Positions 1 through 64,000 are shown, counted from the first letter of the stretch. The stretch: DNA of 64,000 bases from an uncultured Gemmatimonadales bacterium (GCA_963741945.1 CAVUKA010000001.1:864001-928000); one strand, 5' to 3'. Made by a program: numbers and translations. Notes: generated by a model not told the origin, from the letters alone.

Positions 1-106
1 CAACGGTATAACGTTACACGAATCGTGCCTGCGGCAGGCTCCGGCGAGCCCGCTGGAGAGGCTGGCCTCCGGTGGGAGGCCATAGCAGACGGCCGGGGAT
101 CGCCGG

Positions 107-3100
107 TCAGAAGCTGGGGCCGAGCGCGACGTAGAAGGAGCCGCCTGGCGCGAGGGGACCGAGGGGCTGGGCGTAGCCGGCCCGTACCCGCGCGGGAGAG
201 CCGTGGAGGAGGCCGAGGTCGAGGGCGATCTCGGCACCGACAGCGGCGAGGGGGGTCCGGTCGGGGGTGGAGCAGAAGTGGGCGGCCGAGCCCGCGGGGC
301 ACCAGGCGTCGCCGGCATCGGCGAAGAGCGCGCCGGCGATGGACGTGAGGGTGAGCCCCCAGACGGCCGGGGGCGCATCTCGCATGTGGATCGGGAACCG
401 GTACTCGGCGGAGGCGGTCCAGGCGCGCGTGCCCGTACGGGCGTCGGTGCCCCAGCCGCGCACGGGGAATTCGCCGGTGGAAGTCGAGGCGCTGAGCACG
501 TCGGCGAGATTGTCGACGGCGCCGTAGCCGCCGATCCCTGCGGGGAGGGCGTGATCCCCGGAACGCAGGAGTCCGGCCACGCGTGCGGCCAGGACGTGGT
601 GGGCGAAGCCGCCGAGGGGCAGCGCGAGATAGCCGGCGGCGCGACCCCGGAGTTGGTCGTACGCCTTCTCGCCGGAGTCGGTGAGCCACCACCGACCGAC
701 GGTCCCGGACAGCGACACGCCATCCTCGAGGCTGATGGACATGGGGAAGGCGCGGGCGGTGGAGAGGCCGGGCCCGGCAGCGATGCCGGCGCGCGTGCGG
801 AGCGCCGGGAGGCTGTCATCGAGCGCGCGCAGGTCCCGGGCCTGGTACTCCTGCGCCACCATGTCGGCAGCGGCGCTGAGCCACGTGCTGCGGCGCCAGT
901 GGCGTCGCAGGAAGAGCGCTCCCGCGGCCACGCGGTCCTCGCGCAGGAGGACCGCGTCCAGCGGCGACTCGTTCAGGTACAGCGTCCCCGCGGATGACCA
1001 GTCGCGCGAGGCGCTGAGCGTGACGGTGGGCACGCCGAATCCGCGGAAGGTCCACCCGGCGCTGCCGAGCATCCGGCCCGTATCGAAATCTCGGGCGAGC
1101 CACGCCGACCAGACGTGGCGGGCGAGCAGGTCCCATCCCTGGGTCGCCACCCCGAAGAACGCCAGCCCTTTGCCGTACGACGGGCTCAGGGTGGCGAACG
1201 AAGGGACCCAGTAGTACGGACGCACCGTGGGCCAGGGGGAGTACGGGTGCGACGGCGCCGCTTCCGGCGCCGGGGTCGTGGCGGCCGCGCCACCCGGCGA
1301 TGCCCCGGCCTCGCCCGTCTCAACGGCCTGAGCCGGCGACTGGGGCGGCGGGAGCAGCCCGGGTCGGTACCGCTGCGTCGGCGGGGGAGCCGGCTCCCAG
1401 GCGGCAGTGTCCAGGGCGGTGCGCTCGATGTGCCAGCCATCGTGGTGGTAGACGGAAAGGTAGAGGGAGCGGCCATCCGGGGAGACCTCGGGGTCGAACG
1501 CGCCCGTGAGCACGCGCGTGACCCGGCGCACGGGCCCGACCGCGGCGAGGGCGGCGGCATCCCAGCGGACGGCGTAGATGTCGCTGATCCCGGTCCGGTC
1601 GGAGGACCAGAGCAACCAGCGCCCGTCCGGCGTCCAGGCCGGCGACCGGTCGAGGGCATCGTCGGCGGTGATGGGCGCGATGCGGCCGCTGGCGACGTCC
1701 ACCACGACCAGGTCCTCCTGGCCGCGGATGTGCCGCGCGACCGCGATGCTGCGGCCGTCCGGGCTCCATCGTGGCGTGTCGAACGCCTGCCCGGGCGAGG
1801 CATCGGCAAGGACGCGGGTGGCCCCGGTGCCATTGTCGTGCACCACCAGCCGGAGCCCGCCGTCATGGTCCTGGATCGCGGCGATCCGCCGCCCGCCGGG
1901 AGCGACGTCGGGGCTGGCCAGCCGCTCCCCGCTCGTGAGGCGGCGCTGGTCGCCAGCGCTGTCGACGCGCCACAGGTCGCTGTAGATCCGGTACGGGTCG
2001 CGGTAATCCAGCTGCGCCACCACCAGTCCGGCTCCGTCGGGGAGCCAGCTGGCGGGCCCGAGGATGCCACCGAACTGATTGCGGCGCGAGAGCGTGCTGC
2101 GGCGGTCCGTGGCCAGGTCGAGGACCCGCGTGGCGGGGTCGGAGCGAAAATCGTCCGTCGCGTACGCCAGCCGCCCGCCATCGGGAGAGACGCGCGGCGC
2201 CACTGCGTAGGGTCCGCGGCGAACGAGCGTGTCCGTGTGCGTGATCCCTTCGCCCCGGAGGCTGTCCGCCAGTGCGCGGGCGTCGGCCGTGACCTGGTCG
2301 CGCCACGCACCATAGATCTCGTCGAAGGACTCGCCGAGCGCCCTGCTGGCGATCCGGTCGAAGAAGACGAACGTGGGCAGGACCGCCCCCGTCGCCGCCT
2401 GGATCAGCTCGTGATGCGCATCGATCCCGTACCGGTCGGCGATCCACTGCATGAGCTCGCCGCCGTAGATGTAGCTGCGATTCCCCGCCGGCCAGGCCGG
2501 GCTGGGCGCGCTGACATCGTCCAGACGCGGGACCCGGTCCTCCAGCGCGGCCGTGCGCACCACCATGTCGTGGTAGCTGCCGAGGACCCGCCCCGCCCCG
2601 GTGAGGCGGGACTCGTAGAACGTGGCCAGCCCTTCCGTATTCCACCCGGGCGTGCCCAGCTCCGGGAACAGCGGCCACATCACGGGGACGCGGCCGAACA
2701 CGGCGCGAAGCCGGCTTCCCACGGGGCCCGTCCGGTCCAGCTGGAAGATGTGCACCAGCTCGTGGGACACCACCAGCTCCATCCAGTCCCGCGCCCAGTC
2801 GAGCCCGGGCATGCCGATGGCCGGCCGCGCGTACACCACGATCCGGTTCGATGCGTACGGCGTCGCGAACCCGTTCGTGTAGTCCGCGAAGTCCGTGACC
2901 ACCACGTCGATCTTGCTCGCGGGCGGCGCCGTCAGCTCGCGGCCCAGCACCACGTAGGCTCGCTCCGCCACCGCCCCCGCCTCGCGCGCCAGCGGCTCCA
3001 GGCGCGGCTGGAACGTGACGCGGAAGTGCTCGGTGTCGAAAGTGCGCCACGCGCCATCGGGCGGCGGATCCTGAGCCGCGGCGGGGGCGGGGGCGGCGAC

Positions 3101-3184
3101 GAGGGCGACGAGGGCGACGAGGGCGACGAAGGCGGCGAGGGCGACGAGCGCGGAGACCAGCGGGTGGGCGGCGCGGCGGCTCAT
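107..3184 (-). CDS. Outer-membrane protein: HExxH peptidase-like domain + TolB/PD40 beta-propeller + C-terminal Omp85/BamA-like barrel
   Basis: Signal peptide; SHELVH followed by NTEGLA (zinc-peptidase pattern); repeated PxWSPDG propeller motifs; barrel motifs FPVRGW, AEYRFPI, GALFADAG; terminal Phe. Confidence 0.75.
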   Translation of the reverse strand: MSRRAAHPLVSALVALAAFVALVALVALVAAPAPAAAQDPPPDGAWRTFDTEHFRVTFQPRLEPLAREAGAVAERAYVVLGRELTAPPASKIDVVVTDFADYTNGFATPYASNRIVVYARPAIGMPGLDWARDWMELVVSHELVHIFQLDRTGPVGSRLRAVFGRVPVMWPLFPELGTPGWNTEGLATFYESRLTGAGRVLGSYHDMVVRTAALEDRVPRLDDVSAPSPAWPAGNRSYIYGGELMQWIADRYGIDAHHELIQAATGAVLPTFVFFDRIASRALGESFDEIYGAWRDQVTADARALADSLRGEGITHTDTLVRRGPYAVAPRVSPDGGRLAYATDDFRSDPATRVLDLATDRRSTLSRRNQFGGILGPASWLPDGAGLVVAQLDYRDPYRIYSDLWRVDSAGDQRRLTSGERLASPDVAPGGRRIAAIQDHDGGLRLVVHDNGTGATRVLADASPGQAFDTPRWSPDGRSIAVARHIRGQEDLVVVDVASGRIAPITADDALDRSPAWTPDGRWLLWSSDRTGISDIYAVRWDAAALAAVGPVRRVTRVLTGAFDPEVSPDGRSLYLSVYHHDGWHIERTALDTAAWEPAPPPTQRYRPGLLPPPQSPAQAVETGEAGASPGGAAATTPAPEAAPSHPYSPWPTVRPYYWVPSFATLSPSYGKGLAFFGVATQGWDLLARHVWSAWLARDFDTGRMLGSAGWTFRGFGVPTVTLSASRDWSSAGTLYLNESPLDAVLLREDRVAAGALFLRRHWRRSTWLSAAADMVAQEYQARDLRALDDSLPALRTRAGIAAGPGLSTARAFPMSISLEDGVSLSGTVGRWWLTDSGEKAYDQLRGRAAGYLALPLGGFAHHVLAARVAGLLRSGDHALPAGIGGYGAVDNLADVLSASTSTGEFPVRGWGTDARTGTRAWTASAEYRFPIHMRDAPPAVWGLTLTSIAGALFADAGDAWCPAGSAAHFCSTPDRTPLAAVGAEIALDLGLLHGSPARVRAGYAQPLGPLAPGGSFYVALGPSF
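3096..3150. repeat. Imperfect 9-bp tandem repeat (GGCGACGAG)n encoding LVA repeats in the signal peptide
   Basis: Visible directly: gacgagggcgacgagggcgacgagggcgacgaa. Confidence 0.7.
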
Positions 3185-5244
3185 CGGGGCAGGCTCCGGA
3201 GCCAGTCTACCAGCCCGCGCACGTGGGCTTCGGCGATGCGGCGGCGGACATCCTCCCGCTTCAGCGCGGCCTCCTGGGCGGGGATCATCATGAACATGTT
3301 CTCGGTGAGGATGGCGGGGGCCCAGGTGAAGCGCGGCTGGTGCAGGTCGGCGCGGCCGTAGCCCAGGTCGCGCAGCCCGAGCTCGGCGAGCAGCGCCCGC
3401 TGGACATCACGCGCCAGCAGCGCGGAGCTGGCATGGTTGTAATAGACGCTGGTCCCGTTGTTCTCGAACGGGTTCACCCCTTCCGGGAACGCATTGTTGT
3501 GCACGCTGATCCACACGTCCACGTCCTCGGCGCGGGCGAGCGCCGTGCGCTGAACGAGCGAGAGGGTCGTGTCCGTGGTGCGCGTCATGACCACGCGGGC
3601 GCCGCGCGCCAGGAGCGCGTCCCGGAGTGCCAGCGCAATGCCGAGGTTCGCGTCGGCCTCGGTGAGCCCGGTGGGCCCCATGGTCCGCCGATCGGCGCCG
3701 CCGTGGCCGGCATCCACGCCCACCACGAGGCCGGCCAGCGGGTTGTCCGGGTCGAGTACCGGCGGGCGCTTCAGGCGCAGCACCAGGTCGCCGCCCGGGC
3801 CCCAGAAGGTCTCGTAGCCCCACGGGATGGTGGAGAGCTGGAGGTCGAGGCGGAAAAGCCGATCGGACGGCTGGCGCCATTCGCCGCGGAGGACGTACGG
3901 GTCGATGCGACCGTACTGGAGAAAGTTCACCCGGCTGGTGGCGCCGAAGACGCGCAGGGAGAGAGACCGGTGGCCTTCCGTGACGTCGTAGGGGAGGCGG
4001 CGATCCATGGCCACGTGCACGTCGATCCAGCCGGGCTGCGGGTCCATGCGCACCACGGCCACGCGCGAGGTGGGCGGCGGGGTCCCGGGCGCGAGCAGCG
4101 TCACGGCGCCGGACGGCGTCCAGGCGCTCAGGTCATCCGTGAGCCGGACGCGGTAGATCCCGTTCCGCTCTCCCGTGAGCTCCAGCTCCGTGCCGTTCCG
4201 CCACGTGTACGCGTACGGGCCGCTGCCGGGGCCGGGGCGCGCGACGATGCGTTGGTCCCCGTTGCGTTCCGGCGTGTCGGCGTCCAGCGCCCGGCCCACC
4301 CGCGGACGCGCGGGGTCCTGCAACACCAGGTTGAGCCGGAGCGGGCGGCGCACGGTGTCGCCCCGGACCGCAAGCACGAGCACCGCGGGGCGTGCGTCGG
4401 CGCCGTCGTCCGGTGCGGGCCGGGGGCGCTCCGCCAGCGCGGGCCACGGGACGTCACGATCCGGACTCACCAGGCGACGGGCGGCGAAGAATCCACGGTA
4501 CCACGCCAGCCCCGACGCGGGTTCCGGCGCTGCGGCCGCTTCCGCTCCGGCGCCGGGCCGCACGCCGAACTCGGTCACGGACGCCGCAGCGGATTGCGCC
4601 TCCTCGATGAGCGGCAGCCGGACGCTGTCGGGAAGGAGCAGCCACGCCTGTCCGCCGGCCGTGCCCCTGAACCCCACCTCCACGCGCTCGCCCGTGAGCG
4701 CCACCCAGGCGCCGGACGGGTACGAGGAGCCGTCCAGGATCGCGGTGGCGCCCCCTGCCACCGGGGGCGGCGGCGGCGGGAAGACCGGCACATCGAGCGT
4801 GCGGGTCTCGTCGCCCAGTGTCGCGCGGAGGTGGTAGGTCGAGTCCGCCACGGGTACCGGGACGTAGGCCAGGAACGCGCCATTCGGGGCCACGTCCACG
4901 GGGCGGTCGTCGATCGTGAGCTGCGCGCGGCCGTTCCCCGTGGAGCCGAAGATGAAGCTGCGGCCGCGGGTGGCCAGGTGCGCCGAATCGGGCGGGAACC
5001 GGACCTGGAGGTCGAGCGGACCGTTCACTTCCGGGATCGGCGGCAGCGCGGGCGTGGGGGCGTGCGGCCCGGGCAGGGGCGCGGCCTCCGTCGCGGGGGC
5101 GGGCGTGGGGGCAGTGGCGCAGCCGGCAAGGGCGGCCGTGGGCCCGGCGAGCGTGGCGAGGGTGAGGGCGATGGCGCGTCCCGGCATGCGGCGGGCCCGG
5201 AGACCGGCGGAGTGGGTCGGCATGGTCGTGCTCTTTGCCGTCAT
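3181..5244 (-). CDS. N-acetylmuramoyl-L-alanine amidase (Amidase_3), probable lipoprotein
   Basis: C-terminal VDAGHGG, EADANL, VMTRT, ISVHNNA motifs; lipobox LAGC. Only the 3' part of the 3181..7179 ORF is coding; start at 5244 overlaps the symporter stop (5223 and 5187 are alternatives). Confidence 0.85.
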   Translation of the reverse strand: MTAKSTTMPTHSAGLRARRMPGRAIALTLATLAGPTAALAGCATAPTPAPATEAAPLPGPHAPTPALPPIPEVNGPLDLQVRFPPDSAHLATRGRSFIFGSTGNGRAQLTIDDRPVDVAPNGAFLAYVPVPVADSTYHLRATLGDETRTLDVPVFPPPPPPVAGGATAILDGSSYPSGAWVALTGERVEVGFRGTAGGQAWLLLPDSVRLPLIEEAQSAAASVTEFGVRPGAGAEAAAAPEPASGLAWYRGFFAARRLVSPDRDVPWPALAERPRPAPDDGADARPAVLVLAVRGDTVRRPLRLNLVLQDPARPRVGRALDADTPERNGDQRIVARPGPGSGPYAYTWRNGTELELTGERNGIYRVRLTDDLSAWTPSGAVTLLAPGTPPPTSRVAVVRMDPQPGWIDVHVAMDRRLPYDVTEGHRSLSLRVFGATSRVNFLQYGRIDPYVLRGEWRQPSDRLFRLDLQLSTIPWGYETFWGPGGDLVLRLKRPPVLDPDNPLAGLVVGVDAGHGGADRRTMGPTGLTEADANLGIALALRDALLARGARVVMTRTTDTTLSLVQRTALARAEDVDVWISVHNNAFPEGVNPFENNGTSVYYNHASSALLARDVQRALLAELGLRDLGYGRADLHQPRFTWAPAILTENMFMMIPAQEAALKREDVRRRIAEAHVRGLVDWLRSLPR

Positions 5245-7118
5245 GTGGCGGGGCGGGGCTGGGGGCCAGGGTGCGTGGGCGGCTCCGGCGTGGGCGGCGC
5301 GATTTGCGGCGATCCCATGCGGCGGAGCCAGATGAAGCCGACGAGCGCGGTGGCGAAGTTGAAGCCGGCGACGGTCCAGCGCAGGAAGACCAGGCCACCA
5401 ATGCCGAACATGAGTCCGAACAGGATCATGAGCCCGGCGATCACGCGAAGGATGTCCCTCCCCAGGTTCTGCGCCGGCTGGATCCCCGTGCGCTCCTGCA
5501 CCACGCGCCAGCCGGGTCCGCCGGGGCGGATGCGGGTGTAGAACCGGTCCAGGATCTCCGGCTTCTCCGGACGGGTGAGGAACATGATGGGGATCCAGAG
5601 GAGGAGCGTGATGCCGGCGGTGACCATGAGACGGATGCCGAAGTCGTCGATGCGGAGGCTGAAGACGGGGTTGTCGATGGACGTGAGCAGCCCCACCACG
5701 AAGCCGCCCACCATGGCCGAGAGCTCGGCCCAGGCATTGATCCGCCACCAGTACCAGCGGAGGATCAGCACCAGGCCGGGACCGGTGCCCACGGCCAGGA
5801 TCAGGCGATAGACGGTCGCCACGGACGTGGAGTAGAATGCCGCCGTGGCTCCCAGTACTGTGACGCCCACACTGGCCACGCGGGCGAACAGCACCAGCTC
5901 CTTCTGCCCCGCCTCCGGCCGGACGAAACGGGCGTAGAGGTCGTTGGTGATGTAGCTGGCGCTCCAGTTGATGAGCGTGGACACCGTGGACATGAACGCC
6001 GCGACCAGCGACGCGACGACCAGCCCCAGCACACCCGTCGGGAGGAAGTCGAGCATGAGCTTCGGGTAGCCGAGCTCGCGGTCGCACCCGGGGTCGCCGA
6101 TCCCGGCCGCGGAAAGAGACGCGCACTGGTCGTGCGTGAGCGGCGGATAGATGACGAGCGCCACGATGGCCACCAGCACCCACGGCCAGGTCCGGACCAC
6201 GTAGTTCATGATGTTGAAGAACCACGACGCCCGCTCGGCTTCGTGCTCGGTCTTCACTGCGCTCAGCCGCTGGATGAACTCGCCGCCACCATCGCTGCGA
6301 CGGAACGCCCACCAGAGCACGGCCACGTAGCTGAAGAAGGTGAGGAAGCTGATCCCGGCCGTTTTCGACCACCCCAGCAGCGTGGCGCCGCCGAAATGGA
6401 CGGGGGTGAAGCTCAGGACGTCGAAGTCCGTCAGGCGCTGGGCCCCCGTCACCACTTCCCGCAGCCCGCCCACGTGCGCCACGGCAACGACGGCCACGAT
6501 GATGGCGCCGAGGAGGCCGAGAAAGAACTGGAAGAAATCCGTGGCGGCCACGCCCCAGAGGCCGGAGACGCCGGCGTAGGCCAGCACGAACACGCTCACG
6601 GCCACCACGCTCCACAGCTTTCCGCTCTCGCCCGGGTCCAGCCCCAGGCTCGGGAAGACCTGGAGCGCGTCCACCACTTTCACCATGGCCAGCATGGCGT
6701 AGCCGATCCCGATGCTCCCGATCACCACCGCGAACAGGAACCCCTTCACGGCTCGGAGCGTCGCCGCGGGGCGCCCGCCGTAGCGGAGCTCCGTCAGCTC
6801 GTTGTCCGTGACGATCTCGGCGCGGCGCCAGAGCCGGGCGAAAATGTAGATGAGGATGACGTGGGCGATGGCGTACCCCCACCATTCCCAGTTCCCCGCC
6901 ACCCCGCGGTTGCCCACCACGCCGGCCACGTAGAGGGGCGTGTCGATGGAGAACGTGGTGGCGGCCATGGATGTGCCGGCGAGCCACCACGGCAGCGAGC
7001 GGCCACCCACGAAGAAGTCCACCATGCTCCCGGACGCCCGGCGAGCCAGGTAGATTCCCAGGACCATGGTCATGAGCAGGTAGGCCCCGACTATGGCGAA
7101 ATCGACAGTCCCCATCCA
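5241..7118 (-). CDS. Sodium:solute symporter (SSS) family transporter
   Basis: DFFVGGRSLPWWLAGTSMAATTFSIDTP and AAFMSTVST motifs; many TM helices. Confidence 0.9.
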   Translation of the reverse strand, partial: WMGTVDFAIVGAYLLMTMVLGIYLARRASGSMVDFFVGGRSLPWWLAGTSMAATTFSIDTPLYVAGVVGNRGVAGNWEWWGYAIAHVILIYIFARLWRRAEIVTDNELTELRYGGRPAATLRAVKGFLFAVVIGSIGIGYAMLAMVKVVDALQVFPSLGLDPGESGKLWSVVAVSVFVLAYAGVSGLWGVAATDFFQFFLGLLGAIIVAVVAVAHVGGLREVVTGAQRLTDFDVLSFTPVHFGGATLLGWSKTAGISFLTFFSYVAVLWWAFRRSDGGGEFIQRLSAVKTEHEAERASWFFNIMNYVVRTWPWVLVAIVALVIYPPLTHDQCASLSAAGIGDPGCDRELGYPKLMLDFLPTGVLGLVVASLVAAFMSTVSTLINWSASYITNDLYARFVRPEAGQKELVLFARVASVGVTVLGATAAFYSTSVATVYRLILAVGTGPGLVLILRWYWWRINAWAELSAMVGGFVVGLLTSIDNPVFSLRIDDFGIRLMVTAGITLLLWIPIMFLTRPEKPEILDRFYTRIRPGGPGWRVVQERTGIQPAQNLGRDILRVIAGLMILFGLMFGIGGLVFLRWTVAGFNFATALVGFIWLRRMGSPQIAPPTPEPPTHPGPQPRPAT

Positions 7119-7195
7119 TCTCCCTTCCGGCATGCCGGTTGCACCCGCGCCGCCGGCGACTCACCATTCCGGAGCGCACTCATCCAGGAGGTACC

Positions 7196-7870
7196 GTGCT
7201 AGGCGACTTCTTCTATCAGCTGGGCCAGAGCATCGGCGCACTCGAGTCGCAGCTCCGAGGCAAGGGCGGTGCCGCTGATGCTCCGGCCGCCGCAGTGTAC
7301 GACACGGAGGCGGGTCAGGTCCACGACCTCGACCGGGACGCCTTCGAGGACGACACCGGCTCCAGCGCCGAAGCCATGGAGGGCGCACTCGCCGGCGCCG
7401 CCGCCGCGTGGATCGCTGCCCGTGTCCTCCGCCCCCGCGCCGTGTCCTGGCCCCGCGTGGTCTTTGCCGGCGTGGCCGCCACGGCGCTCGCCGACGCCGT
7501 GGGTCGGACGCTCGAGGGCCGCGGCGCATCCGGCGGGAGGCCGTTCGCCCGCGACCCCGAGGAGCTCCTGGCTCGCGTCACGGCCGGCATCGCCGTCGCC
7601 GCCGGGTACGCGTCGCTCCTCTATCCGCGCATCCCGGGGCCCCCGCTCTTCCGGGGCATGGTGTTCGCCGCCCTCGAGCTGGCCGCCGCCCCTCGCGGCG
7701 GGCTGGTGGGGCTGGCCCGCGACACCCCCGGCATCCGGTTCCCGCTACAGGCGCTGGCCACCCCCGTCGATGAGGACGCGGGCACGCTCTCGCGAGTGGC
7801 CTTCGGCTTCGGTCTGGGCCTGTTCTATCGCGACGGGCGCAAAGATGGCGACGAGGACGAGGAGGACTGA
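7196..7870 (+). CDS. Hypothetical membrane protein
   Basis: AGGAGG RBS before GTG at 7196; hydrophobic segments; acidic tail. Confidence 0.65.
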   Translation: MLGDFFYQLGQSIGALESQLRGKGGAADAPAAAVYDTEAGQVHDLDRDAFEDDTGSSAEAMEGALAGAAAAWIAARVLRPRAVSWPRVVFAGVAATALADAVGRTLEGRGASGGRPFARDPEELLARVTAGIAVAAGYASLLYPRIPGPPLFRGMVFAALELAAAPRGGLVGLARDTPGIRFPLQALATPVDEDAGTLSRVAFGFGLGLFYRDGRKDGDEDEED

Positions 7871-9348
7871 GGCCGCGTCAGCCAGTCCGCGGCCGCACGC
7901 TGCATGATCGGCTCTCCGCCCCACGCCAGGAGGATGTTCGCACCCGGCGTCTCCTCCGCCACGCGCGGCGGCCCGAAAAGCGCCACCGTGGCCCCCATGG
8001 GTGACGCGATCGCCGACGACACCGTGTCCACGGCCGCTGCGCTCAGTCCGGGTCGACCCTTGAAGCCGCGGATGTCGGCGAACAGCGCCACCAGCACGGG
8101 CCGCGACCCGGTGGGTCGGTCCACGCCCCGGACATCGATGCCCGCTGCGGTCAGCGCGGCGGCGAGCTCGCCGCGAGGGGCGCTCACGGGGAATGGGCCG
8201 CCCACGTCGTCGTCCACCACCAGTAGCTCCACCGCCGGCGGGCACGACGGCTGACCGCGCACGGGACGGACGGAACGCGCGGCCAGGGTGCGGGCCCACT
8301 CGGCGTCGCCGGCACGACCCCACAGGCGGGTGGGGTCCGTCTCCGAGGTCCGGTCGTCGGTACGCCCCGCCGCCCGCTCCGCCTCGGCGCGGACCCGGGC
8401 GACAGCCTCGCCGATCCGCTCCTCCGGGACCGCGTCGCCCCTCGCCCGGTCCAGCGCTGCCGCCAGCGCTTCCACGTCGCGCGGGTAGAGGAGCACGTCG
8501 CAGCCGGCGTTCAGCGCCCGCACGGCCGCGTCGGCCTCCGCCGCGCGTGCATCGCTGGCCCCGCCCAGTACCCCTTCCATGATCAGCGCGTCCGTCACGA
8601 TCAGGCCGTCGAACCCCATGCGCTCCCGCAGGAGTCCCGTGAGGATCGGCCGCGACAGCGTGGCCGGCGCGCCGCTGGCGTCCAGCGCCGGGTACGACAC
8701 GTGGGCCGTCATCACGGATTCGACGCCGGCCTCGATCGCCGCGCGGAACGGCGCCAGGTCGGCCGCCTCCAGCGTGGCCGCGTCCGCTTCCACCCGCGGC
8801 AGCGCGAGGTGCGAGTCCGCCGTGGTCCGCCCATGCCCCGGGAAATGCTTCGCGCACGCCAGCGCGCCGCCGTCGCGACACCCCTCGATCCACGCCCGGA
8901 CCTGCCGCGACGCGGTCTCCGGATCATCTCCGAACGCACGGCTCCCCACGATCGGGTTCTCCGGCTCCACGTCCAGGTCGGCCACGGGGGCATAGACCCA
9001 GTTCACGCCCATGGCCAGAGCTTCCCGCGCCGTCAGCTCACCCGCCCGGCGCGTCAGGTCCAGGTCCCCGATCCCCGCCAGCGCCGCCGCCGGCGGCAGC
9101 GATGTGGCGCCCGCGAACTGCTGGCCCGCACCGCGCTCCAGGTCGGCCCCGACCAGCAGTGGATGCGAGCTCCGCTCCCGGAGCTCCGCCGTCAGCTCCC
9201 GCACCGCCCCGGCCGTCCCGCCGAAGATGATGAAGCCGCCCACTCCCAGACCCAGTGCCCGGTCCACGGGCTCGTCGTAGTCTCCGAACGACCCGCTCTC
9301 CACATTCCAGCGGATCGCCGGGAACAGTAGCCGCGCCGTGTCTCTCAT
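7825..9348 (-). CDS. nagZ: Beta-N-acetylhexosaminidase (GH3)
   Basis: ADLERG, KHFPGHGRTTADSH, MTAHV, FDGLIVTDAL motifs. Confidence 0.88.
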   Translation of the reverse strand: MRDTARLLFPAIRWNVESGSFGDYDEPVDRALGLGVGGFIIFGGTAGAVRELTAELRERSSHPLLVGADLERGAGQQFAGATSLPPAAALAGIGDLDLTRRAGELTAREALAMGVNWVYAPVADLDVEPENPIVGSRAFGDDPETASRQVRAWIEGCRDGGALACAKHFPGHGRTTADSHLALPRVEADAATLEAADLAPFRAAIEAGVESVMTAHVSYPALDASGAPATLSRPILTGLLRERMGFDGLIVTDALIMEGVLGGASDARAAEADAAVRALNAGCDVLLYPRDVEALAAALDRARGDAVPEERIGEAVARVRAEAERAAGRTDDRTSETDPTRLWGRAGDAEWARTLAARSVRPVRGQPSCPPAVELLVVDDDVGGPFPVSAPRGELAAALTAAGIDVRGVDRPTGSRPVLVALFADIRGFKGRPGLSAAAVDTVSSAIASPMGATVALFGPPRVAEETPGANILLAWGGEPIMQRAAADWLTRPQSSSSSSPSLRPSR

Positions 9349-9364
9349 CCTCTCCCCTCCCCGT

Positions 9365-10576
9365 TCAGACCCGTCCTGTCCACCCTTGTACGAGGCGCCC
9401 GTGCCCATGGCCTTTCGCGCCGTGCCCGCCTCGGCCGCCCGGCGTCAACGACCCCAGCACCCTCGCGCCCGTCGCCCCGGTCACTTCCGGCACGCTCGCG
9501 GGACGCCCGGCGAGGTGCGCCCACGCCAGCACCGCGAACGCCACGGCCTCCTTCGCTTCCGGCGGGATTCCCAGCGCGACCCCCTCACGGACCGGAAGCG
9601 GATCGAGCTCCCGCCGGAGCATGTCCATGAGCGCGCCGTTTCGGCTGCCGCCGCCCGTGACGATCATCTCCCCATCCGCGCCGGGATCCGCCCAGCGGCG
9701 CACGGCGACCGCGATGCTCCGGGCCGTGAGGGCGGTGAGGGTGGCGACGAGGTCCGCCCACTCCCCCCGCCCCTTCGGCCCGTTGGCGCCCGCCAGCCGC
9801 TCCACGTACGGTCGCCCGAACCGCTCCCGCCCCGTCGACTTGGGCGGCGGCCGCTGGAAGTACGGGTCGGCGAGCAGCTGCTCGAGGAGCGTCGCGTCCA
9901 CTGTTCCGGCGCGGGCCCACTCGCCATCGCGGTCGAACGCTTCCCGGCCGTCCGTCGCCAGCGCCACGGCCGCGTCGATCAGCGCGTTGCCGGGACCCGT
10001 GTCGAACGCCACCAGAGGGCCATCATCGCCCCGGGGCGGCAGCCGCGTCAGGTTGGCCATTCCGCCGACATTCTGCAGGACCCGGGGCCGGTCCCCGGTG
10101 AAGAGGAGGCGGTCCACCCACGGGACCAGCGGCGCGCCCTCTCCGCCGGCAGCCATGTCCCGGCTACGGAAATCGCTCACCACGTCCACGCCCATCCGCT
10201 CCGCGATGGTCGCCGGGCAGCCGAGCTGCAGCGTGGCACCTCGTCGGCCGTCGCGCGGCGGATCGTGCCAGATGGTCTGGCCGTGGGAGCCCACGACGTC
10301 GATCTCGCCGAGGGGGACACCCGCCGCCCGGCAGACTGCGACCACGGCGTCCGCGAACCACTCGCCCAGGCGAGCGTGAAGCCGCGCCAGGGCGGCCGCG
10401 TTTCCGCCCGCCCCCATGGCGGCGTGGATCTCATCCCGGCGCGCGGGCGTGAACGGGTAGGTCTCGAAGGCGATGAGGCGGCAGGAGATGTCGTCGCCGG
10501 CCCCGTCCTCCAGCTCCACCAGCGCCGCATCGATCCCGTCCAGCGACGTCCCGGACATGAGCCCCACCACCTTCAT
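9365..10576 (-). CDS. anmK: Anhydro-N-acetylmuramic acid kinase
   Basis: GLMSGTSLDGID, GSHGQT, GGEGAPLVP, AFDTGPGN, PKSTGRE motifs. Confidence 0.95.
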   Translation of the reverse strand: MKVVGLMSGTSLDGIDAALVELEDGAGDDISCRLIAFETYPFTPARRDEIHAAMGAGGNAAALARLHARLGEWFADAVVAVCRAAGVPLGEIDVVGSHGQTIWHDPPRDGRRGATLQLGCPATIAERMGVDVVSDFRSRDMAAGGEGAPLVPWVDRLLFTGDRPRVLQNVGGMANLTRLPPRGDDGPLVAFDTGPGNALIDAAVALATDGREAFDRDGEWARAGTVDATLLEQLLADPYFQRPPPKSTGRERFGRPYVERLAGANGPKGRGEWADLVATLTALTARSIAVAVRRWADPGADGEMIVTGGGSRNGALMDMLRRELDPLPVREGVALGIPPEAKEAVAFAVLAWAHLAGRPASVPEVTGATGARVLGSLTPGGRGGHGAKGHGHGRLVQGWTGRV

Positions 10577-10629
10577 GGCACCTCCCCATCGCGGTTCACC
10601 CCGCGCTTCGCCCCCCCCGGTGGTCGGGC

Positions 10630-11613
10630 TCATGGCCGCGGCGGGCGGCAGCGGTCGCCGGTGACGCGCGTGATCACGCCGCCCACTTCCTCCAGGCGGC
10701 GCTTCGCCTCGCCGACCTCCAGGTCGAGGCAGCCCATGACGATGGCCGTCTTCACGTGGCCATCGGCCGCGTCCAGCAGCCGCTCCGCGGCCGCACGGTC
10801 GAGCTGCAGCGTTTCCATCAGGATCCGCTCGCCCCGGTCCCGGAGCTTCTGGCACGTGACCTGGAGGTCCACCATGAGGTTCCCGTACACCTTGCCCAGC
10901 TTCACCATGGCCGCGGTGCTGATGGTGTTGAGCACCATCTTCGTGGCGGTGCCCGCCTTCATGCGCGTGGAGCCGGTGATGACTTCCGGGCCCACCAGTG
11001 GTGCGATCACCACGTCGTGCGCATCCGTCAGCGCAGCGGTGGGATACGTGCACAGCAGGAATCCCGTGCGCGCCCCCCGCTCCCGGGCCCGCCCCAGTGC
11101 GCCATGCACGAAGAGCGTCGCTCCAGAGCTGGCGATCCCCAGCACGAAATCGCTGGCGCCGACCTCTCGCTCGTCCATGGTTGCCGCGCCCGCCGACTCG
11201 TCGTCCTCCGCGCCTTCCCGCGCGCGGAACACAGCGTCGCGGCCGCCCGCGATGACGCCCTGAACCATGGACGGGTCCGTCCCGTAGGTCGGCGGCATTT
11301 CCGCCGCATCCAGGATCCCGAGCCGTCCGGACGTCCCTGCGCCCACGTAGATCAGGCGACCTCCGGCCCTGAAGCATTCCACCACCAGCTCAATGCACCG
11401 GGCGATCTCACGCCGCTCCTCCGCCACCGCCTGGGCCACCATCCGGTCCTCGGCGTTGATCAGGTCCACGATCTCGAGCGTGGAGAGCGCGTCAATGCGC
11501 GCGCTGCGGGGATTCCGCTGCTCGGTCAGCCGAGCTCCCTGCTCGCTCAGCCGGCCTTCGGCTGCCGCGGCTGGCTCGGTACGGTTGCTGGGTTCCGCGT
11601 CGTTCCGGTACAT
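10630..11613 (-). CDS. murQ: N-acetylmuramic acid 6-phosphate etherase
   Basis: TEQRNP, YVGAGTSGRLG, GPEVITGSTRMKAGTA, GKVYGNLMVD motifs; start uncertain. Confidence 0.95.
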   Translation of the reverse strand: MYRNDAEPSNRTEPAAAAEGRLSEQGARLTEQRNPRSARIDALSTLEIVDLINAEDRMVAQAVAEERREIARCIELVVECFRAGGRLIYVGAGTSGRLGILDAAEMPPTYGTDPSMVQGVIAGGRDAVFRAREGAEDDESAGAATMDEREVGASDFVLGIASSGATLFVHGALGRARERGARTGFLLCTYPTAALTDAHDVVIAPLVGPEVITGSTRMKAGTATKMVLNTISTAAMVKLGKVYGNLMVDLQVTCQKLRDRGERILMETLQLDRAAAERLLDAADGHVKTAIVMGCLDLEVGEAKRRLEEVGGVITRVTGDRCRPPRP

Positions 11614-11649
11614 TCGGCCGGTCTGAAAGGTATCTCTGGCCCCACGCCC

Positions 11650-12846
11650 ATGCGAGACTTCCTCCGCCACGCCCGCAGCATCCACGCCGAACTGACGGCG
11701 CTCCGCCGCGACATCCATCGTCATCCCGAGCTGTCCTTCCGGGAGAACCGGACTGCGCGCGTGGCCGCGGACGCCGTGGCCGCGGCCGGATTCTCGACCC
11801 GGCGAGGCGTGGGCGGCACCGGTGTGGTGGCGGATCTCGGGAGCGGTGGCCCCGTGGTGGCGCTGCGCGCCGACATGGACGCGCTGCCGATCGAGGAGCG
11901 GAACGACGCCGACTACCGCTCGACCCGGCCGGGCATCATGCACGCGTGCGGCCACGACGCCCACACCGCCATGCTCATTGGCGCCGCGCGGCTGCTCGCC
12001 GACGCACGGGAAGCCGGCGAGCTGCCGGCCGGCACGGTCCGCCTCCTCTTCCAGGCGGCCGAGGAGAAGGCCGACAGCAGGAACCGGAGCGGCGCCGCGC
12101 ACCTGGTCGCCGCCGGCGCCATGGACGACGTGAGCGCCGTGTTCGCGCTGCACGTGGCCCCGCACCTCTCTGCGGGGAAGGTGTTCCTGCGCGAGGGCGC
12201 CATCATGGCCGGCAGCGACACGTTCACCGCCCACGTCCTGGGCACCGCCAGCCACGGCGCTCGCCCCGACGAGGGCGTGGACGCCATCGTGCTGGCCGCG
12301 CACGCGGTGCTCGCGGCCCAGAACGGCGTCGCCCGCTCCATCGCGCCGGTGCAGTCCGGCGTCCTGACCATCGGGACGCTTCGCGGCGGGACGGCCGAGA
12401 ACGTCATCGCGGACCGCGTATCCATGGATGGGACCCTCCGGTACTTCGACCCGGAGGTACGACGGCGTCTGCGGACCGCCCTCGAGCGGGCCCTCGCCGT
12501 GGCCGACACCATGGGCGGCGCCCACGAGCTGGAGATCCGCGACGGCTACCCGCCCACCCTCAACGAGCCCACCATGACCGCTCTCGCCCGTGAGGCCGTC
12601 CGTGAGATCCTCGGCCCCGACGCCGTCTGGGAAGCCTCACCCATGATGGGCACCGAGGACTTCGCGATCCTCCTCCGCGAGGCGCCCGGCGCCCTCCTCT
12701 GGCTCGGCGCCGCCCCGCTCGATGGCCCCCGCCAGCTCCACAGCGCCACCATGGACCTCGACGAGGACAGCCTCCCCCTCGGCGCCGCCGTCCTGGCCGG
12801 GTGCGCGGCCGCGGCGCTCGGCGCGCTCGGAACGGCCGGCGAGTAG
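11650..12846 (+). CDS. M20 family amidohydrolase
   Basis: HRHPELSF, LRADMDALP, MHACGHDAH, FQAAEE, GTEDF motifs. Confidence 0.9.
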   Translation: MRDFLRHARSIHAELTALRRDIHRHPELSFRENRTARVAADAVAAAGFSTRRGVGGTGVVADLGSGGPVVALRADMDALPIEERNDADYRSTRPGIMHACGHDAHTAMLIGAARLLADAREAGELPAGTVRLLFQAAEEKADSRNRSGAAHLVAAGAMDDVSAVFALHVAPHLSAGKVFLREGAIMAGSDTFTAHVLGTASHGARPDEGVDAIVLAAHAVLAAQNGVARSIAPVQSGVLTIGTLRGGTAENVIADRVSMDGTLRYFDPEVRRRLRTALERALAVADTMGGAHELEIRDGYPPTLNEPTMTALAREAVREILGPDAVWEASPMMGTEDFAILLREAPGALLWLGAAPLDGPRQLHSATMDLDEDSLPLGAAVLAGCAAAALGALGTAGE

Positions 12847-12900
12847 CGGCTGGCCCGGGGACGGTTCGAGCCGCGGGGTGCTGCGAATCCCGGCGGCTCT

Positions 12901-13251
12901 CTAACCGGCCATCCGCTCGCAGGCGCTGGCGCAGCGGGTGGCCACCTCGGCCACGCGCTTCATGACCGGGTCGTCGAAGTCACGGCAGTTGTCCACCACC
13001 TCGCGGCAGATGTCCGCGCACAGGCCGCATGTCTTCGGGTGGTTGGGCGAGCCGCGCAGCATGAAGTTGGCAGCCGTCTGACAGGACTCGACGCAGTCCG
13101 AAAGGACGCGGATGAGGTGATTGGTGTTCTCCTGTCCCCCGTGGCGGAGCGCGTGCCCGGAGGCGGTGAGGCAGACCTGGTGGCAGCGCGTGCACGCATC
13201 GATGCACTCGGCCATGTCGGAGGAGAATTCCTTCCCTGCGGTTTCCACCAT
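12901..13251 (-). CDS. Cys-rich four-helix-bundle copper storage protein (Csp3/DUF326-like)
   Basis: CIDACTRCHQVC, DCVESC, CGLCADIC, CASAC; no signal peptide. Confidence 0.85.
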   Translation of the reverse strand: MVETAGKEFSSDMAECIDACTRCHQVCLTASGHALRHGGQENTNHLIRVLSDCVESCQTAANFMLRGSPNHPKTCGLCADICREVVDNCRDFDDPVMKRVAEVATRCASACERMAG

Positions 13252-13323
13252 CGTATGTCTCCCGGTTCGTGGGCTCGGATCGGATCCGTGCCCACGGGCG
13301 CCGCAAGCCCTACACCAGTCCGC

Positions 13324-14232
13324 TCACTCCCCCGCCAGCCACTCGTCGATGAGCATCCGGGAGAGGGCATGGGGAGGCGGGATCGTGATGTCGCCGGCAG
13401 CCAGTGCCGCGCGCAGCTCGGGGCGGGTGAACCAGCGGGCGTCGGAGATCTCGTCGCCGAGCCGCACTTCCCCCGCCTCCACCTCCGTCCGGAAGCCGAC
13501 CATGAGGGCATGGGGGAACGGCCACGGCTGAGAAGCGGCGTAGGTGGTGCGGGCGACGCGGAGCCCCACCTCCTCGGCCACTTCCCGGGCCACCGCCGCC
13601 TCCAGCGTCTCGCCCGGCTCCACGAAGCCCGCCAGTGTGGAGAAGCGCCCCTCCGGCCACGCCGGCTGGTGCAGCAGGAGTGAGCGGTGGCCCGCCCGCG
13701 GGAGGGTGATGATGGCGGGATCGGTGCGCGGGAAGTAGACCTCCCCGCACGCCTCCGACGTGCACACGCGCCGGTGGCCCGCCAGCTCCGAGCGCGTGGG
13801 CGCGCCGCACGAGCCGCAGAAGCGAGCGCGACGGTGCCACGCGTGAACGGCCGCGGCGTACGCGAACAGTGCGACCATCTCCGGCTCCAGCTCCGCCGAA
13901 ACCGTGCGCAGCCCCTCGAACCGCCCACCCGTCGTCTCCTCGAGCACCCGGGCTTCGGCGTCGTCCGCCGCGGCGCGGGCCGCGTAGCGAACGCCATTGC
14001 GCTCGCCGAGGAACACCAGGGCAGGCGGACGGACGTTCCGCGGCCCCGCAGGCGGAGCGGCGGGGATCTCCTCATCCGCGAGGAGCACGGCCTCTCCGTT
14101 CCTGAGGAGGGCGCGCGTCCCGTGGACCGTGAGCACTCGCAGCCCCGTCTCGGCCGTGCGGGTGCCCCGGAGCGCCGTGGCCCGGTCGAATGCCGGGTCG
14201 GAGGCGGGCGCGCCGGCGATGGCGTCGCTCAC
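13324..14232 (-). CDS. nudC: NAD(H) diphosphatase
   Basis: Zinc ribbon FCGSCG..C..C; Nudix box GFVEPGETLEAAVAREVAEEVG; SQPWPFP. Confidence 0.92.
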   Translation of the reverse strand: MSDAIAGAPASDPAFDRATALRGTRTAETGLRVLTVHGTRALLRNGEAVLLADEEIPAAPPAGPRNVRPPALVFLGERNGVRYAARAAADDAEARVLEETTGGRFEGLRTVSAELEPEMVALFAYAAAVHAWHRRARFCGSCGAPTRSELAGHRRVCTSEACGEVYFPRTDPAIITLPRAGHRSLLLHQPAWPEGRFSTLAGFVEPGETLEAAVAREVAEEVGLRVARTTYAASQPWPFPHALMVGFRTEVEAGEVRLGDEISDARWFTRPELRAALAAGDITIPPPHALSRMLIDEWLAGE

Positions 14233-14347
14233 GCAGCGCGGCAGCCGCGGCTCGGCCGGTCCGGGGCGGGCCCCGCCCGGCGGCGACCAGGGGTCCGGAC
14301 GCCGGCGTACCCGGGCCTGCGGAGCGGCGGCCTCATCGCCGCGCGCG

Positions 14348-15190
14348 TCACCGACTCACGGTCTTCGTGACGGTGATCGGCTGGTCGACCCGCACCACCA
14401 CGCGGGCGCCGCGCGGCAGCACGGCGTCCACATCGGCCGTGCCCATGGCGATGGCCGTTCCGGCCGCGGCCCCAATGGCCGCCCCCTTCAGCGTGGACGA
14501 CGTGTTCTTCCCGAGCACCTGGCCCAGGATCGCACCGGCGGCCGCGCCCGCCGCCACCTTGCCGGCCGTCTCCGCGGTGCTGGTGCGGTTGCTCCGCTGC
14601 ACGTCGGCGCTCTCCACCGATCCCTGCAGCGGGTAGCTCTCGCCGCCGAACGAGATTGCTTCGAACGCGAGCTTCATCGCCGCCGTCTGCCCCACGCGGT
14701 CCGACGGCGAGACGGCCGTCACGCGCCCGCGGACCGTGGCCCCGGCCGGAATGATCACCATGCCACTGGCATCTACGATGGGCGCACTGAGCGTGGCCGT
14801 GAACGAGTCGCCCGCGTGGGACGTCTTCGTGGACAGCTCGTCATTCATGCTCACGGCGAACGTGGTCCCGACGGGAACGGAGAGCGTGACCGTCCTGGGC
14901 TGCGGCGCCGGCTGCGGCTGCGGCGAGGGGGCCCGGGGCTGCGTGGTCCGGGGACGCTCCGTCGCCGGCTGGCGCTGCGGCTGCGGCCGTGCGGCGGGGG
15001 TCTCGCTGGGCGCCACGGCGGTGTCCTCGAAAGTGGCCGCCGCGCTGTCCCCGCCAAGGGCCACATTGAGGTCGCGATCCAGCTCGTCCTGCTGGAGGGC
15101 CTGCCGGTCGTTGTTGTCCCCGCACGCCAGCGGCCCGGCCAGCAACGGGAGCAGGAATGCCATGGTGGTCAGAATTCGGCCGCGTCGCAT
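14348..15190 (-). CDS. Lipoprotein with Pro-rich linker and glycine zipper
   Basis: Lipobox LACG; GAAAGAILG and GAAIGAAAG zipper. Confidence 0.75.
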   Translation of the reverse strand: MRRGRILTTMAFLLPLLAGPLACGDNNDRQALQQDELDRDLNVALGGDSAAATFEDTAVAPSETPAARPQPQRQPATERPRTTQPRAPSPQPQPAPQPRTVTLSVPVGTTFAVSMNDELSTKTSHAGDSFTATLSAPIVDASGMVIIPAGATVRGRVTAVSPSDRVGQTAAMKLAFEAISFGGESYPLQGSVESADVQRSNRTSTAETAGKVAAGAAAGAILGQVLGKNTSSTLKGAAIGAAAGTAIAMGTADVDAVLPRGARVVVRVDQPITVTKTVSR

Positions 15191-15247
15191 AGTCCACCTT
15201 CCGGTCGTTTTGCCGCTTGAACGGGTGCGAATATCCAGTTACTGTTG

Positions 15248-15263
15248 GGCAAAGGATATGCCA
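15248..15263 (-). promoter_or_regulatory. Sigma54 (-24/-12) promoter
   Basis: Minus strand reads TGGCATATCCTTTGCC (GG-N10-GC), about 60 nt upstream of the 15190 start. Confidence 0.7.
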
Positions 15264-15321
15264 CTGAAAGGCCGCAGGCCAGCCATCGTGCGGGCATGCG
15301 GCCTTGCTTCGACACGGGACC

Positions 15322-17148
15322 GTGCGGCTGCTCAAGCAACTCTATCCGTTCATCCGACCGTACCGGCGCGGGTACGCAGTCGGCCTCCTCCTCGTGGTCG
15401 TGGCCAATGTGTTCGCCATCCTGGCGCCGCGCCTCGTGGGGAAGGCCATCGACATCATCGAGACGGGCTCGCCCTCGATGGACGTCCTTCTCCGCTACGC
15501 CGGGCTGATCGTGGGCGTGGCCGTGGTCGGCGGCGCCGCGCGCTACGGGATGCGCGAGCTGCTGAACGGCTACTCGCGTCGCATCGAGACGGACCTGCGC
15601 GACCGCTTCTTCCGCCATCTCATGCGCCTCGACGCCACTTTCTACGCGCGCTGGCGCACGGGCGACCTGATGAGCCGGGCCACGAACGACATCCTGAGCG
15701 TGCGCATGGCCGTCGGCCCCGCGGTGATGTACAGCGTCAACACCGTGGTGCTGGGCGCGCTGGCGCTGGGCTTCATGCTCTCCGTCAGCCCGGTCCTGAC
15801 GGGCCTGGCCCTCGTGCCCATGGTGGCGCTCCCGCCCGTGACCCTGTACTTCGGCAAGCTGATCCACGGGAAGTACGAGTCGATCCAGGCGCACCTCGGC
15901 ACCCTCACCACGATGGTGCAGGAGAACCTGGCCGGCGCACGCATCGTTCGCGCCTACACGCGGGAGACGGAGCAGGAGCAGGAATTCCGGTCGCTCAACG
16001 AGGAGTACCTGCGCCGCAACATGGACCTGGTGGTCTCCACCGGAGCATTCTATCCCTCGCTCTCCTTCATGGCGGGGCTGGGCATGCTCGTGGTGCTGTA
16101 CGTCGGCGGACGACTGGTCACCGCCGGGACCATCACCATCGGGGACTTCGTCGCGTTCGGGTTCTATCTCACCATGATGATCTGGCCCATGATCGCGCTC
16201 GGCTGGGTCGTGAACCTGTACCAGCGCGGCGCCGCTTCCCTCAACCGCGTCCTTGCCGTGCTCGAGTCCGATCCCGAGATCGCTCCCGTGGCCGGCCTGG
16301 TGGGCGGCGACACGGCAGAAGCGGGCGACGGCGCCCGCAACGTTCGCGGCGCCATCGAGTTCCGTGACGTCCGCTTCCGCTACCCGGGGACCGAGCGGGA
16401 CGTGCTGAGCGGCGTCTCGTTCTCCATCCCGGCGGGCTCCACGGCCGCGCTCGTCGGTCCCACCGGGTCGGGGAAGTCCACCGTGGTGGCCCTCATGGCC
16501 CGGCTGTTCGACCCGACGGAGGGGACGGTCCTGCTGGATGGGCAGCCGCTCCCGGAGCTCCCCATCGAGACGGTGCGCGCGGCCATCGGCCTGGTGCCCC
16601 AGGACGCGTTCCTGTTCAGCGAGACCATCGCCGACAACATCGCCCTCGGCATCGACCGCGAACGGTTCGACGACGTCATGGCCCCCGTGCGCGCGGCCGC
16701 GGCCATCGCCCAGCTGGACGAGGCCATCGCCGGGTTCCCCCACGGCTACGAGACGCGCCTCGGCGAGCGCGGCGTCAACCTCTCCGGCGGACAGCGGCAG
16801 CGCGCCACCCTCGCCCGCGCCCTGGCCCGCGACCCCCGAATCCTCATCCTCGATGACGCCCTGTCCGCCGTGGACACACAGACCGAGCGACGCATCCTCC
16901 GCGGCCTCAAGGACGTCCTCGCCCGGCGCACTTCGCTCATCATCAGTCACCGTGTCACCGCCGTCATGGACGCCGACCTCATCCTCGTCCTGGACAACGG
17001 CCGGATCGCGGAGCGCGGCAGCCACGAAGAGCTGATCCGCGCCGGCGGCGTGTATGCCACGCTGCTCCGCCGCCAGCTCCTGGAAGAGGACCTGGAGGGC
17101 GGCGACGACGAGTCCGAGGCGGGCACGCTTGCCGCGTCTCCGGCATGA
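15322..17148 (+). CDS. ABC exporter, fused permease/ATPase (MdlA/YheI-like)
   Basis: TM domain; GPTGSGKST, LSGGQRQR, ILDDALSAVD. Confidence 0.92.
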   Translation: MRLLKQLYPFIRPYRRGYAVGLLLVVVANVFAILAPRLVGKAIDIIETGSPSMDVLLRYAGLIVGVAVVGGAARYGMRELLNGYSRRIETDLRDRFFRHLMRLDATFYARWRTGDLMSRATNDILSVRMAVGPAVMYSVNTVVLGALALGFMLSVSPVLTGLALVPMVALPPVTLYFGKLIHGKYESIQAHLGTLTTMVQENLAGARIVRAYTRETEQEQEFRSLNEEYLRRNMDLVVSTGAFYPSLSFMAGLGMLVVLYVGGRLVTAGTITIGDFVAFGFYLTMMIWPMIALGWVVNLYQRGAASLNRVLAVLESDPEIAPVAGLVGGDTAEAGDGARNVRGAIEFRDVRFRYPGTERDVLSGVSFSIPAGSTAALVGPTGSGKSTVVALMARLFDPTEGTVLLDGQPLPELPIETVRAAIGLVPQDAFLFSETIADNIALGIDRERFDDVMAPVRAAAAIAQLDEAIAGFPHGYETRLGERGVNLSGGQRQRATLARALARDPRILILDDALSAVDTQTERRILRGLKDVLARRTSLIISHRVTAVMDADLILVLDNGRIAERGSHEELIRAGGVYATLLRRQLLEEDLEGGDDESEAGTLAASPA

Positions 17149-17543
17149 AGGATATCTTGCCAGCAATGTCGGATTTCGACCCCACCATCCTGATCGTGGA
17201 GGATGACGACCTCCTCCGCGATGCCTTCAAGCTCCTCCTGGAGGACGCCGGCTACCAGGTGCTGGAGGCCGGCCGCGCGGCGGATGCGCTCCGCCTCGTT
17301 CGGGATCGGCTCCCCGCCGTTGTCGTGCTGGACCTCGGGCTTCCCGATGCTCCCGGCCTCGACGTGGTCCGGGCCATGCGCCAGGACCCGGAGCTCATGA
17401 CCACGCCGGTGATCGCGCTGACCGGGCGGGTGGGCGAGCGAGAGCGCCGGGCGTGCATGGACGCCGGGTGCGATCGTTACATGGCCAAGCCCGTGCCCCC
17501 AGCGGACCTGCTCCGGGAGCTCCCGACGCTATTGCGCCGATGA
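17145..17543 (+). CDS. Single-domain response regulator
   Basis: ILIVEDD, VVLDLGLPD, ALTG, KP motifs. Confidence 0.9.
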   Translation: MKDILPAMSDFDPTILIVEDDDLLRDAFKLLLEDAGYQVLEAGRAADALRLVRDRLPAVVVLDLGLPDAPGLDVVRAMRQDPELMTTPVIALTGRVGERERRACMDAGCDRYMAKPVPPADLLRELPTLLRR

Positions 17544-19336
17544 GCGGCCGGCGGTGGAACGACCCGGAGGCGGGCTGGATGGCGCGCCTCCGTCGCCGCT
17601 TCTACCTCGCATACTACCGCATCAAGTACCTGCCGTTCGCCCGCGAGAGGCGTGAGCGACGAGCACGCGCTCCGCACCCTGAGCGCGGGTTCGTCGCCAT
17701 ACAGATCGACGCGCTGGCGCACGAGGACCTCGAGCGCGCGCTGGCCCAGGGGCACATGCCGTTCATCCGGCGGCTCATCGAGCGCGACGGCTGGGACGTC
17801 CGCCGCTACCCGGCGGGGCTGCCGAGCGCCACGCCCGCGGCTCAGGCGGCCATCTTCCACGGCACCAAGGAAGGGATCCCGGCCTTCCGGTTCTACGAGA
17901 AGTCCGAGCGCCGGGTCATCATCGGCTCCCAGCCGTCGTCCATGCAGCACATACGCGACCGGCTCCCGGACCATGGCGTGCTGGACGGCGGATCGAGCTA
18001 CGTCAACCTGTACGACGGCGGGGCGGACCGGGCGGTCTGGACACTGTCGGATCGCAACCGCCGGACTTTCCTGGCGAACCTGGGCGGGCGACGGGCCCTC
18101 CTCCTGCTCCTGCTGCATCCGGTCCGAACGGTGCGGATGGTGCTCGTGGCCATGGTCGAGTACCTGCGCGAGGAGCGGGACCGGCTGATCAGCCAGTTCC
18201 GCGGACAGGCCACCTGGTACTGGTGGTACCTCCCTTTCCTCCACATCGGCACGAACGTCGTCCTCCGGGAGCTCCAGACTCTGTCGATCATGCTCGACAT
18301 CTACACGGGCGTGCCGGCGATCTACAGCACGTACAACGCATACGACGAGTTCGCCCACCACTTCGGTCCGTCCTCCCCCACCGCGTACAAGAGCCTCCGC
18401 GCGCTGGACCGCCGCATCAAGGAGATCTTCAGGCTCATCAACCGCATCCCCGGCCGGGCCTACGACGTCTACATTCTCAGCGACCACGGCCAGACGCCGG
18501 CCGTGCCCTACCGTGTCCGGTACGGCGAGACGCTGGGCGATACGGTGCTGAGGGCCGTCGAGGAGGGCGTGCTGACCATGGCCGGGACGGGCGAGTACGG
18601 GCCGCCCCGCGAGGCCGTGGAGTTCCTGGTCAGCGAGCTCGAAGGCGTGGCCGCCGGGGCCAGCATGCCCACCCGCTCCGTCAGCCGCAGCATCACGCAC
18701 TGGATCCGGAAGCACTACGGGGTTTTCCCCCTCACCGCCGAAGTGGTCCGCCCCCTCGAGGAGCACCGGCTCGTGCTCACCTACTCCTCCTCCCTCGCCC
18801 ACGTGTACTGGACCGATCCCACACGGGCGCTGACGTTCGATGAGATCCGCGGCGACCCGGACCGCCGCGCTCTCTACTACTTCCTGGTGGCGCACAGCGG
18901 GATCGGCGTGGTGCTCACCCGCATGCTGGACGGCGTCCACGCCGAGAGCGAGGCCGGCCGCGCGCTCGTGACCGCGGGCGGAGAAGTGGAAATCCTGGCG
19001 GGCGACGACCCGCTGGCCACCTACGCGCCATCGGAGCGCGAGCGCCGGGCCATCCTCCACCTGGTGCGGCTCCGCAACGCCGGCGACCTCGTGCTTTTCG
19101 GCGCGTACGACCCCGAGCAGGACCTGCAGGTCTGCTTCGACGATCAGGTGGGTGCGCACGGCGCCCTCGGAGGACGCCAGTTCTGGCCGTTCTTCCTCAG
19201 TGCGCCCGGGCTCGTCCCGTCCACGTACCCGATCCGGGACCCGCTCGACCTGCACCCGATCCTGGCCCGCTATCCGCTCCGGGAGCCCGGGAGCGCGGAC
19301 GTGGACAGGTCCCGGGGCGAGGTGCCGGCCCGCTGA
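17540..19336 (+). CDS. Alkaline phosphatase superfamily / type I phosphodiesterase-like protein
   Basis: IQIDAL, PSATP, YDEFAHH, LSDHGQ, GAHG metal-ligand motifs; ATGA overlap with upstream gene. Confidence 0.75.
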   Translation: MSGRRWNDPEAGWMARLRRRFYLAYYRIKYLPFARERRERRARAPHPERGFVAIQIDALAHEDLERALAQGHMPFIRRLIERDGWDVRRYPAGLPSATPAAQAAIFHGTKEGIPAFRFYEKSERRVIIGSQPSSMQHIRDRLPDHGVLDGGSSYVNLYDGGADRAVWTLSDRNRRTFLANLGGRRALLLLLLHPVRTVRMVLVAMVEYLREERDRLISQFRGQATWYWWYLPFLHIGTNVVLRELQTLSIMLDIYTGVPAIYSTYNAYDEFAHHFGPSSPTAYKSLRALDRRIKEIFRLINRIPGRAYDVYILSDHGQTPAVPYRVRYGETLGDTVLRAVEEGVLTMAGTGEYGPPREAVEFLVSELEGVAAGASMPTRSVSRSITHWIRKHYGVFPLTAEVVRPLEEHRLVLTYSSSLAHVYWTDPTRALTFDEIRGDPDRRALYYFLVAHSGIGVVLTRMLDGVHAESEAGRALVTAGGEVEILAGDDPLATYAPSERERRAILHLVRLRNAGDLVLFGAYDPEQDLQVCFDDQVGAHGALGGRQFWPFFLSAPGLVPSTYPIRDPLDLHPILARYPLREPGSADVDRSRGEVPAR

Positions 19337-19340
19337 GGAG

Positions 19341-19362
19341 GAGCCGCGGACGGACGCGGCTC
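19341..19362. terminator. Hairpin between convergent genes
   Basis: GAGCCGCG-gacgga-CGCGGCTC; no U tract. Confidence 0.45.
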
Positions 19363-20279
19363 AGCGCATCCCCCGGTACCCGATCATTCTTGTACACCAG
19401 CTTGGCCACCAGGAAGTCGGGCGCGTGCAGCCCCGGGATCGGGGCCAGCTCGACCACGTCGGCGGCGTGCACCGTCGTCGCTTCGAACACCCGCCGGAGG
19501 AGCTTGAGCACCGGGTACCACGTGAGGCCGCCCGGCTCCGGGGTGCCCGTCGAAGGCACCAGCGCGGGATCGAACGCGTCCACGTCGAAGCTGATGTAGA
19601 CGTCCGGGCCGAGCAGCCCGAGCACGCGGTCCATCCACTCTTCGGAGTCGTGGATCTCGTCGGCGTAGAAGACGTGCAGGTTGTCCCGCTCCTTCACCAG
19701 CTTCGCCTCATCGGCCGTCAGCGCCCGGATCCCGACGGCCACCAGGTCCACGTCCTCGTGCACCCGGTGCATCACCGAGGCGTGGCTGTACGGCGTGCCC
19801 TCGTACTCCGGCCGCAGGTCCGTGTGCGCGTCGAACTGCAGCACGCTCAGGCGGCGACCCTGCGCCGAAAGCCGGTCGGCCCACGCGGAGATCGGCGCGC
19901 TCGAGACGCTGTGCTCACCCCCCAGCAGGATGATGAACCGCTCGTCGCCCGCGTCCAGGAGGCGATCATAGACCTCGCGGAGCTCGCCGATCGCCCCCTC
20001 CGCACCCCCGCCCGTGAGCTGGAGCTGCGGCAGCGTGGCGATCCCCATCTCGTATGGCTCCGCGTCCAGCTCCTGATCGTACAGCTCGATGTAGCGCGAC
20101 GCTTCCAGAATGGCGCCCGGGCCGCCGGCCGTTCCGCCGCCATAGCTGGTCGTGGACTCGTACGGGACCGGGAAGATCACGGCGCGCGCGCGCTCGAAGT
20201 CGCTCGCTCCCTCGTCCAGCCCCAGGAAGTTGTGCGGCAGCTCCCACTCCTGTCCGCGCAGCGATTCCGGCAGTTTCAT
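19361..20279 (-). CDS. speB: Agmatinase with an apparent 1-nt insertion near the 3' end (as written it reads to 19197)
   Basis: LGGEHS, FDAHTD, SFDVDAFDP, GTPEPGG motifs; removing one A at ~19388 gives YKMIGYRGMR-stop. Confidence 0.9.
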
Positions 20280-20358
20280 GACGCCCCCACCCCATGGTTC
20301 CGAATGCACGAGGGGCCCCCGACCGGGAGCCCCTGCGTCTCTCTGGTTCGGCACCGCG

Positions 20359-20922
20359 TCAGCCGCAGAAGACCGCGCTCGCCACCGTCGTCACCCAGTG
20401 GCCATCGTCCGGACCCTGGGCGAACGCCGCGAAATTCTGCGTGTGCACGATCTTCCCGCCCAGCATCCACTGCTCCTTGCGCGCATCCCACGCCGCGTCC
20501 GGATCGAAATCCTCGCCCAGCACCGTGGCCAGCATGGATGCCGCCAGATCCTCCGCGTACTCCCCCGCCTGCTCCTTCGTGCGCCCGTTCATGTGCACTT
20601 CCGAGATGTACCCGTAGTGGTCCCGGTCCTTCGGCAGCGCCAGCCCGATGGACGACGCGATCCGGCGGCCCGGCTCGTTCGTGGCCATCTCCGCCAGTAC
20701 GCAGAACAGGACCTGGCCCGGACGCAACAGCCGTATGCCCTCATCCTTCGGCACGATCTCGCACCGCGGCGGGAAGATGCTCGATACGCGCACCAGGTTG
20801 TAGCTCGCGATCCCCGCGTCCCGGAGCGCTTCCTCGAAGCTCGTCAGCTTCTCCTTGGCGTACCCCACACCCGTGGTCATGAACGCCTTGGTGGGCACGA
20901 ATTGCTGCGTCTGAATGGCCAT
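20359..20922 (-). CDS. pdaD: Pyruvoyl-dependent arginine decarboxylase
   Basis: SFEEALRDAGIASYNLVRVSSIFPP with Ser-Ser self-cleavage site; GYISE; adjacent to agmatinase. Confidence 0.9.
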   Translation of the reverse strand: MAIQTQQFVPTKAFMTTGVGYAKEKLTSFEEALRDAGIASYNLVRVSSIFPPRCEIVPKDEGIRLLRPGQVLFCVLAEMATNEPGRRIASSIGLALPKDRDHYGYISEVHMNGRTKEQAGEYAEDLAASMLATVLGEDFDPDAAWDARKEQWMLGGKIVHTQNFAAFAQGPDDGHWVTTVASAVFCG

Positions 20923-21095
20923 TGATTCCTTCTTCTTGGGGGCCCCTGGCTCAATATCGGGAAATCGGTCCGGGGGAAGCTAGTGCGGGGACCCACGCAC
21001 GCAAGCAGGAAGCCAGGAGACTTCCCGCGGCGAGCACCCATGCCCGCCCGGAGAAGGCGCCCCGCGGAAGAGCCGCGGAGCGCCGCCTCCTCTCG

Positions 21096-21575
21096 TCACA
21101 TCGTCTCGATCGGGCAGCTCAATCCCTTCCACTCCAGCTGCTTCCCGGCCGACCGGCACTTCCCGCACAGACCGTAGATCTCCACCCGGTACCGCGACGG
21201 TGTGAACCCCGCTTCCCGAGCCACACGGTCCTGCACCCGCTTCAGCTCCTCCCCCTCGATCTCCGTCACTTCCCCGCACTCCTCGCAGATCAGGTGACCG
21301 TGCACCGGCGTCTGGCCGAACAGGTGCTCGTAGCGCTTGAATCCCTCCCCGAAATCACGCTCCGCCACCAGCCCGCTCTTCACCAGCATCTCCATCGTCC
21401 GGTACACCGTCGCCTTTCCCGTCTTCTCCCCCCGCTCCCGCAGCCGCGCCTCGATCTCCTCCACCGACAGGTGCCCCTCCGTCGAGAACACCACCTCCGC
21501 CACTGCCTCCCGCTGCTGCGTGACTGGTAGCCCCTGCTCTTTCAGGTAGCGTCGGAACAGATGCACATAGCTCAT
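21096..21575 (-). CDS. fur: Fur family transcriptional regulator
   Basis: TQQR, HLSVEE, ATVYRT, HGHLICEECG, GLCGKC. Confidence 0.88.
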   Translation of the reverse strand: MSYVHLFRRYLKEQGLPVTQQREAVAEVVFSTEGHLSVEEIEARLRERGEKTGKATVYRTMEMLVKSGLVAERDFGEGFKRYEHLFGQTPVHGHLICEECGEVTEIEGEELKRVQDRVAREAGFTPSRYRVEIYGLCGKCRSAGKQLEWKGLSCPIETM

Positions 21576-21589
21576 GGCGGCTCCTTCCC

Positions 21590-21608
21590 GTAATCAATAC
21601 TCATTATC
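21590..21608 (-). promoter_or_regulatory. Fur-box-like AT-rich site upstream of fur
   Basis: Minus strand GATAATGAGTATTGATTAC; first 8 nt match the GATAATGA half site. Confidence 0.45.
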
Positions 21609-21678
21609 GATAGCGGACCCGCCCCCGTTGCGCAATCGCACGGCCGCGCGCCTCCAGCACCCGCCGCACGGCGCGCCC

Positions 21679-22395
21679 TCATGGCTTTCGCCGGCGGTCC
21701 TCCGCCAGCGTCTCTTCGAGGTGATGCTCGGCGAGCTCGTGGAGCATCCGGTTCCAGCGGGTGGTCTCGCCATCGATGCGGACGGTGCGCGGAGAGGACC
21801 CGGGCTGTTCTTTGAGCCGCTCGACCACCTCTTCCACCATCCGCCCGAGGCGCTCTGCGGGTGCGGAGCCGTACTCGTCCAGGCGGATGCGGGGGGCGGG
21901 CCCCTCTTTCGGGGCGGTATAGTGGGCGGCCAGAACGCGGCGTCGTTCGCTTCCAGGCTCCGTGAAGGCGGCGACGACCACGATGGCCGTCTCCCCGGTC
22001 AGGAGGCGACGTGGGGGGAAGAGCCAGACGCGGTCGATGTCCTCGACGCCGATGTCGACTTCAATGGTGGTCAGGAGCCGGAAGAGGGGGGTGTCGGGCA
22101 GGCTGCGATCTGCAGCGTCGCCCTGTCCGGTTCCGCCGCGTTCTCCGCCGGACCCATCGCTCGCTGCCGCATCCCGGGCGGGCCTCCCGGCCCGATCCTC
22201 GGAGGACCGGTCCTGCGCCGGGCCCGCGAAGGGGTCGAGGAGCGGGTCGGGCCGATGGCCGGGATCGGTGCTGTCGGGCGTGTCGCCCTGGGGCGCCTGC
22301 GCGAACCCCTGCTCCGAGAGGATGCGGGCGAGGCGCTCGCCCGGATCGTCGGGCGCGTGTTCCGGCACCGGGGGATCGGACGCCCGCGCGGTCAT
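21679..22395 (-). CDS. Hypothetical protein (disordered N-terminus)
   Basis: ATGA overlap with upstream gene; globular-looking C-terminal half. Confidence 0.65.
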   Translation of the reverse strand: MTARASDPPVPEHAPDDPGERLARILSEQGFAQAPQGDTPDSTDPGHRPDPLLDPFAGPAQDRSSEDRAGRPARDAAASDGSGGERGGTGQGDAADRSLPDTPLFRLLTTIEVDIGVEDIDRVWLFPPRRLLTGETAIVVVAAFTEPGSERRRVLAAHYTAPKEGPAPRIRLDEYGSAPAERLGRMVEEVVERLKEQPGSSPRTVRIDGETTRWNRMLHELAEHHLEETLAEDRRRKP

Positions 22396-23465
22396 CCCGC
22401 CCGACGCGCGATGTCGAACGTTTCGCGAACGGCTTTCCTGGTGGCTTCGAGGACGCGAGGTCGTGTGGCCTCCATCGGCCCGCCCACCAGTGCGCCGGCG
22501 GCCTTGACGTGCCCGCCCCCCCCGAACTCCCGGGCGATGGCGTTCACGTCCACTTCGCCGTTCGAGCGGAAAGAGATCTTCGTGGCGCCATCGAGCGTCT
22601 CCCTGAACATCAGGGCCACTTCGGTCCCCTCGATGTTGCGGGCGTACTCCGCGACCCCGTCGAGGTCGTCGGCGGTGGCGCCCATCCCGTGCGTGACCTC
22701 CCGGGGGATGCTGATCCAGGTGATGGGCAGCTCGTTGTCCGTGTCCAGGTGCTCCAGCGCGATGCGCAGCATGCGGATGCGCTCGAGGGGTACGGTGGCG
22801 TGGAGCCTTCGGTAAACCCGCTCGGGATCGATCCCGCGTCGCACGAGGTCGGCGGCGACGCCATGGGTGCGGGCGGTGGTGTTGGCGAAACGGAAGGAGC
22901 CCGTGTCCGTCTCGATGGCCGCGTAGAGGCCTTCCAGCATCGGCTGACTCCAGTCGCGCGTTCCGGCGGTCACGAACAGGTCGTACACCAGCTCGCCGGT
23001 GGCGCAGGCGGAGGGGTCCCGCACGCCGGGGCCGGGGATGGAATCCTCCCCGGCCGGATGATGATCGATCACGACCACGGCATCTTCGCGCACCCCTTTG
23101 GCCACCCTCCCGATCCGCCCCGCCTCGCCCGTGTCCAGCACCACCAGCAGGTCCGCGTCACGCACGCGCGCGTCGAGAGCGGTACCGGGCGACAGCACCT
23201 CGACGCCATCGGAGAGCATGTACGTGAAGCGCTCGGGGAACGCCGTGGGATTGGCGATGGCGACGTGCTTCCCGCGCGCCAGCAGCCATGCGGCGAGCGC
23301 GGCTTCGGAGCCGGCGCCGTCGCCATCGGCGTTGACGTGCGTCGTGAGGACGAGGTGATTCGCGGCGTCCAGCACCGGGATCAGCTCCAGCAGCGCCGCC
23401 CGTCGACCGGTCGGGATGGCGAGGATCTCTTCGATCGGCGTTTCCGCCGCATTTGGCTCAGTCAC
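22392..23465 (-). CDS. nrnA: DHH phosphoesterase (oligoribonuclease/pAp phosphatase)
   Basis: THVNADGD, IDHH, TDTGSF, SFRS, GGGGH motifs. Confidence 0.88.
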   Translation of the reverse strand: MTEPNAAETPIEEILAIPTGRRAALLELIPVLDAANHLVLTTHVNADGDGAGSEAALAAWLLARGKHVAIANPTAFPERFTYMLSDGVEVLSPGTALDARVRDADLLVVLDTGEAGRIGRVAKGVREDAVVVIDHHPAGEDSIPGPGVRDPSACATGELVYDLFVTAGTRDWSQPMLEGLYAAIETDTGSFRFANTTARTHGVAADLVRRGIDPERVYRRLHATVPLERIRMLRIALEHLDTDNELPITWISIPREVTHGMGATADDLDGVAEYARNIEGTEVALMFRETLDGATKISFRSNGEVDVNAIAREFGGGGHVKAAGALVGGPMEATRPRVLEATRKAVRETFDIARRAG

Positions 23466-23507
23466 GTGGCAACTCTACCGGAAGCCCGGGGTCGCCGGCA
23501 AGGCGGG

Positions 23508-24767
23508 TCAGGGCAGGACCTTGGCCACGGTGGAGGCCAGATGGACCAGGCGGGACGATTCCCGGCCGCTCACTGTTCCCTGCGCGAGCGCCTCGAGGAA
23601 GGAGGGAGCATTGTTGTCGAACGCCGGGACCTCCACGTACGCGCGCCCGATCTCGCGAAGGGTATGCGCGTCCGATCCGCCACCAGTGGGCAGCCCCCGG
23701 GCCCGGGCCCAGTCCCGGGCCCGGTCGTTGAGCGACGGGTCGTGCAGCCGCGCGTTGAACGCTTCCACGATGTCCACCCGGTCCTCGATGAGCGGGAGGA
23801 TCTTTCCGCTTCCGCCCTTGCCGCCCGCGAACGGGTGCGGCACGTAGACCAGGCCACCCTGCTCGTGGATCCGCTCGCACGTCTCCACGGCCCCCGTTCC
23901 CTTCGGAATCCACTCGGAAAGATAGAGCCCCACCACATCCACGCCCTCCGCCGTCTTCACCTCCTCGCCCGGGATCACCCGGTCCGGGTAGCGGGCGCAC
24001 AGGTCGAGCGCGGCTTCGATCTCGTTGTGGTCCGTGATGCAGACCCGCCCGAGACCGGCCTCAACCGCACGCTCCACCACCGCGTCCGGGTGGCTCCGGC
24101 AGTCGAACGAGAGGCGCGTGTGCACGTGCATGTCCACCCGCACCCGTCCCGCGGAGGACGATTCCCGGGCGCCCGCCCTGCGCCGGATCTCGCGCCACGC
24201 CGCCGCCGCGGCTTTCTCGAGCTCCTCCCGCGAGCCGTCGTTCCGGATGAGCACGTCCGCACGGCCCCGCTTCCCGGCCACCGGCATCTGGGACCGCATC
24301 ACCCCGCGGATCTCCTCGGCGGTGAGCCCGCGGTCCCGCGCCAGCCGGTTCGCCCGCACCTCCGCTGGCGCGTCCACCAGAACCACCATGTCGAACGCGT
24401 CCGCGAGATCGAGCTCGAAGAGGAGCGGAATGTCGTGCACCACGATCTCCCACCCCTCCTCCGCGAGCCGCGCCTCCTCGGCCTCGCGCAGCCGCTGCAC
24501 TTCGGGGTGGACGATCGCCTCCAGCCGCCGCCTCGCCGAATCGTCGGCGAACACGCGGCGGCGCAGCGCCGCCCGGTCCAGCTGACCGTCCCGGACGACC
24601 TCGTCGCCGAACGACTCTCGTACCCGCTCCAGTCCGGCGGACCCCGGCTCCACCGCCCGACGGGCCAGCGCGTCCGCGTCGATCACCGCCGCGCCGAGCT
24701 TCGTCCACGCCCGGGCGACGCTGGACTTCCCGCTCGCCACGTTCCCCGTCAGACCGACTCGGAACAC
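23508..24767 (-). CDS. coaE: Dephospho-CoA kinase fused to a PHP-family phosphoesterase
   Basis: N-terminal GLTGNVASGKS, IDAD, HPEV, DIPLLFE; C-terminal DMHVHT, ITDHN, HPF, GGSDAH in one frame. Confidence 0.9.
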   Translation of the reverse strand: MFRVGLTGNVASGKSSVARAWTKLGAAVIDADALARRAVEPGSAGLERVRESFGDEVVRDGQLDRAALRRRVFADDSARRRLEAIVHPEVQRLREAEEARLAEEGWEIVVHDIPLLFELDLADAFDMVVLVDAPAEVRANRLARDRGLTAEEIRGVMRSQMPVAGKRGRADVLIRNDGSREELEKAAAAAWREIRRRAGARESSSAGRVRVDMHVHTRLSFDCRSHPDAVVERAVEAGLGRVCITDHNEIEAALDLCARYPDRVIPGEEVKTAEGVDVVGLYLSEWIPKGTGAVETCERIHEQGGLVYVPHPFAGGKGGSGKILPLIEDRVDIVEAFNARLHDPSLNDRARDWARARGLPTGGGSDAHTLREIGRAYVEVPAFDNNAPSFLEALAQGTVSGRESSRLVHLASTVAKVLP

Positions 24768-24770
24768 CGG

Positions 24771-25220
24771 CTACCGCCTGCGCAGGCCGCTGCGGAAGGA
24801 ACGCGACGGCGCGTAGCGCATCGAGTCGCGGATATCGTCCGCGGTCCCGTACGCGGCGTCACGCCCGGCCGAGATCAGATAAAGGCTGTCCCGACGCTGC
24901 TGCACGGTGTACGGCACACCCCAGGGATCCAGCCCGTCCTCGCTCAGCTTCCGGACGACCAGGTAGTTCGCGAAATCACGCGCCTCCGGCGGAGGACGAC
25001 CCCGGTTCCGATCCCCCGTCAGGCGGGACACGAAATGCCCCAGCTGCGTCTTGGCCTGGATCTCACGATACGGATCCAGGATCGGCGACATGGGACCCTC
25101 GAGCTTCGCCCCCAGCCAGAGACGAAAGACATCGAGATGCGGATCCACCCGCTGCCGAAGCGGCGGCACCGTCACGGTGGCAAGGCCGAGGAAGAGGATT
25201 ACCAGAACCAATCGCTTCAT
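24771..25220 (-). CDS. Membrane-anchored protein with GspG-like C-terminus
   Basis: N-terminal TM; DPWGVPY and ISAGRDAAYGTADDI motifs. Confidence 0.6.
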   Translation of the reverse strand: MKRLVLVILFLGLATVTVPPLRQRVDPHLDVFRLWLGAKLEGPMSPILDPYREIQAKTQLGHFVSRLTGDRNRGRPPPEARDFANYLVVRKLSEDGLDPWGVPYTVQQRRDSLYLISAGRDAAYGTADDIRDSMRYAPSRSFRSGLRRR

Positions 25221-25492
25221 TTCGCCCGCACCTCCCTTCGCCGCGTGCGGTGCATCCGGTTGGCCCAGCTCACGTACCGCGCGAGCTCCCCGACCGTCGG
25301 AGAGCGACCCTCCTCGCCGTACGCAGTGTGCAGGCGCCAGGACACGTATTCCCGCGGCGGCAGCGGCAGGAATGGGAAACGACGCCACCAGCCCCGGGCG
25401 CGGAACCGCCAGCCGGCGCGCGCCAGACCCACCAACACGCGGGGTCGCCCCAGAGTAAGGCCCAGCAGGCTTGCGAGCGTCTTGGTTTCCAC
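25217..25492 (-). CDS. Small hypothetical protein
   Basis: GTG start; WWRRFPFLPLP..WRLHTAYG; ATGA overlap with the next gene. Confidence 0.6.
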   Translation of the reverse strand: METKTLASLLGLTLGRPRVLVGLARAGWRFRARGWWRRFPFLPLPPREYVSWRLHTAYGEEGRSPTVGELARYVSWANRMHRTRRREVRAK

Positions 25493-25747
25493 AGTCCGTT
25501 TGTGAGGTGATCCGGGGAGGGAACCCAGGAACGAAGATACTCGAACATACGATTCCGGTCGAGGGAGATGGCAGGCGGCGCCGCCGCCGTCGGGTTCTGT
25601 TCGCGGGAGTTGTGGTTTCGTTCCGGGACGCGCGCATGGTCCGCGGGGACCAACAACTCCCGCCAACAGAGCCAGCTCCAGCCCGGCGGACGGTAGCGGT
25701 CGTCAGGCGAGAATGGTTATCTTTTCCGGTCTGTCCACTCAAACGGG

Positions 25748-27928
25748 ATGAGCATGGCCTCCAGAGAAGCCAAGCCGAAACAGGGGAAGTCCGGCGGAAC
25801 GGGGGCGACGCGGAAGTCGTCCGGAAACGGCCGCCGGAGCGGACTGGATGCGTCGACGCTTCTGGCGCTGTACCGGACGATGGTCGCGGCGCGAAGGACC
25901 GATGACAAGGAGATCGGTCTGAAGCGGCAGAACAAGATCTTCTTCCAGATCTCCGGCGCGGGCCACGAGGCGGCGCAGGTGGCAGTGGCCCACCACCTCC
26001 GTCCGGGCAAGGACTGGTCGTACCTGTATTACCGGGACCGTGCCCTCAGCCAGGCGCTCGGTGTGACGCCGTACGAGCAGCTGCTCCAGGCGGTGGGGGC
26101 GGAGGTGGACCCGGCGAGTGGCGGACGGCAGATGCCGTCGCACTGGGGGCATCGGGAGCTGCGGATCGTCAGCACGTCCTCGCCCACGGGGACGCAGTAC
26201 CTGCAGGCGGCGGGCACGGCGGAAGGCGCATGGCGCGCGGGGCTGCTCGAGGACATGCGTGAGAGGATCGAGTCGTTCGAGGACGACGAGGTGGTCCTCT
26301 GCACGACGGGCGAGGGACAGACGTCGGAGGGTGAGTTCTGGGAGGCGCTGAACACCGCGTCGAACCTGAAGCTCCCCGTCGTCTTCCTTGTCGAGGACAA
26401 CGGCTACGCCATCTCGGTGCCGGTGGAAGTGAACACGGCGGGCGGCAAGATCAGCAAGGTGGTCAGCGGGTTCCCGGACCTGTTCATCGAGGAGTACGAT
26501 GGCACGGACCTCCTGCAGAGCCTGGAAGCGTCTCGCAGGGCGGTGGAGCACTGCCGCAAGCGGAAGGGTCCGGCGCTGCTCCACGCTCACGTGATCCGGC
26601 CGTACTCCCACTCGATGTCCGATGACGAGCGGATGTACAAGACGGCGAAGGAGCGTGAGTCGGAAGCGGCGAGGGACCCGCTGGTCACGTTCCGGGCGTA
26701 CCTGGAGGACGAGGGCATTGCAGCGGCGGAGGCGCTGGACACGCTCGAACAGGAAGTCCGCGACGAGGTGAACGAGGCCGCCGACCGGGCGCTGGAGCAG
26801 CCGCAGCCGGCGCCGGAGACGGCGATGAAGTTCCTCTACTCGGAGGAAGCGGACCCGACGTCGTCCGAGTTCGACACGGAGGATACGCCGGCGTTCGAGG
26901 GGGACGAGACCACCATGGTGGACCTCCTCAATTCATGCCTCCGCGACGAGATGGAGCGGGACCCGCGGATCGTTCTGTTCGGCGAGGACGTGGCCGATGC
27001 CAGCCGGGAGGAAGTGCTCGGCGAGTGCAAGGGCAAGGGCGGCGTCTTCAAGGTGACGTGGGGGCTCCAGCAGAGGTTCGGCGGCACCCGCGTCTTCAAC
27101 TCTCCGCTGGCCGAGGCCAATATCGTGGGCCGCGCCATCGGCATGGCGCTGCGCGGGCTAAAGCCGGTGGTGGAGATCCAGTTCTTCGACTACATCTGGC
27201 CGGCGTTCCAGCAGCTGCGCAACGAGCTGGCCACCATGCGCTACCGCTCTGGTGGCACCTGGGCCGCGCCCGTGGTGGTGCGGGTCACGTACGGCGGATA
27301 CCTCAAGGGTGGCGCCATCTACCACAGTCAGACGGGCGAGACGCTGTTCACCCATACGCCCGGGCTGCGCGTGGTCCTGCCATCGACGGCGCTCGATGCC
27401 GCCGGTCTGCTGCGCACCGCCATCCGCTCCGAGGACCCGGTCATGTTCCTGGAGCACAAGCACCTGTACCGCCAGGTCTACAACAAGAGCCCCTATCCGG
27501 GCCCTGACTTCATGATCCCCTTCGGCAAGGCGAAGGTGGTGCGCGAGGGGACGGACCTGACCGTGGTGACGTGCGGCGCCGTGGTGAAGCGGTCGCTCGA
27601 CGCGGCGAGAATGGCGCAGGACCAGGACGGGATCAGCACGGAGGTCATCGACCTGCGCAGCCTGAACCCGCTGGACATGGAGACCATCGCCGCCAGCGTG
27701 AAGAAGACCAACAAGGTCATCGTCGCCCACGAAGACAGCCTGAGCTGGGGCATCGGGAGCGAGATCAGCGCCCGAATCGCCAGTGACCTGTTCGAATGGC
27801 TGGACGGCCCCGTGAAGCGGGTCGCCAGCCTGGACACGTGGGTGGCGTACGCGCCGCAGCTCGAAGCGGCGATCCTCCCGGATGCGGAGAAGGTGCTGAC
27901 GGCGATCCGGGAGCTGGCGCGGTACTAG
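25748..27928 (+). CDS. 2-oxoacid dehydrogenase E1, fused alpha/beta (branched-chain type likely)
   Basis: GHEA, YYRD, GRQMPSH, GEG..N ThDP motif, GEDVA, SPLAE, EIQFFDY, LEHK. Confidence 0.92.
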
Positions 27929-27946
27929 CCCCCGAGGCTCCGCCCC

Positions 27947-29056
27947 ATGCCCTCCACGGCCCGCTTCCTCCGGCAGTTCCTCCTGCCGCGTCCAGGCGCG
28001 ATTCTCGAGGAGGAGACCACGTATCGGCGGGGGGATGAGATGCTCCCGGCCACGCTGTACCGGCCGCGTCGGCGCGGCCGGGGCGGGCGGCCTCTTCCAG
28101 GCTGGATGACGCTGCACGGCCTCACCTACCACGGGCGGGCGCACCCCTCACTTCGGCGCTTCGCGCGCAGCCTCGCGGCATCCGGCGCCGTGGTCCTCGT
28201 GCCCGACCTCCCCGAATGGCGGGCGCTCCACGTGGCGCCGCGCAGGACCGTGGATACCATCCGTGCCGCGGTGCTGGAGCTGGACGGGCGCGGCCTCACG
28301 GAGCCCGGCCGCATCGGCGTGATGGGATTTTCGTTCGGCGCAACGCAGGCCCTGATCGCGGCCACGGAGCCTGTGCTTCGGGACAGGATCGCCGGCGTGG
28401 CGGCCTGGGGCGGGTACGCCGACATACGGCGCGTCGCACGCTTCATGTTCCTGGGCGAGCACGAGCTGGACGGCACGCGTCATCACGTGGAGCCCGACCC
28501 GTACGGCCGCTGGATCCTCGCGGGCAACTACCTGCCGCTCCTTCCGGAGCACCGGGACGACGTCGCCCTTCCGGCGGCGCTGCTGGCGCTGGCGCGGGAG
28601 GCCGGCCGGCTGGGGATCATGGCATGGGACCCGCAGCTGGACCAGCGGAAGGCGGCCGCCCGCGCGGGTCTCACGCCGGAAGCCCGGGAGCTGTTCGATC
28701 TGCTCGCCGTACCCGCGGGTGCGACGCTGTCGCCCGACCAGCGGACCCGGGTCGCCACGCTGGTCGACCGGCTGGCCGACGCCGCGCTCGCCGCGGAGCC
28801 GATCCTGGACCCCGGTCCCTGGCTTTCCAGCGTCCCGGTGCCGGTCTTCCTTGCCCACGGCCGCGACGACCGGTTGATCCCGTGGACGGAGATGGTGCGG
28901 CTGCGGCGAGCGCTACCGCCCGATCGCCTGACCGGTGGCGGGATCACGTCGCTCTTCTCCCACTCTTTCGGCCAGCGCCACGCCCCGTCGCTGCGTACAG
29001 CGGTGGAGGCCGTGCGCTTCGTCCGGCTGCTGAACGGGCTGGTGGGGCTGGTCTGA
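27947..29056 (+). CDS. Alpha/beta hydrolase
   Basis: LHG, GFSFG nucleophile elbow, HGRDDRLIP. Confidence 0.75.
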   Translation: MPSTARFLRQFLLPRPGAILEEETTYRRGDEMLPATLYRPRRRGRGGRPLPGWMTLHGLTYHGRAHPSLRRFARSLAASGAVVLVPDLPEWRALHVAPRRTVDTIRAAVLELDGRGLTEPGRIGVMGFSFGATQALIAATEPVLRDRIAGVAAWGGYADIRRVARFMFLGEHELDGTRHHVEPDPYGRWILAGNYLPLLPEHRDDVALPAALLALAREAGRLGIMAWDPQLDQRKAAARAGLTPEARELFDLLAVPAGATLSPDQRTRVATLVDRLADAALAAEPILDPGPWLSSVPVPVFLAHGRDDRLIPWTEMVRLRRALPPDRLTGGGITSLFSHSFGQRHAPSLRTAVEAVRFVRLLNGLVGLV

Positions 29057-29076
29057 GAGGCCGAGGATCGGGAGGG

Positions 29077-30099
29077 TCAGCCCGCGCGCACGCCCCGGAG
29101 CGCTTCCACCGCGTCGGTGATCCGGGCCAGCATCCACTCGGTGGCCTCCGGGTCCCCGGGTGTGTCCGACATGGCGGGCTTCCCGGCGCGATCCAGCGTC
29201 ACGCGTGCCATCGAGCGGTGGCCCCCGCCCCGCCCCTCCTGCTCCGCCAGCGCCCGCGCCAGGTCGCCCGCCCCCAACCCGGCCCCCACGCGTCGGATGT
29301 TCAGAACGATCTCGTCCCCGACGACGCCGGCCGCGGCGGACCAGGAAACGCCCTCGATGGTGAGGCAGAAGTCGGCCAGGTTCGGCAGGACGTGGGCAGC
29401 GCGGGCGTCGAGGCGCCCGACGTAGGCGACGGCGACGTCGCCCTGCTTGCGGAGCCCGGCCAGCGCCTGCCCCGTGGCACGCACGCCGTCCTCGGAGAAC
29501 GCGGGCCGCCCGATCTTTCGGAGCAGCTCCTGGTCCGCCACTCCCTGCAGGAACGCGTACGCTTCCACATCGGCGCCGGTCGTGCCCCGGCGCAACACTT
29601 CCGTGTCGGTCCGGATCCCGTACAGCAGCGCGGTCGCCAGTCGAGGCGTGATCCGGCGCACGTCTCCCACCCGGAGATACTGCGTCACCATGGTGGACAC
29701 TGCTCCCATGTCGGGGCGGATGTCGAGGAAGTCGGCCGTGTAGCCTTCGCGCGCCGGGTGGTGGTCGATGACCGCGAAGCGCGGACGCGTGGCCGAAGCG
29801 CCCGGCTGCGTGTCCGCCGTGATCACCCGCTTGAAGCCGTTCAGCTCCGCGTCCGTCACCCGTACCACGCGGAGGTCCAGCAGCTCCGTCATCCGCTGGT
29901 TCTCGGCGCGGGTCACCTCGCCCAGGCTGATCAGCGGGCTCTCTTCTTCACGCCGGTGCAGGAGCGTGCGCAGCCCCAGCGCGCTCGCCATCCCGTCCGG
30001 ATCCGGATCGTCCTGCACCAGGATCGGCACCACCGCCGCGCCCCGGGCGAACGCCCGCAGCTCGTGGACTTTCCGGGCAACATCATCTTTCGGCTTCAT
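29077..30099 (-). CDS. DHH family phosphoesterase
   Basis: DPDPDG, IDHHP, GIRTDT, GGGH motifs. Confidence 0.85.
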   Translation of the reverse strand: MKPKDDVARKVHELRAFARGAAVVPILVQDDPDPDGMASALGLRTLLHRREEESPLISLGEVTRAENQRMTELLDLRVVRVTDAELNGFKRVITADTQPGASATRPRFAVIDHHPAREGYTADFLDIRPDMGAVSTMVTQYLRVGDVRRITPRLATALLYGIRTDTEVLRRGTTGADVEAYAFLQGVADQELLRKIGRPAFSEDGVRATGQALAGLRKQGDVAVAYVGRLDARAAHVLPNLADFCLTIEGVSWSAAAGVVGDEIVLNIRRVGAGLGAGDLARALAEQEGRGGGHRSMARVTLDRAGKPAMSDTPGDPEATEWMLARITDAVEALRGVRAG

Positions 30100-30290
30100 C
30101 GGCACCACATTCTCCCGGCGGCGGAGTGCGACCGGCTCCTCGCTCCCGGTCCCGAGCCGCCTGCGGCTTCGACGATGCCCGTTCCCGGCACCGCGGGCAA
30201 CCCCCCGCCCCCGGCCTCCCACGGTTTACCCGCTCCCCGTGGTTGGATATGTTTCCGGCAAAGCTCCGGCAAATACCCCCGACCTGCAAC

Positions 30291-31970
30291 GTGAGCATCC
30301 TGTCGAGACTGACCCGCGGGCTGCGCCCCGCGCGCCAGGATGACGCGCCGTCCAGCGGACGGGGCGTCATCCCGCGTGAGGCGTTCGAGCGCATCATCGA
30401 GATCGCCGCCGACGCGATCATCACCGTCGATGAGGGTCAGCGCATCCTCCTCTTCAACAGCGGCGCCGAGGAGATCTTCGGCTACCCGCGCGGCGAGGTC
30501 ATCGGCAAGCCGCTGGCGATCCTCCTCCCCGAGCGTTTTCGCTCGCACCACGCGAACCACATGCGCAGCTTCGCCGCCAGCGCCACGGCCGCCCGCCGGA
30601 TGGGCGAGCGGCGCGAGATCTCGGGGCTGCGCCGCGACGGCACGGAGTTTCCCGCGGAGGCTTCCATCTCCCGCCTGGCCACGCCCGACGCGGTGATCTT
30701 TACCGTGGTGCTCCGCGACATCACGGAGCGCAAGCGGGCGGAGGAGCGTCAGCGCTTCCTGGCGGACGCGAGCGAGGCGCTGGCCCTGTCGCTCGACTAC
30801 AAGGACACGCTCGCGCGTCTCGCCCGCGTGGGGCTCCCGCACCTGGCCGACTGGTGCGTGGTCGACCTCCTGGAAGACGGCGAGCTGGTCCGCGTCGAGG
30901 CCGCGCACGCCGACCCCGATCGGGAAGCGGACGCGCGCATCCTCCTCGCCCACCCGCCGACCCGCGAGCGCCACCACCCCGCCCTCACCGTGCTGGATAC
31001 GGGCGAGCCCGAGATCATCGAAGAGGCCAGCGACGCGTTCCTCCGCGCCGTCGCCCACGACGACGAGCACTATCAGGCCCTCCAATCCCTCGGGCTCCAC
31101 TCGCTCCTCGTGGTCCCCCTCACCGCTCGCGGTCGGATCCTCGGCACGTTCTCGCTCGCTTCCGCCAGGCCCGAACGGCGCTTCGACCCCGATGACGCCC
31201 TGCTCGCCGCCGACCTCGCGCGCCGCGCCGCCATGGCCGTAGACAACGCCCGCCTCTACCGTGAAGCCCGTGACGCCGTAGCCGCTCGCGACGAGGTGCT
31301 CGGCGTGGTGTCCCACGACCTGGGGAACCCCCTCACGGCCATCCGCGTGGCCGCCCGCGTCCTCGATCGCGTCCTGGACGCCCGGGAAATCGACGCGGCC
31401 CACGCACAGGTCGAATCCATCCGCGCCGCCGCAGTCCAGGCCTACCGCCTCATCGGAGACCTGCTCGAAGTCCGGCGCCTCGAGGCGGGCCGCCTTCGCC
31501 TCATCATCAGGCCCGAAAGCGTCCAGCAGCTCATGGATGAGGTGGTGCGGACGCTCGGCCCCGTGGCCGAGGACCAGGGCGTGCACCTCGCGCATGAAGG
31601 TGGCGTCGATGCTGCCCAGACCGTCCGCGTCGACGCCGACCGCATCCAGCAGGTCTTCTCCAACCTCGTCGGGAACGCCCTCAAGTTCACCCCCGCCGGC
31701 GGCACCATCACCATCACCGTCGAAGCCACCGAGGATGAGGCGGTCTTCTCCGTTCAGGACACCGGCCCCGGCATCCCCGCGGCCGACCTCCCCTGCGTCT
31801 TCGACCGCTTCTGGCAGGCTCGGCAGCACGGCAGCCACGGCCTCGGCCTCGGCCTCGCCATCGCCAAAGGACTCGCCGAGGCACACGGCGGCAGGATTTT
31901 CGTCGAAAGCGAGGAGGGGCACGGCTCACGCTTCGCGTTCACCGTGCCCCTCCACCCGGAAGGCGCTTGA
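30291..31970 (+). CDS. PAS-GAF sensor histidine kinase
   Basis: PAS (FNSGAEEIFGY), GAF, SHDLGNPL, NLVGNALKF, DTGPGI, GLGLGL; start uncertain. Confidence 0.9.
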   Translation: MSILSRLTRGLRPARQDDAPSSGRGVIPREAFERIIEIAADAIITVDEGQRILLFNSGAEEIFGYPRGEVIGKPLAILLPERFRSHHANHMRSFAASATAARRMGERREISGLRRDGTEFPAEASISRLATPDAVIFTVVLRDITERKRAEERQRFLADASEALALSLDYKDTLARLARVGLPHLADWCVVDLLEDGELVRVEAAHADPDREADARILLAHPPTRERHHPALTVLDTGEPEIIEEASDAFLRAVAHDDEHYQALQSLGLHSLLVVPLTARGRILGTFSLASARPERRFDPDDALLAADLARRAAMAVDNARLYREARDAVAARDEVLGVVSHDLGNPLTAIRVAARVLDRVLDAREIDAAHAQVESIRAAAVQAYRLIGDLLEVRRLEAGRLRLIIRPESVQQLMDEVVRTLGPVAEDQGVHLAHEGGVDAAQTVRVDADRIQQVFSNLVGNALKFTPAGGTITITVEATEDEAVFSVQDTGPGIPAADLPCVFDRFWQARQHGSHGLGLGLAIAKGLAEAHGGRIFVESEEGHGSRFAFTVPLHPEGA

Positions 31971-32007
31971 CGCGGGATCTCCCCCACGATCGCGCCGCCG
32001 CCCCTCG

Positions 32008-32223
32008 TCAGGCGCCCGGCGTCACCTTCCCTCCTGTCCTCCAGCCCAGCACACCGTACAGCGGGCAATACCCCACAACCGCTGTCACCAACAGCACCGC
32101 CGCCACCACGTACAGCAGCACCGCCCACGCACCACCCACCGTCCCACTCAGCGGAAGCGCCACGGCCACCATGGCGAGCACGAGACGAGCAACCCGATCG
32201 ATGCGTCCCTCGTTCACCTTCAT
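32008..32223 (-). CDS. DUF2892/YgaP-like membrane protein
   Basis: MKVNEGRIDR..R, two TMs, GYCPLY. Confidence 0.85.
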   Translation of the reverse strand: MKVNEGRIDRVARLVLAMVAVALPLSGTVGGAWAVLLYVVAAVLLVTAVVGYCPLYGVLGWRTGGKVTPGA

Positions 32224-32447
32224 GCGTCCCTCCCGCGTGGTGGTGGATTCGCTGCAACTGCACTACACTATTCCCTTGCGTCCACCGCGTCAGTCAGGTA
32301 TAGAGCGGTTCGACGCGTCAGAGCGATTGCGTCGGATCGGTGGGGGATTGCCCCACGCTGGGCCCCGTTGGTGCCCCGACTAACCCACGCGCCGCTCGCG
32401 TGCTAGATTTTCCTGACGTCACAGCAACGCACGGGGGAAAGGCGACG

Positions 32448-33107
32448 ATGCCGAAGACGATACGGATTCTCTTGGCCGACGATCACGGGGTCCTGCGGGC
32501 GGGATTGAGGGCGCTGCTGGACGCCGAGCCGGACCTCCAGGTCGTCGGAGAAGCCGAGACGGGCGAAGAAGCGATCAAGAAGGTGAAGGAGCTGACGCCC
32601 GACATCGTGGTGATGGACCTGTCCATGCCGGGGATGGGTGGGATGGAGGCGACGCGCCGGATCGCGGCCATGGACACGGGAACGAAGGTCCTCGTGCTGA
32701 CGATGCACGCGGAAGAAGAGTTCCTGTTGCCGGTCCTGGACGCAGGCGGGAGCGGGTTCGTGCGGAAGACGAGCGCGGACGAGGACCTGACGCACGCGAT
32801 CCGGACGGTGGCGCGCGACGAGGTCTTCCTCTACCCGAGCGCGGCGAAGCTGTTGCTCGAGCGCTACAAGGATGCGGACGCGGACGAGATGCGGGGCCCG
32901 CTGAGCAAGCTGACCGAGCGGGAGCGGGATGTTCTGGCCATGACCGCAGAAGGCTTCAGCTCGAGCGAGATCGGCGAGAAGCTGTTCATCAGCCCGAAGA
33001 CGGTGGACACGTACCGGAGCCGCATCATGGACAAGCTCCAGCTGCGGCACAGGTCGGAGCTCGTCCGGTTCGCGCTGCAGACGGGACTTCTTCGGGCAGA
33101 GCAGTAG
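32448..33107 (+). CDS. NarL/LuxR family response regulator
   Basis: LADDH, MDLSMP, LTERE..ISPKTVDTYRSRIMDKL. Confidence 0.93.
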   Translation: MPKTIRILLADDHGVLRAGLRALLDAEPDLQVVGEAETGEEAIKKVKELTPDIVVMDLSMPGMGGMEATRRIAAMDTGTKVLVLTMHAEEEFLLPVLDAGGSGFVRKTSADEDLTHAIRTVARDEVFLYPSAAKLLLERYKDADADEMRGPLSKLTERERDVLAMTAEGFSSSEIGEKLFISPKTVDTYRSRIMDKLQLRHRSELVRFALQTGLLRAEQ

Positions 33108-33152
33108 GCCGGTCCGGCGGGTGACCCGCGGCTCCGGTGCGCGGCAGCCGCC

Positions 33153-34265
33153 TCAGAACGCGGCGGTCTCTCCCTGTCGGGGCAGGTCGGCGGCCGTGGC
33201 CGCGGCGGCGCCCTCGGCGGGCACGATGGCACGCACGGTAGTCCCTTCCCCCCGCACGCTCGTGATTTCCACGCGCCCCCCCACGTAGCTGGCCCGCTCC
33301 CGCATCCCGAATAGCCCGAGCCCGTGCTGGTCGTCGTGGCTGACCAGCTGCGCTTCCAGGTCGAAGCCCACCCCGTTGTCCCACACCGTTGCCACCGCCA
33401 TTTCGGCCACGCGCTCCACCGTCACGCGGATCCGGGTGGCGCGGCTGTGGCGCAGCGCGTTCGTGATGGCCTCCTGCACGATCCGGTAGAGCGCCAGCTC
33501 GGCTTCGGGCGACTCCAGCCGCCCCACGCCTTCCGTGCGCACGTCCATCCGTACCAGCGCGGATTCCGAGACGTGTCGGACGTGCGACTCGATGGCCGCG
33601 CCAAGCCCCAGCTCGTCCAGCGCGGGGGGGCGAAGCCCCTGGGCGTAGCGCCGAAGCCCGTCCGCCGCCTCCGCCAGCTCCCGCCGCACTTCCTCCAGCA
33701 CGGCCTCCTTCGCCTCCGCATCCGCCACGCTTCGCGCCAGGCGCAGTCGCATGAGGATCGCGGCCAGGCGCTGCGACGCGTCGTCGTGCAGCTCGAGCGA
33801 GATGCGGCGACGCTCCTCCTCCGCCGCGTTCAGCGCCCGCGCCGCCACGTCCCGCAGCCGGCAACGGTAATCCGAGAGCCGGTCCAGCATGGCGTTCGTC
33901 GCCTCCGTCAGCCGCTCCATTTCCCGATCCGCCAGCGGCGACGTGGGGACGCGCGCGTCCAGCTCCCCCGCCTGCACCCGGTCCGCAGTCCGACGCAGCA
34001 GTCGGAGTGGCTCCAGCGCGATCTGGATGATCACGCCGTTCACGGCGATGCTGACGATCGCGCCCCCCACGGCCAGCGCCACCAGCGGGCCCAGCGCCGC
34101 CCCCGCACGGCCCAGCTCCACGGCGAGCAGCGTGGCCAGGAGGGAGAAGAGGAGCACGATGAACGCATTCGCGGCCAGGATCTTGTAGAAGAGCGGGATC
34201 GCGAGCAGCCGCCCCAGCAGCCCGCTCACGTGCTCCCGTTCCTGTCGCAGTTGCCCCTCGTCCAT
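33153..34265 (-). CDS. HAMP sensor histidine kinase (HisKA_3 type)
   Basis: Two TMs, HAMP, ERRRISLELHDD, QEAITNALRH, DNGVGF, GLFGMRER. Confidence 0.9.
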   Translation of the reverse strand: MDEGQLRQEREHVSGLLGRLLAIPLFYKILAANAFIVLLFSLLATLLAVELGRAGAALGPLVALAVGGAIVSIAVNGVIIQIALEPLRLLRRTADRVQAGELDARVPTSPLADREMERLTEATNAMLDRLSDYRCRLRDVAARALNAAEEERRRISLELHDDASQRLAAILMRLRLARSVADAEAKEAVLEEVRRELAEAADGLRRYAQGLRPPALDELGLGAAIESHVRHVSESALVRMDVRTEGVGRLESPEAELALYRIVQEAITNALRHSRATRIRVTVERVAEMAVATVWDNGVGFDLEAQLVSHDDQHGLGLFGMRERASYVGGRVEITSVRGEGTTVRAIVPAEGAAAATAADLPRQGETAAF

Positions 34266-34391
34266 GGTCCTCTCTTGGCATTACGCGCGCGGCCGCGGGA
34301 GCCACCCGCGGCCGCTGGCAATGCCATAATCTACATGGAGGTCCGATTACCGTCTGTCAGGCGAGGACCGAGACGCGTGTGGGGTCTTCTC

Positions 34392-36149
34392 CTACGCTCC
34401 GCCCGACGCCTCGCCCGTGGCCCCGGTGCTCGCAGCATCGTACACCACGTCCCCACCGAGAATCGTGTAGAGGACCCGGGCTTCGCGGATCTCCGTTTCC
34501 GGTACGGTGGTGATGTCCTTCGACAGGACGGTGATGTCCGCCAGCTTGCCGGGCGTGATGGAGCCCTTCAGGTCCTCTTCGAACGCCGCGTAGGCGTTGT
34601 TGATGGTATAGGAGCGGAGTGCCTGCTCGCGAGTGAGGCGCTGGTCCGGGTCGAAGGGGGTTCCGTCAGGGAGGGTGCGGGAGACCGAAGCCCAGTAGCT
34701 GTTGAGCGGATTCACGTCCTCCACCGGGGTGTCGGTCCCGTTGGTCACCACGGCGCCGGTCTTCCACAGCTCCTGCCAGCGGTAGGCGCCGGTGTGCGCC
34801 CGCTCGTCGCCGATGCGCTTGGGCACCCAGGGGAAATCGGATGTGGCGTGGACGCCCTGCATGGCCGCGATCACGCCCAGGCTGGCGAAACGCGGGATGT
34901 CGGCGGGATCGAGGTGCTGGGCGTGCTCGATGCGCCAGCGCAGGCCGGTCCTGTCCGGATGCTCCGCCATCACCGTTTCGTAGATATCGAGAACTTCGCG
35001 GTTGGCACGGTCACCGATGGCGTGGGTGTTGACCTGGAAGTCGTTGGCGATGGCGATCTCGGCCGCTTCCTTCACTTCTTCCACGGGCTCCAGGACCAGC
35101 CCGGTGCTGGACGGCATGTCGGTGTACGGGGCCAGCATCCACGCGCCGTGGGAGCCCAGTGCACCGTCGATCTGCCGCTTGATGGAGCGCACCGTCAGGT
35201 GGTTGTTGCCCACGCCGATCATGCGGTACTCGGACAGGTGTTCCGCCATGGTCTGGTTGCTCTCGCCGCGCACCATGACGTACAGGCGGATGGGCAGGGT
35301 GCCGGCTTCCGCCATGCGCCGGTAGCCGTCGATCACCCGGAATGACGCCCCGGCGTCGTGGAAGGTGGTGATTCCTCTGGACAGCGCTTCGGTCGCCGCC
35401 AGCCGGACCACGCGCTGGAAGTGCTCCCACTTCTCTTCCTCGCTCATCCCCTCCCTGGACTCGGACAGGGCAGACGAGACCATGCGCTGCGCATTCTCCC
35501 GCAACAGGCCCGTGGGCTCGCCAAGAGCGTCGGTGAGAATCTCGCCCCCCTCGGGGGCGCGCGTCGCGCGGGTGATCCCGGCCAGCGCCATGGCGCGGGC
35601 GTTCACCAGCGAAGCGTGGCCGCTGGCGTGCTCCAGGATCACCGGGTTCAGGGGAGACACAGTGCTCAGCGCGGCGTGGGTGGGTACCCCTTCCACGGCG
35701 TCGGCGGGAACGCTGTCCCACTTTTCCTGGTGCCACCCACGACCCAGTATCCATTCGCCGGGCGTGGCCTCGGATGCGGCCCTCCCGACCATGGCGACAA
35801 TGTCGTCCCAGCTCCGAGCGGTCGTCAGGTCGAGCTCGAGCTGCGCTTCGCCCAGTCCCATGAAGTGCCCGTGCCCCTCGATGAACGCGGGCATGACAAA
35901 GCTTCCACCCAGGTCCAGCACCCGCGTGTCCGGGCCGATGTAGCGACGGATGTCGGCGTCGCTCCCCACGGCCAGGATGCGGCCCCCTCTCACCGCGACC
36001 GCTTCCGCCGTGGGCTGGGCCGAGTCCACCGTGACCACGCGACCGTTCACCAGCGCCAGGTCCGCGGGCTCACGCACGTCGGCGGCGCACGCGGACAACC
36101 CCAGGGCGAGCGTGGCGCCCAGCACCACACTCCTGATCATTTCGTCCAT
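34392..36149 (-). CDS. Amidohydrolase 3 (YtcJ-like) lipoprotein
   Basis: Lipobox LSAC; EGHGH, DGALGS, HAIGDRA, RIEHAQ, GTD, GKLAD. Confidence 0.88.
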   Translation of the reverse strand: MDEMIRSVVLGATLALGLSACAADVREPADLALVNGRVVTVDSAQPTAEAVAVRGGRILAVGSDADIRRYIGPDTRVLDLGGSFVMPAFIEGHGHFMGLGEAQLELDLTTARSWDDIVAMVGRAASEATPGEWILGRGWHQEKWDSVPADAVEGVPTHAALSTVSPLNPVILEHASGHASLVNARAMALAGITRATRAPEGGEILTDALGEPTGLLRENAQRMVSSALSESREGMSEEEKWEHFQRVVRLAATEALSRGITTFHDAGASFRVIDGYRRMAEAGTLPIRLYVMVRGESNQTMAEHLSEYRMIGVGNNHLTVRSIKRQIDGALGSHGAWMLAPYTDMPSSTGLVLEPVEEVKEAAEIAIANDFQVNTHAIGDRANREVLDIYETVMAEHPDRTGLRWRIEHAQHLDPADIPRFASLGVIAAMQGVHATSDFPWVPKRIGDERAHTGAYRWQELWKTGAVVTNGTDTPVEDVNPLNSYWASVSRTLPDGTPFDPDQRLTREQALRSYTINNAYAAFEEDLKGSITPGKLADITVLSKDITTVPETEIREARVLYTILGGDVVYDAASTGATGEASGGA

Positions 36150-36197
36150 GCCTCTCTCCCTGTTGATCGCCCCCGGCATCGTGCCGCGGGCGAGCGT

Positions 36198-36800
36198 TCA
36201 CATGATTGCGAAAGCGTTCACCAGGCCCAGCCCCACGAGCGTGTTGAAGATGACGTTCCCGGCCAGAACGGCCGAGAAGATGCCGAGCAGCGGAAAGCCC
36301 AGGAATGCGAGTGGGATCACCAGGATCTCGTTGGGCGCCGGAATGAGCGCGGCGTAGAGGAACATGAGGAGGAAGGGCAGCCACGGCCGGCGACGCCGCA
36401 GCCGCTCCAGCTGCATCAGCCTTCCGTGCAGCCGCGGCGAGAAGACATCCCGTGCGGCGTGGCCGATCAGGTAGCCGAAGAGGTCCCCGAGCGTCATTCC
36501 GACTGCGATGAGCGCCACCGTCGGCACGGGCTGGAGCCCCACGTCCATGAAGAACGGGAGAAAGGCAATGAGCGGCACCGGCACCACGAGGTTGAAGCCA
36601 CTGATGGCGGCGGCCGCGACCACGCCCGTGTACCCGAAATGCCGGGCGCCTTCGCGAACGAAGTCGTGCTGGGCGGCATACAGGTTGACCCAGATGGCGA
36701 ACGCCAGGACGAGCGCGAGGAGCCCCACCTTGAGAGCGAAGCGGAGTGCCGCGTGTGGCCGCGCGCGGCCCCGCCTCCGCGGATTCAGGGCAGCTCCCAT
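36198..36800 (-). CDS. DedA/VTT-like membrane protein
   Basis: Multiple TMs; GDLFGYLIG, PAPNE. Confidence 0.6.
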   Translation of the reverse strand: MGAALNPRRRGRARPHAALRFALKVGLLALVLAFAIWVNLYAAQHDFVREGARHFGYTGVVAAAAISGFNLVVPVPLIAFLPFFMDVGLQPVPTVALIAVGMTLGDLFGYLIGHAARDVFSPRLHGRLMQLERLRRRRPWLPFLLMFLYAALIPAPNEILVIPLAFLGFPLLGIFSAVLAGNVIFNTLVGLGLVNAFAIM

Positions 36801-39313
36801 ACGCGAAACCGGGCGGCAGCCGCGACGTCGCCGGGCATCGGCCGGGCCAACTGATAGCCCTGGGCCGACTTGCATCCGAGGATGCGGGCCATCCTGAACT
36901 GCTCGCGGGTCTCGACGCCCTCCGCCACGACTTCCATCTCCAGCTCGTCGGCGAGCGCCACGATGGTACGGACGATCTCGCTGTTCTCGCCGTTCGCCCC
37001 GATCGCGCGGATGAAGGAGCCGTCGATCTTCAGGGTATGGGCCGCGAAGCGGTGGAGGTAGCTCAGCGACGAGTAGCCGATGCCGAAGTCGTCGATCATG
37101 AGGCGGACGCCCAGTTCGCGCAGCACCTCCATCATGTGAATGCTCGTCTCGGCCTGCTCCATCAGCACGTTCTCCGTCAGCTCCAGCCGCAGCGATTCCG
37201 GGGGGGCGCCCGTCTCGTCCAGCGCGCCCCGGAGCTGATCGATCATGTCGCGTTGCGACAGCTGGGTGGCCGACAGGTTCACGGCCACGTAGGGACCCCG
37301 GTCGTCGGCGATCCACCACTCCCGGGCCCGGCGCGTGGCCTCGCGCAGCGTCCACCAGCTGATCGGGACGATGAGCCCCGTCTCCTCGGCCACGTCCAGG
37401 AACTCGTCCGGGCGAAGCAGACCGCGCTCCGGATGCTCCCAGCGCAGCAGCGCCTCGTGGCCCAGCAGCGACCCATCACTCAGCGACACGATGGGTTGAT
37501 AGTGGAGCGTGAACTCCTGCCGCTCCACCGCACGGCGGAGCGCCGTCTCCAGCTCCATGACGGCCACTGCCTGGTCGTGCATGGCCCGATCGAACACTTC
37601 ACTCCGCGCCCGCCCCGCGTTCTTCGCGCGGTACATGGCAATGTCCGCGTCGCGCAGGATGTCCTCGGCCTTGCGGTACTCCTCCGAGCTGACCGCGATG
37701 CCGGCGCTGATGGTGGCATAGACGTCGCGCCGGGCGATGCTGAAGGGAAGCCGCACGGCCTCGTGGATCCGGTCCGCCACCGCAGTGGCCTCCTCCACGT
37801 CGCTCACGCCGTCCAGCAGGAGCGCGAACTCGTCGCCGCCCACGCGCGCGACCGTGTCGCCGGGCCGGAGGCAGCCTTCCAGGCGCCGCCCGATCTCCAC
37901 CAGCAGCTGGTCCCCCACGCCGTGCCCGAGGCTGTCGTTCACCACCTTGAACCGATCCACATCCAGGAAGAGCACGGCAAACCCGGGCGTGTCCACCCGC
38001 CGCCCCCGCTTCACGAACTGGTTCAGGCGGTCCATGAAGAGCGCCCGGTTGGGAAGCCCGGTGAGGAGGTCGTGCAGAGCGTCGTGGAGCAGCCGGTCCT
38101 CCACCTCCTTCCGCTGCGTCACATCCCTCGCGTTCACCACCACGCCGTTCACGGATGCGTGGTGCAGCAGGTTGCGCCCGACGGCTTCCAGCGTGCGCCA
38201 GCCCCCTTCCCGGTCCCTGAAACGCAGTTCGAGCCGAGAGATCATCCCGGGCTGCCCCTCCGCCACGGCGAAGACCTCCTTCACGCGCGCCAGGTCTTCC
38301 GGATGGATGTAGTCGAACACGGACGTGCCGACCATTTCCTCGGGGGTGAAGCCGAGGACCCGGCCCACGGATGGACTCTCGTACGCGATGGTGCCATCGG
38401 CGGACAGGATGGTGATGGTATCGAGGGCGTTCTCGATCAGCGCGCGGAAGTACTCCTCGCTCTCGCGCAGGGCGGCCGTCGACCGCTTCCGCTCCGTGAT
38501 GTCCTCGATGATCCCCTCGTAGCCGACGGTCTCGCCGCCCGCGGCCCGGTGGGCCGTGGCGGTGATCAGGCAGTCCAGGACGTGACCGTCCCGGTCCGTG
38601 AGCCGGACTTCGTAGTTCCGGACCGAGCCGTTCTCCTCGATCGCGCGCTGGAAATGCTCGCGGTCGGCAGGATCGACGTAGAGCGCGCTGGCGTTCAGCC
38701 GCAGGAGCTCGCGGCGGCTGTAGCCGAACAGGTCCAGCATGGAGCGATTCAGGTCGACGAAGTCGCCGCTCCGGGTGGTGATGTAGAGCGCGTGCCGGGA
38801 TTCCTCGAACAGCCGGCGATACCGGCGCTCGCTGGCGATGAGCGCCTCCTGCATCCGCTTCTGCTCGGTGACATCACGGAAGCTCCAGACGCGACCCACC
38901 ACCCGCGCCCCGATCCGCTGCGGTCGGGAGAACCGCTCGATGACCCGTCCATCCCGGAAACGGAGGACATCGTGTCCGGTCCGCTCGGGGTCCTCGTAGA
39001 GGGCACGCACCCGGTCCCTGAATGTGGTCGGGTCCTCCAGCTTCTCCACCACGTACTGGAGCGCCAGCTCGTCATCGGCCGCCGCGAGCACTTCCTCGGG
39101 GACGCCCCAGATCTCCACGAAGCGACCGTTGTAGCTGATGATGCGGCTATCCCGGTCCACCACCAGAACGCCATCGGTGGTGGAGTCGAGCGCCGCCTTG
39201 AGGAGCGAGGCGGAGCGCTCCAGCCGCTCCTGCACCACGCGGAGCTCTTCAGCCTCCCGTGCATTCTCGTCGACGAGGTGCGGCTCCAGGTCGGACTCCC
39301 GGGTCGCGTCCAT
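36785..39313 (-). CDS. PAS-GGDEF-EAL c-di-GMP turnover protein
   Basis: Three PAS domains; DLLTGLPNR, GGDEF, EALLRW, DDFGIGYSS. Confidence 0.93.
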   Translation of the reverse strand: MDATRESDLEPHLVDENAREAEELRVVQERLERSASLLKAALDSTTDGVLVVDRDSRIISYNGRFVEIWGVPEEVLAAADDELALQYVVEKLEDPTTFRDRVRALYEDPERTGHDVLRFRDGRVIERFSRPQRIGARVVGRVWSFRDVTEQKRMQEALIASERRYRRLFEESRHALYITTRSGDFVDLNRSMLDLFGYSRRELLRLNASALYVDPADREHFQRAIEENGSVRNYEVRLTDRDGHVLDCLITATAHRAAGGETVGYEGIIEDITERKRSTAALRESEEYFRALIENALDTITILSADGTIAYESPSVGRVLGFTPEEMVGTSVFDYIHPEDLARVKEVFAVAEGQPGMISRLELRFRDREGGWRTLEAVGRNLLHHASVNGVVVNARDVTQRKEVEDRLLHDALHDLLTGLPNRALFMDRLNQFVKRGRRVDTPGFAVLFLDVDRFKVVNDSLGHGVGDQLLVEIGRRLEGCLRPGDTVARVGGDEFALLLDGVSDVEEATAVADRIHEAVRLPFSIARRDVYATISAGIAVSSEEYRKAEDILRDADIAMYRAKNAGRARSEVFDRAMHDQAVAVMELETALRRAVERQEFTLHYQPIVSLSDGSLLGHEALLRWEHPERGLLRPDEFLDVAEETGLIVPISWWTLREATRRAREWWIADDRGPYVAVNLSATQLSQRDMIDQLRGALDETGAPPESLRLELTENVLMEQAETSIHMMEVLRELGVRLMIDDFGIGYSSLSYLHRFAAHTLKIDGSFIRAIGANGENSEIVRTIVALADELEMEVVAEGVETREQFRMARILGCKSAQGYQLARPMPGDVAAAARFRVWELP

Positions 39314-39423
39314 TTTCAAACGGCTTGCGTCTCGCTGGTTCAGTGGGGCCGGGCGGTGGGACCGGAGCGCACGCTAACGCGCACCCCACAGCGCCGCAAG
39401 CGCGACGACGCCCGCCCGCGCGC

Positions 39424-40296
39424 TCACTCGCCCGCATCCACGGCCGCCACGCGGCCCAGACCCGCCCAGTCGATCTCGCCCCAGCCGCGCGCGGCGGCCG
39501 AGAGGAAGCGGTCGCGCAGGAGACTGGCAAGTGGGAGCGGCACTTCGGTCTCATCCGCGGCCCCCAGCGCGTAGCGCACGTCCTTCAGCCCATGCCGGAG
39601 CTTGAAGCCCGCCGGTTCGTAGCGCTGCGCCTCGATGAGCCCGCCGTAATTCTCGTAGATCGGCGAGCGGAACAGGCGCGTTGCCACCGTGCGGAGGAAC
39701 TCGCCCGTATCGATGTCGTAGCTGCGCACGAACGTGAACGCTTCCGCCATGGCCTCGATGGCGGACGCCAGCAGGAAGTTCCCGGCCAGCTTCACCACGT
39801 TGGCCTGCTCCGGCTGCTCCCCGGCCGCCACCACTCCCTGACCCAACGCGTCGAACGCGGGCGCGCACGCCGACCGGACATCCTCACCGCCGCCCGCGAT
39901 CACCCACAGCTTGGCCGCCTCCGCCGCCTCGGGGCGGCCGAATACCGGGGCGGCGATGTAGCGCTGCTCCCGCTCCGCGTGCGCGTCGGCGAGCCGTCGA
40001 GACAGGCCGGGGCTGATCGTGCTCATGGACGCGTGGATCGCCCCCGCCGGGAGCCCGGCCAGCAGACCATCGCTGCCGAACGCCACCCGCTCCACTGCCT
40101 CGTCGTCCGAGAGCATCGTGATCGCCAGCTCCGCCTGCCGCGCCGCTTCCTCGGGCGATGCGGCGACGGTGGCGCCTTCCATCGCCTCCGCCTTCGACCG
40201 CGTCCGATTCCATACCGTTACGGCGTGCCCCTTCGCCACCAGGTTGCGCGCCATCGGTGCACCCATGCTGCCCATCCCCAGGAATGCCAGTCGCAT
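39424..40296 (-). CDS. Beta-hydroxyacid dehydrogenase family NAD(P) oxidoreductase
   Basis: GMGSMG, WNRT, APVFG, KLAGN motifs. Confidence 0.88.
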   Translation of the reverse strand: MRLAFLGMGSMGAPMARNLVAKGHAVTVWNRTRSKAEAMEGATVAASPEEAARQAELAITMLSDDEAVERVAFGSDGLLAGLPAGAIHASMSTISPGLSRRLADAHAEREQRYIAAPVFGRPEAAEAAKLWVIAGGGEDVRSACAPAFDALGQGVVAAGEQPEQANVVKLAGNFLLASAIEAMAEAFTFVRSYDIDTGEFLRTVATRLFRSPIYENYGGLIEAQRYEPAGFKLRHGLKDVRYALGAADETEVPLPLASLLRDRFLSAAARGWGEIDWAGLGRVAAVDAGE

Positions 40297-40471
40297 CCTC
40301 TCTCCTCTCGCGTTCCGGTCCACCGGTCGGATCCCGCGCTCCACCATACGCATGCGGCGCGCCCCCTGCACCGGAACGCGGGACGCCCGAGGCTGGACCG
40401 GCACCGCCTGAAAACGGGTCGAGGGCGCCGGCCACGCCGTCGCCCTCGACCCGTCCGGCCCCTGCTGCATT

Positions 40472-41875
40472 CTACCGCCCGCGCCGGAGCACCCGCTGAT
40501 GGAACGCGTCGGGCATCGACCGGATGTCCAGTGGCTGCGACGTGCTGTAGTGGCAGTAGGAGCAGAGGCCCACGTGCGGCACCGGCCCCATGGCGGGCGG
40601 TGAGGGCGGCGTCCTTCCGGACACGGCGTATGCCTCCTGCGCCCTGGCCACGGCGTTGCGGACGAGACGGTCGCTCAACTCCAGGTTGTGCTCACCGCCC
40701 GCGCGGGCGACCAGGTCCACATCCGCCCGCGCGGTGGCCAGCAGCGCCCGGGCGCTGTCCGGCGGATCCGGCAGCGCCTGCTCGGCTTGCCGCAGATACC
40801 GCTGCGCCGCGCCGAGCCGGGACTCGACGCCGCTCGTCCACCAGCCGAGCACCTGCGTATACTCCTTCTCGTGGCACAGGGCGCACGCCTGCGCCTCGCC
40901 CCGGTACGGACCCACCGAGTCGGCTGCCGTCGGGATGTGACAGGACCGACACGTCACGCCCGCCAGAAACTTCGCGCTGGGCACCACATCCCCTTCCGGA
41001 GAGACGCCCAGGATCAGCTGCTGCTGCGCCGCGTGCACGCCCTGGTGGCACGCCGAGCACACACTGCTCTCCGGCCACTGCCCGGGGCCATTCAGCTTCA
41101 CGCCGTGCTCGGACGTGTGACAATCCGAGCAGATCAGGTCCACTGCCGAGCTCATCGCCGCCACCCGATGCATGTGCTTCTCGTGGCAGGAATTGCAGGT
41201 CACACCACTGTGCAGCGGATGGAGATCACGCCCCACGGCTTTCTGGTTCAGCGCGGCAATGTCGGTATGGCACTCCCGGCAGCGCGCGCTCGCCACGTCC
41301 GTATTCGCCTCCGAGACGTCGTAGTGGCATCGCACGCATCCGATCTCCATCCACGGCAGCTCCGAATGCGACACCACCACGCCCTGGCTGGTGAAGCGGG
41401 AGTGGTTGGGCCGCTGATGGCACACGCGGCAATCCTCCGGGGCGCGGCTGGACACCTGCGACAGATGACAGAGGGTGCACGCATCCACCGACGGCTCCAG
41501 CGGCTCGCCGCCCGCGTCGTGCGTGTGGCACCCCGCGCACGTGGCCTCGACCGGTCCACCCTCGCCGTGGTTCCGGTGGCGGAACTCCACCGTGGCCAAC
41601 CGGACTTCCGGCGGACCGCCGGCTTCGTGGCAGCCGGAAGCCTGGCACGACGATGACGGAACGGTGGCGCGACCCCGCTCCCCTGCCGGGCCCTGGTGGC
41701 ACGCGCGGCATGCGAGGTCCGCGTGCGGATCCGCGCGCTGGGCCGAAGCGGCCGGCGCTGCGGCCACGACCCCCGTGTCGGCGGCGTTCCCTCGCGATGC
41801 CCCCGGCCCGGCCGGCTCGCAGCCGGCCAGGGCGGCAGCCAACGCCAGCATCAGCGTCAGCAGAAGCTTACCCAT
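40472..41875 (-). CDS. Multiheme cytochrome c lipoprotein (12 CxxCH + 1 CxxxxCH)
   Basis: Start MGKLLL with lipobox LAGC; motifs counted by hand. Confidence 0.9.
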   Translation of the reverse strand: MGKLLLTLMLALAAALAGCEPAGPGASRGNAADTGVVAAAPAASAQRADPHADLACRACHQGPAGERGRATVPSSSCQASGCHEAGGPPEVRLATVEFRHRNHGEGGPVEATCAGCHTHDAGGEPLEPSVDACTLCHLSQVSSRAPEDCRVCHQRPNHSRFTSQGVVVSHSELPWMEIGCVRCHYDVSEANTDVASARCRECHTDIAALNQKAVGRDLHPLHSGVTCNSCHEKHMHRVAAMSSAVDLICSDCHTSEHGVKLNGPGQWPESSVCSACHQGVHAAQQQLILGVSPEGDVVPSAKFLAGVTCRSCHIPTAADSVGPYRGEAQACALCHEKEYTQVLGWWTSGVESRLGAAQRYLRQAEQALPDPPDSARALLATARADVDLVARAGGEHNLELSDRLVRNAVARAQEAYAVSGRTPPSPPAMGPVPHVGLCSYCHYSTSQPLDIRSMPDAFHQRVLRRGR

Positions 41876-43905
41876 GTCATCATCCCGATCAGCAAGAGAC
41901 CCAGTCCGAGAGCGAGGAACCCGAGGATGGCGGCCACCAGCGTCTGCCGCCGGTTCGGCGGCGGCGCGGGGGCATCCTGCTCCTGGTCCGCCGTCATCGC
42001 TCCGGCGCTGCGCGCCTCGATGTGGCCCAGGATGCGCGGGTGCTCCTCCTCCATGTACTCCACCGTCGCGCGGCCCGTGAACATCACCGCATCCAGGGGG
42101 AACTTCTCCGGCCGCAAGTGGACGTTGAAGAAGTGGATGGTGAAGATGAACAGGGTGGCGAGCATGGCCTCGTCGCCGTGCACCACCGTGGCCACGTTGA
42201 AGAACCAGCCGGGGACGAACCCGGCGAACAGCTCCGGCAACCAGAGCATGAGCCCCGTGCCGCCGATGATCGCCACGCCCCAGAACACGGCGAAGTAGTC
42301 GAACTTCTCCATGTAGCTGTAGCGCGCGAACCTGGGCCGCGGTCCCAGCCCCAGGAACCAGCGGAACTGGTTCGTGAAGTCCGTGATGTCCTGCGGGTGC
42401 GGCACGATCGAGTCGGGACCCCACAGTAGCCGGCGCCGATCCGGTGCCCGGATCAGTGCGCGGATCAGGTAGAACAGGTGCGCGGCGAAATAGCCGAACG
42501 TGATCGTCGCGCCGACGCGGTGCAGCAGCCCGGCCATGTGCACGCCGCCGAACAGGTGCATCAGGCCCGCGGACCACGGCGCGCAGCTGAAGCGCAGTGG
42601 CATCCCGGTGAACACGAGCAGGAAGAAGGAGATGATCACCGCGGCGTGCGTCAGCCGGTGGTACAGCCGGAATCGCCACACGTAGCGCCCCCGCCCGCGC
42701 TGCGCCGCATCGAGCGCCACATCCCGGTTCGGCAGGCGGTATCCGTGACCGCTCTTCCCCCGCGCCGTGTCAATGGCGATGCGCAGGAGCCAGAGCAGCG
42801 TGTGCAGCCCGAACATGGCCATGGTCCCGACCAGGAGCCACGTCATGAACTTGTACGCCCAGTACAGCAGCGGATTGCGGCTCTTCTCGTGCGGATTCGC
42901 GTGCGGGTCGAATTTCGCGAACGACGCCGTCGCATCCGGGTGACACGTCCTGCACGTGGACACCAGGTTCCCGGGCGCCACCGTCGACTGCGGATTGTCC
43001 GCGCCGTGAATCTGATGCGCGCCGTGACAGTCGGCGCAGGTGGCCGTGGCGGTCGAGCCCAGCGTCGTCGCCTGCCCATGGTATGAGTCCGCGAACGACT
43101 CCGCGTACTCCTCGTGGCAGCGCGCGCACGCCTGGACGGTCAGCTCCGCCGCGTGCGGCCCTGACGGACCCGCCGTCGGGTGGGCGCCATGGCACGCCGT
43201 GCACGTGGGCACCTCGACGTTGCTCAGCTCCACCCCGCCGCCGGCGGTCGCCGCCTTCAGCGCCAGCCCATGGACGTCAGTCTGCCACGCGCTCGCGATG
43301 GAGTCGTGGCACGCACCGCACGTACGCGGCTGCGACGCCGGGCTCAGCCTCGACTCGGGACGGTCCGGCGGCATCGCCGCGTGCGGCGCATGGCAGGCGT
43401 AGCAGGGCGCTTCGCCCGCGTGTGGATCATCATCGCCCAGGCGCTGCGTCTCGTGGCAGGCGATGCACCGGTCGACCATTGCTGGCATGGCGTCACCGCC
43501 CATCTCCAGTGCGGCCGGCCGCGCCACCTGGTGCGTGGTGTGGCACTGCCTGCAGTCCACGCCCGTCCGCCCGTCGCCGGCTGCATGCGCCCCCTCCCGC
43601 CACGTCGAAGCCACGTCCTCGTGACACGAGGCGCATGTCTGCGACGCCGCCTCCGCCGGGTGCGGGAACCGGTCGAACCCCGTGTGGCACCGCGAGCACG
43701 AGAACCCGGCGTGGGCGGTGCCGTCCAGCAGCGAGTCCGGGACGAGGAGCGCCCGCGCATCAGCGAGACTGCGCGTGTGCTGTCTCAGCAGCTCCAGCTC
43801 ACCGTGGCACTGGGTGCACGTAAGCGCCTGCTGCGCGGAGCCGGGCGACGCCCAGAGGGCCGCGGCCACCAGCACCGACAGCCCCATCGCGAGTCGGTGT
43901 CTCAT
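41857..43905 (-). CDS. 11-heme cytochrome c fused to an FdnI/HydC-type cytochrome b (CbcL-like)
   Basis: Signal peptide, 11 CxxCH, then TM domain with HRLTH, LHRVGA, YSYMEKFDY, VHGDEA, IHFFNVH. Confidence 0.88.
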   Translation of the reverse strand: MRHRLAMGLSVLVAAALWASPGSAQQALTCTQCHGELELLRQHTRSLADARALLVPDSLLDGTAHAGFSCSRCHTGFDRFPHPAEAASQTCASCHEDVASTWREGAHAAGDGRTGVDCRQCHTTHQVARPAALEMGGDAMPAMVDRCIACHETQRLGDDDPHAGEAPCYACHAPHAAMPPDRPESRLSPASQPRTCGACHDSIASAWQTDVHGLALKAATAGGGVELSNVEVPTCTACHGAHPTAGPSGPHAAELTVQACARCHEEYAESFADSYHGQATTLGSTATATCADCHGAHQIHGADNPQSTVAPGNLVSTCRTCHPDATASFAKFDPHANPHEKSRNPLLYWAYKFMTWLLVGTMAMFGLHTLLWLLRIAIDTARGKSGHGYRLPNRDVALDAAQRGRGRYVWRFRLYHRLTHAAVIISFFLLVFTGMPLRFSCAPWSAGLMHLFGGVHMAGLLHRVGATITFGYFAAHLFYLIRALIRAPDRRRLLWGPDSIVPHPQDITDFTNQFRWFLGLGPRPRFARYSYMEKFDYFAVFWGVAIIGGTGLMLWLPELFAGFVPGWFFNVATVVHGDEAMLATLFIFTIHFFNVHLRPEKFPLDAVMFTGRATVEYMEEEHPRILGHIEARSAGAMTADQEQDAPAPPPNRRQTLVAAILGFLALGLGLLLIGMMTWVSFC

Positions 43906-45254
43906 TCGTCCATTCCGTATTTCTTCAGTCGATTCCGAACCTGGTGACGACTCATCCCGAGAAGCCGCCCCGCTTCCGTCTTGTTCCCTTCCGCACGGCG
44001 GAGCGCCTTGGTCAGAAGCTCCTTTTCCAGCTCTTCCACATCGAGACCCTCCGGCCCCAGATCCAGCGCCCCCCGGCCCCGCCGCCCTTCACCACGCACC
44101 TCCGGTGGCAGCATCTCCGGCTTCAGCACCGACCCATCGGCCAGGAGGACCGTGCGCTCGATCACATTCCGCAGCTCACGCACGTTGCCGGGCCAGCGGT
44201 AGCCCTTCAGCAGCTCCATCGCCTCCGGGGAGACGTCCCGGATCTTCCGGCCCAGCTGGCGGTTGAACTCCTCTATGAACGTCAGGACGAGGGCCGGGAT
44301 GTCCGAAGTACGCTCCCGGAGCAGAGGCAGCCGGATCGGAAAGACGCGGAGCCGGTAGTACAGGTCCTCCCGGAACTCCTCTTTCTCCACTTCCGCCGCC
44401 AGGTCGCGATTCGTGGCGGCGATGAGGCGCGCGTCCACCACCAGGTCCTTGGTCCCGCCCACTCGCCGGAACCGCTTCTCCTCGATGAAGCGCAGCAGCT
44501 TCCCCTGGAGCCGGAGCCCCAGCTCTCCGATCTCATCCAGGAACAGCGTGCCGCCATCCGCCAGCTCCACCAGCCCCCGCTTCATCGTGCGGGCGTCCGT
44601 GAAGGCTCCCTTCTCGTGACCGAACAGCTCCGACTCCATGACCGTTTCCGCCAGCGCGGAGCAGGTCACGTTGATGAAGGGACCGTCGGAGCGCGGACTC
44701 GAATGATGGATCGCCTGCGCCAGCATCCCCTTCCCCGTCCCCGTCTCCCCTTCCAGCAGCACAGTGGTCCCCTCCGCCGGCGCGACCCGCTTCACCAGGT
44801 CGAACACTTCCCGCATCGCCGGGCTGCTCCCCACCACGTCCTCGCCCAGCCCTGCCTGCTCCCGCAGCGCCCGCACCTCCCGCTGCAGCCGCGTACGCTC
44901 CAGGGCGCCGCTGATCGTCGCGCTCAGACGGTCGAAGGAGAACGGCTTCTCCAGGTAGTCCACCGCCCCCGCGCGCAGCGCCCGCACGGCCGATTGCACC
45001 GTGCCGTGCGCCGTCATCACTACGCACACCGTCTCGCCCGTGGCCACCAGATCCTCGAGGAGACCGGTGCTCTCGCCGTCCGGCAGCTTGATGTCCAGCA
45101 GCGCCAGGTCGGGCGTGTGCTTCTCCAGCATCGGCCCCACTTCCGCCAGCCTGGACGCCGTCACCACGGCGTACCCCTCCCGCTCCAGCCGCTCCGCCGT
45201 CACCTGCCGGAGCAGATCGTCATCCTCCAGGATCAGGATTCGCGCGTTGGCCAC
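43902..45254 (-). CDS. Sigma54-dependent response regulator (NtrC family)
   Basis: REC domain, GETGTGKG, ESELFGHEKGAFTDA, WPGNVREL, Fis-type HTH. Confidence 0.93.
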   Translation of the reverse strand: MANARILILEDDDLLRQVTAERLEREGYAVVTASRLAEVGPMLEKHTPDLALLDIKLPDGESTGLLEDLVATGETVCVVMTAHGTVQSAVRALRAGAVDYLEKPFSFDRLSATISGALERTRLQREVRALREQAGLGEDVVGSSPAMREVFDLVKRVAPAEGTTVLLEGETGTGKGMLAQAIHHSSPRSDGPFINVTCSALAETVMESELFGHEKGAFTDARTMKRGLVELADGGTLFLDEIGELGLRLQGKLLRFIEEKRFRRVGGTKDLVVDARLIAATNRDLAAEVEKEEFREDLYYRLRVFPIRLPLLRERTSDIPALVLTFIEEFNRQLGRKIRDVSPEAMELLKGYRWPGNVRELRNVIERTVLLADGSVLKPEMLPPEVRGEGRRGRGALDLGPEGLDVEELEKELLTKALRRAEGNKTEAGRLLGMSRHQVRNRLKKYGMDE

Positions 45255-46720
45255 TGGTCCCCTCCCCCGGCTCGGGCGATGCCGCTGGCGACGTCCGTCG
45301 CCTCCTCCCTGGCGCTCCCCACTGCCGGCAGCGTGATGCGTACGGTCGTGCCCTTCCCCTGCGCGCTCTCGATCTCCAGTGTCCCCTCGTGCGCGGCCAC
45401 CACCCGGGCCACCAGCGGAAGCCCCAGACCCGTCCCGCCGGGCTTCGTCGAGTAGAACGGCAGAATCACTTTCTCCGTCTCCTCCGCCGCGATCCCCGGC
45501 CCGGTGTCCCGGACCTCGATCGCCGCACGCCCACCCTCCGGCCGCACCACCACCGTGAGAACGCCGCCCGACTCCATCGCTTCCATCGCGTTCAGGAGCA
45601 GGTTGAGGACTGCCTGCTCCAGACGATGCTGGTCACCGCGCACCCGCGGTGTGGCCGGGTCGTATTGCCGGTCCACCCGTCGCCCCGACGTGTCCGTCAG
45701 CCCCGCCAGCTGCACCATCGCGCTGTCCACGGCTTCCGCCACCTCGTACTCGTCGGTCAACAGCTCCATCGGCTTCGCCAGCGTGAACAGGTCCTGCATC
45801 GTCTCCGCCAGCTTCTCCAGCTGCGCGTCCACCGCGCCCAGGAGCGTTTGCGCCTGGTCGTTCAGCTCGTACTCCTGCTCCAGCAGACCGACCGCCGACC
45901 GGATCGACGCCAGCGGACGCTTGAACTCGTGCGCCATCTCCGCCGCCATCTCGCCCACCTGCGCGAACCCCGCCTGGCTGGCCAGACGCTCCTCCTGCTC
46001 CGCCGCCTTCGCAGCCGATTCCCGCTCCTTGCGCACCAGGTCCACCACCGACGCCTCGATCCGATCCAGCTCCGCCGAACCCAGTCCCGGCTCCGACGAC
46101 AGGATCCCCGCCACCCGCTCCATCGGCGTCATCACCTCCCGCTCCAGCATCGTCGCCACGATCAGGATCACCGCCGCAACACTCCCGATCAGCAGCAGCA
46201 GCCCGAGCTTCGCCGCCCGGTCCATCGCCGCCTCCAGGGGCGCCAGCGAGAAGTCCACCTCCAGCACCGCCGCACCCCCCGACTTGATCGGAAGAAACGC
46301 GTTCACCGCGTCCCCCGACTGCGTCCGCCGCGCCGTGCCACGCGCCGGTAGCTCCACCGGCGACGGCACCCACACCCCCGGCCGCTTCGTTCCCTCCTCC
46401 AGCACGTCCGTCGATACCAGCACCGTCCCCGACGTCCCGTAGACCCGCGCCGCCGTGATCGATTCCAGCTGCGCCAGCTCCCGCAACGCCGACCGCGCCC
46501 GCGTCGGCTCCCCCGCCGACATCGCCGCCTCCACCGCCGAACGCACCGAAGCCCCGGCCAGCAGCGCCTGCTGCTCTGCCGCGGCCTCCGACTGCTCGCG
46601 CCAGTACCGGAACGTCAGCGGTGACCCGGCGCCGAACACCACCACCGCCGTTCCCACCGTCGTCAGCACCAGCTTGGTCCGCAGCGGCTGCCTCCGCAGT
46701 CGCTCGATCCACCGAATCAC
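45233..46720 (-). CDS. Membrane sensor histidine kinase (NtrB-like)
   Basis: Two TMs flanking a periplasmic domain; AHEFKRPL, NLLLNA, DTGPGI, GTGLGL; start uncertain. Confidence 0.88.
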   Translation of the reverse strand: MIRWIERLRRQPLRTKLVLTTVGTAVVVFGAGSPLTFRYWREQSEAAAEQQALLAGASVRSAVEAAMSAGEPTRARSALRELAQLESITAARVYGTSGTVLVSTDVLEEGTKRPGVWVPSPVELPARGTARRTQSGDAVNAFLPIKSGGAAVLEVDFSLAPLEAAMDRAAKLGLLLLIGSVAAVILIVATMLEREVMTPMERVAGILSSEPGLGSAELDRIEASVVDLVRKERESAAKAAEQEERLASQAGFAQVGEMAAEMAHEFKRPLASIRSAVGLLEQEYELNDQAQTLLGAVDAQLEKLAETMQDLFTLAKPMELLTDEYEVAEAVDSAMVQLAGLTDTSGRRVDRQYDPATPRVRGDQHRLEQAVLNLLLNAMEAMESGGVLTVVVRPEGGRAAIEVRDTGPGIAAEETEKVILPFYSTKPGGTGLGLPLVARVVAAHEGTLEIESAQGKGTTVRITLPAVGSAREEATDVASGIARAGGGDQWPTRES

Positions 46721-46861
46721 CCGACCTCCGACGCCCGTGTCCTTGCGCGCGACTTCGCGCAATGTGTCGCCTGTAACCTGCGCGGTTCCGCGCACTCCGG
46801 TAGGGGGCAAACTACGCGGAAAATCGCGGGGGATTCCCCGACACTACCACGGCCACGACGC

Positions 46862-46896
46862 CGGGACGGCCGGCCCGTGAGGGTCCGGCCGTCCCG
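46862..46896. terminator. Strong GC hairpin
   Basis: CGGGACGGCCGG...CCGGCCGTCCCG downstream of the 46934 gene; no U tract. Confidence 0.5.
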
Positions 46897-46933
46897 CATC
46901 TGGTCGGCATCGACTGCGACGCTGCAGGCACGC

Positions 46934-48103
46934 TCAGCCGATGATCAGGAGCGCGGCGAGGGCGGTGGCATGGGCCACGAGCGCGGAGCCGAAACCGCGT
47001 CGCCAGAAGAGGAATCCGAAGGCGAGGGCGGGCACGGCCACCGTCGCCAGGACGAAGCCGGCGGTCATGGAAGCGCTCGGGAACCCGATCGCCATCACGC
47101 CGGGCAGGTAGATCAGGACCTGGGCGAGGGCACCGACGCCCACGGCCAGGGCGGCCGCGCGGCCGCCGCTCATGTGGAGCTCGCGGAGGAGCAGCCAGGT
47201 GACGGCCGTGACCAGGAAGAGCCGCAGCAGGACCTCGTCCAGGAGCGCGGTGGTCAGCACGCCGGAGAGGCTGCTGGCCGGGAGCACATAGGCGCCCTGG
47301 TAGAAGGGAAGCGCGATCAGTGCCATGCCCACGCCCACCAGGACGGCCACTGCGATGCTCACGGCCGCGCTCCGCGTGCCACCGAACGCCACGCTGGGGG
47401 CCTGCACGGGCAGCCGCTCCAGCAGGATCAGCGACACCGTGACCAGCGGACCCGCCAGCCACAGCGTTGCGGTCACCGCCAGCAGCACCGCGCCCACCGG
47501 CGTCACGCGCAGGTGCACGCCCCAGAGCTCAGGCCGCTCCGCCAGGAACAGCGCCAGCAGGCCACCGAACAGCGCCGCAACGATCAGCGTGCCGGCCCGC
47601 GCGTTCGACCATGAGGCGTATGCACCCCGGATCCCGGTCCACCCCTGCTCGATCCCCAGCACCACCATCCCGATCCCGACCAGCCACGCCACCCCACACC
47701 CGATCAGCGGGGCCATCTTCCCCGTGTACAACGCGACTGACGTCATCCCGATCCACCCCGCCAGCAGCCACGACACCAGGAGCGCCGGAACCGCGTACAC
47801 CGCAGCTAGCCCAAGCTGCCCCAGTGCCGCACGCCGATTCACGCCCTCCGGGCGGCCCATCCATCCCAGCACCGCCCCGTGCGCGAACCCGAGCCCCGCA
47901 CCCACCACGAACAGACCGCTGCACGTCAGAAGCAGCGCATGCCCGCTCAGCTTCCCTGCCAGCGTCATCGCCGCCACCAGGAAGCCACCCGTCAGCACGC
48001 CCCCCGCCGCCGCCCAGCTCACCGCTATTTTGCCAACCGGACCGATGCCCCGCCCCAGCGGGCTCGCTCCCTGGCTCGTGCCTTCCATCGTCGTCGTCGT
48101 CAT
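46934..48103 (-). CDS. Polytopic membrane protein with degenerate CPBP/Abi-like C-terminus
   Basis: About 10 hydrophobic segments; LDEVLLR and GFGSALVAH; GGAGG RBS. Confidence 0.7.
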   Translation of the reverse strand: MTTTTMEGTSQGASPLGRGIGPVGKIAVSWAAAGGVLTGGFLVAAMTLAGKLSGHALLLTCSGLFVVGAGLGFAHGAVLGWMGRPEGVNRRAALGQLGLAAVYAVPALLVSWLLAGWIGMTSVALYTGKMAPLIGCGVAWLVGIGMVVLGIEQGWTGIRGAYASWSNARAGTLIVAALFGGLLALFLAERPELWGVHLRVTPVGAVLLAVTATLWLAGPLVTVSLILLERLPVQAPSVAFGGTRSAAVSIAVAVLVGVGMALIALPFYQGAYVLPASSLSGVLTTALLDEVLLRLFLVTAVTWLLLRELHMSGGRAAALAVGVGALAQVLIYLPGVMAIGFPSASMTAGFVLATVAVPALAFGFLFWRRGFGSALVAHATALAALLIIG

Positions 48104-48160
48104 CCTCGCCTCCCAGATCGAGGCCCGGTGCTCCGGGCCGTTGCTTCCGACCTTTCCTAA

Positions 48161-48176
48161 GTCAAGTCCGGGACCA
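48161..48176 (-). promoter_or_regulatory. Possible variant sigma54 promoter
   Basis: Minus strand TGGTCCCGGACTTGAC (GG-N10-GA). Confidence 0.35.
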
Positions 48177-48264
48177 CTCCGGATTTGGACGACGTATTTC
48201 CTTTGCTACCAATGGCTTATGGCATTTCGTGCCGGGATCGTCCAGGGTCGGTGCGAGCCCGGAT

Positions 48265-48304
48265 CGCGCGATATCGCGCGGTTCGGCGCGCGTTAACGCG
48301 CGCC
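48265..48304. promoter_or_regulatory. Two tandem perfect palindromes, candidate activator sites
   Basis: CGCGCGATATCGCGCG (48265-48280) and GGCGCGCGTTAACGCGCGCC (48285-48304); centres 22 bp apart. Confidence 0.55.
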
Positions 48305-48477
48305 CGTTCGACACCGATGGGCGGTCCGACGTGGGTGGGTCGCGCGGTGCGGGACGGCGCGCGCGGCCTGGATATGGAAGGGGGGACGTTCGATGCTTCC
48401 CGACCACACGGTCGGGGCGCCAGGGAGCGCAGGCCCGGTCGGTGGCCCGGGTGCGCGCCCTGGACGGGCTCAGCGGC

Positions 48478-48969
48478 TCACGGACTCGTTTCGAGCGGTC
48501 CGGGGAGCCTGGTGCTGTCGGAGAGGATCTCGGGGCGGAGCTGATGCAGGATGTAGAAGGCGGCCGCATCGACTTGGCGGGGGGTGAGGCGCGAGATGCC
48601 CCAGCCCGGCATTCCGCCTCTGTGCCCGGTGAAGATCACGCGGCGCAGCTCCGCGATGCTGTCGAACCGGAACCCGGGGTCCACCAGAGACGGGGGGTGG
48701 AGGTCATACTCGCGGTCATAGTCGGTGTCGCCCCGGCCGACGGGGCCGTGGCAGCGGCGACATATCTGCGCGAAGACCATGTTGCCGGCGTCCACGCGCT
48801 GGCGGTCGGATGCCCATTCGAGAGTGTCGAACATCGCCGGCGTGTATGCGCTGTCGGCGGCCTCGATGCGGGACTCTTCGGAGGGCGGCGAGAACTTGTG
48901 GTCTCCGCACGCGGAGAGCACGAGCGTCGCGGCGAGGGCGATGGAGAGGAGGGCTGACGAGCGGATCAT
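48478..48969 (-). CDS. Monoheme cytochrome c lipoprotein
   Basis: Lipobox LSAC; CRRCH; distal GMPGW Met ligand. Confidence 0.85.
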   Translation of the reverse strand: MIRSSALLSIALAATLVLSACGDHKFSPPSEESRIEAADSAYTPAMFDTLEWASDRQRVDAGNMVFAQICRRCHGPVGRGDTDYDREYDLHPPSLVDPGFRFDSIAELRRVIFTGHRGGMPGWGISRLTPRQVDAAAFYILHQLRPEILSDSTRLPGPLETSP

Positions 48970-49343
48970 CGCTCCGGCGACCGATCGGGATGGATCAGGC
49001 TTGCGCCGGGCGCCAGCTGCTGGGCCACGCTCATGGCGGAGTCGGCGCCGGCGGTGTTGCCGAGCGCGAGCTCGGCCATGTAGATGCCGAACCAGGCGGC
49101 AGCGAGGTCGGGCTGAAGCTCGACGGCCTGCCGGTACTGCGCGAGCGCGGCCTCGTAGTTGTTGGCGCGGTACGCGGCATTGCCGCTGTCCAGGGCGGCC
49201 GACACACCAGCAGGCAGGTTCGCGCGCTCGCTCTTCACCTCTTCGGCGCTGATGCTCCCGGTCTCCTGGTCGTCCGCGGAACCGCCGCACGCGCTGAGCG
49301 TGAGAACGGCGAGAAAGCCGATGCAGGCGACGCTGCGCTTCAT
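48966..49343 (-). CDS. TPR-containing lipoprotein
   Basis: MKRS..LSACG lipobox; GNAAYRANNYEAALAQYRQAVELQPD; RBS and ATGA overlaps. Confidence 0.8.
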   Translation of the reverse strand: MKRSVACIGFLAVLTLSACGGSADDQETGSISAEEVKSERANLPAGVSAALDSGNAAYRANNYEAALAQYRQAVELQPDLAAAWFGIYMAELALGNTAGADSAMSVAQQLAPGASLIHPDRSPER

Positions 49344-51119
49344 TTCCCCTCCGCGAGCTGAGTGCCGGCGCCGGGCTCCGGCCGGGCGGCCGTGGCCCGA
49401 GGGCGAGGCAGCACGTGGCATGCCTCGCAGTTCTCGCCGGGATTGTGGTTGACCATGCCCTGATGGCAGACCAGGCAGAAGGTGCGCGTCCGCGGCACCG
49501 AGGCCACGCTCGGTGGCGCAGCCTGGTGGCACCCGGAGCCGGCGCACCCGAGGTGGACCTGCGTATTGTGCGCCTGCGGCTTCGGCTGCGGATGGCACGC
49601 CATGCAGTTGCGCTGCGGCTGATGGTGCGCCGTGTGGCACTTCGAGCAGTCGACGTCCGCGGCACTCAGGGCGGTGCCGCCGGTGTGACAGTTCGTGCAC
49701 GCCAGGCCCTCGTGGACCCGGTGCTGGAACGGCAGCGTCCGCACGGGCCGGTTCAGCGTTCCGATGGTGATGTCCATGGTCCGACGCACGCGAACCGTGA
49801 GCGATCGTACGGTCCGCTGACCATGACACCGCGTGCAGCTCGAGGCTACGGGCAGCGTGTGGTGGCACGACCGGCAGTCCTGGATGCTCGTGACCGTCAG
49901 CGCCCCGTGCTCGCGCTGCATGGAGTGACACGCCGTACAATCCACTCCCCGGTGCTGCGCGTGGTGAAACGTCACTGTGTCCTGCGGCGGCGCCAGCTCG
50001 GCCGAGACGCGCCGGATCCGCGTCGGCCGGGGCCGCCTCCTCGCCGTGAGCGGCGAGAGCCAGCCGGACGATGCCGGGATCGAGCGGACCGGCGGAGGCA
50101 ACCTGGATCGGGCCGCTGCGACGGATCATGGACAGCGGCCGTACCGGAGGCGGCGCATCCGTCTGGTAGATGTCCTGGTGACACTCCAGACAGTCGTGGC
50201 CGGTGGCATGGATCCGGAACTCGTGCGCCTTGTGGCAGTTGATGCAGTTCTCCAGCACGCCCGGGTCCAGCCCACGGTGGTACGGCGTCAGCGTATCCGG
50301 CTGGGAATGACAGCCGCCCTGGGAACACGATTGCACCGCCTGCTGCGGCGTGGTCTGCCGGTGCGGATCGTGGCACGCACCGCATTTCGCGTTGTGCGGC
50401 TCATCCGCCGGGAAATCCTTGACCAGCGCCCGCATCTGATGGCAGGACAGGCACTCGCTCGCGTCCGGCCGGATCGCGCTGGCCAGCTGGGCCGGCGTGG
50501 CCTCCTGCCCCACCTGCACCGTGAAGTCGTGACACGTGGCGCAGTGGATCGTGAGATTGCCCATCTTCCCGAGCCGGATCCGGGTGTTCTCGTGACACCC
50601 GGCCTGCCCGCACGTCTGGTCCGTGGGAGTGAACTCGTGCAGCCCCGAGGAATGGCACTCCACGCATTTCAGACCCTGCAGCGACGGGTCGTCCGACTGC
50701 ATGTGGATCCGGTGCCCGGCCGTGTTCGCGACCTGCCGCCACTCTTCGGGGTTGCCCTTGATGTGGCACTCTGCGCACGCCGAGTTGGGCACGCTCGCGT
50801 GCGCCGTCAGCTCCTTCGGCTGCTCGACGATCTGCTTGAGCCCCATCTCGCTGCGCTGGACGATGTTCGGGTGATGACAGGCCTTGCACCCGAGCCCCCG
50901 GTGCGCACTCTTCGCGAATCGCTGATACGGATCCTGCATGAGGTGGCATTGCAGGCAGAACTGGTTGTCGTGCTGCACGTAGTTGTAGGTCCGGTACATG
51001 AAGACCGAGCCTACGGCCAGTGCCGCCAGGACAACCACACCACCCACCACCTGCACCCCGGTGGGGAGAGCGCGCAGACGCGCGACGAGCTTCGTTAGAA
51101 GTGCTCCAAGCCGAGTCAT
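49340..51119 (-). CDS. NapC/NirT-type membrane-anchored multiheme cytochrome c (~20 hemes), frameshifted near 50010-50040
   Basis: N-terminal TM then FCLQCH; 11 heme motifs in one frame and 9 more in the 49340..50101 frame. Confidence 0.8.
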
Positions 51120-51316
51120 AGGTCACAGAAGGTAGGACAGCCCCGGTATACGGGCCAGTCGGGGATCGTCCCAAAGTGCACGCGGTGAAATCCCGCACGA
51201 CCCGGACCCGCGTTCCCGCCATGGACGCCGCCGTTCAGCCGCTCCGACCCGCGCCGGAGCCGGACCGCGCGCTTCCGTAGCGAGGAATCCACCTCACGCA
51301 CGATTGTCGTAGGATA

Positions 51317-51389
51317 TGGGCCGGGTGGGGCTCGAACCCACGACCGTTGGATTAAAAGTCCACTGCTCTGCCAGCTGAGCTACCGGCCC
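51317..51389 (-). tRNA. tRNA-Lys(UUU)
   Basis: GGGCCGGTAGCTCAGCTGGCAGAGCAGTGGACTTTTAATCCAACGGTCGTGGGTTCGAGCCCCACCCGGCCCA; CCA not encoded. Confidence 0.95.
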
Positions 51390-51479
51390 TCGCGCGCAAA
51401 CTAAGCCCGTCCCCCTCACGGTATCAATGCGGCGCTTCCGCTCCGCCTCGCCACCCGCATCCCGCCGGTCGGCGGGACG

Positions 51480-51941
51480 CTATTCGCTGCCCCGGTCGCG
51501 GACACCGGTCCCCGGGCTGGCCAGGTGGGCGGCGCTGTCCCGGGCCCGCTGGGTGCCGAGGAGGCAACCCACCACGGACGCGGCCATGAGCGCGAGGACC
51601 ACGATCACGGTCCCGTTGGGGCTCAGGCCGGTCCACTGGCTCCACCCGAAGCCGAGCGCGACGACCAGGTTGACGAGCACCCACGCCACGAGTGAGGTCA
51701 GACCCAGCGCCACGCCATGGAGGATCGGCGCCTCCACGGTCCGGTAGCCGGTGAACCACCCTCCGACCAGGAAGCCGACCACCACGGCGGCGATGGCCCA
51801 GGCGGAATCACGGCCCGGCTCGACGCCCATCAGTCCGAGGAAGATGAGACCGAACACCACCACGGCCGTGACGGCGATGGAGACCAGCCAGCCGGCGAGC
51901 ACGCGCACCGGGTGGACGTTCTGCAGATGCTCGGTATGCAT
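51480..51941 (-). CDS. Four-TM membrane protein
   Basis: AGGAG RBS; four hydrophobic helices; ILHG motif. Confidence 0.7.
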   Translation of the reverse strand: MHTEHLQNVHPVRVLAGWLVSIAVTAVVVFGLIFLGLMGVEPGRDSAWAIAAVVVGFLVGGWFTGYRTVEAPILHGVALGLTSLVAWVLVNLVVALGFGWSQWTGLSPNGTVIVVLALMAASVVGCLLGTQRARDSAAHLASPGTGVRDRGSE

Positions 51942-51950
51942 GGCGCTCCT

Positions 51951-52598
51951 TCAGTTGAGTCCGAGCGAGAGCTGGACGGGGACGAACGACCGGCGGTGGT
52001 GCGGCGTCGGGCCGAGCGCCCCGAGCGCGGTTACGTGCTCCGCCGTGCCGTAGCCCACATTCGTCTCCCAGCCGAAGCCCGGGTAGCGCGGCGCGAGCCG
52101 CTTCATCAGCCGGTCACGGGTGGTCTTGGCAACGATGGACGCGCACGCGATCGTGTAGGACTTCACATCGCCGCCCACCACGGCCGTGTGCTCGCACCCC
52201 AGCTCCGCGGGGAGGCCATCCACGAGGACGTGCTCCGGCCGCTCGCTCAGCCGCGCCAGCGCCCGGCGCATGGCCAGGTGCGTCGCCCTCAGGATGTTCA
52301 GCCGGTCCACCTCGCGAGGGCTCGCTGCCCCGACACCAATGCAGAGAGCCCGCCGCCGGATTTCGACGACGAGCTCTTCGCGGACCTTCACGCTCAGCAG
52401 CTTCGAGTCCGTCACGCCCGGCACGCGGACTTCGGGCCGGAACATCACCGCCGCCGCCACGACCGGGCCGGCCAGAGGGCCGCGGCCGGCCTCGTCGATG
52501 CCCGCGATACGGGTGACCCCGTCGGCCCACAGCTCCCGCTCGAGCGCCAGTGGAGCGCCCCGCCTTCGCCGCCTGTTCCCCGGGCCGCCTCCAGCCAT
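51951..52598 (-). CDS. rnhB: Ribonuclease HII
   Basis: GIDEAGRGPLAGPV, DSK, VDG, ASIVAK, HRRSF. Confidence 0.95.
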   Translation of the reverse strand: MAGGGPGNRRRRRGAPLALERELWADGVTRIAGIDEAGRGPLAGPVVAAAVMFRPEVRVPGVTDSKLLSVKVREELVVEIRRRALCIGVGAASPREVDRLNILRATHLAMRRALARLSERPEHVLVDGLPAELGCEHTAVVGGDVKSYTIACASIVAKTTRDRLMKRLAPRYPGFGWETNVGYGTAEHVTALGALGPTPHHRRSFVPVQLSLGLN

Positions 52599-52611
52599 CG
52601 GCGACCGACCG

Positions 52612-52959
52612 TCAGCGCTGCTGCTTCTCCCGGATCCTCGCCGCCTTCCCGCGGCGAGCGCGCAGGTAGTAGAGTTTGGCCCGCCGAACGCGGCCGCGCC
52701 GCACCACCTTGATCGAGTCCAGCATCGGGGAGTGGAGCGGGAATACGCGCTCGACCCCGATTCCGGCGCTCACTTTCCGGACGGTGAACGTCTCGTTCAC
52801 ACCGCCACCCTGCCGGCCAATGCACACGCCCTCGAACGCCTGCACGCGCTCTTTCTCACCCTCGCGTACGCGCACGTTCACCCGGACTGTGTCTCCGGGC
52901 GCGAAATCAGGGAGCCCGTCCTGCAGCTGCTCCTGCTCGATCTGCCTCATTATGTCCAT
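52612..52959 (-). CDS. rplS: 50S ribosomal protein L19
   Basis: [28 protein letters not shown]. Confidence 0.97.
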
Positions 52960-52963
52960 ATCG

Positions 52964-53668
52964 CTAGCCTCGCTCCCGTGACTCCCATAGATCCGGCCGA
53001 CGCTCCCGCGTCAGCTCCTCCGCCCGCTCGCGCCGCCACGCCTCGATACGGGCGTGGTCCCCCGACAGCAGCACTTCAGGGACCGTCAGGCCCCGATACT
53101 CCGCCGGCCTCGTGTACGACGGCGGACTCAGCATCTCATCGTCGTAAAAGCTGTCCGACGCCGCTGACTCGTGCGTTCCCAGCGCGCCCGGCAGCAACCG
53201 GACCACTGCGTCCGTCACCGCCAGCGCCGCCACTTCACCGCCACTGACGACGAAATCGCCCAGCGACAACTCCTCCGTCGCCAGGCTTTCCGCGACCCGG
53301 TGGTCCACGTCCTTGTAGTGACCACACAGTAGCGTCAGCTCGCGCTGGACCGCCAGCCTGACGGCATGCCGGTGTCCGAACCGGCGCCCACGGGCGCTCA
53401 GCAGCACGATCGGGCCGTCCGGCCTCCCGGTGCCACCGCCGCCGCCCAGTGACTCCACCGCCTCGAAGAACGGCTCGGGCTTCATCACCATCCCCGTGCC
53501 GCCACCGTACGGCGTGTCGTCCACCGTCCGGTGCCGGTCATGCGTGAAGTCGCGCAGGTCCACCACGCGGTACTCCACCAGCCCCGCTGCCGCGGCGCGC
53601 CCGGGGATGCTCAGCGCGAGCGGCTCACGGAAGAAGTCTGGAAAGATGGTCACAATGTTGATGCGCAT
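52964..53668 (-). CDS. trmD: tRNA (guanine37-N1)-methyltransferase
   Basis: [34 protein letters not shown]. Confidence 0.95.
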
Positions 53669-53748
53669 CCACCCCTCCTTCCGGATGGGCGGCAAGCCCC
53701 GCTGCCGTCCCATCGCCACGACCTCTCCTCGCCCGCCGATCAACGCCC

Positions 53749-54285
53749 TCAGAGGTCCAGCAGACCCTCCGGCGGATCGATCACCACGCGCCCACCCTCC
53801 AGGTCCACTTCCTTCACGACCCGGCTCGCGAACGGCACCAGGTGCACCCGGCCCGCCCCCTTCACTTCCAGCAGGTGGTGCGGCTCCGTCTCGAATACTT
53901 CCCGCACCCGACCCACTTCCTCACCATCCACCGTCTCGACGCGGAGGCCGAGGAGCTGGTGGTAGAAGACCTCCCCCTCCTCCAGCCCGGCCACTTCCTC
54001 CGCCGGAACCAGCAGGTAGCGCCCGGCGATGGCTTCCGCCGCATTCCGGTCCGCCACCCCTTCAAGCATCACCAGCACGCCGCCCTTGTATGGCCGACTG
54101 GCCTCTACTTCCAGCGCGTCCGGCGCCGCCCCGAGTCCACCCTCCCTGTCTCCCAGCAGCACCCGCGCACCCGGTGCGAACACCTCGGCCGGCCGGTCCG
54201 TGAGCAGCCAGATCTGGACTTCGCCCCGCGTGCCGTGAGCTTTGCTCACATGGCCGACGACCAGGTACTTCGGATCGTCGCCCAC
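53749..54285 (-). CDS. rimM: Ribosome maturation factor RimM
   Basis: AHGTRGEV, DRNAAE, FYHQLLG, LVPF; operon position. Confidence 0.93.
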   Translation of the reverse strand: MGDDPKYLVVGHVSKAHGTRGEVQIWLLTDRPAEVFAPGARVLLGDREGGLGAAPDALEVEASRPYKGGVLVMLEGVADRNAAEAIAGRYLLVPAEEVAGLEEGEVFYHQLLGLRVETVDGEEVGRVREVFETEPHHLLEVKGAGRVHLVPFASRVVKEVDLEGGRVVIDPPEGLLDL

Positions 54286-54291
54286 CGCGCG

Positions 54292-54975
54292 CTACTTCTC
54301 CTCGGTCTCGGTCTCGGTCTCGGGCTCGGCCTCGGTCGATGCCTCGGCCTCAGGCTCAGCTTCGGTCCCGGCCGCGGCTTCAGCTTCGGCCGAGGACTCG
54401 GTCGACGCCTCCTGCTCGGCCACGGGGGCTTCCGCGGCGGCTTCCACCTCCGGCAGCGCCTGCTCCGCGGTCGCGGCTTCCGCCACCTTGGGCGCCTCGG
54501 CCTCTACGGCGGCTTTCGTCTCGCCACCCGCCGTGGTCTCCGCCGGCTCCGCCTCGTCGGCTTCCGGCGCGGCCGCTTCCAACGGGTCCGTGGCGCCGCC
54601 CTTCGGAGCCGCTTCCGGAGCCGCTTCCGTCTCGTCGGTCACGGCCTTCGAGGTCGGACGCCGCTCGGGCTTGGTCGCTGTCTTCAGCACCGGCGCGGCT
54701 TCGCCGGGGACGACGAAGCGCACATCCGAATCGCCGCCCTTCCGGGCCTTCCGCACCAGCGACGCGGCGCTGTCCGTGATCTCCGCACCCTTGCCCAGCC
54801 ACTCGTCCACCTTCCCCAGATCCACGCGGAGAAGCGCGGGGCGTGTGCGCGGGTTGTAGAACCCGACTTCTTCCAGATAGACGCCGTCTCGCGGCGTGCT
54901 GCTCTCCGCCACCACCATCCGGTAGTACGGCTGCTTCTTCCGGCCTACACGCCGGAGTCGGATCCTCACGGACAT
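54292..54975 (-). CDS. rpsP: 30S ribosomal protein S16 with long acidic C-terminal extension
   Basis: MSVRIRLRRVGRKKQPYYR..PRDG..GFYNP followed by an Ala/Glu-rich tail. Confidence 0.95.
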   Translation of the reverse strand: MSVRIRLRRVGRKKQPYYRMVVAESSTPRDGVYLEEVGFYNPRTRPALLRVDLGKVDEWLGKGAEITDSAASLVRKARKGGDSDVRFVVPGEAAPVLKTATKPERRPTSKAVTDETEAAPEAAPKGGATDPLEAAAPEADEAEPAETTAGGETKAAVEAEAPKVAEAATAEQALPEVEAAAEAPVAEQEASTESSAEAEAAAGTEAEPEAEASTEAEPETETETEEK

Positions 54976-55127
54976 TTGTACCTCGGTCTTCGGTCTGTTC
55001 CGGTTACCCGGGCCGGTCACCATTGCGGCCCATTCCTCCTCGCCGGGCTGAGCCCGGTACTTCGCCGTCCTGTCGGAAGTCGATTCCGAACTCGAACCCG
55101 AATTCGCGACTCCGCTTCGGCTCGCTG

Positions 55128-56492
55128 CTAGCCCAGTCCCAGCCCTCCGCCCATCCCCATCTTCCCGAGCGCGCCGCCACCCATCATTCCGCCCAGTCCC
55201 ATCTTCCGCATCTGCTTCATCATCTTCTGCATCTGCTGGAACTGCTTCATGAGCTGGTTGATCTCCTGCACCTTCGTCCCCGATCCCTTCGCGATCCGCA
55301 GCCGCCGCGACCCGTTCAGGATCTGCGGCTTCGCACGCTCCTGTGGCGTCATCGAAAGGATGATCGCCTCGACGTGCTTCAGCTTCCGCGGGTCCACCTT
55401 GGCGTTCTTCAGCATCTTCTTGTTCACGCCCGGCAGCATTCCCAGCAGCCCTTCCAGCGGGCCGAGCTTCTGCATCTGCCGAAGTGCGCCGAGGAAGTCC
55501 TCGAGGTCGAACTTCCCCTCCTCCGCCACCCGCTTCTGCAGCCGCTCGGCTTCCTCCATGTCGAACGACTGCTGCGCTCGCTCCACCAGCCCCACCACAT
55601 CCCCGCGCTGGAGGATCCGGTCCGCCATGCGCGACGGATCGAACACGTCCAGCGCGTCCATCCGCTCGCCGATCCCCACGAACTTGATGGGCACGCCCGT
55701 CAGTCCCTTGATGGACAGTGCGGCGCCACCTCGCGCATCACCGTCCATCTTCGTCAGGACCACACCCGTCAGTCCCAGCGCGCCGTCGAAGCCCTCCGCG
55801 ATCTTCACCGCTTCCTGCCCCGTCATGGCGTCCGCCACCAGCAGCACTTCCGCCGGCCCCACGGCCGCCTTCACGCGCTGAAGCTCCTCCATCAGCGCTT
55901 CATCGATCTGCAGCCGGCCCGCCGAATCCAGGATCAGCGCCCGGATCCGCTCCGATTTCGCCCGCTCCAGCGCCCGCGAAGCCAGCGCCGCGACGTCCGT
56001 CTCCGCCCGGTCCGCGAACACCGGCACGTCCACCTGCTCGCCCAGCGTCTCCAGCTGGTCGATCGCCGCCGGACGGTACACGTCCAGCGCGGCCAGCATC
56101 GGCTTCTTCCCTTCTCGCTTCAGGCGACGCGCCAGCTTCGCCGCGGTCGTCGTCTTCCCCGAGCCCTGCAGCCCCACCAGGAGGATCACCGTGGGCGGAA
56201 CCGGCGCCACCTCCAGCCCTACCCGCTCGTGCCCGAGCAGCTCCACGAGCTCGTCGTGCACGATCTTCACCACCTGCTCGCCCGGCTTCACCGACTTCAG
56301 CACCTGCTCGCCCACCGCCCGCTCCCGGACCCTGTCCAGGAACCCGCGCGCGAGCTGGTAGTTCACGTCCGCCTCCAGCAGCGCGCGACGGATCTCCCGG
56401 AGCCCTTCGTCGATCATGGACTCCGTGAGCAGTCCGCGCTGGCGGAACCGACCCAGTACGCCGTCTAGCCGTTCAGATAGCTCGTCGAACAT
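55128..56492 (-). CDS. ffh: Signal recognition particle protein
   Basis: ALLEADV, GLQGSGKTT, DSAGR, TKMDGDARGGAALS, Met-rich M domain. Confidence 0.97.
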   Translation of the reverse strand: MFDELSERLDGVLGRFRQRGLLTESMIDEGLREIRRALLEADVNYQLARGFLDRVRERAVGEQVLKSVKPGEQVVKIVHDELVELLGHERVGLEVAPVPPTVILLVGLQGSGKTTTAAKLARRLKREGKKPMLAALDVYRPAAIDQLETLGEQVDVPVFADRAETDVAALASRALERAKSERIRALILDSAGRLQIDEALMEELQRVKAAVGPAEVLLVADAMTGQEAVKIAEGFDGALGLTGVVLTKMDGDARGGAALSIKGLTGVPIKFVGIGERMDALDVFDPSRMADRILQRGDVVGLVERAQQSFDMEEAERLQKRVAEEGKFDLEDFLGALRQMQKLGPLEGLLGMLPGVNKKMLKNAKVDPRKLKHVEAIILSMTPQERAKPQILNGSRRLRIAKGSGTKVQEINQLMKQFQQMQKMMKQMRKMGLGGMMGGGALGKMGMGGGLGLG

Positions 56493-56613
56493 CCCGAGCG
56501 CCCATGTGCGAGAATAACCGATGGGCAGACAATTCGCGCCCGTCCCCCGGTGGCCAAAGAGCCTATAAAGGTAGGCCGTCCGCCCCGCTAGCTCAAGCCC
56601 CCTGCCCTCCCGC

Positions 56614-56830
56614 TGTCAACGACGGATAGAAACGTCCCCTGGGTTCAACGCATAGAAATGTCCCCTCTGGTGGTTCTCATCTCTCCTCCCTGGGCCGGGG
56701 GTGAGGGTGCGGACAGGCCGCTACGCACGCGCTCGCATCTTCGACCATGTTCATGATGCAGCTGTGCTTCCAGGTCCGGACGAGGAGGGGTGCCACCATC
56801 TCGGGTGAAGACGTGACACGAAGCACACGA
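56614..56830 (-). mobile_element. IS21-family terminal end with possible decayed istB 3' remnant
   Basis: TGTCAACGACGGATAGAAACGTCCCCT followed by a second copy CAACGCATAGAAATGTCCCCT; minus-strand frame MVAPLLVRTWKHSCIMNM weakly resembles the IstB C-terminus. Confidence 0.6.
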
Positions 56831-56991
56831 AGGGTCGAAGGGGCGCCAACGGTCGACGTGGGTGTCGACGAGTGGGCAGGCACGCATTATTCTAAAACGA
56901 GTTGGAAGTCCTCGTTTTCCAGCGCGCCCGAGGCCTGTCGGACCCGGATCGGCGCTGGAGTCCCGTGCGCGCCATCTACCTACATGACCCA

Positions 56992-58839
56992 ATGACTCCA
57001 GTCGACAATGGCGTGGAGAGCTCCGCTCTCGCGGCAGGAACCACCCTGCCGTCCATGCTCGCGATGCAAGCGCAACATGCGCCCACGGCTCCGGCAATCC
57101 TGGCGCCGCAACGCACGCCCGTATCATACCAGACGCTGCAGCGACGAGTGGGCGAGCTGGCTGCCGATCTCACGGACAGGGGCATCGGCCGCGGTGACGC
57201 CGTGGCCCTGGTCCTGCCGAATGGCCCGGAGTCGGCCCGTCTCTTTCTGGCGGCGGCTTCGGTCGGTGCGGCCGCGCCTCTGAACCCGGCGTATCAGGCG
57301 CCCGAGCTCGAGTTCTTTCTCGGTGATCTCGCGGCCCGGCTCCTGGTGATCGACGCCGATCTGGACTCGCCGGCGCGCGACGTTGCGCGGGGACTGGGGA
57401 TACCGGTGGTGGAGGCGGTGCGGGAGACGGAAGAGATGGAGGCGGGACTCGTGCGATTCGGCGGCGACGGAGCAGCAACCACGAGAGCAGCCGCCGACGG
57501 GCCCGGCGCCCACGATATCGCCCTTGTACTGCATACCTCCGGTACGACGTCGCGGCCGAAGCAGGTTCCACTCTCCCACGGCAATCTGATGGCTTCGGCC
57601 GCCCACATCGGCAGTGCCCTCCGCCTCAGCCAGGCGGACCGCTGCCTCAATGTGATGCCGCTCTTCCACATTCATGGGCTCGTCGCGGCCGCTCTCTCGT
57701 CGCTACGGGCGGGCGGCAGCGTGGTCTGCACGCCGGGATTCCATGCGCCCGACTTCTTCGCCTGGATGGAGGAAACAGAGCCAACGTGGTACACGGCGGT
57801 GCCGACCATGCACCAGGCGATCCTCGCACGGGCGCAGGCGAACCGGGCCGTGATCGATCGGGCCCGACTCCGGTTCGTACGGTCGTCCTCCTCCGCCCTC
57901 CCTCGCAGCACGCTGGCGGAGCTCGAGACCGTGTTCGCCGTGCCGGTGGTGGAGGCGTACGGGATGACCGAAGCCGCGCACCAGATCGCGAGCAACCCGC
58001 TGCCGCCTGGAACGCGGAAGCCGGGGTCCGTCGGTCCTGCCGCAGGACCGGCCGTGGCGATCCTCGGGCCGGCGGGAGAGCGCTTGGGCGCCGATCAAAC
58101 CGGCGAGGTGGCGATCCGGGGCCCGAACGTGACCGCCGGGTACGCCCATAACCCGGAGGCGAACCGAACCGCCTTCGAACACGGCTGGTTCCGGACGGGT
58201 GATCAGGGATACCTGGACCGCGACGGATTCGTCTTCCTGACTGGCCGCCTGAAAGAGATCATCAATCGGGGAGGCGAGAAGATCGCGCCCGTGGAAGTGG
58301 ATGAGGCATTGATGGGACACCCAGGGGTGCAGCAAGCGCTGGCGTTCGCCGTCCGTCACCCCCAGCTGGGTGAAGACGTCGCGGCGGCGGTGGTGCTCCG
58401 TGCGGGCGCGCACGTCGCGGAGCGGGAGCTGCGGGAGTTCGTAGCGACGCGCGTCGCGTACTTCAAGGTCCCTCGCCGCGTGCTCTTCCTGAAGGAAATC
58501 CCGAAAGGCCCCACCGGCAAGCTCCAGCGGATTGGTCTGGCGGATCGATTGGGAATCCCGGCGTTCGATGCCGTACCCGTTGACGCGCCCCCTGTGGCGC
58601 CCCGGACGCCCGTGGAGGAGATCCTGGCGGCACTCTGGGGGCAGATTCTGCGATGCGACCCGCCGGGGGTCTACGACAACTTCTTCGCGGCCGGCGGCGA
58701 TTCGGTCACGGCTACGCAGCTCGTGGCGCGGGTCCGGGACTCGCTCCGGGTTGAGTTGCCGCTCCTGTCGTTTTTCGATGCACCCACGGTGGCCGACACC
58801 GCCGCGGAGATCGAGCGTCTCCTGGCTGCTGAGTCATGA
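56992..58839 (+). CDS. Oxalate-CoA-ligase-like adenylation enzyme fused to a carrier (T) domain
   Basis: LHTSGTTSRPKQVPL, MPLFHIHGL, TWYTAVPTMHQ, EAYGMTEAAHQIASNPLPP, INRGGEKI; C-terminal NFFAAGGDSV. Confidence 0.85.
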   Translation: MTPVDNGVESSALAAGTTLPSMLAMQAQHAPTAPAILAPQRTPVSYQTLQRRVGELAADLTDRGIGRGDAVALVLPNGPESARLFLAAASVGAAAPLNPAYQAPELEFFLGDLAARLLVIDADLDSPARDVARGLGIPVVEAVRETEEMEAGLVRFGGDGAATTRAAADGPGAHDIALVLHTSGTTSRPKQVPLSHGNLMASAAHIGSALRLSQADRCLNVMPLFHIHGLVAAALSSLRAGGSVVCTPGFHAPDFFAWMEETEPTWYTAVPTMHQAILARAQANRAVIDRARLRFVRSSSSALPRSTLAELETVFAVPVVEAYGMTEAAHQIASNPLPPGTRKPGSVGPAAGPAVAILGPAGERLGADQTGEVAIRGPNVTAGYAHNPEANRTAFEHGWFRTGDQGYLDRDGFVFLTGRLKEIINRGGEKIAPVEVDEALMGHPGVQQALAFAVRHPQLGEDVAAAVVLRAGAHVAERELREFVATRVAYFKVPRRVLFLKEIPKGPTGKLQRIGLADRLGIPAFDAVPVDAPPVAPRTPVEEILAALWGQILRCDPPGVYDNFFAAGGDSVTATQLVARVRDSLRVELPLLSFFDAPTVADTAAEIERLLAAES

Positions 58840-59711
58840 GTCCCGGCAAGGAGTTGCGGAACCGACTGGAGGGGCGCGCGACGCTCCCCTTCATAGGCGT
58901 CTACGACGTCTTCTCGGCGTCGCTCGCCGGGCGCCATTTCGATGCCCTCTTCCTCAGCGGATTCGGCTTCGCCGCCAGCCACTACGGGCTACCGGACGTG
59001 GGGTTCGTGGCATGGCCTGACATGGTTTCACTGGTCCAGCGGATCCGCGCGATCCTGCCCCGGCACCACCTTCTGGTGGACATCGACGACGGCTACGGGG
59101 ATCCCGTGGTGGCCGCACGCGTCGCTGCGACCCTCGAACAGGCGGGCGCGTCCGGTGTGGTCCTGGAAGACCAGCGCCGCCCCCGCCGGTGCGGTCATCT
59201 CGGCGGCAAGCAGCTCCTCGAGCTGGATGAGTACCGGCCCAAGCTGGAGCGGGTGCTGCAGGCCCGCTCCGACCTCTTCATCGTGGCCAGGACCGATGCG
59301 AGTGACCCACCGGAAGCGCTTCGGCGGGTGCGGGCATTCGCCGAAGCCGGCGCGGATGCGGTCCTGGTGGATGGGGTGGACCTCGACGTGGTCCGGACTC
59401 TCCGCGGAAAGGTGGACCGTCCTTGGGCATTCAATCAGATCGCCGGGGGCAAAGCCGAGCCGCGATCGCTTCAGGAGCTGAGTTCGGCAGGAATACAAAT
59501 GGCCATCTACAGCACGCCTTGCCTGTTCGCCGCGCAGCACGCCATCGACCAGGCGTTGACACAGCTCATGGCCGATGGCGGACGTCTCCCCGAAGTCGGC
59601 CCCGGCCGCCCCGGATTGGCTGACTGCAACGCCGTCCTCCAGGAAAACCTTGGCGGCGTGATGCACCCGGAAGCCGCGACGACTGCGGATTCCGGTCTAC
59701 GGCCCCGCTGA
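58836..59711 (+). CDS. Isocitrate lyase/PEP mutase superfamily enzyme (oxaloacetate hydrolase-like)
   Basis: LSGFG, DIDDGYG, LEDQRRPRRCGH, ARTDA, MAIYS. Confidence 0.85.
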   Translation: MSPGKELRNRLEGRATLPFIGVYDVFSASLAGRHFDALFLSGFGFAASHYGLPDVGFVAWPDMVSLVQRIRAILPRHHLLVDIDDGYGDPVVAARVAATLEQAGASGVVLEDQRRPRRCGHLGGKQLLELDEYRPKLERVLQARSDLFIVARTDASDPPEALRRVRAFAEAGADAVLVDGVDLDVVRTLRGKVDRPWAFNQIAGGKAEPRSLQELSSAGIQMAIYSTPCLFAAQHAIDQALTQLMADGGRLPEVGPGRPGLADCNAVLQENLGGVMHPEAATTADSGLRPR

Positions 59712-62700
59712 TGCCCATGGCCACTCCTCCGCCGGAAAGCCTGTCCCACCTTTCACCCGCGGCCCGCGATCTACTCGCCCGCCGTTCCCGCGCGGACGAA
59801 TCGTCCTCAGCGGGCAGCGAGCCACTCAGGCATCGGCCGGGGGCCACCGAAGCTCCGCTCTCCTTCGGACAACAGCAGGTCTGGTTCTTTGAGCAGCTCG
59901 AGCCAGGCAGCGCGGTCTATCACCTGCCGAAGGAAGTGCGACTGCGCGGCCCTCTGGACGTCCCGGCGCTCGAGCGGGCGCTCGGCGAGGTTGTCCGCCG
60001 ACACGAGATCTTGCGCACGCGCTACGGCACGCTGGCCGATGGCGCGATCCGCCAGCTCGTCCTCCCGGCGGCCGGACGAGTGGAATTGCCGTGCGTCGAT
60101 GTGACCGCGTCGGCAACGCAAACGGACGAGCCGTCGGACGGCACCCTGGCGCAACCCGAAGCGCTGGCCAGGGGCGAAGGCTCGCCGTGGCGGCGACAGG
60201 TCGGCCTCGATGCGCTGCGGCCCTTCGATCTTGCGGCCGGAGAAGTCTTGCGGGCAAAGCTGTATCGCTTCGGGTCCGAGGACCACCTGCTTCACCTGGT
60301 CTTCCACCACATTGCGTTCGACGGCTGGTCGATGGGAGTGTTCCTGCGCGATCTCGCCAGCGCCTACGGGGGCGCGCTGCGAGGGGATGCGACGTTGCCG
60401 CCTCTCCCGATCCAGTACGGCGACCATGCAGCCTGGGAAGTGAGTCGGCTGGAATCGGGCAGGTTCGATGACGTCATCGACTACTGGCGACGGCGCCTTC
60501 GCGGCGCTCCGCCGGAGTCGACCTTCCCTGCATCCCGTCCGCGGCAGGTGGACCGGACGTATGCGGCGGCACAGGAGCATCGCCGGCTCCCAGACCACCT
60601 GAAGAGCGCTCTCCATGACATGGCCCGTCGACAGAACGCCACCGAGTCCGCCGTGCTCCTGGCCGCGTTCCAGGTCCTCCTGGCCCGCCACTCCGGGGCG
60701 CGGGACGTCGTCGTGGGCGTGCCCGTCGCCGGCCGCACCCGCAGTGAGCAGGAGGACCTCGTAGGCTATTTCGTCAACATGTTGCCCGCTCGGTTGGACC
60801 TTGCCGACGACCCTTCGTTTCGTCAGGTGGTCGACCGGGTCCGGACCGGGCTCCTCGAGGGCTTCGACCATCAGACCGTGCCGTTCGACCGCATAATCTC
60901 CGACCTGCGCGTACATCGCGATGCCGGGATCACGCCGCTCTTCCAGGTGGCGTTCAACGACCGGATTCTCCCGAACCAGGGAGCAGAGTTCGAAGGCCTG
61001 GACGTGGAGATGCGCGCTGGCTTCCACGCCCGGCACCTGCTTGATCTCAGCCTGGAGGTCGGGCACGTGGCCGGGACAATCGAGTGCGATCTGACGTACA
61101 GCCTGGAGCTGTTCGATCCGGGGTACGCCCGTACCCTCCTCCCTCAGCTCGAAACGGTTCTCCAGGCAATGATCGCCGACCCTGACGCCGCCATTACAGC
61201 GGCTCCCCTTCTTCGGCCGGCGGAGCGCTCACGCATCATCGAAGCGGGCCGGGGTCCCCGACGTCCAGTTCCTCCTTCGACCCTGATCCACGAGCTGGTG
61301 CAGGAGCAGGCCGCTCGGGACCCGGAAGCCAGCGCCATCATCGGTGACGAGGAAACGCTCACGTACGGAGAGATGAGGCGGCGGGCTGCAAGCCTCGCTG
61401 CGCGCCTGCGTAACGCGGGAATCGCCCCGGAGACGCGCGTCGGGGTCTTCGTCGACCGGTCTCCCGGACAGATCGTCGCCCTCCTCGGGGTCCTCGAGGC
61501 GGGCGGCGCCTACGTCCCCCTCGACCCATCCTATCCGCGGGAACGCCTGGCCTTCATTGCCCATGACTCGGGGATGGAGGCGATCGTCACGACGCGGCGG
61601 CTTCGCTCGCGCGTCCCCCTCGATTCGATCCCCGCCCTCTGTCTGGATGACCCGTCCACGCCCGACGGCTCCGACGCGGCACCTGCCAGCGTCATCAGGA
61701 ACGTGCCGTCGGACCCGCTGGCGTACATGATATACACATCCGGCTCCACGGGGACGCCGAAGGGAGTGGAAGTTACGCACGCCTCGGTGGCGAACCTCGC
61801 TGCGGCGGAGCGTGACCTGCTCCGCGTCGCGCCGGCCGATCGCGTGCTGCAGTTCTCGACAATCAATTTCGACGTGTCCGTGGCCGAGATCTTCACATCC
61901 CTCACGGCCGGTGCGGCCGTGGTGGTGTGCACTCCCTCGATGCTCACATCCGTCCCGCAGTTCGTGCGCGCGTGCGAGGCGAAGGGTGTGACGCTGCTCT
62001 CCATGAGCACCGCCCTCTGGCACGAACTCGTGGTGTCTCTGGCCGAAGGCGATGTCGAGATGCCGCCCGCCGTGAGAACCGTGATGATCGGGGGTGAAGC
62101 CGCGCGCCCGGACCGCCTTGAACTGTGGCGACGCCACGGCTCGGGCATACCCCTCATCAACGGCTATGGACCTACCGAGACCACGGTCTTCGCAACTGCC
62201 CAGGACCTGACTCACCCGGTGGCCGGGGAGGACGCCGTTGTTCCGATCGGGCGCCCGCTGCACAACGTGGATGTACACGTCCTTGACGAGCGGATGGCTG
62301 TAGTGCCGGCCGGCGTTCCCGGAGAGCTGTACATCGGTGGCCTGTGCGTCGGCCGGGGTTACCATGATCGCCCGGAGTTGACCGCGGAGCGGTTCCTTCC
62401 GGATCCGTTCTCCGCACGACCGGGGGGACGCCTGTACAGGACGGGAGACATCGTGCGGCGACGCGAGGATGGCGCCCTGGACTTTCTCGGCCGTCGAGAC
62501 AACCAGGTCAAGATCCGCGGGTTCCGCATTGAGGCCGGTGAGATCGAGGTGGCAATGGCTGCGCATCCCTCCGTGCGCACCGCCGTTGTCGTGCCGCGGC
62601 CCGATGGCGTGGGTGATCTCCGGCTCGTGGCCTACGTGGTGCCGGCCAGTGGCGTGTTCGACCGGCGCGTTCTCGCTGACCACCTCCGACGGTCGCTTCC

Positions 62701-64000
62701 CGAGTACATGATTCCGACGGCCTTCGTGCGACTCACGGAGCTCCCCCTCCTGCCCAATGGCAAGGTCGACCGGAAGGCACTTCCGGAACCTGATCCGGTT
62801 GGGGAAGCCGCGTTCGAGCCACCCCGGGGCCCCCGCGAGAGCGCGCTGTGCGAGATCTGGGAGAACGTGCTCGGTGTGCAGCCGATCGGACGGAACGTGG
62901 ACTTTTTCGATGTCGGCGGCCACTCGCTGTCTGCCATGCTGGTCGTCGGCCGCGCGGAGGCGGCGCTCGGGATGGAGGTGCCGCTCCGGGCGATCTTTGA
63001 GCACCGCACCGTAGCGCGCCTGGCGGCCTTCCTGGAACGTGCAGAACGGGAACGGGGAGCTCTGTTCCCGCCGATCGAGACCGGGACCGATGTACCCGCC
63101 CCGCTCTCCTTTGCGCAGCGACGTCTGTGGTTTCTCGATCGGCTGGCACCGGGAAGACCAACGTACAACATCCCACTCGCGTTCCAGCTCCGCGGCCACC
63201 TTGATCCCTCAGCACTGCGCAGCGCCTTGCGACGGATCGTGGAGCGGCACGAGCCGCTGCGCTCATGGATCCGCGAGGGCGTCAGCGGACCCGTCCAGGT
63301 CGTCGCGCCTGCCGACCTGTTCGAGCTCGCCGTCGAAGAGGTCCCGGGGGGTCCTGAAGACTCCCAACCCCGGGTGCTGCGCCGCCTGGAGGAGGAGGCG
63401 CACCGTGCGTTTCAGCTCTCGGACGAAATCCCGTTTCGCGCTCATCTCTTCCGGCTGGGCGCGCGCGAGCACGTGCTCTTCCTCTGCCTTCATCACACCG
63501 CTGCGGACGGCTGGTCCGTCGACATCCTCTTCGCGGAGCTTGAAGCGCTCTACGGCGCCGCCCTCGCCCGTGCGGAGCCGGACCTGCGGGCGCTCCCGGT
63601 CTCCTATTCCGACTACGCGAAATGGCAGCATCGGCACGAGGGTCTCCTGCAACCGGGCCTCGAGCGTTGGGTGAAGCGACTTCAGGGTGCGCGTGCGCTG
63701 GAGCTGCCCGTCGACCGCCCGCACACAGGAGTGCAGAGCGGCGCGGGCGGGGAGAGTCGAGCGCGGCTGGACGGCCACGTTCTGGAAGAACTGCGCGATC
63801 TCGCGCGAAGTGAGCAGACCACTCTCCACGTGGCACTATTGACTGCGTTCCACGTCATGCTTTCCCGGCTCAGCGGCCAGGATGACATCGTAGTCGGCAC
63901 GCCCGTGGCGGGCCGCGTTCGGCCGGAGCTCGAGCCGCTCGTCGGCATGTTCGCCAACACGGTCCCCATTCGCGTGGACCTCTCCGGCGAGCCGTCGTTC
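59711..64000 (+). CDS. Non-ribosomal peptide synthetase (C-A-T-C..., truncated by window end)
   Basis: Motifs all in one frame from the TGATG overlap: PLSFGQ, HHIAFDG (60305), YTSGSTGTPKG (61733), NGYGPTE, GGHSL (62915), PLSFAQ, HHTAADG (63491). Confidence 0.93.
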   Translation, partial: MPMATPPPESLSHLSPAARDLLARRSRADESSSAGSEPLRHRPGATEAPLSFGQQQVWFFEQLEPGSAVYHLPKEVRLRGPLDVPALERALGEVVRRHEILRTRYGTLADGAIRQLVLPAAGRVELPCVDVTASATQTDEPSDGTLAQPEALARGEGSPWRRQVGLDALRPFDLAAGEVLRAKLYRFGSEDHLLHLVFHHIAFDGWSMGVFLRDLASAYGGALRGDATLPPLPIQYGDHAAWEVSRLESGRFDDVIDYWRRRLRGAPPESTFPASRPRQVDRTYAAAQEHRRLPDHLKSALHDMARRQNATESAVLLAAFQVLLARHSGARDVVVGVPVAGRTRSEQEDLVGYFVNMLPARLDLADDPSFRQVVDRVRTGLLEGFDHQTVPFDRIISDLRVHRDAGITPLFQVAFNDRILPNQGAEFEGLDVEMRAGFHARHLLDLSLEVGHVAGTIECDLTYSLELFDPGYARTLLPQLETVLQAMIADPDAAITAAPLLRPAERSRIIEAGRGPRRPVPPSTLIHELVQEQAARDPEASAIIGDEETLTYGEMRRRAASLAARLRNAGIAPETRVGVFVDRSPGQIVALLGVLEAGGAYVPLDPSYPRERLAFIAHDSGMEAIVTTRRLRSRVPLDSIPALCLDDPSTPDGSDAAPASVIRNVPSDPLAYMIYTSGSTGTPKGVEVTHASVANLAAAERDLLRVAPADRVLQFSTINFDVSVAEIFTSLTAGAAVVVCTPSMLTSVPQFVRACEAKGVTLLSMSTALWHELVVSLAEGDVEMPPAVRTVMIGGEAARPDRLELWRRHGSGIPLINGYGPTETTVFATAQDLTHPVAGEDAVVPIGRPLHNVDVHVLDERMAVVPAGVPGELYIGGLCVGRGYHDRPELTAERFLPDPFSARPGGRLYRTGDIVRRREDGALDFLGRRDNQVKIRGFRIEAGEIEVAMAAHPSVRTAVVVPRPDGVGDLRLVAYVVPASGVFDRRVLADHLRRSLPEYMIPTAFVRLTELPLLPNGKVDRKALPEPDPVGEAAFEPPRGPRESALCEIWENVLGVQPIGRNVDFFDVGGHSLSAMLVVGRAEAALGMEVPLRAIFEHRTVARLAAFLERAERERGALFPPIETGTDVPAPLSFAQRRLWFLDRLAPGRPTYNIPLAFQLRGHLDPSALRSALRRIVERHEPLRSWIREGVSGPVQVVAPADLFELAVEEVPGGPEDSQPRVLRRLEEEAHRAFQLSDEIPFRAHLFRLGAREHVLFLCLHHTAADGWSVDILFAELEALYGAALARAEPDLRALPVSYSDYAKWQHRHEGLLQPGLERWVKRLQGARALELPVDRPHTGVQSGAGGESRARLDGHVLEELRDLARSEQTTLHVALLTAFHVMLSRLSGQDDIVVGTPVAGRVRPELEPLVGMFANTVPIRVDLSGEPSF

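Follow-up and report, generated by a model that had tools for sequence, protein, structure and literature searches.

The 64,000-nt window (the whole stretch of DNA that was analysed) ends in three overlapping open reading frames, g1, g2 and g3, which are joined by ATGA and TGATG overlaps (Table 1). A longer TTG frame encloses the g1 ATG at 56992. The g1 protein has Pfam AMP-binding (9e-72), AMP-binding_C and PP-binding domains, g2 matches PEP_mutase (1.2e-34), and g3 has a Condensation domain first, followed within the window by AMP-binding and PP-binding. The original prediction described three translationally coupled genes for an adenylating enzyme fused to a GGDS carrier domain, an ICL/PEP-mutase family enzyme and an NRPS with an intact C domain at its start, and all of these features were located. 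The family matches of g1-g3 are strong and chance is ruled out.

Table 1 Features of the operon within the window
Feature	Position	Strand	Assignment and basis
g1	56992-58839	+	A-T loading protein, 615 aa, oxalate-CoA-ligase type; Pfam, PDB matches
g1 acyl pocket	57658-57981	+	H226-I227-H228, S299-S300, G324-M325, H330; AtAAE3 alignment
g1 K510	58519-58521	+	Aligned to AtAAE3 K500
g1 carrier domain	58621-58809	+	GGDS motif; Pfam PP-binding, 3.9e-12
g1 Ser571	58702-58704	+	Phosphopantetheine Ser of GGDS; invariant in 15/15 orthologues
ATGA overlap	58836-58839		g1 stop/g2 start
g2	58836-59711	+	ICL/PEP-mutase superfamily, lyase branch, 291 aa; candidate oxaloacetate acetylhydrolase
g2 catalytic loop	59184-59198	+	RRCGH, Cys119; aligns to K(K/R)CGH of PDP, DMML, OAH and PrpB
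g2 MAIYSTPC	59499-59522	+	Ser226 at OAH marker position; alignment with lyases
TGATG overlap	59709-59713		g2 stop/g3 start
g3	59711-64000	+	NRPS, interrupted by window end; Pfam, translation
g3 C1	59846-61237	+	HHIAFDG at 60305-60325
g3 A1	61301-62764	+	Pfam
g3 T1	62843-63034	+	Pfam
g3 C2	from 63098	+	HHTAADG at 63491-63511

Following the sequence downstream completes g3 as a 2475-aa C-A-T-C-A-T-TE protein that ends 3.1 kb past the window. It is followed by g4, an Sfp-type PPTase of the ACPS family (Pfam). The four genes form a compact, self-contained NRPS operon with housekeeping genes on both sides: the upstream genes are ffh, rimM and trmD, and the downstream ones encode a kinase, a sigma-54 regulator and a cytochrome. 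GC3 of g1-g3 is 0.79-0.80, against 0.83-0.93 in most genes nearby. All four genes are present at the equivalent location in one genome of the same genus, and a relative of g2 occurs in only two of the 41 genomes searched, counting its own.

The core motifs of C, A, T and TE domains are present in g3, and the ACPS family assignment of g4 is that of an Sfp-type PPTase. The g3 carrier motifs read GGHSL and GGNSL, and the TE elbow, GHCNGG, has Cys in place of Ser. The specificity codes are DVASMGGVFK for A1 and DAFFLGVTFK for A2, the latter probably selecting a branched aliphatic residue. An upstream acyl donor, as predicted, is supported by the N-terminal C domain with its intact HHxxxDG. C1 resembles an ordinary elongation C domain, scoring about 230 bits against those of Txo2 and Txo1 but far less against those of the lipid-starter type (CDA, 80 bits; RzmA, 54).

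The top three PDB matches of g1 are the oxalate-CoA ligases AtAAE3 (5IE0/5IE3; 408.6 bits to 5ie0), Lathyrus LsOCS (6QJZ, 398 bits) and yeast Pcs60 (8AFF, 355 bits), with E values of 4e-121 to 6e-105, confirming the predicted likeness to oxalyl-CoA synthetases of the Pcs60/AAE3 type. These share the ANL fold with g1, and the next family, malonyl-CoA synthetase, follows at 226 bits. The g1 pocket aligns with AtAAE3 H214, V215, H216, C288, S289, A313, M314, H319 and K500. Eight pocket residues of AtAAE3 are named in PMC8905533, which gives Ser289 and His319 as specific to oxalyl-CoA synthetases and Lys500 as catalytic. Five of those eight named there are kept in g1 (H216, S289, M314, H319, K500) and three are changed (V215I, C288S, A313G). 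The oxalate-binding Ser289, His319 and Lys500 are conserved and correspond to S300, H330 and K510 of g1. The same pocket is common to 15 of 15 genomic A-T orthologues and to all 96 rows of a wider alignment (32 A-T and 64 stand-alone proteins), with Ser, His and Lys invariant.

Among solved structures, the closest relatives of g1 are characterised oxalate-CoA ligases, clearly ahead of other ANL families. The ligases make oxalyl-CoA, whereas g1 has a fused C-terminal PP-binding domain, which would take the place of free CoA as the thioester acceptor, and would feed an NRPS C domain. In the tree, g1 belongs with bacterial A-T proteins, whose sister group is the stand-alone bacterial ligases; the latter form their own clade of 61 (support 0.996). 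Since g1 has a fused carrier and lies in the A-T clade, it probably acts like an oxalate ligase but as a carrier-loading variant, and its pocket and relatives make the oxalate reading well supported. Members of the A-T loading clade were found in 15 genomes and on no fewer than 16 metagenome contigs, joined to differing peptide modules; in three genomes (L026, L035, L018) the A-T forms the N-terminus of the NRPS ORF. Among eight stand-alone ligase loci examined, four have a PanE/ApbA-family gene immediately downstream and one has malate synthase upstream. PanE2 of M. extorquens is described in PMC8411744 as an oxalyl-CoA reductase.

The g2 protein matches the lyases 4iqd (123.5 bits), PDP (122.6), DMML (113.9), OAH (105.6) and PrpB within a range of 99-124 bits in the PDB search, and its structural model has TM 0.80-0.84 to the same five. 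It is under every NCBIfam equivalog cut-off. Assignment as 2-methylisocitrate lyase (PrpB) was rejected: g2 reaches 148 bits with TIGR02317, whose cut-off is 354, and Ser replaces the Pro of PrpB. By scores, identity and structural similarity, g2 is also no nearer to fungal OAH than to PrpB, DMML and PDP, and so not a member of the OAH clade. It is 27-32% identical to all four (27-29% to OAH, 27-30% to OAH and PDP taken together), about equally distant from each, with TM to OAH equal to that for PrpB and DMML, and OAH scores below 4iqd, PDP and DMML in the PDB search. We place g2 in a clade of its own, with about 30% identity to every characterised lyase.

The active site of g2 is of the lyase type. 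The loop region reads EDQRRPRRCGH, and the RRCGH motif, predicted as a lyase-type RCGH loop, aligns with the lyase Cys loops and is invariant in 80 of 80 g2-family rows. The metal-binding motifs DIDDGYG, LEDQ and ARTD likewise align with OAH, PDP, DMML and PrpB. Fungal OAH (3LYE/3M0J/3M0K) and carnation PDP (1ZLP), both of the lyase branch, have the same Cys-Gly-His gating loop and acidic metal-binding motifs. The OAH marker Ser has a role in binding the hydrated 2-oxo group; its meaning as a marker reportedly goes back to Joosten et al. 2008. At this position, g2 has Ser226 (Ser in 80/80 rows), as do OAH 3lye and PDP 1zlp, whereas DMML 3fa3, PrpB 1o5q and 4iqd have Pro. The prediction that this Ser is the mark of fungal OAH stands insofar as it aligns with the OAH Ser and with Pro in PrpB and DMML. 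It does not stand as an exclusive mark, given that petal death protein (PDP), a broad 2-alkylmalate lyase and not a dedicated OAH, carries it too.

Other positions set g2 apart from OAH and PDP. It has Asp179 and Ala203 where five aligned lyases all have Glu (in 'xxEG' and 'NxxE', respectively), and both substitutions are nearly invariant across the 80 rows of the g2 clade. Further substitutions are D85, DIDDG and the Arg-rich loop RPRRCGH. In Coxiella PrpB, E182Q at the position of Asp179 abolishes activity, according to a preprint (bioRxiv 10.1101/2025.01.06.631558). Unlike OAH and PDP, g2 is a bacterial enzyme whose gene clusters with those of carrier-protein systems.

The g2 clade is large, with 5779 matches at E <= 1e-10 among 8000 candidates scored, and its members are currently named 'isocitrate lyase/PEP mutase family protein' or '2-methylisocitrate lyase-like'. 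Among the 80 g2-family loci kept, 15 have a g1-type A-T in the same cluster, mostly directly adjacent, and co-occurring with NRPS genes. These loci come from Cyanobacteriota, Planctomycetota, Gemmatimonadota, Pseudomonadota, Nitrospirota and a Bacillota MAG. A different adenylase is the partner in 24 of the 80, within a Dlt-like system (MBOAT, adenylase, carrier); its pocket, F-G-H-G-S-G-I-S, is without His319 and not oxalate-ligase-like. In 40 loci, 39 of them actinomycete, there is no adenylase neighbour. Active-site residues of the clade are the same in all contexts (80/80 rows at most positions). Conversely, a g2-like gene lies near just two of 16 metagenomic A-T loci with flanks of up to 6 kb. 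At least two minimal and apparently complete A-T/C-A-T-TE clusters, L099 and L111, have no g2 in flanks up to 6 kb; L099 consists of the A-T, a C-A-T-TE protein and a PPTase flanked by housekeeping genes.

These observations bear on the claim that oxalate is made in situ. The lyase Cys loop and the marker Ser speak for it; the separate clade, the two replaced Glu residues, the non-oxalate partner adenylase and the scarcity of g2 near metagenomic A-T genes speak against it. That g2 is an oxalate synthase is plausible, though less well supported than the oxalate reading of g1. Because A-T clusters occur without g2, and the g2 clade also partners a non-oxalate adenylase, we infer oxalate formation in situ without regarding it as a pathway requirement. 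Burkholderia makes oxalate from oxaloacetate with its ObcA/ObcB enzymes, using acetyl-CoA. That family is unrelated to g2, which would be an ICL/PEPM-type hydrolase.

Together, the genes suggest the following pathway. The PPTase g4 would prime the three carrier domains. Descended from bacterial oxalyl-CoA synthetases, g1 would adenylate oxalate and load it onto its own carrier domain, as oxalyl-S-T, rather than onto CoA. C1 of g3 would then condense oxalyl-S-T with whichever amino acid A1 has loaded, module 2 would append a branched aliphatic residue, and the TE, with the Cys of GHCNGG, would release the product. g2 most likely acts as an OAH-type enzyme that cleaves oxaloacetate to oxalate and acetate and so raises the oxalate supply, as an accessory supplier that such pathways could dispense with. 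We judge the chances about even that the operon makes an N-acyl dipeptide capped with oxalate, with g2 boosting the oxalate supply. The domains, families, pocket residues, synteny and gene fusions are observed; the substrate of g1, the reaction of g2 and the product are deduced from them.

The route by which an N-oxalyl amino acid is known to be made in nature is the Beta-ODAP pathway of grass pea, with an oxalyl-CoA synthetase and an acyltransferase. It likewise starts from an AAE3-type oxalate-activating enzyme, but it uses free oxalyl-CoA and a soluble acyltransferase, whereas here a carrier-bound oxalyl group and C-domain condensation to a dipeptide are proposed. NRPSs with a separate A-T or FAAL-ACP didomain follow a similar logic, in which the first C domain receives an acid from an adenylase and a carrier. 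The acid here would differ from their fatty or aryl acids in being a C2 dicarboxylate; C1 is not of the lipid-starter type, and a dedicated ICL/PEPM-family enzyme is co-encoded. Literature searches yielded no description of such a cluster and no characterised match, in keeping with the original prediction, which did not recognise it as a characterised one.

Other readings were weighed. The starter could be another very small acid released by g2 from a different substrate, for example glyoxylate cleaved from an alkylmalate or an isocitrate-like compound, or a different 2-oxo acid of two or three carbons, giving an N-glyoxylyl or similar peptide. A C2 acid close to oxalate is possible for g1 because LsOCS also accepts glyoxylate, at 1.8e3 M-1 s-1 and 61-fold lower efficiency (PMC8905533). 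The three pocket changes in g1, the equal distance of g2 from lyases releasing glyoxylate, pyruvate or oxalate, its own substitutions (D179, A203, D85, the Arg-rich loop) and the service of its clade to an adenylase with a roomier, non-oxalate pocket point the same way. Yet all 96 rows keep the oxalate-specific Ser and His, the PanE-family genes and malate synthase around the stand-alone sister clade fit oxalate assimilation, and the g2 marker Ser fits hydrated 2-oxo binding as in OAH. On balance we consider a starter other than oxalate unlikely.

It is similarly improbable, in our view, that g1 loads oxalate from general metabolism or the environment while g2 has another role, such as by-product removal or recycling, self-protection or an unrelated reaction common to the Dlt-like and actinomycete contexts. 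The rarity of g2 near metagenomic A-T loci, its absence around L099 and L111 and the single active site across three unrelated contexts would suit such a role. Against it, translational coupling ties g2 to g1 on one side and to g3 on the other, and in 15 loci, which represent six phyla or more, g2 shares a cluster with the A-T and is mostly adjacent to it. Its other main context again adjoins an adenylase and a carrier protein, and this recurrence points to g2 as the maker of the acid that gets loaded.

An ordinary lipopeptide made with a FadD7-like fatty-acid ligase is very improbable: the best NCBIfam model for g1 is the FadD7 family fatty acid-CoA ligase, but g1 stays under its cut-off (425 vs 650), is far nearer to oxalate-CoA ligases than to FadD13 (408 vs 223 bits) and has a small oxalate pocket, and C1 is unlike lipid-starter C domains. 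Least probable is a phosphonate peptide made with g2 as PEP or CPEP mutase, which the Pfam name PEP_mutase and the label of the best PDB match, 4iqd (carboxyvinyl-carboxyphosphonate phosphorylmutase), might suggest, but against which stand the Cys of the RRCGH loop where PEP mutases have the signature EDK-x5-NS, the scores for TIGR02320 PEP mutase (72 bits, cut-off 319.55), TIGR02319 CPEP mutase (119, cut-off 420) and the true PEP mutases 5unc (68) and 1m1b (49), and the lack of a phosphonopyruvate decarboxylase among the four genes.

The operon, which has relatives in many phyla, most likely uses oxalate, a starter unit so far undescribed for bacterial NRPSs. More tentatively, and at less than even chances, we speculate that bacteria of many phyla make an unrecognised class of N-oxalyl peptides and amino acids primed by a carrier-loading branch of the oxalyl-CoA synthetases. 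The g2 clade would then represent the first OAH-type oxalate synthase from bacteria in the ICL/PEP-mutase superfamily, also supplying the acid for Dlt-like (MBOAT, adenylase, carrier) envelope acylation and for actinomycete export. If true, oxalate would be added to the NRPS starter units. Because N-oxalyl amino acids are metal chelators and similar to 2-oxoglutarate, the products could serve as metal binders or 2-oxoglutarate mimics, in the role of metallophores or antimetabolites. The A-T module is a distinct, widespread clade, and one biochemical result would therefore annotate the entire family, while a large ICL/PEP-mutase clade would gain a function.

The cluster consists of three overlapping genes on the plus strand, followed by a fourth that overlaps the end of the third. 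They encode an adenylation-carrier (A-T) protein (g1), an ICL/PEP-mutase-family enzyme (g2), a nonribosomal peptide synthetase (NRPS; g3) and an Sfp-type PPTase (g4). ORF calls and Pfam domains confirm the three genes of the original prediction, including its ATGA overlap at g1/g2 and TGATG overlap at g2/g3. With the DNA beyond the window, g3 encodes a 2475-aa protein of order C-A-T-C-A-T-TE, and both of its HHxxxDG motifs are intact. Other genes flank both sides (ffh, rimM, trmD and rnhB upstream on the opposite strand; a sensor kinase, a sigma-54 response regulator and a multihaem cytochrome downstream), so the cluster comprises just four genes, an operon of 10 kb.

A genome of the same genus carries a matching four-gene set with matching neighbours on either side, with the cluster genes 63-81% identical versus 84-95% for the flanks. 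The window has a G+C content of ~70%. GC3 of g1, g2 and g3 is 0.79-0.80 versus 0.83-0.93 for most other window genes, and a g2 relative is present in just 2 of the 41 genomes searched, own genome counted. The cluster looks like an accessory island, and the lower GC3 together with the sparse occurrence suggests that it was acquired by transfer. The 500-bp region upstream of g1 is conserved in the same-genus genome on the ffh side only, and a scan of this region returned no sigma-70 promoter or terminator. Two near-identical 16-mers, ATAGAAA(C/T)GTCCCCT(G/C), lie 26 nt apart between ffh and g1 and may be a regulator site; they were unreported by the repeat search and show no clear conservation in the same-genus genome.

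Coordinates of the cluster genes and of features in related loci (L-numbers, loci from genome or metagenome scans for g2 or g1 relatives)
Feature	Position	Strand	Description
g1	window 56992-58839	+	615 aa from ATG at 56992; Pfam AMP-binding, AMP-binding_C, PP-binding
g2	window 58836-59711	+	291 aa; Pfam PEP_mutase
g3	window 59711 to past window end	+	Pfam Condensation, then AMP-binding and PP-binding in window
g4	beyond window, overlapping g3 end		249 aa; Sfp-type PPTase
Paired 16-mers	window 56626-56641 and 56652-56667		Candidate regulator site
g3 thioesterase elbow	L003 10450-10467		g3 residues 2247-2252, ~2.4 kb past window end
A-T fused to acyltransferase, with g2-like gene	L103 4058-8385		Metagenome contig
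A-T-TE fusion	L101 5992-8640		
A-T-TE fusion	L020	-	
PanE/ApbA-family reductase gene	about 7480-8510 in each of L091, L108, L121, L161		
Dlt-like four-gene cassette	L009 6768-10834; L007 6743-10837		
g2-family gene and SBF-like transporter	L044 9944-11931		Also in 12 further actinomycete loci

Comparison of g1 with all PDB sequences bears out its proposed likeness to oxalyl-CoA synthetases of the Pcs60/AAE3 type. The three top matches are Arabidopsis AAE3 (5ie0, 408.6 bits, E 4e-121), Lathyrus LsOCS (6qjz, 398 bits) and yeast Pcs60 (8aff, 355 bits), versus 226 bits for the next family, malonyl-CoA synthetase. The AtAAE3 oxalate pocket is formed by V215-H216, C288-S289, A313-M314, H319 and K500, of which S289 and H319 are described as conserved solely among oxalyl-CoA synthetases (PMC8905533). 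The chain numbering in our alignment agrees with these published residues and places the g1 pocket at I227-H228, S299-S300, G324-M325, H330 and K510. Both specificity residues are thus retained, and the changes at three lining residues are conservative. The genome encodes no second g1-type enzyme, the next best match being 32% identical.

An alignment of 15 A-T proteins served as the query in a scan of metagenome contigs, from which the closest 80 loci were retained. By a tblastn criterion, a carrier domain directly follows the A domain in 16 of them and is absent from 55 despite >400 nt of contig beyond the A domain; the other 9 end too early to call. In a FastTree phylogeny of 96 A domains (32 A-T rows and 64 rows scored as stand-alone, meaning ligases without a carrier), one clade (support 0.996) unites 61 of the 64 stand-alone rows, with all 32 A-T rows on the opposite side of its branch. 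Given this separation, the A-T form seems to have branched off the stand-alone ligases once, long ago. The remaining three rows fall among the A-T proteins: the contig of L090 stops 10 nt past the A domain, and L115 and L160, scored as carrier-less, probably do carry one because their scan matches extend to residues 609 and 612. The pocket is identical in both forms across the 96 rows (I, H, S, S, G, M, H, K), apart from the first Ser, which is Cys in seven A-T rows and Ala in one stand-alone row.

The surroundings of the stand-alone ligases bear on their substrate. A reductase gene, assigned at the level of the PanE/ApbA family and not as a PanE2 orthologue, lies directly downstream in four of the eight stand-alone loci examined. 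Tct transporters occur in three of the eight, and malate synthase is encoded upstream of the ligase in L108. In Methylobacterium extorquens, PanE2 acts as an oxalyl-CoA reductase (PMC8411744). This context fits a route from oxalate through oxalyl-CoA and glyoxylate to malate and therefore supports oxalate specificity of the bacterial pocket. The stand-alone ligase and the PanE/ApbA gene are likely an oxalate-assimilation pair.

Other observations tie the A-T form to peptide synthesis. As the original prediction states, g3 opens with an intact C domain; a loading module is absent from it. A C domain is encoded nearby in 9/16 metagenomic A-T loci versus 0/55 stand-alone loci. The two are fused in three genomes (L026, L035, L018), where a long NRPS reading frame has the A-T at its N-terminus, and this gene fusion argues for hand-off from one to the other. 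The minimal relatives consist of an A-T, a C-A-T-TE protein and a PPTase between housekeeping genes (L099) or of an A-T and a C-A-T-TE protein (L111).

The module also occurs in other architectures. One metagenome contig (L103) combines genes for a methyltransferase and a g2-like protein (45% identical) with an oxalate-type A-T whose fusion partner is a hexapeptide-repeat acyltransferase; here the loading module seems to supply a transferase of non-NRPS type. Two further loci (L101 and L020) encode an oxalate-type A-T fused to a thioesterase, with no C domain nearby.

The first C domain of g3 is nearest to ordinary elongation C domains (Txo2, 234 bits; Txo1, 229 bits) and distant from lipid-starter C domains (CDA C1, 80 bits; RzmA, 54 bits). 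On this dissimilarity and the NCBIfam and PDB scores of g1, a FadD7-type ligase that starts a lipopeptide was rejected. Sequence, pocket residues, the context of the sister clade and gene fusions together give good support to an oxalate-type loading module, which we consider probable.

Stachelhaus positions were read from the A-domain alignment, in columns fixed by the EntF motif positions. Recognisable codes in related clusters (DILQLGLIYK, DVQFIAHVVK, DAQGLGVVDK) suggest that these columns are right. Module 1 of g3 has the code DVASMGGVFK. The module 2 code, DAFFLGVTFK, recurs in L033, L018 and L028 and presumably resembles Ile/Val codes. Peptide modules vary between clusters while the A-T stays constant, the pattern expected for a shared starter on different peptides. 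The operon is predicted to make oxalyl-X-(Val/Ile-like), with release through a Cys thioesterase. The thioesterase elbow of g3 reads GHCNGG, with a Cys nucleophile instead of Ser.

The enzyme encoded by g2 falls below all NCBIfam equivalog cut-offs (prpB, 148 bits vs 354; CPEP mutase, 119 vs 420; PEP mutase, 72 vs 320). A phosphonate pathway was rejected in view of the lyase Cys loop, the large shortfalls against the PEP and CPEP mutase cut-offs and the lack of a decarboxylase gene. The best PDB match is 4iqd (123.5 bits), followed by petal death protein (PDP; 1zlp, 122.6), 2,3-dimethylmalate lyase (DMML; 3fa3, 113.9), oxaloacetate acetylhydrolase (OAH; 3lye, 105.6), the 2-methylisocitrate lyase (PrpB) structures (~94-100) and true PEP mutases (49-68). 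A structure predicted by AlphaFold, with 21 aligned sequences as input (pLDDT 82.8), is equally close in Foldseek to PrpB, DMML, PDP and OAH (TM 0.80-0.84, 27-32% identity), and an ESM Atlas look-up returned generic PEP-mutase-family cluster names only. Because the model fits all four labelled lyases equally well, g2, as placed by bit scores and Foldseek, is predicted to be a lyase-branch member in a subfamily of its own.

The active site agrees with the lyase branch and complicates the choice within it. The lyase-type loop is present, with RRCGH aligned to K(K/R)CGH. In MAIYS, the Ser originally taken as a mark of OAH does align with the OAH Ser (IMIFS) at a position that is Pro in DMML, PrpB and 4iqd; Joosten and colleagues (2008) and structural studies of OAH and DMML reportedly treat Ser here as marking OAH activity. 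However, PDP, a broad 2-alkylmalate lyase, has the same Ser (LIAHS). In addition, g2 has Asp179 and Ala203 where the five aligned lyases all have Glu, and SGFGF, DIDDG, an Arg-rich loop and YSTPC are signatures particular to its clade. The simple OAH call is weakened by these points. By alignment, Asp179 would correspond to E182 of Coxiella PrpB, whose E182Q change abolished measurable activity (bioRxiv 10.1101/2025.01.06.631558). An in-cluster oxalate synthase is a plausible, putative role for g2 that we put forward tentatively.

The g2 clade is large, with 5779 proteins at E <= 1e-10 among 8000 candidates scored and top matches 60-81% identical to g2. Scanning a single genome for each species gave at least 571 confirmed relatives among at least 600 matched stretches; the best 80 loci were kept, and their neighbouring ORFs were compared by targeted tblastn. 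Fifteen of these 80 encode a g1-type A-T (50-62% identical near full length) and NRPS genes, and g2 mostly adjoins the A-T directly. They come from cyanobacteria (4), Pseudomonadota (4), Planctomycetota (3), Gemmatimonadales (2), Nitrospirota (1) and a Bacillota MAG (1). In one further locus, L017, g2 adjoins a C-A-T gene on a short contig.

A second, Dlt-like context accounts for 24 of the best 80 loci. It includes an adenylase of another type (53-100% identity to the L009 protein), an 88-aa carrier protein (23/24 loci; in L009 adenylase and carrier lie at 8201-9986) and a 455-471-aa membrane protein with a weak DltB match (E 7e-6; 18/24), usually in the order membrane protein, adenylase, carrier, g2-like gene. 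Hosts include Methylophilaceae, Accumulibacter, Propionivibrio and Verrucomicrobiota. The adenylase pocket (F-G-H-G-S-G-I-S) is without the oxalate His, and the protein is not oxalate-ligase-like (FadD13, 136 bits; LsOCS, 119). The cassette suggests that an envelope polymer is acylated with an acid made by the g2-family enzyme. In L009 it adjoins LPS glycosyltransferase genes. The remaining context, found in 40 of the best 80 loci (39 of them actinomycete), has no neighbouring adenylase. In 13 of these loci an SBF-like (DUF4137) transporter gene lies directly downstream of the g2-family gene, and the two may form an acid-making and export pair.

In a quick tree of 80 rows, with one short match left out, the actinomycete proteins group together (support 100), as do 20 Dlt-linked proteins (support 95); the NRPS-linked proteins lie around these two clades and do not resolve into a single clade. 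Cys119, Ser226 and the metal motifs occur in 80/80 rows, Asp179 in 79 and Ala203 in 75. Since the active-site positions are alike in all three contexts, the whole clade probably catalyses one reaction. Its occurrence twice independently beside an adenylase and a carrier fits a maker of the acid that is loaded. On the other side stands the Dlt-linked adenylase, with its pocket of non-oxalate type. A g2-like gene accompanies just 2/16 metagenomic A-T loci within the fetched flanks, set against the 15 NRPS-context loci, so g2 is a frequent but dispensable companion of the oxalate-type loading module. We give the combined reading, an oxalate-primed NRPS with g2 supplying the oxalate, an even chance.

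The cluster was not recognised as characterised in the original prediction, and a full-text literature search, with most subscription journals outside its reach, likewise found no description of an oxalate-primed NRPS or of this gene set. Where matching papers were examined, they name oxalyl solely in connection with beta-ODAP or oxalyl chloride. We provisionally regard the cluster as undescribed to date. If the reading is true, this NRPS would use a starter unit new to such enzymes, with the enzyme that supplies it encoded in the same cluster, in a gene set that is widespread and directly testable.
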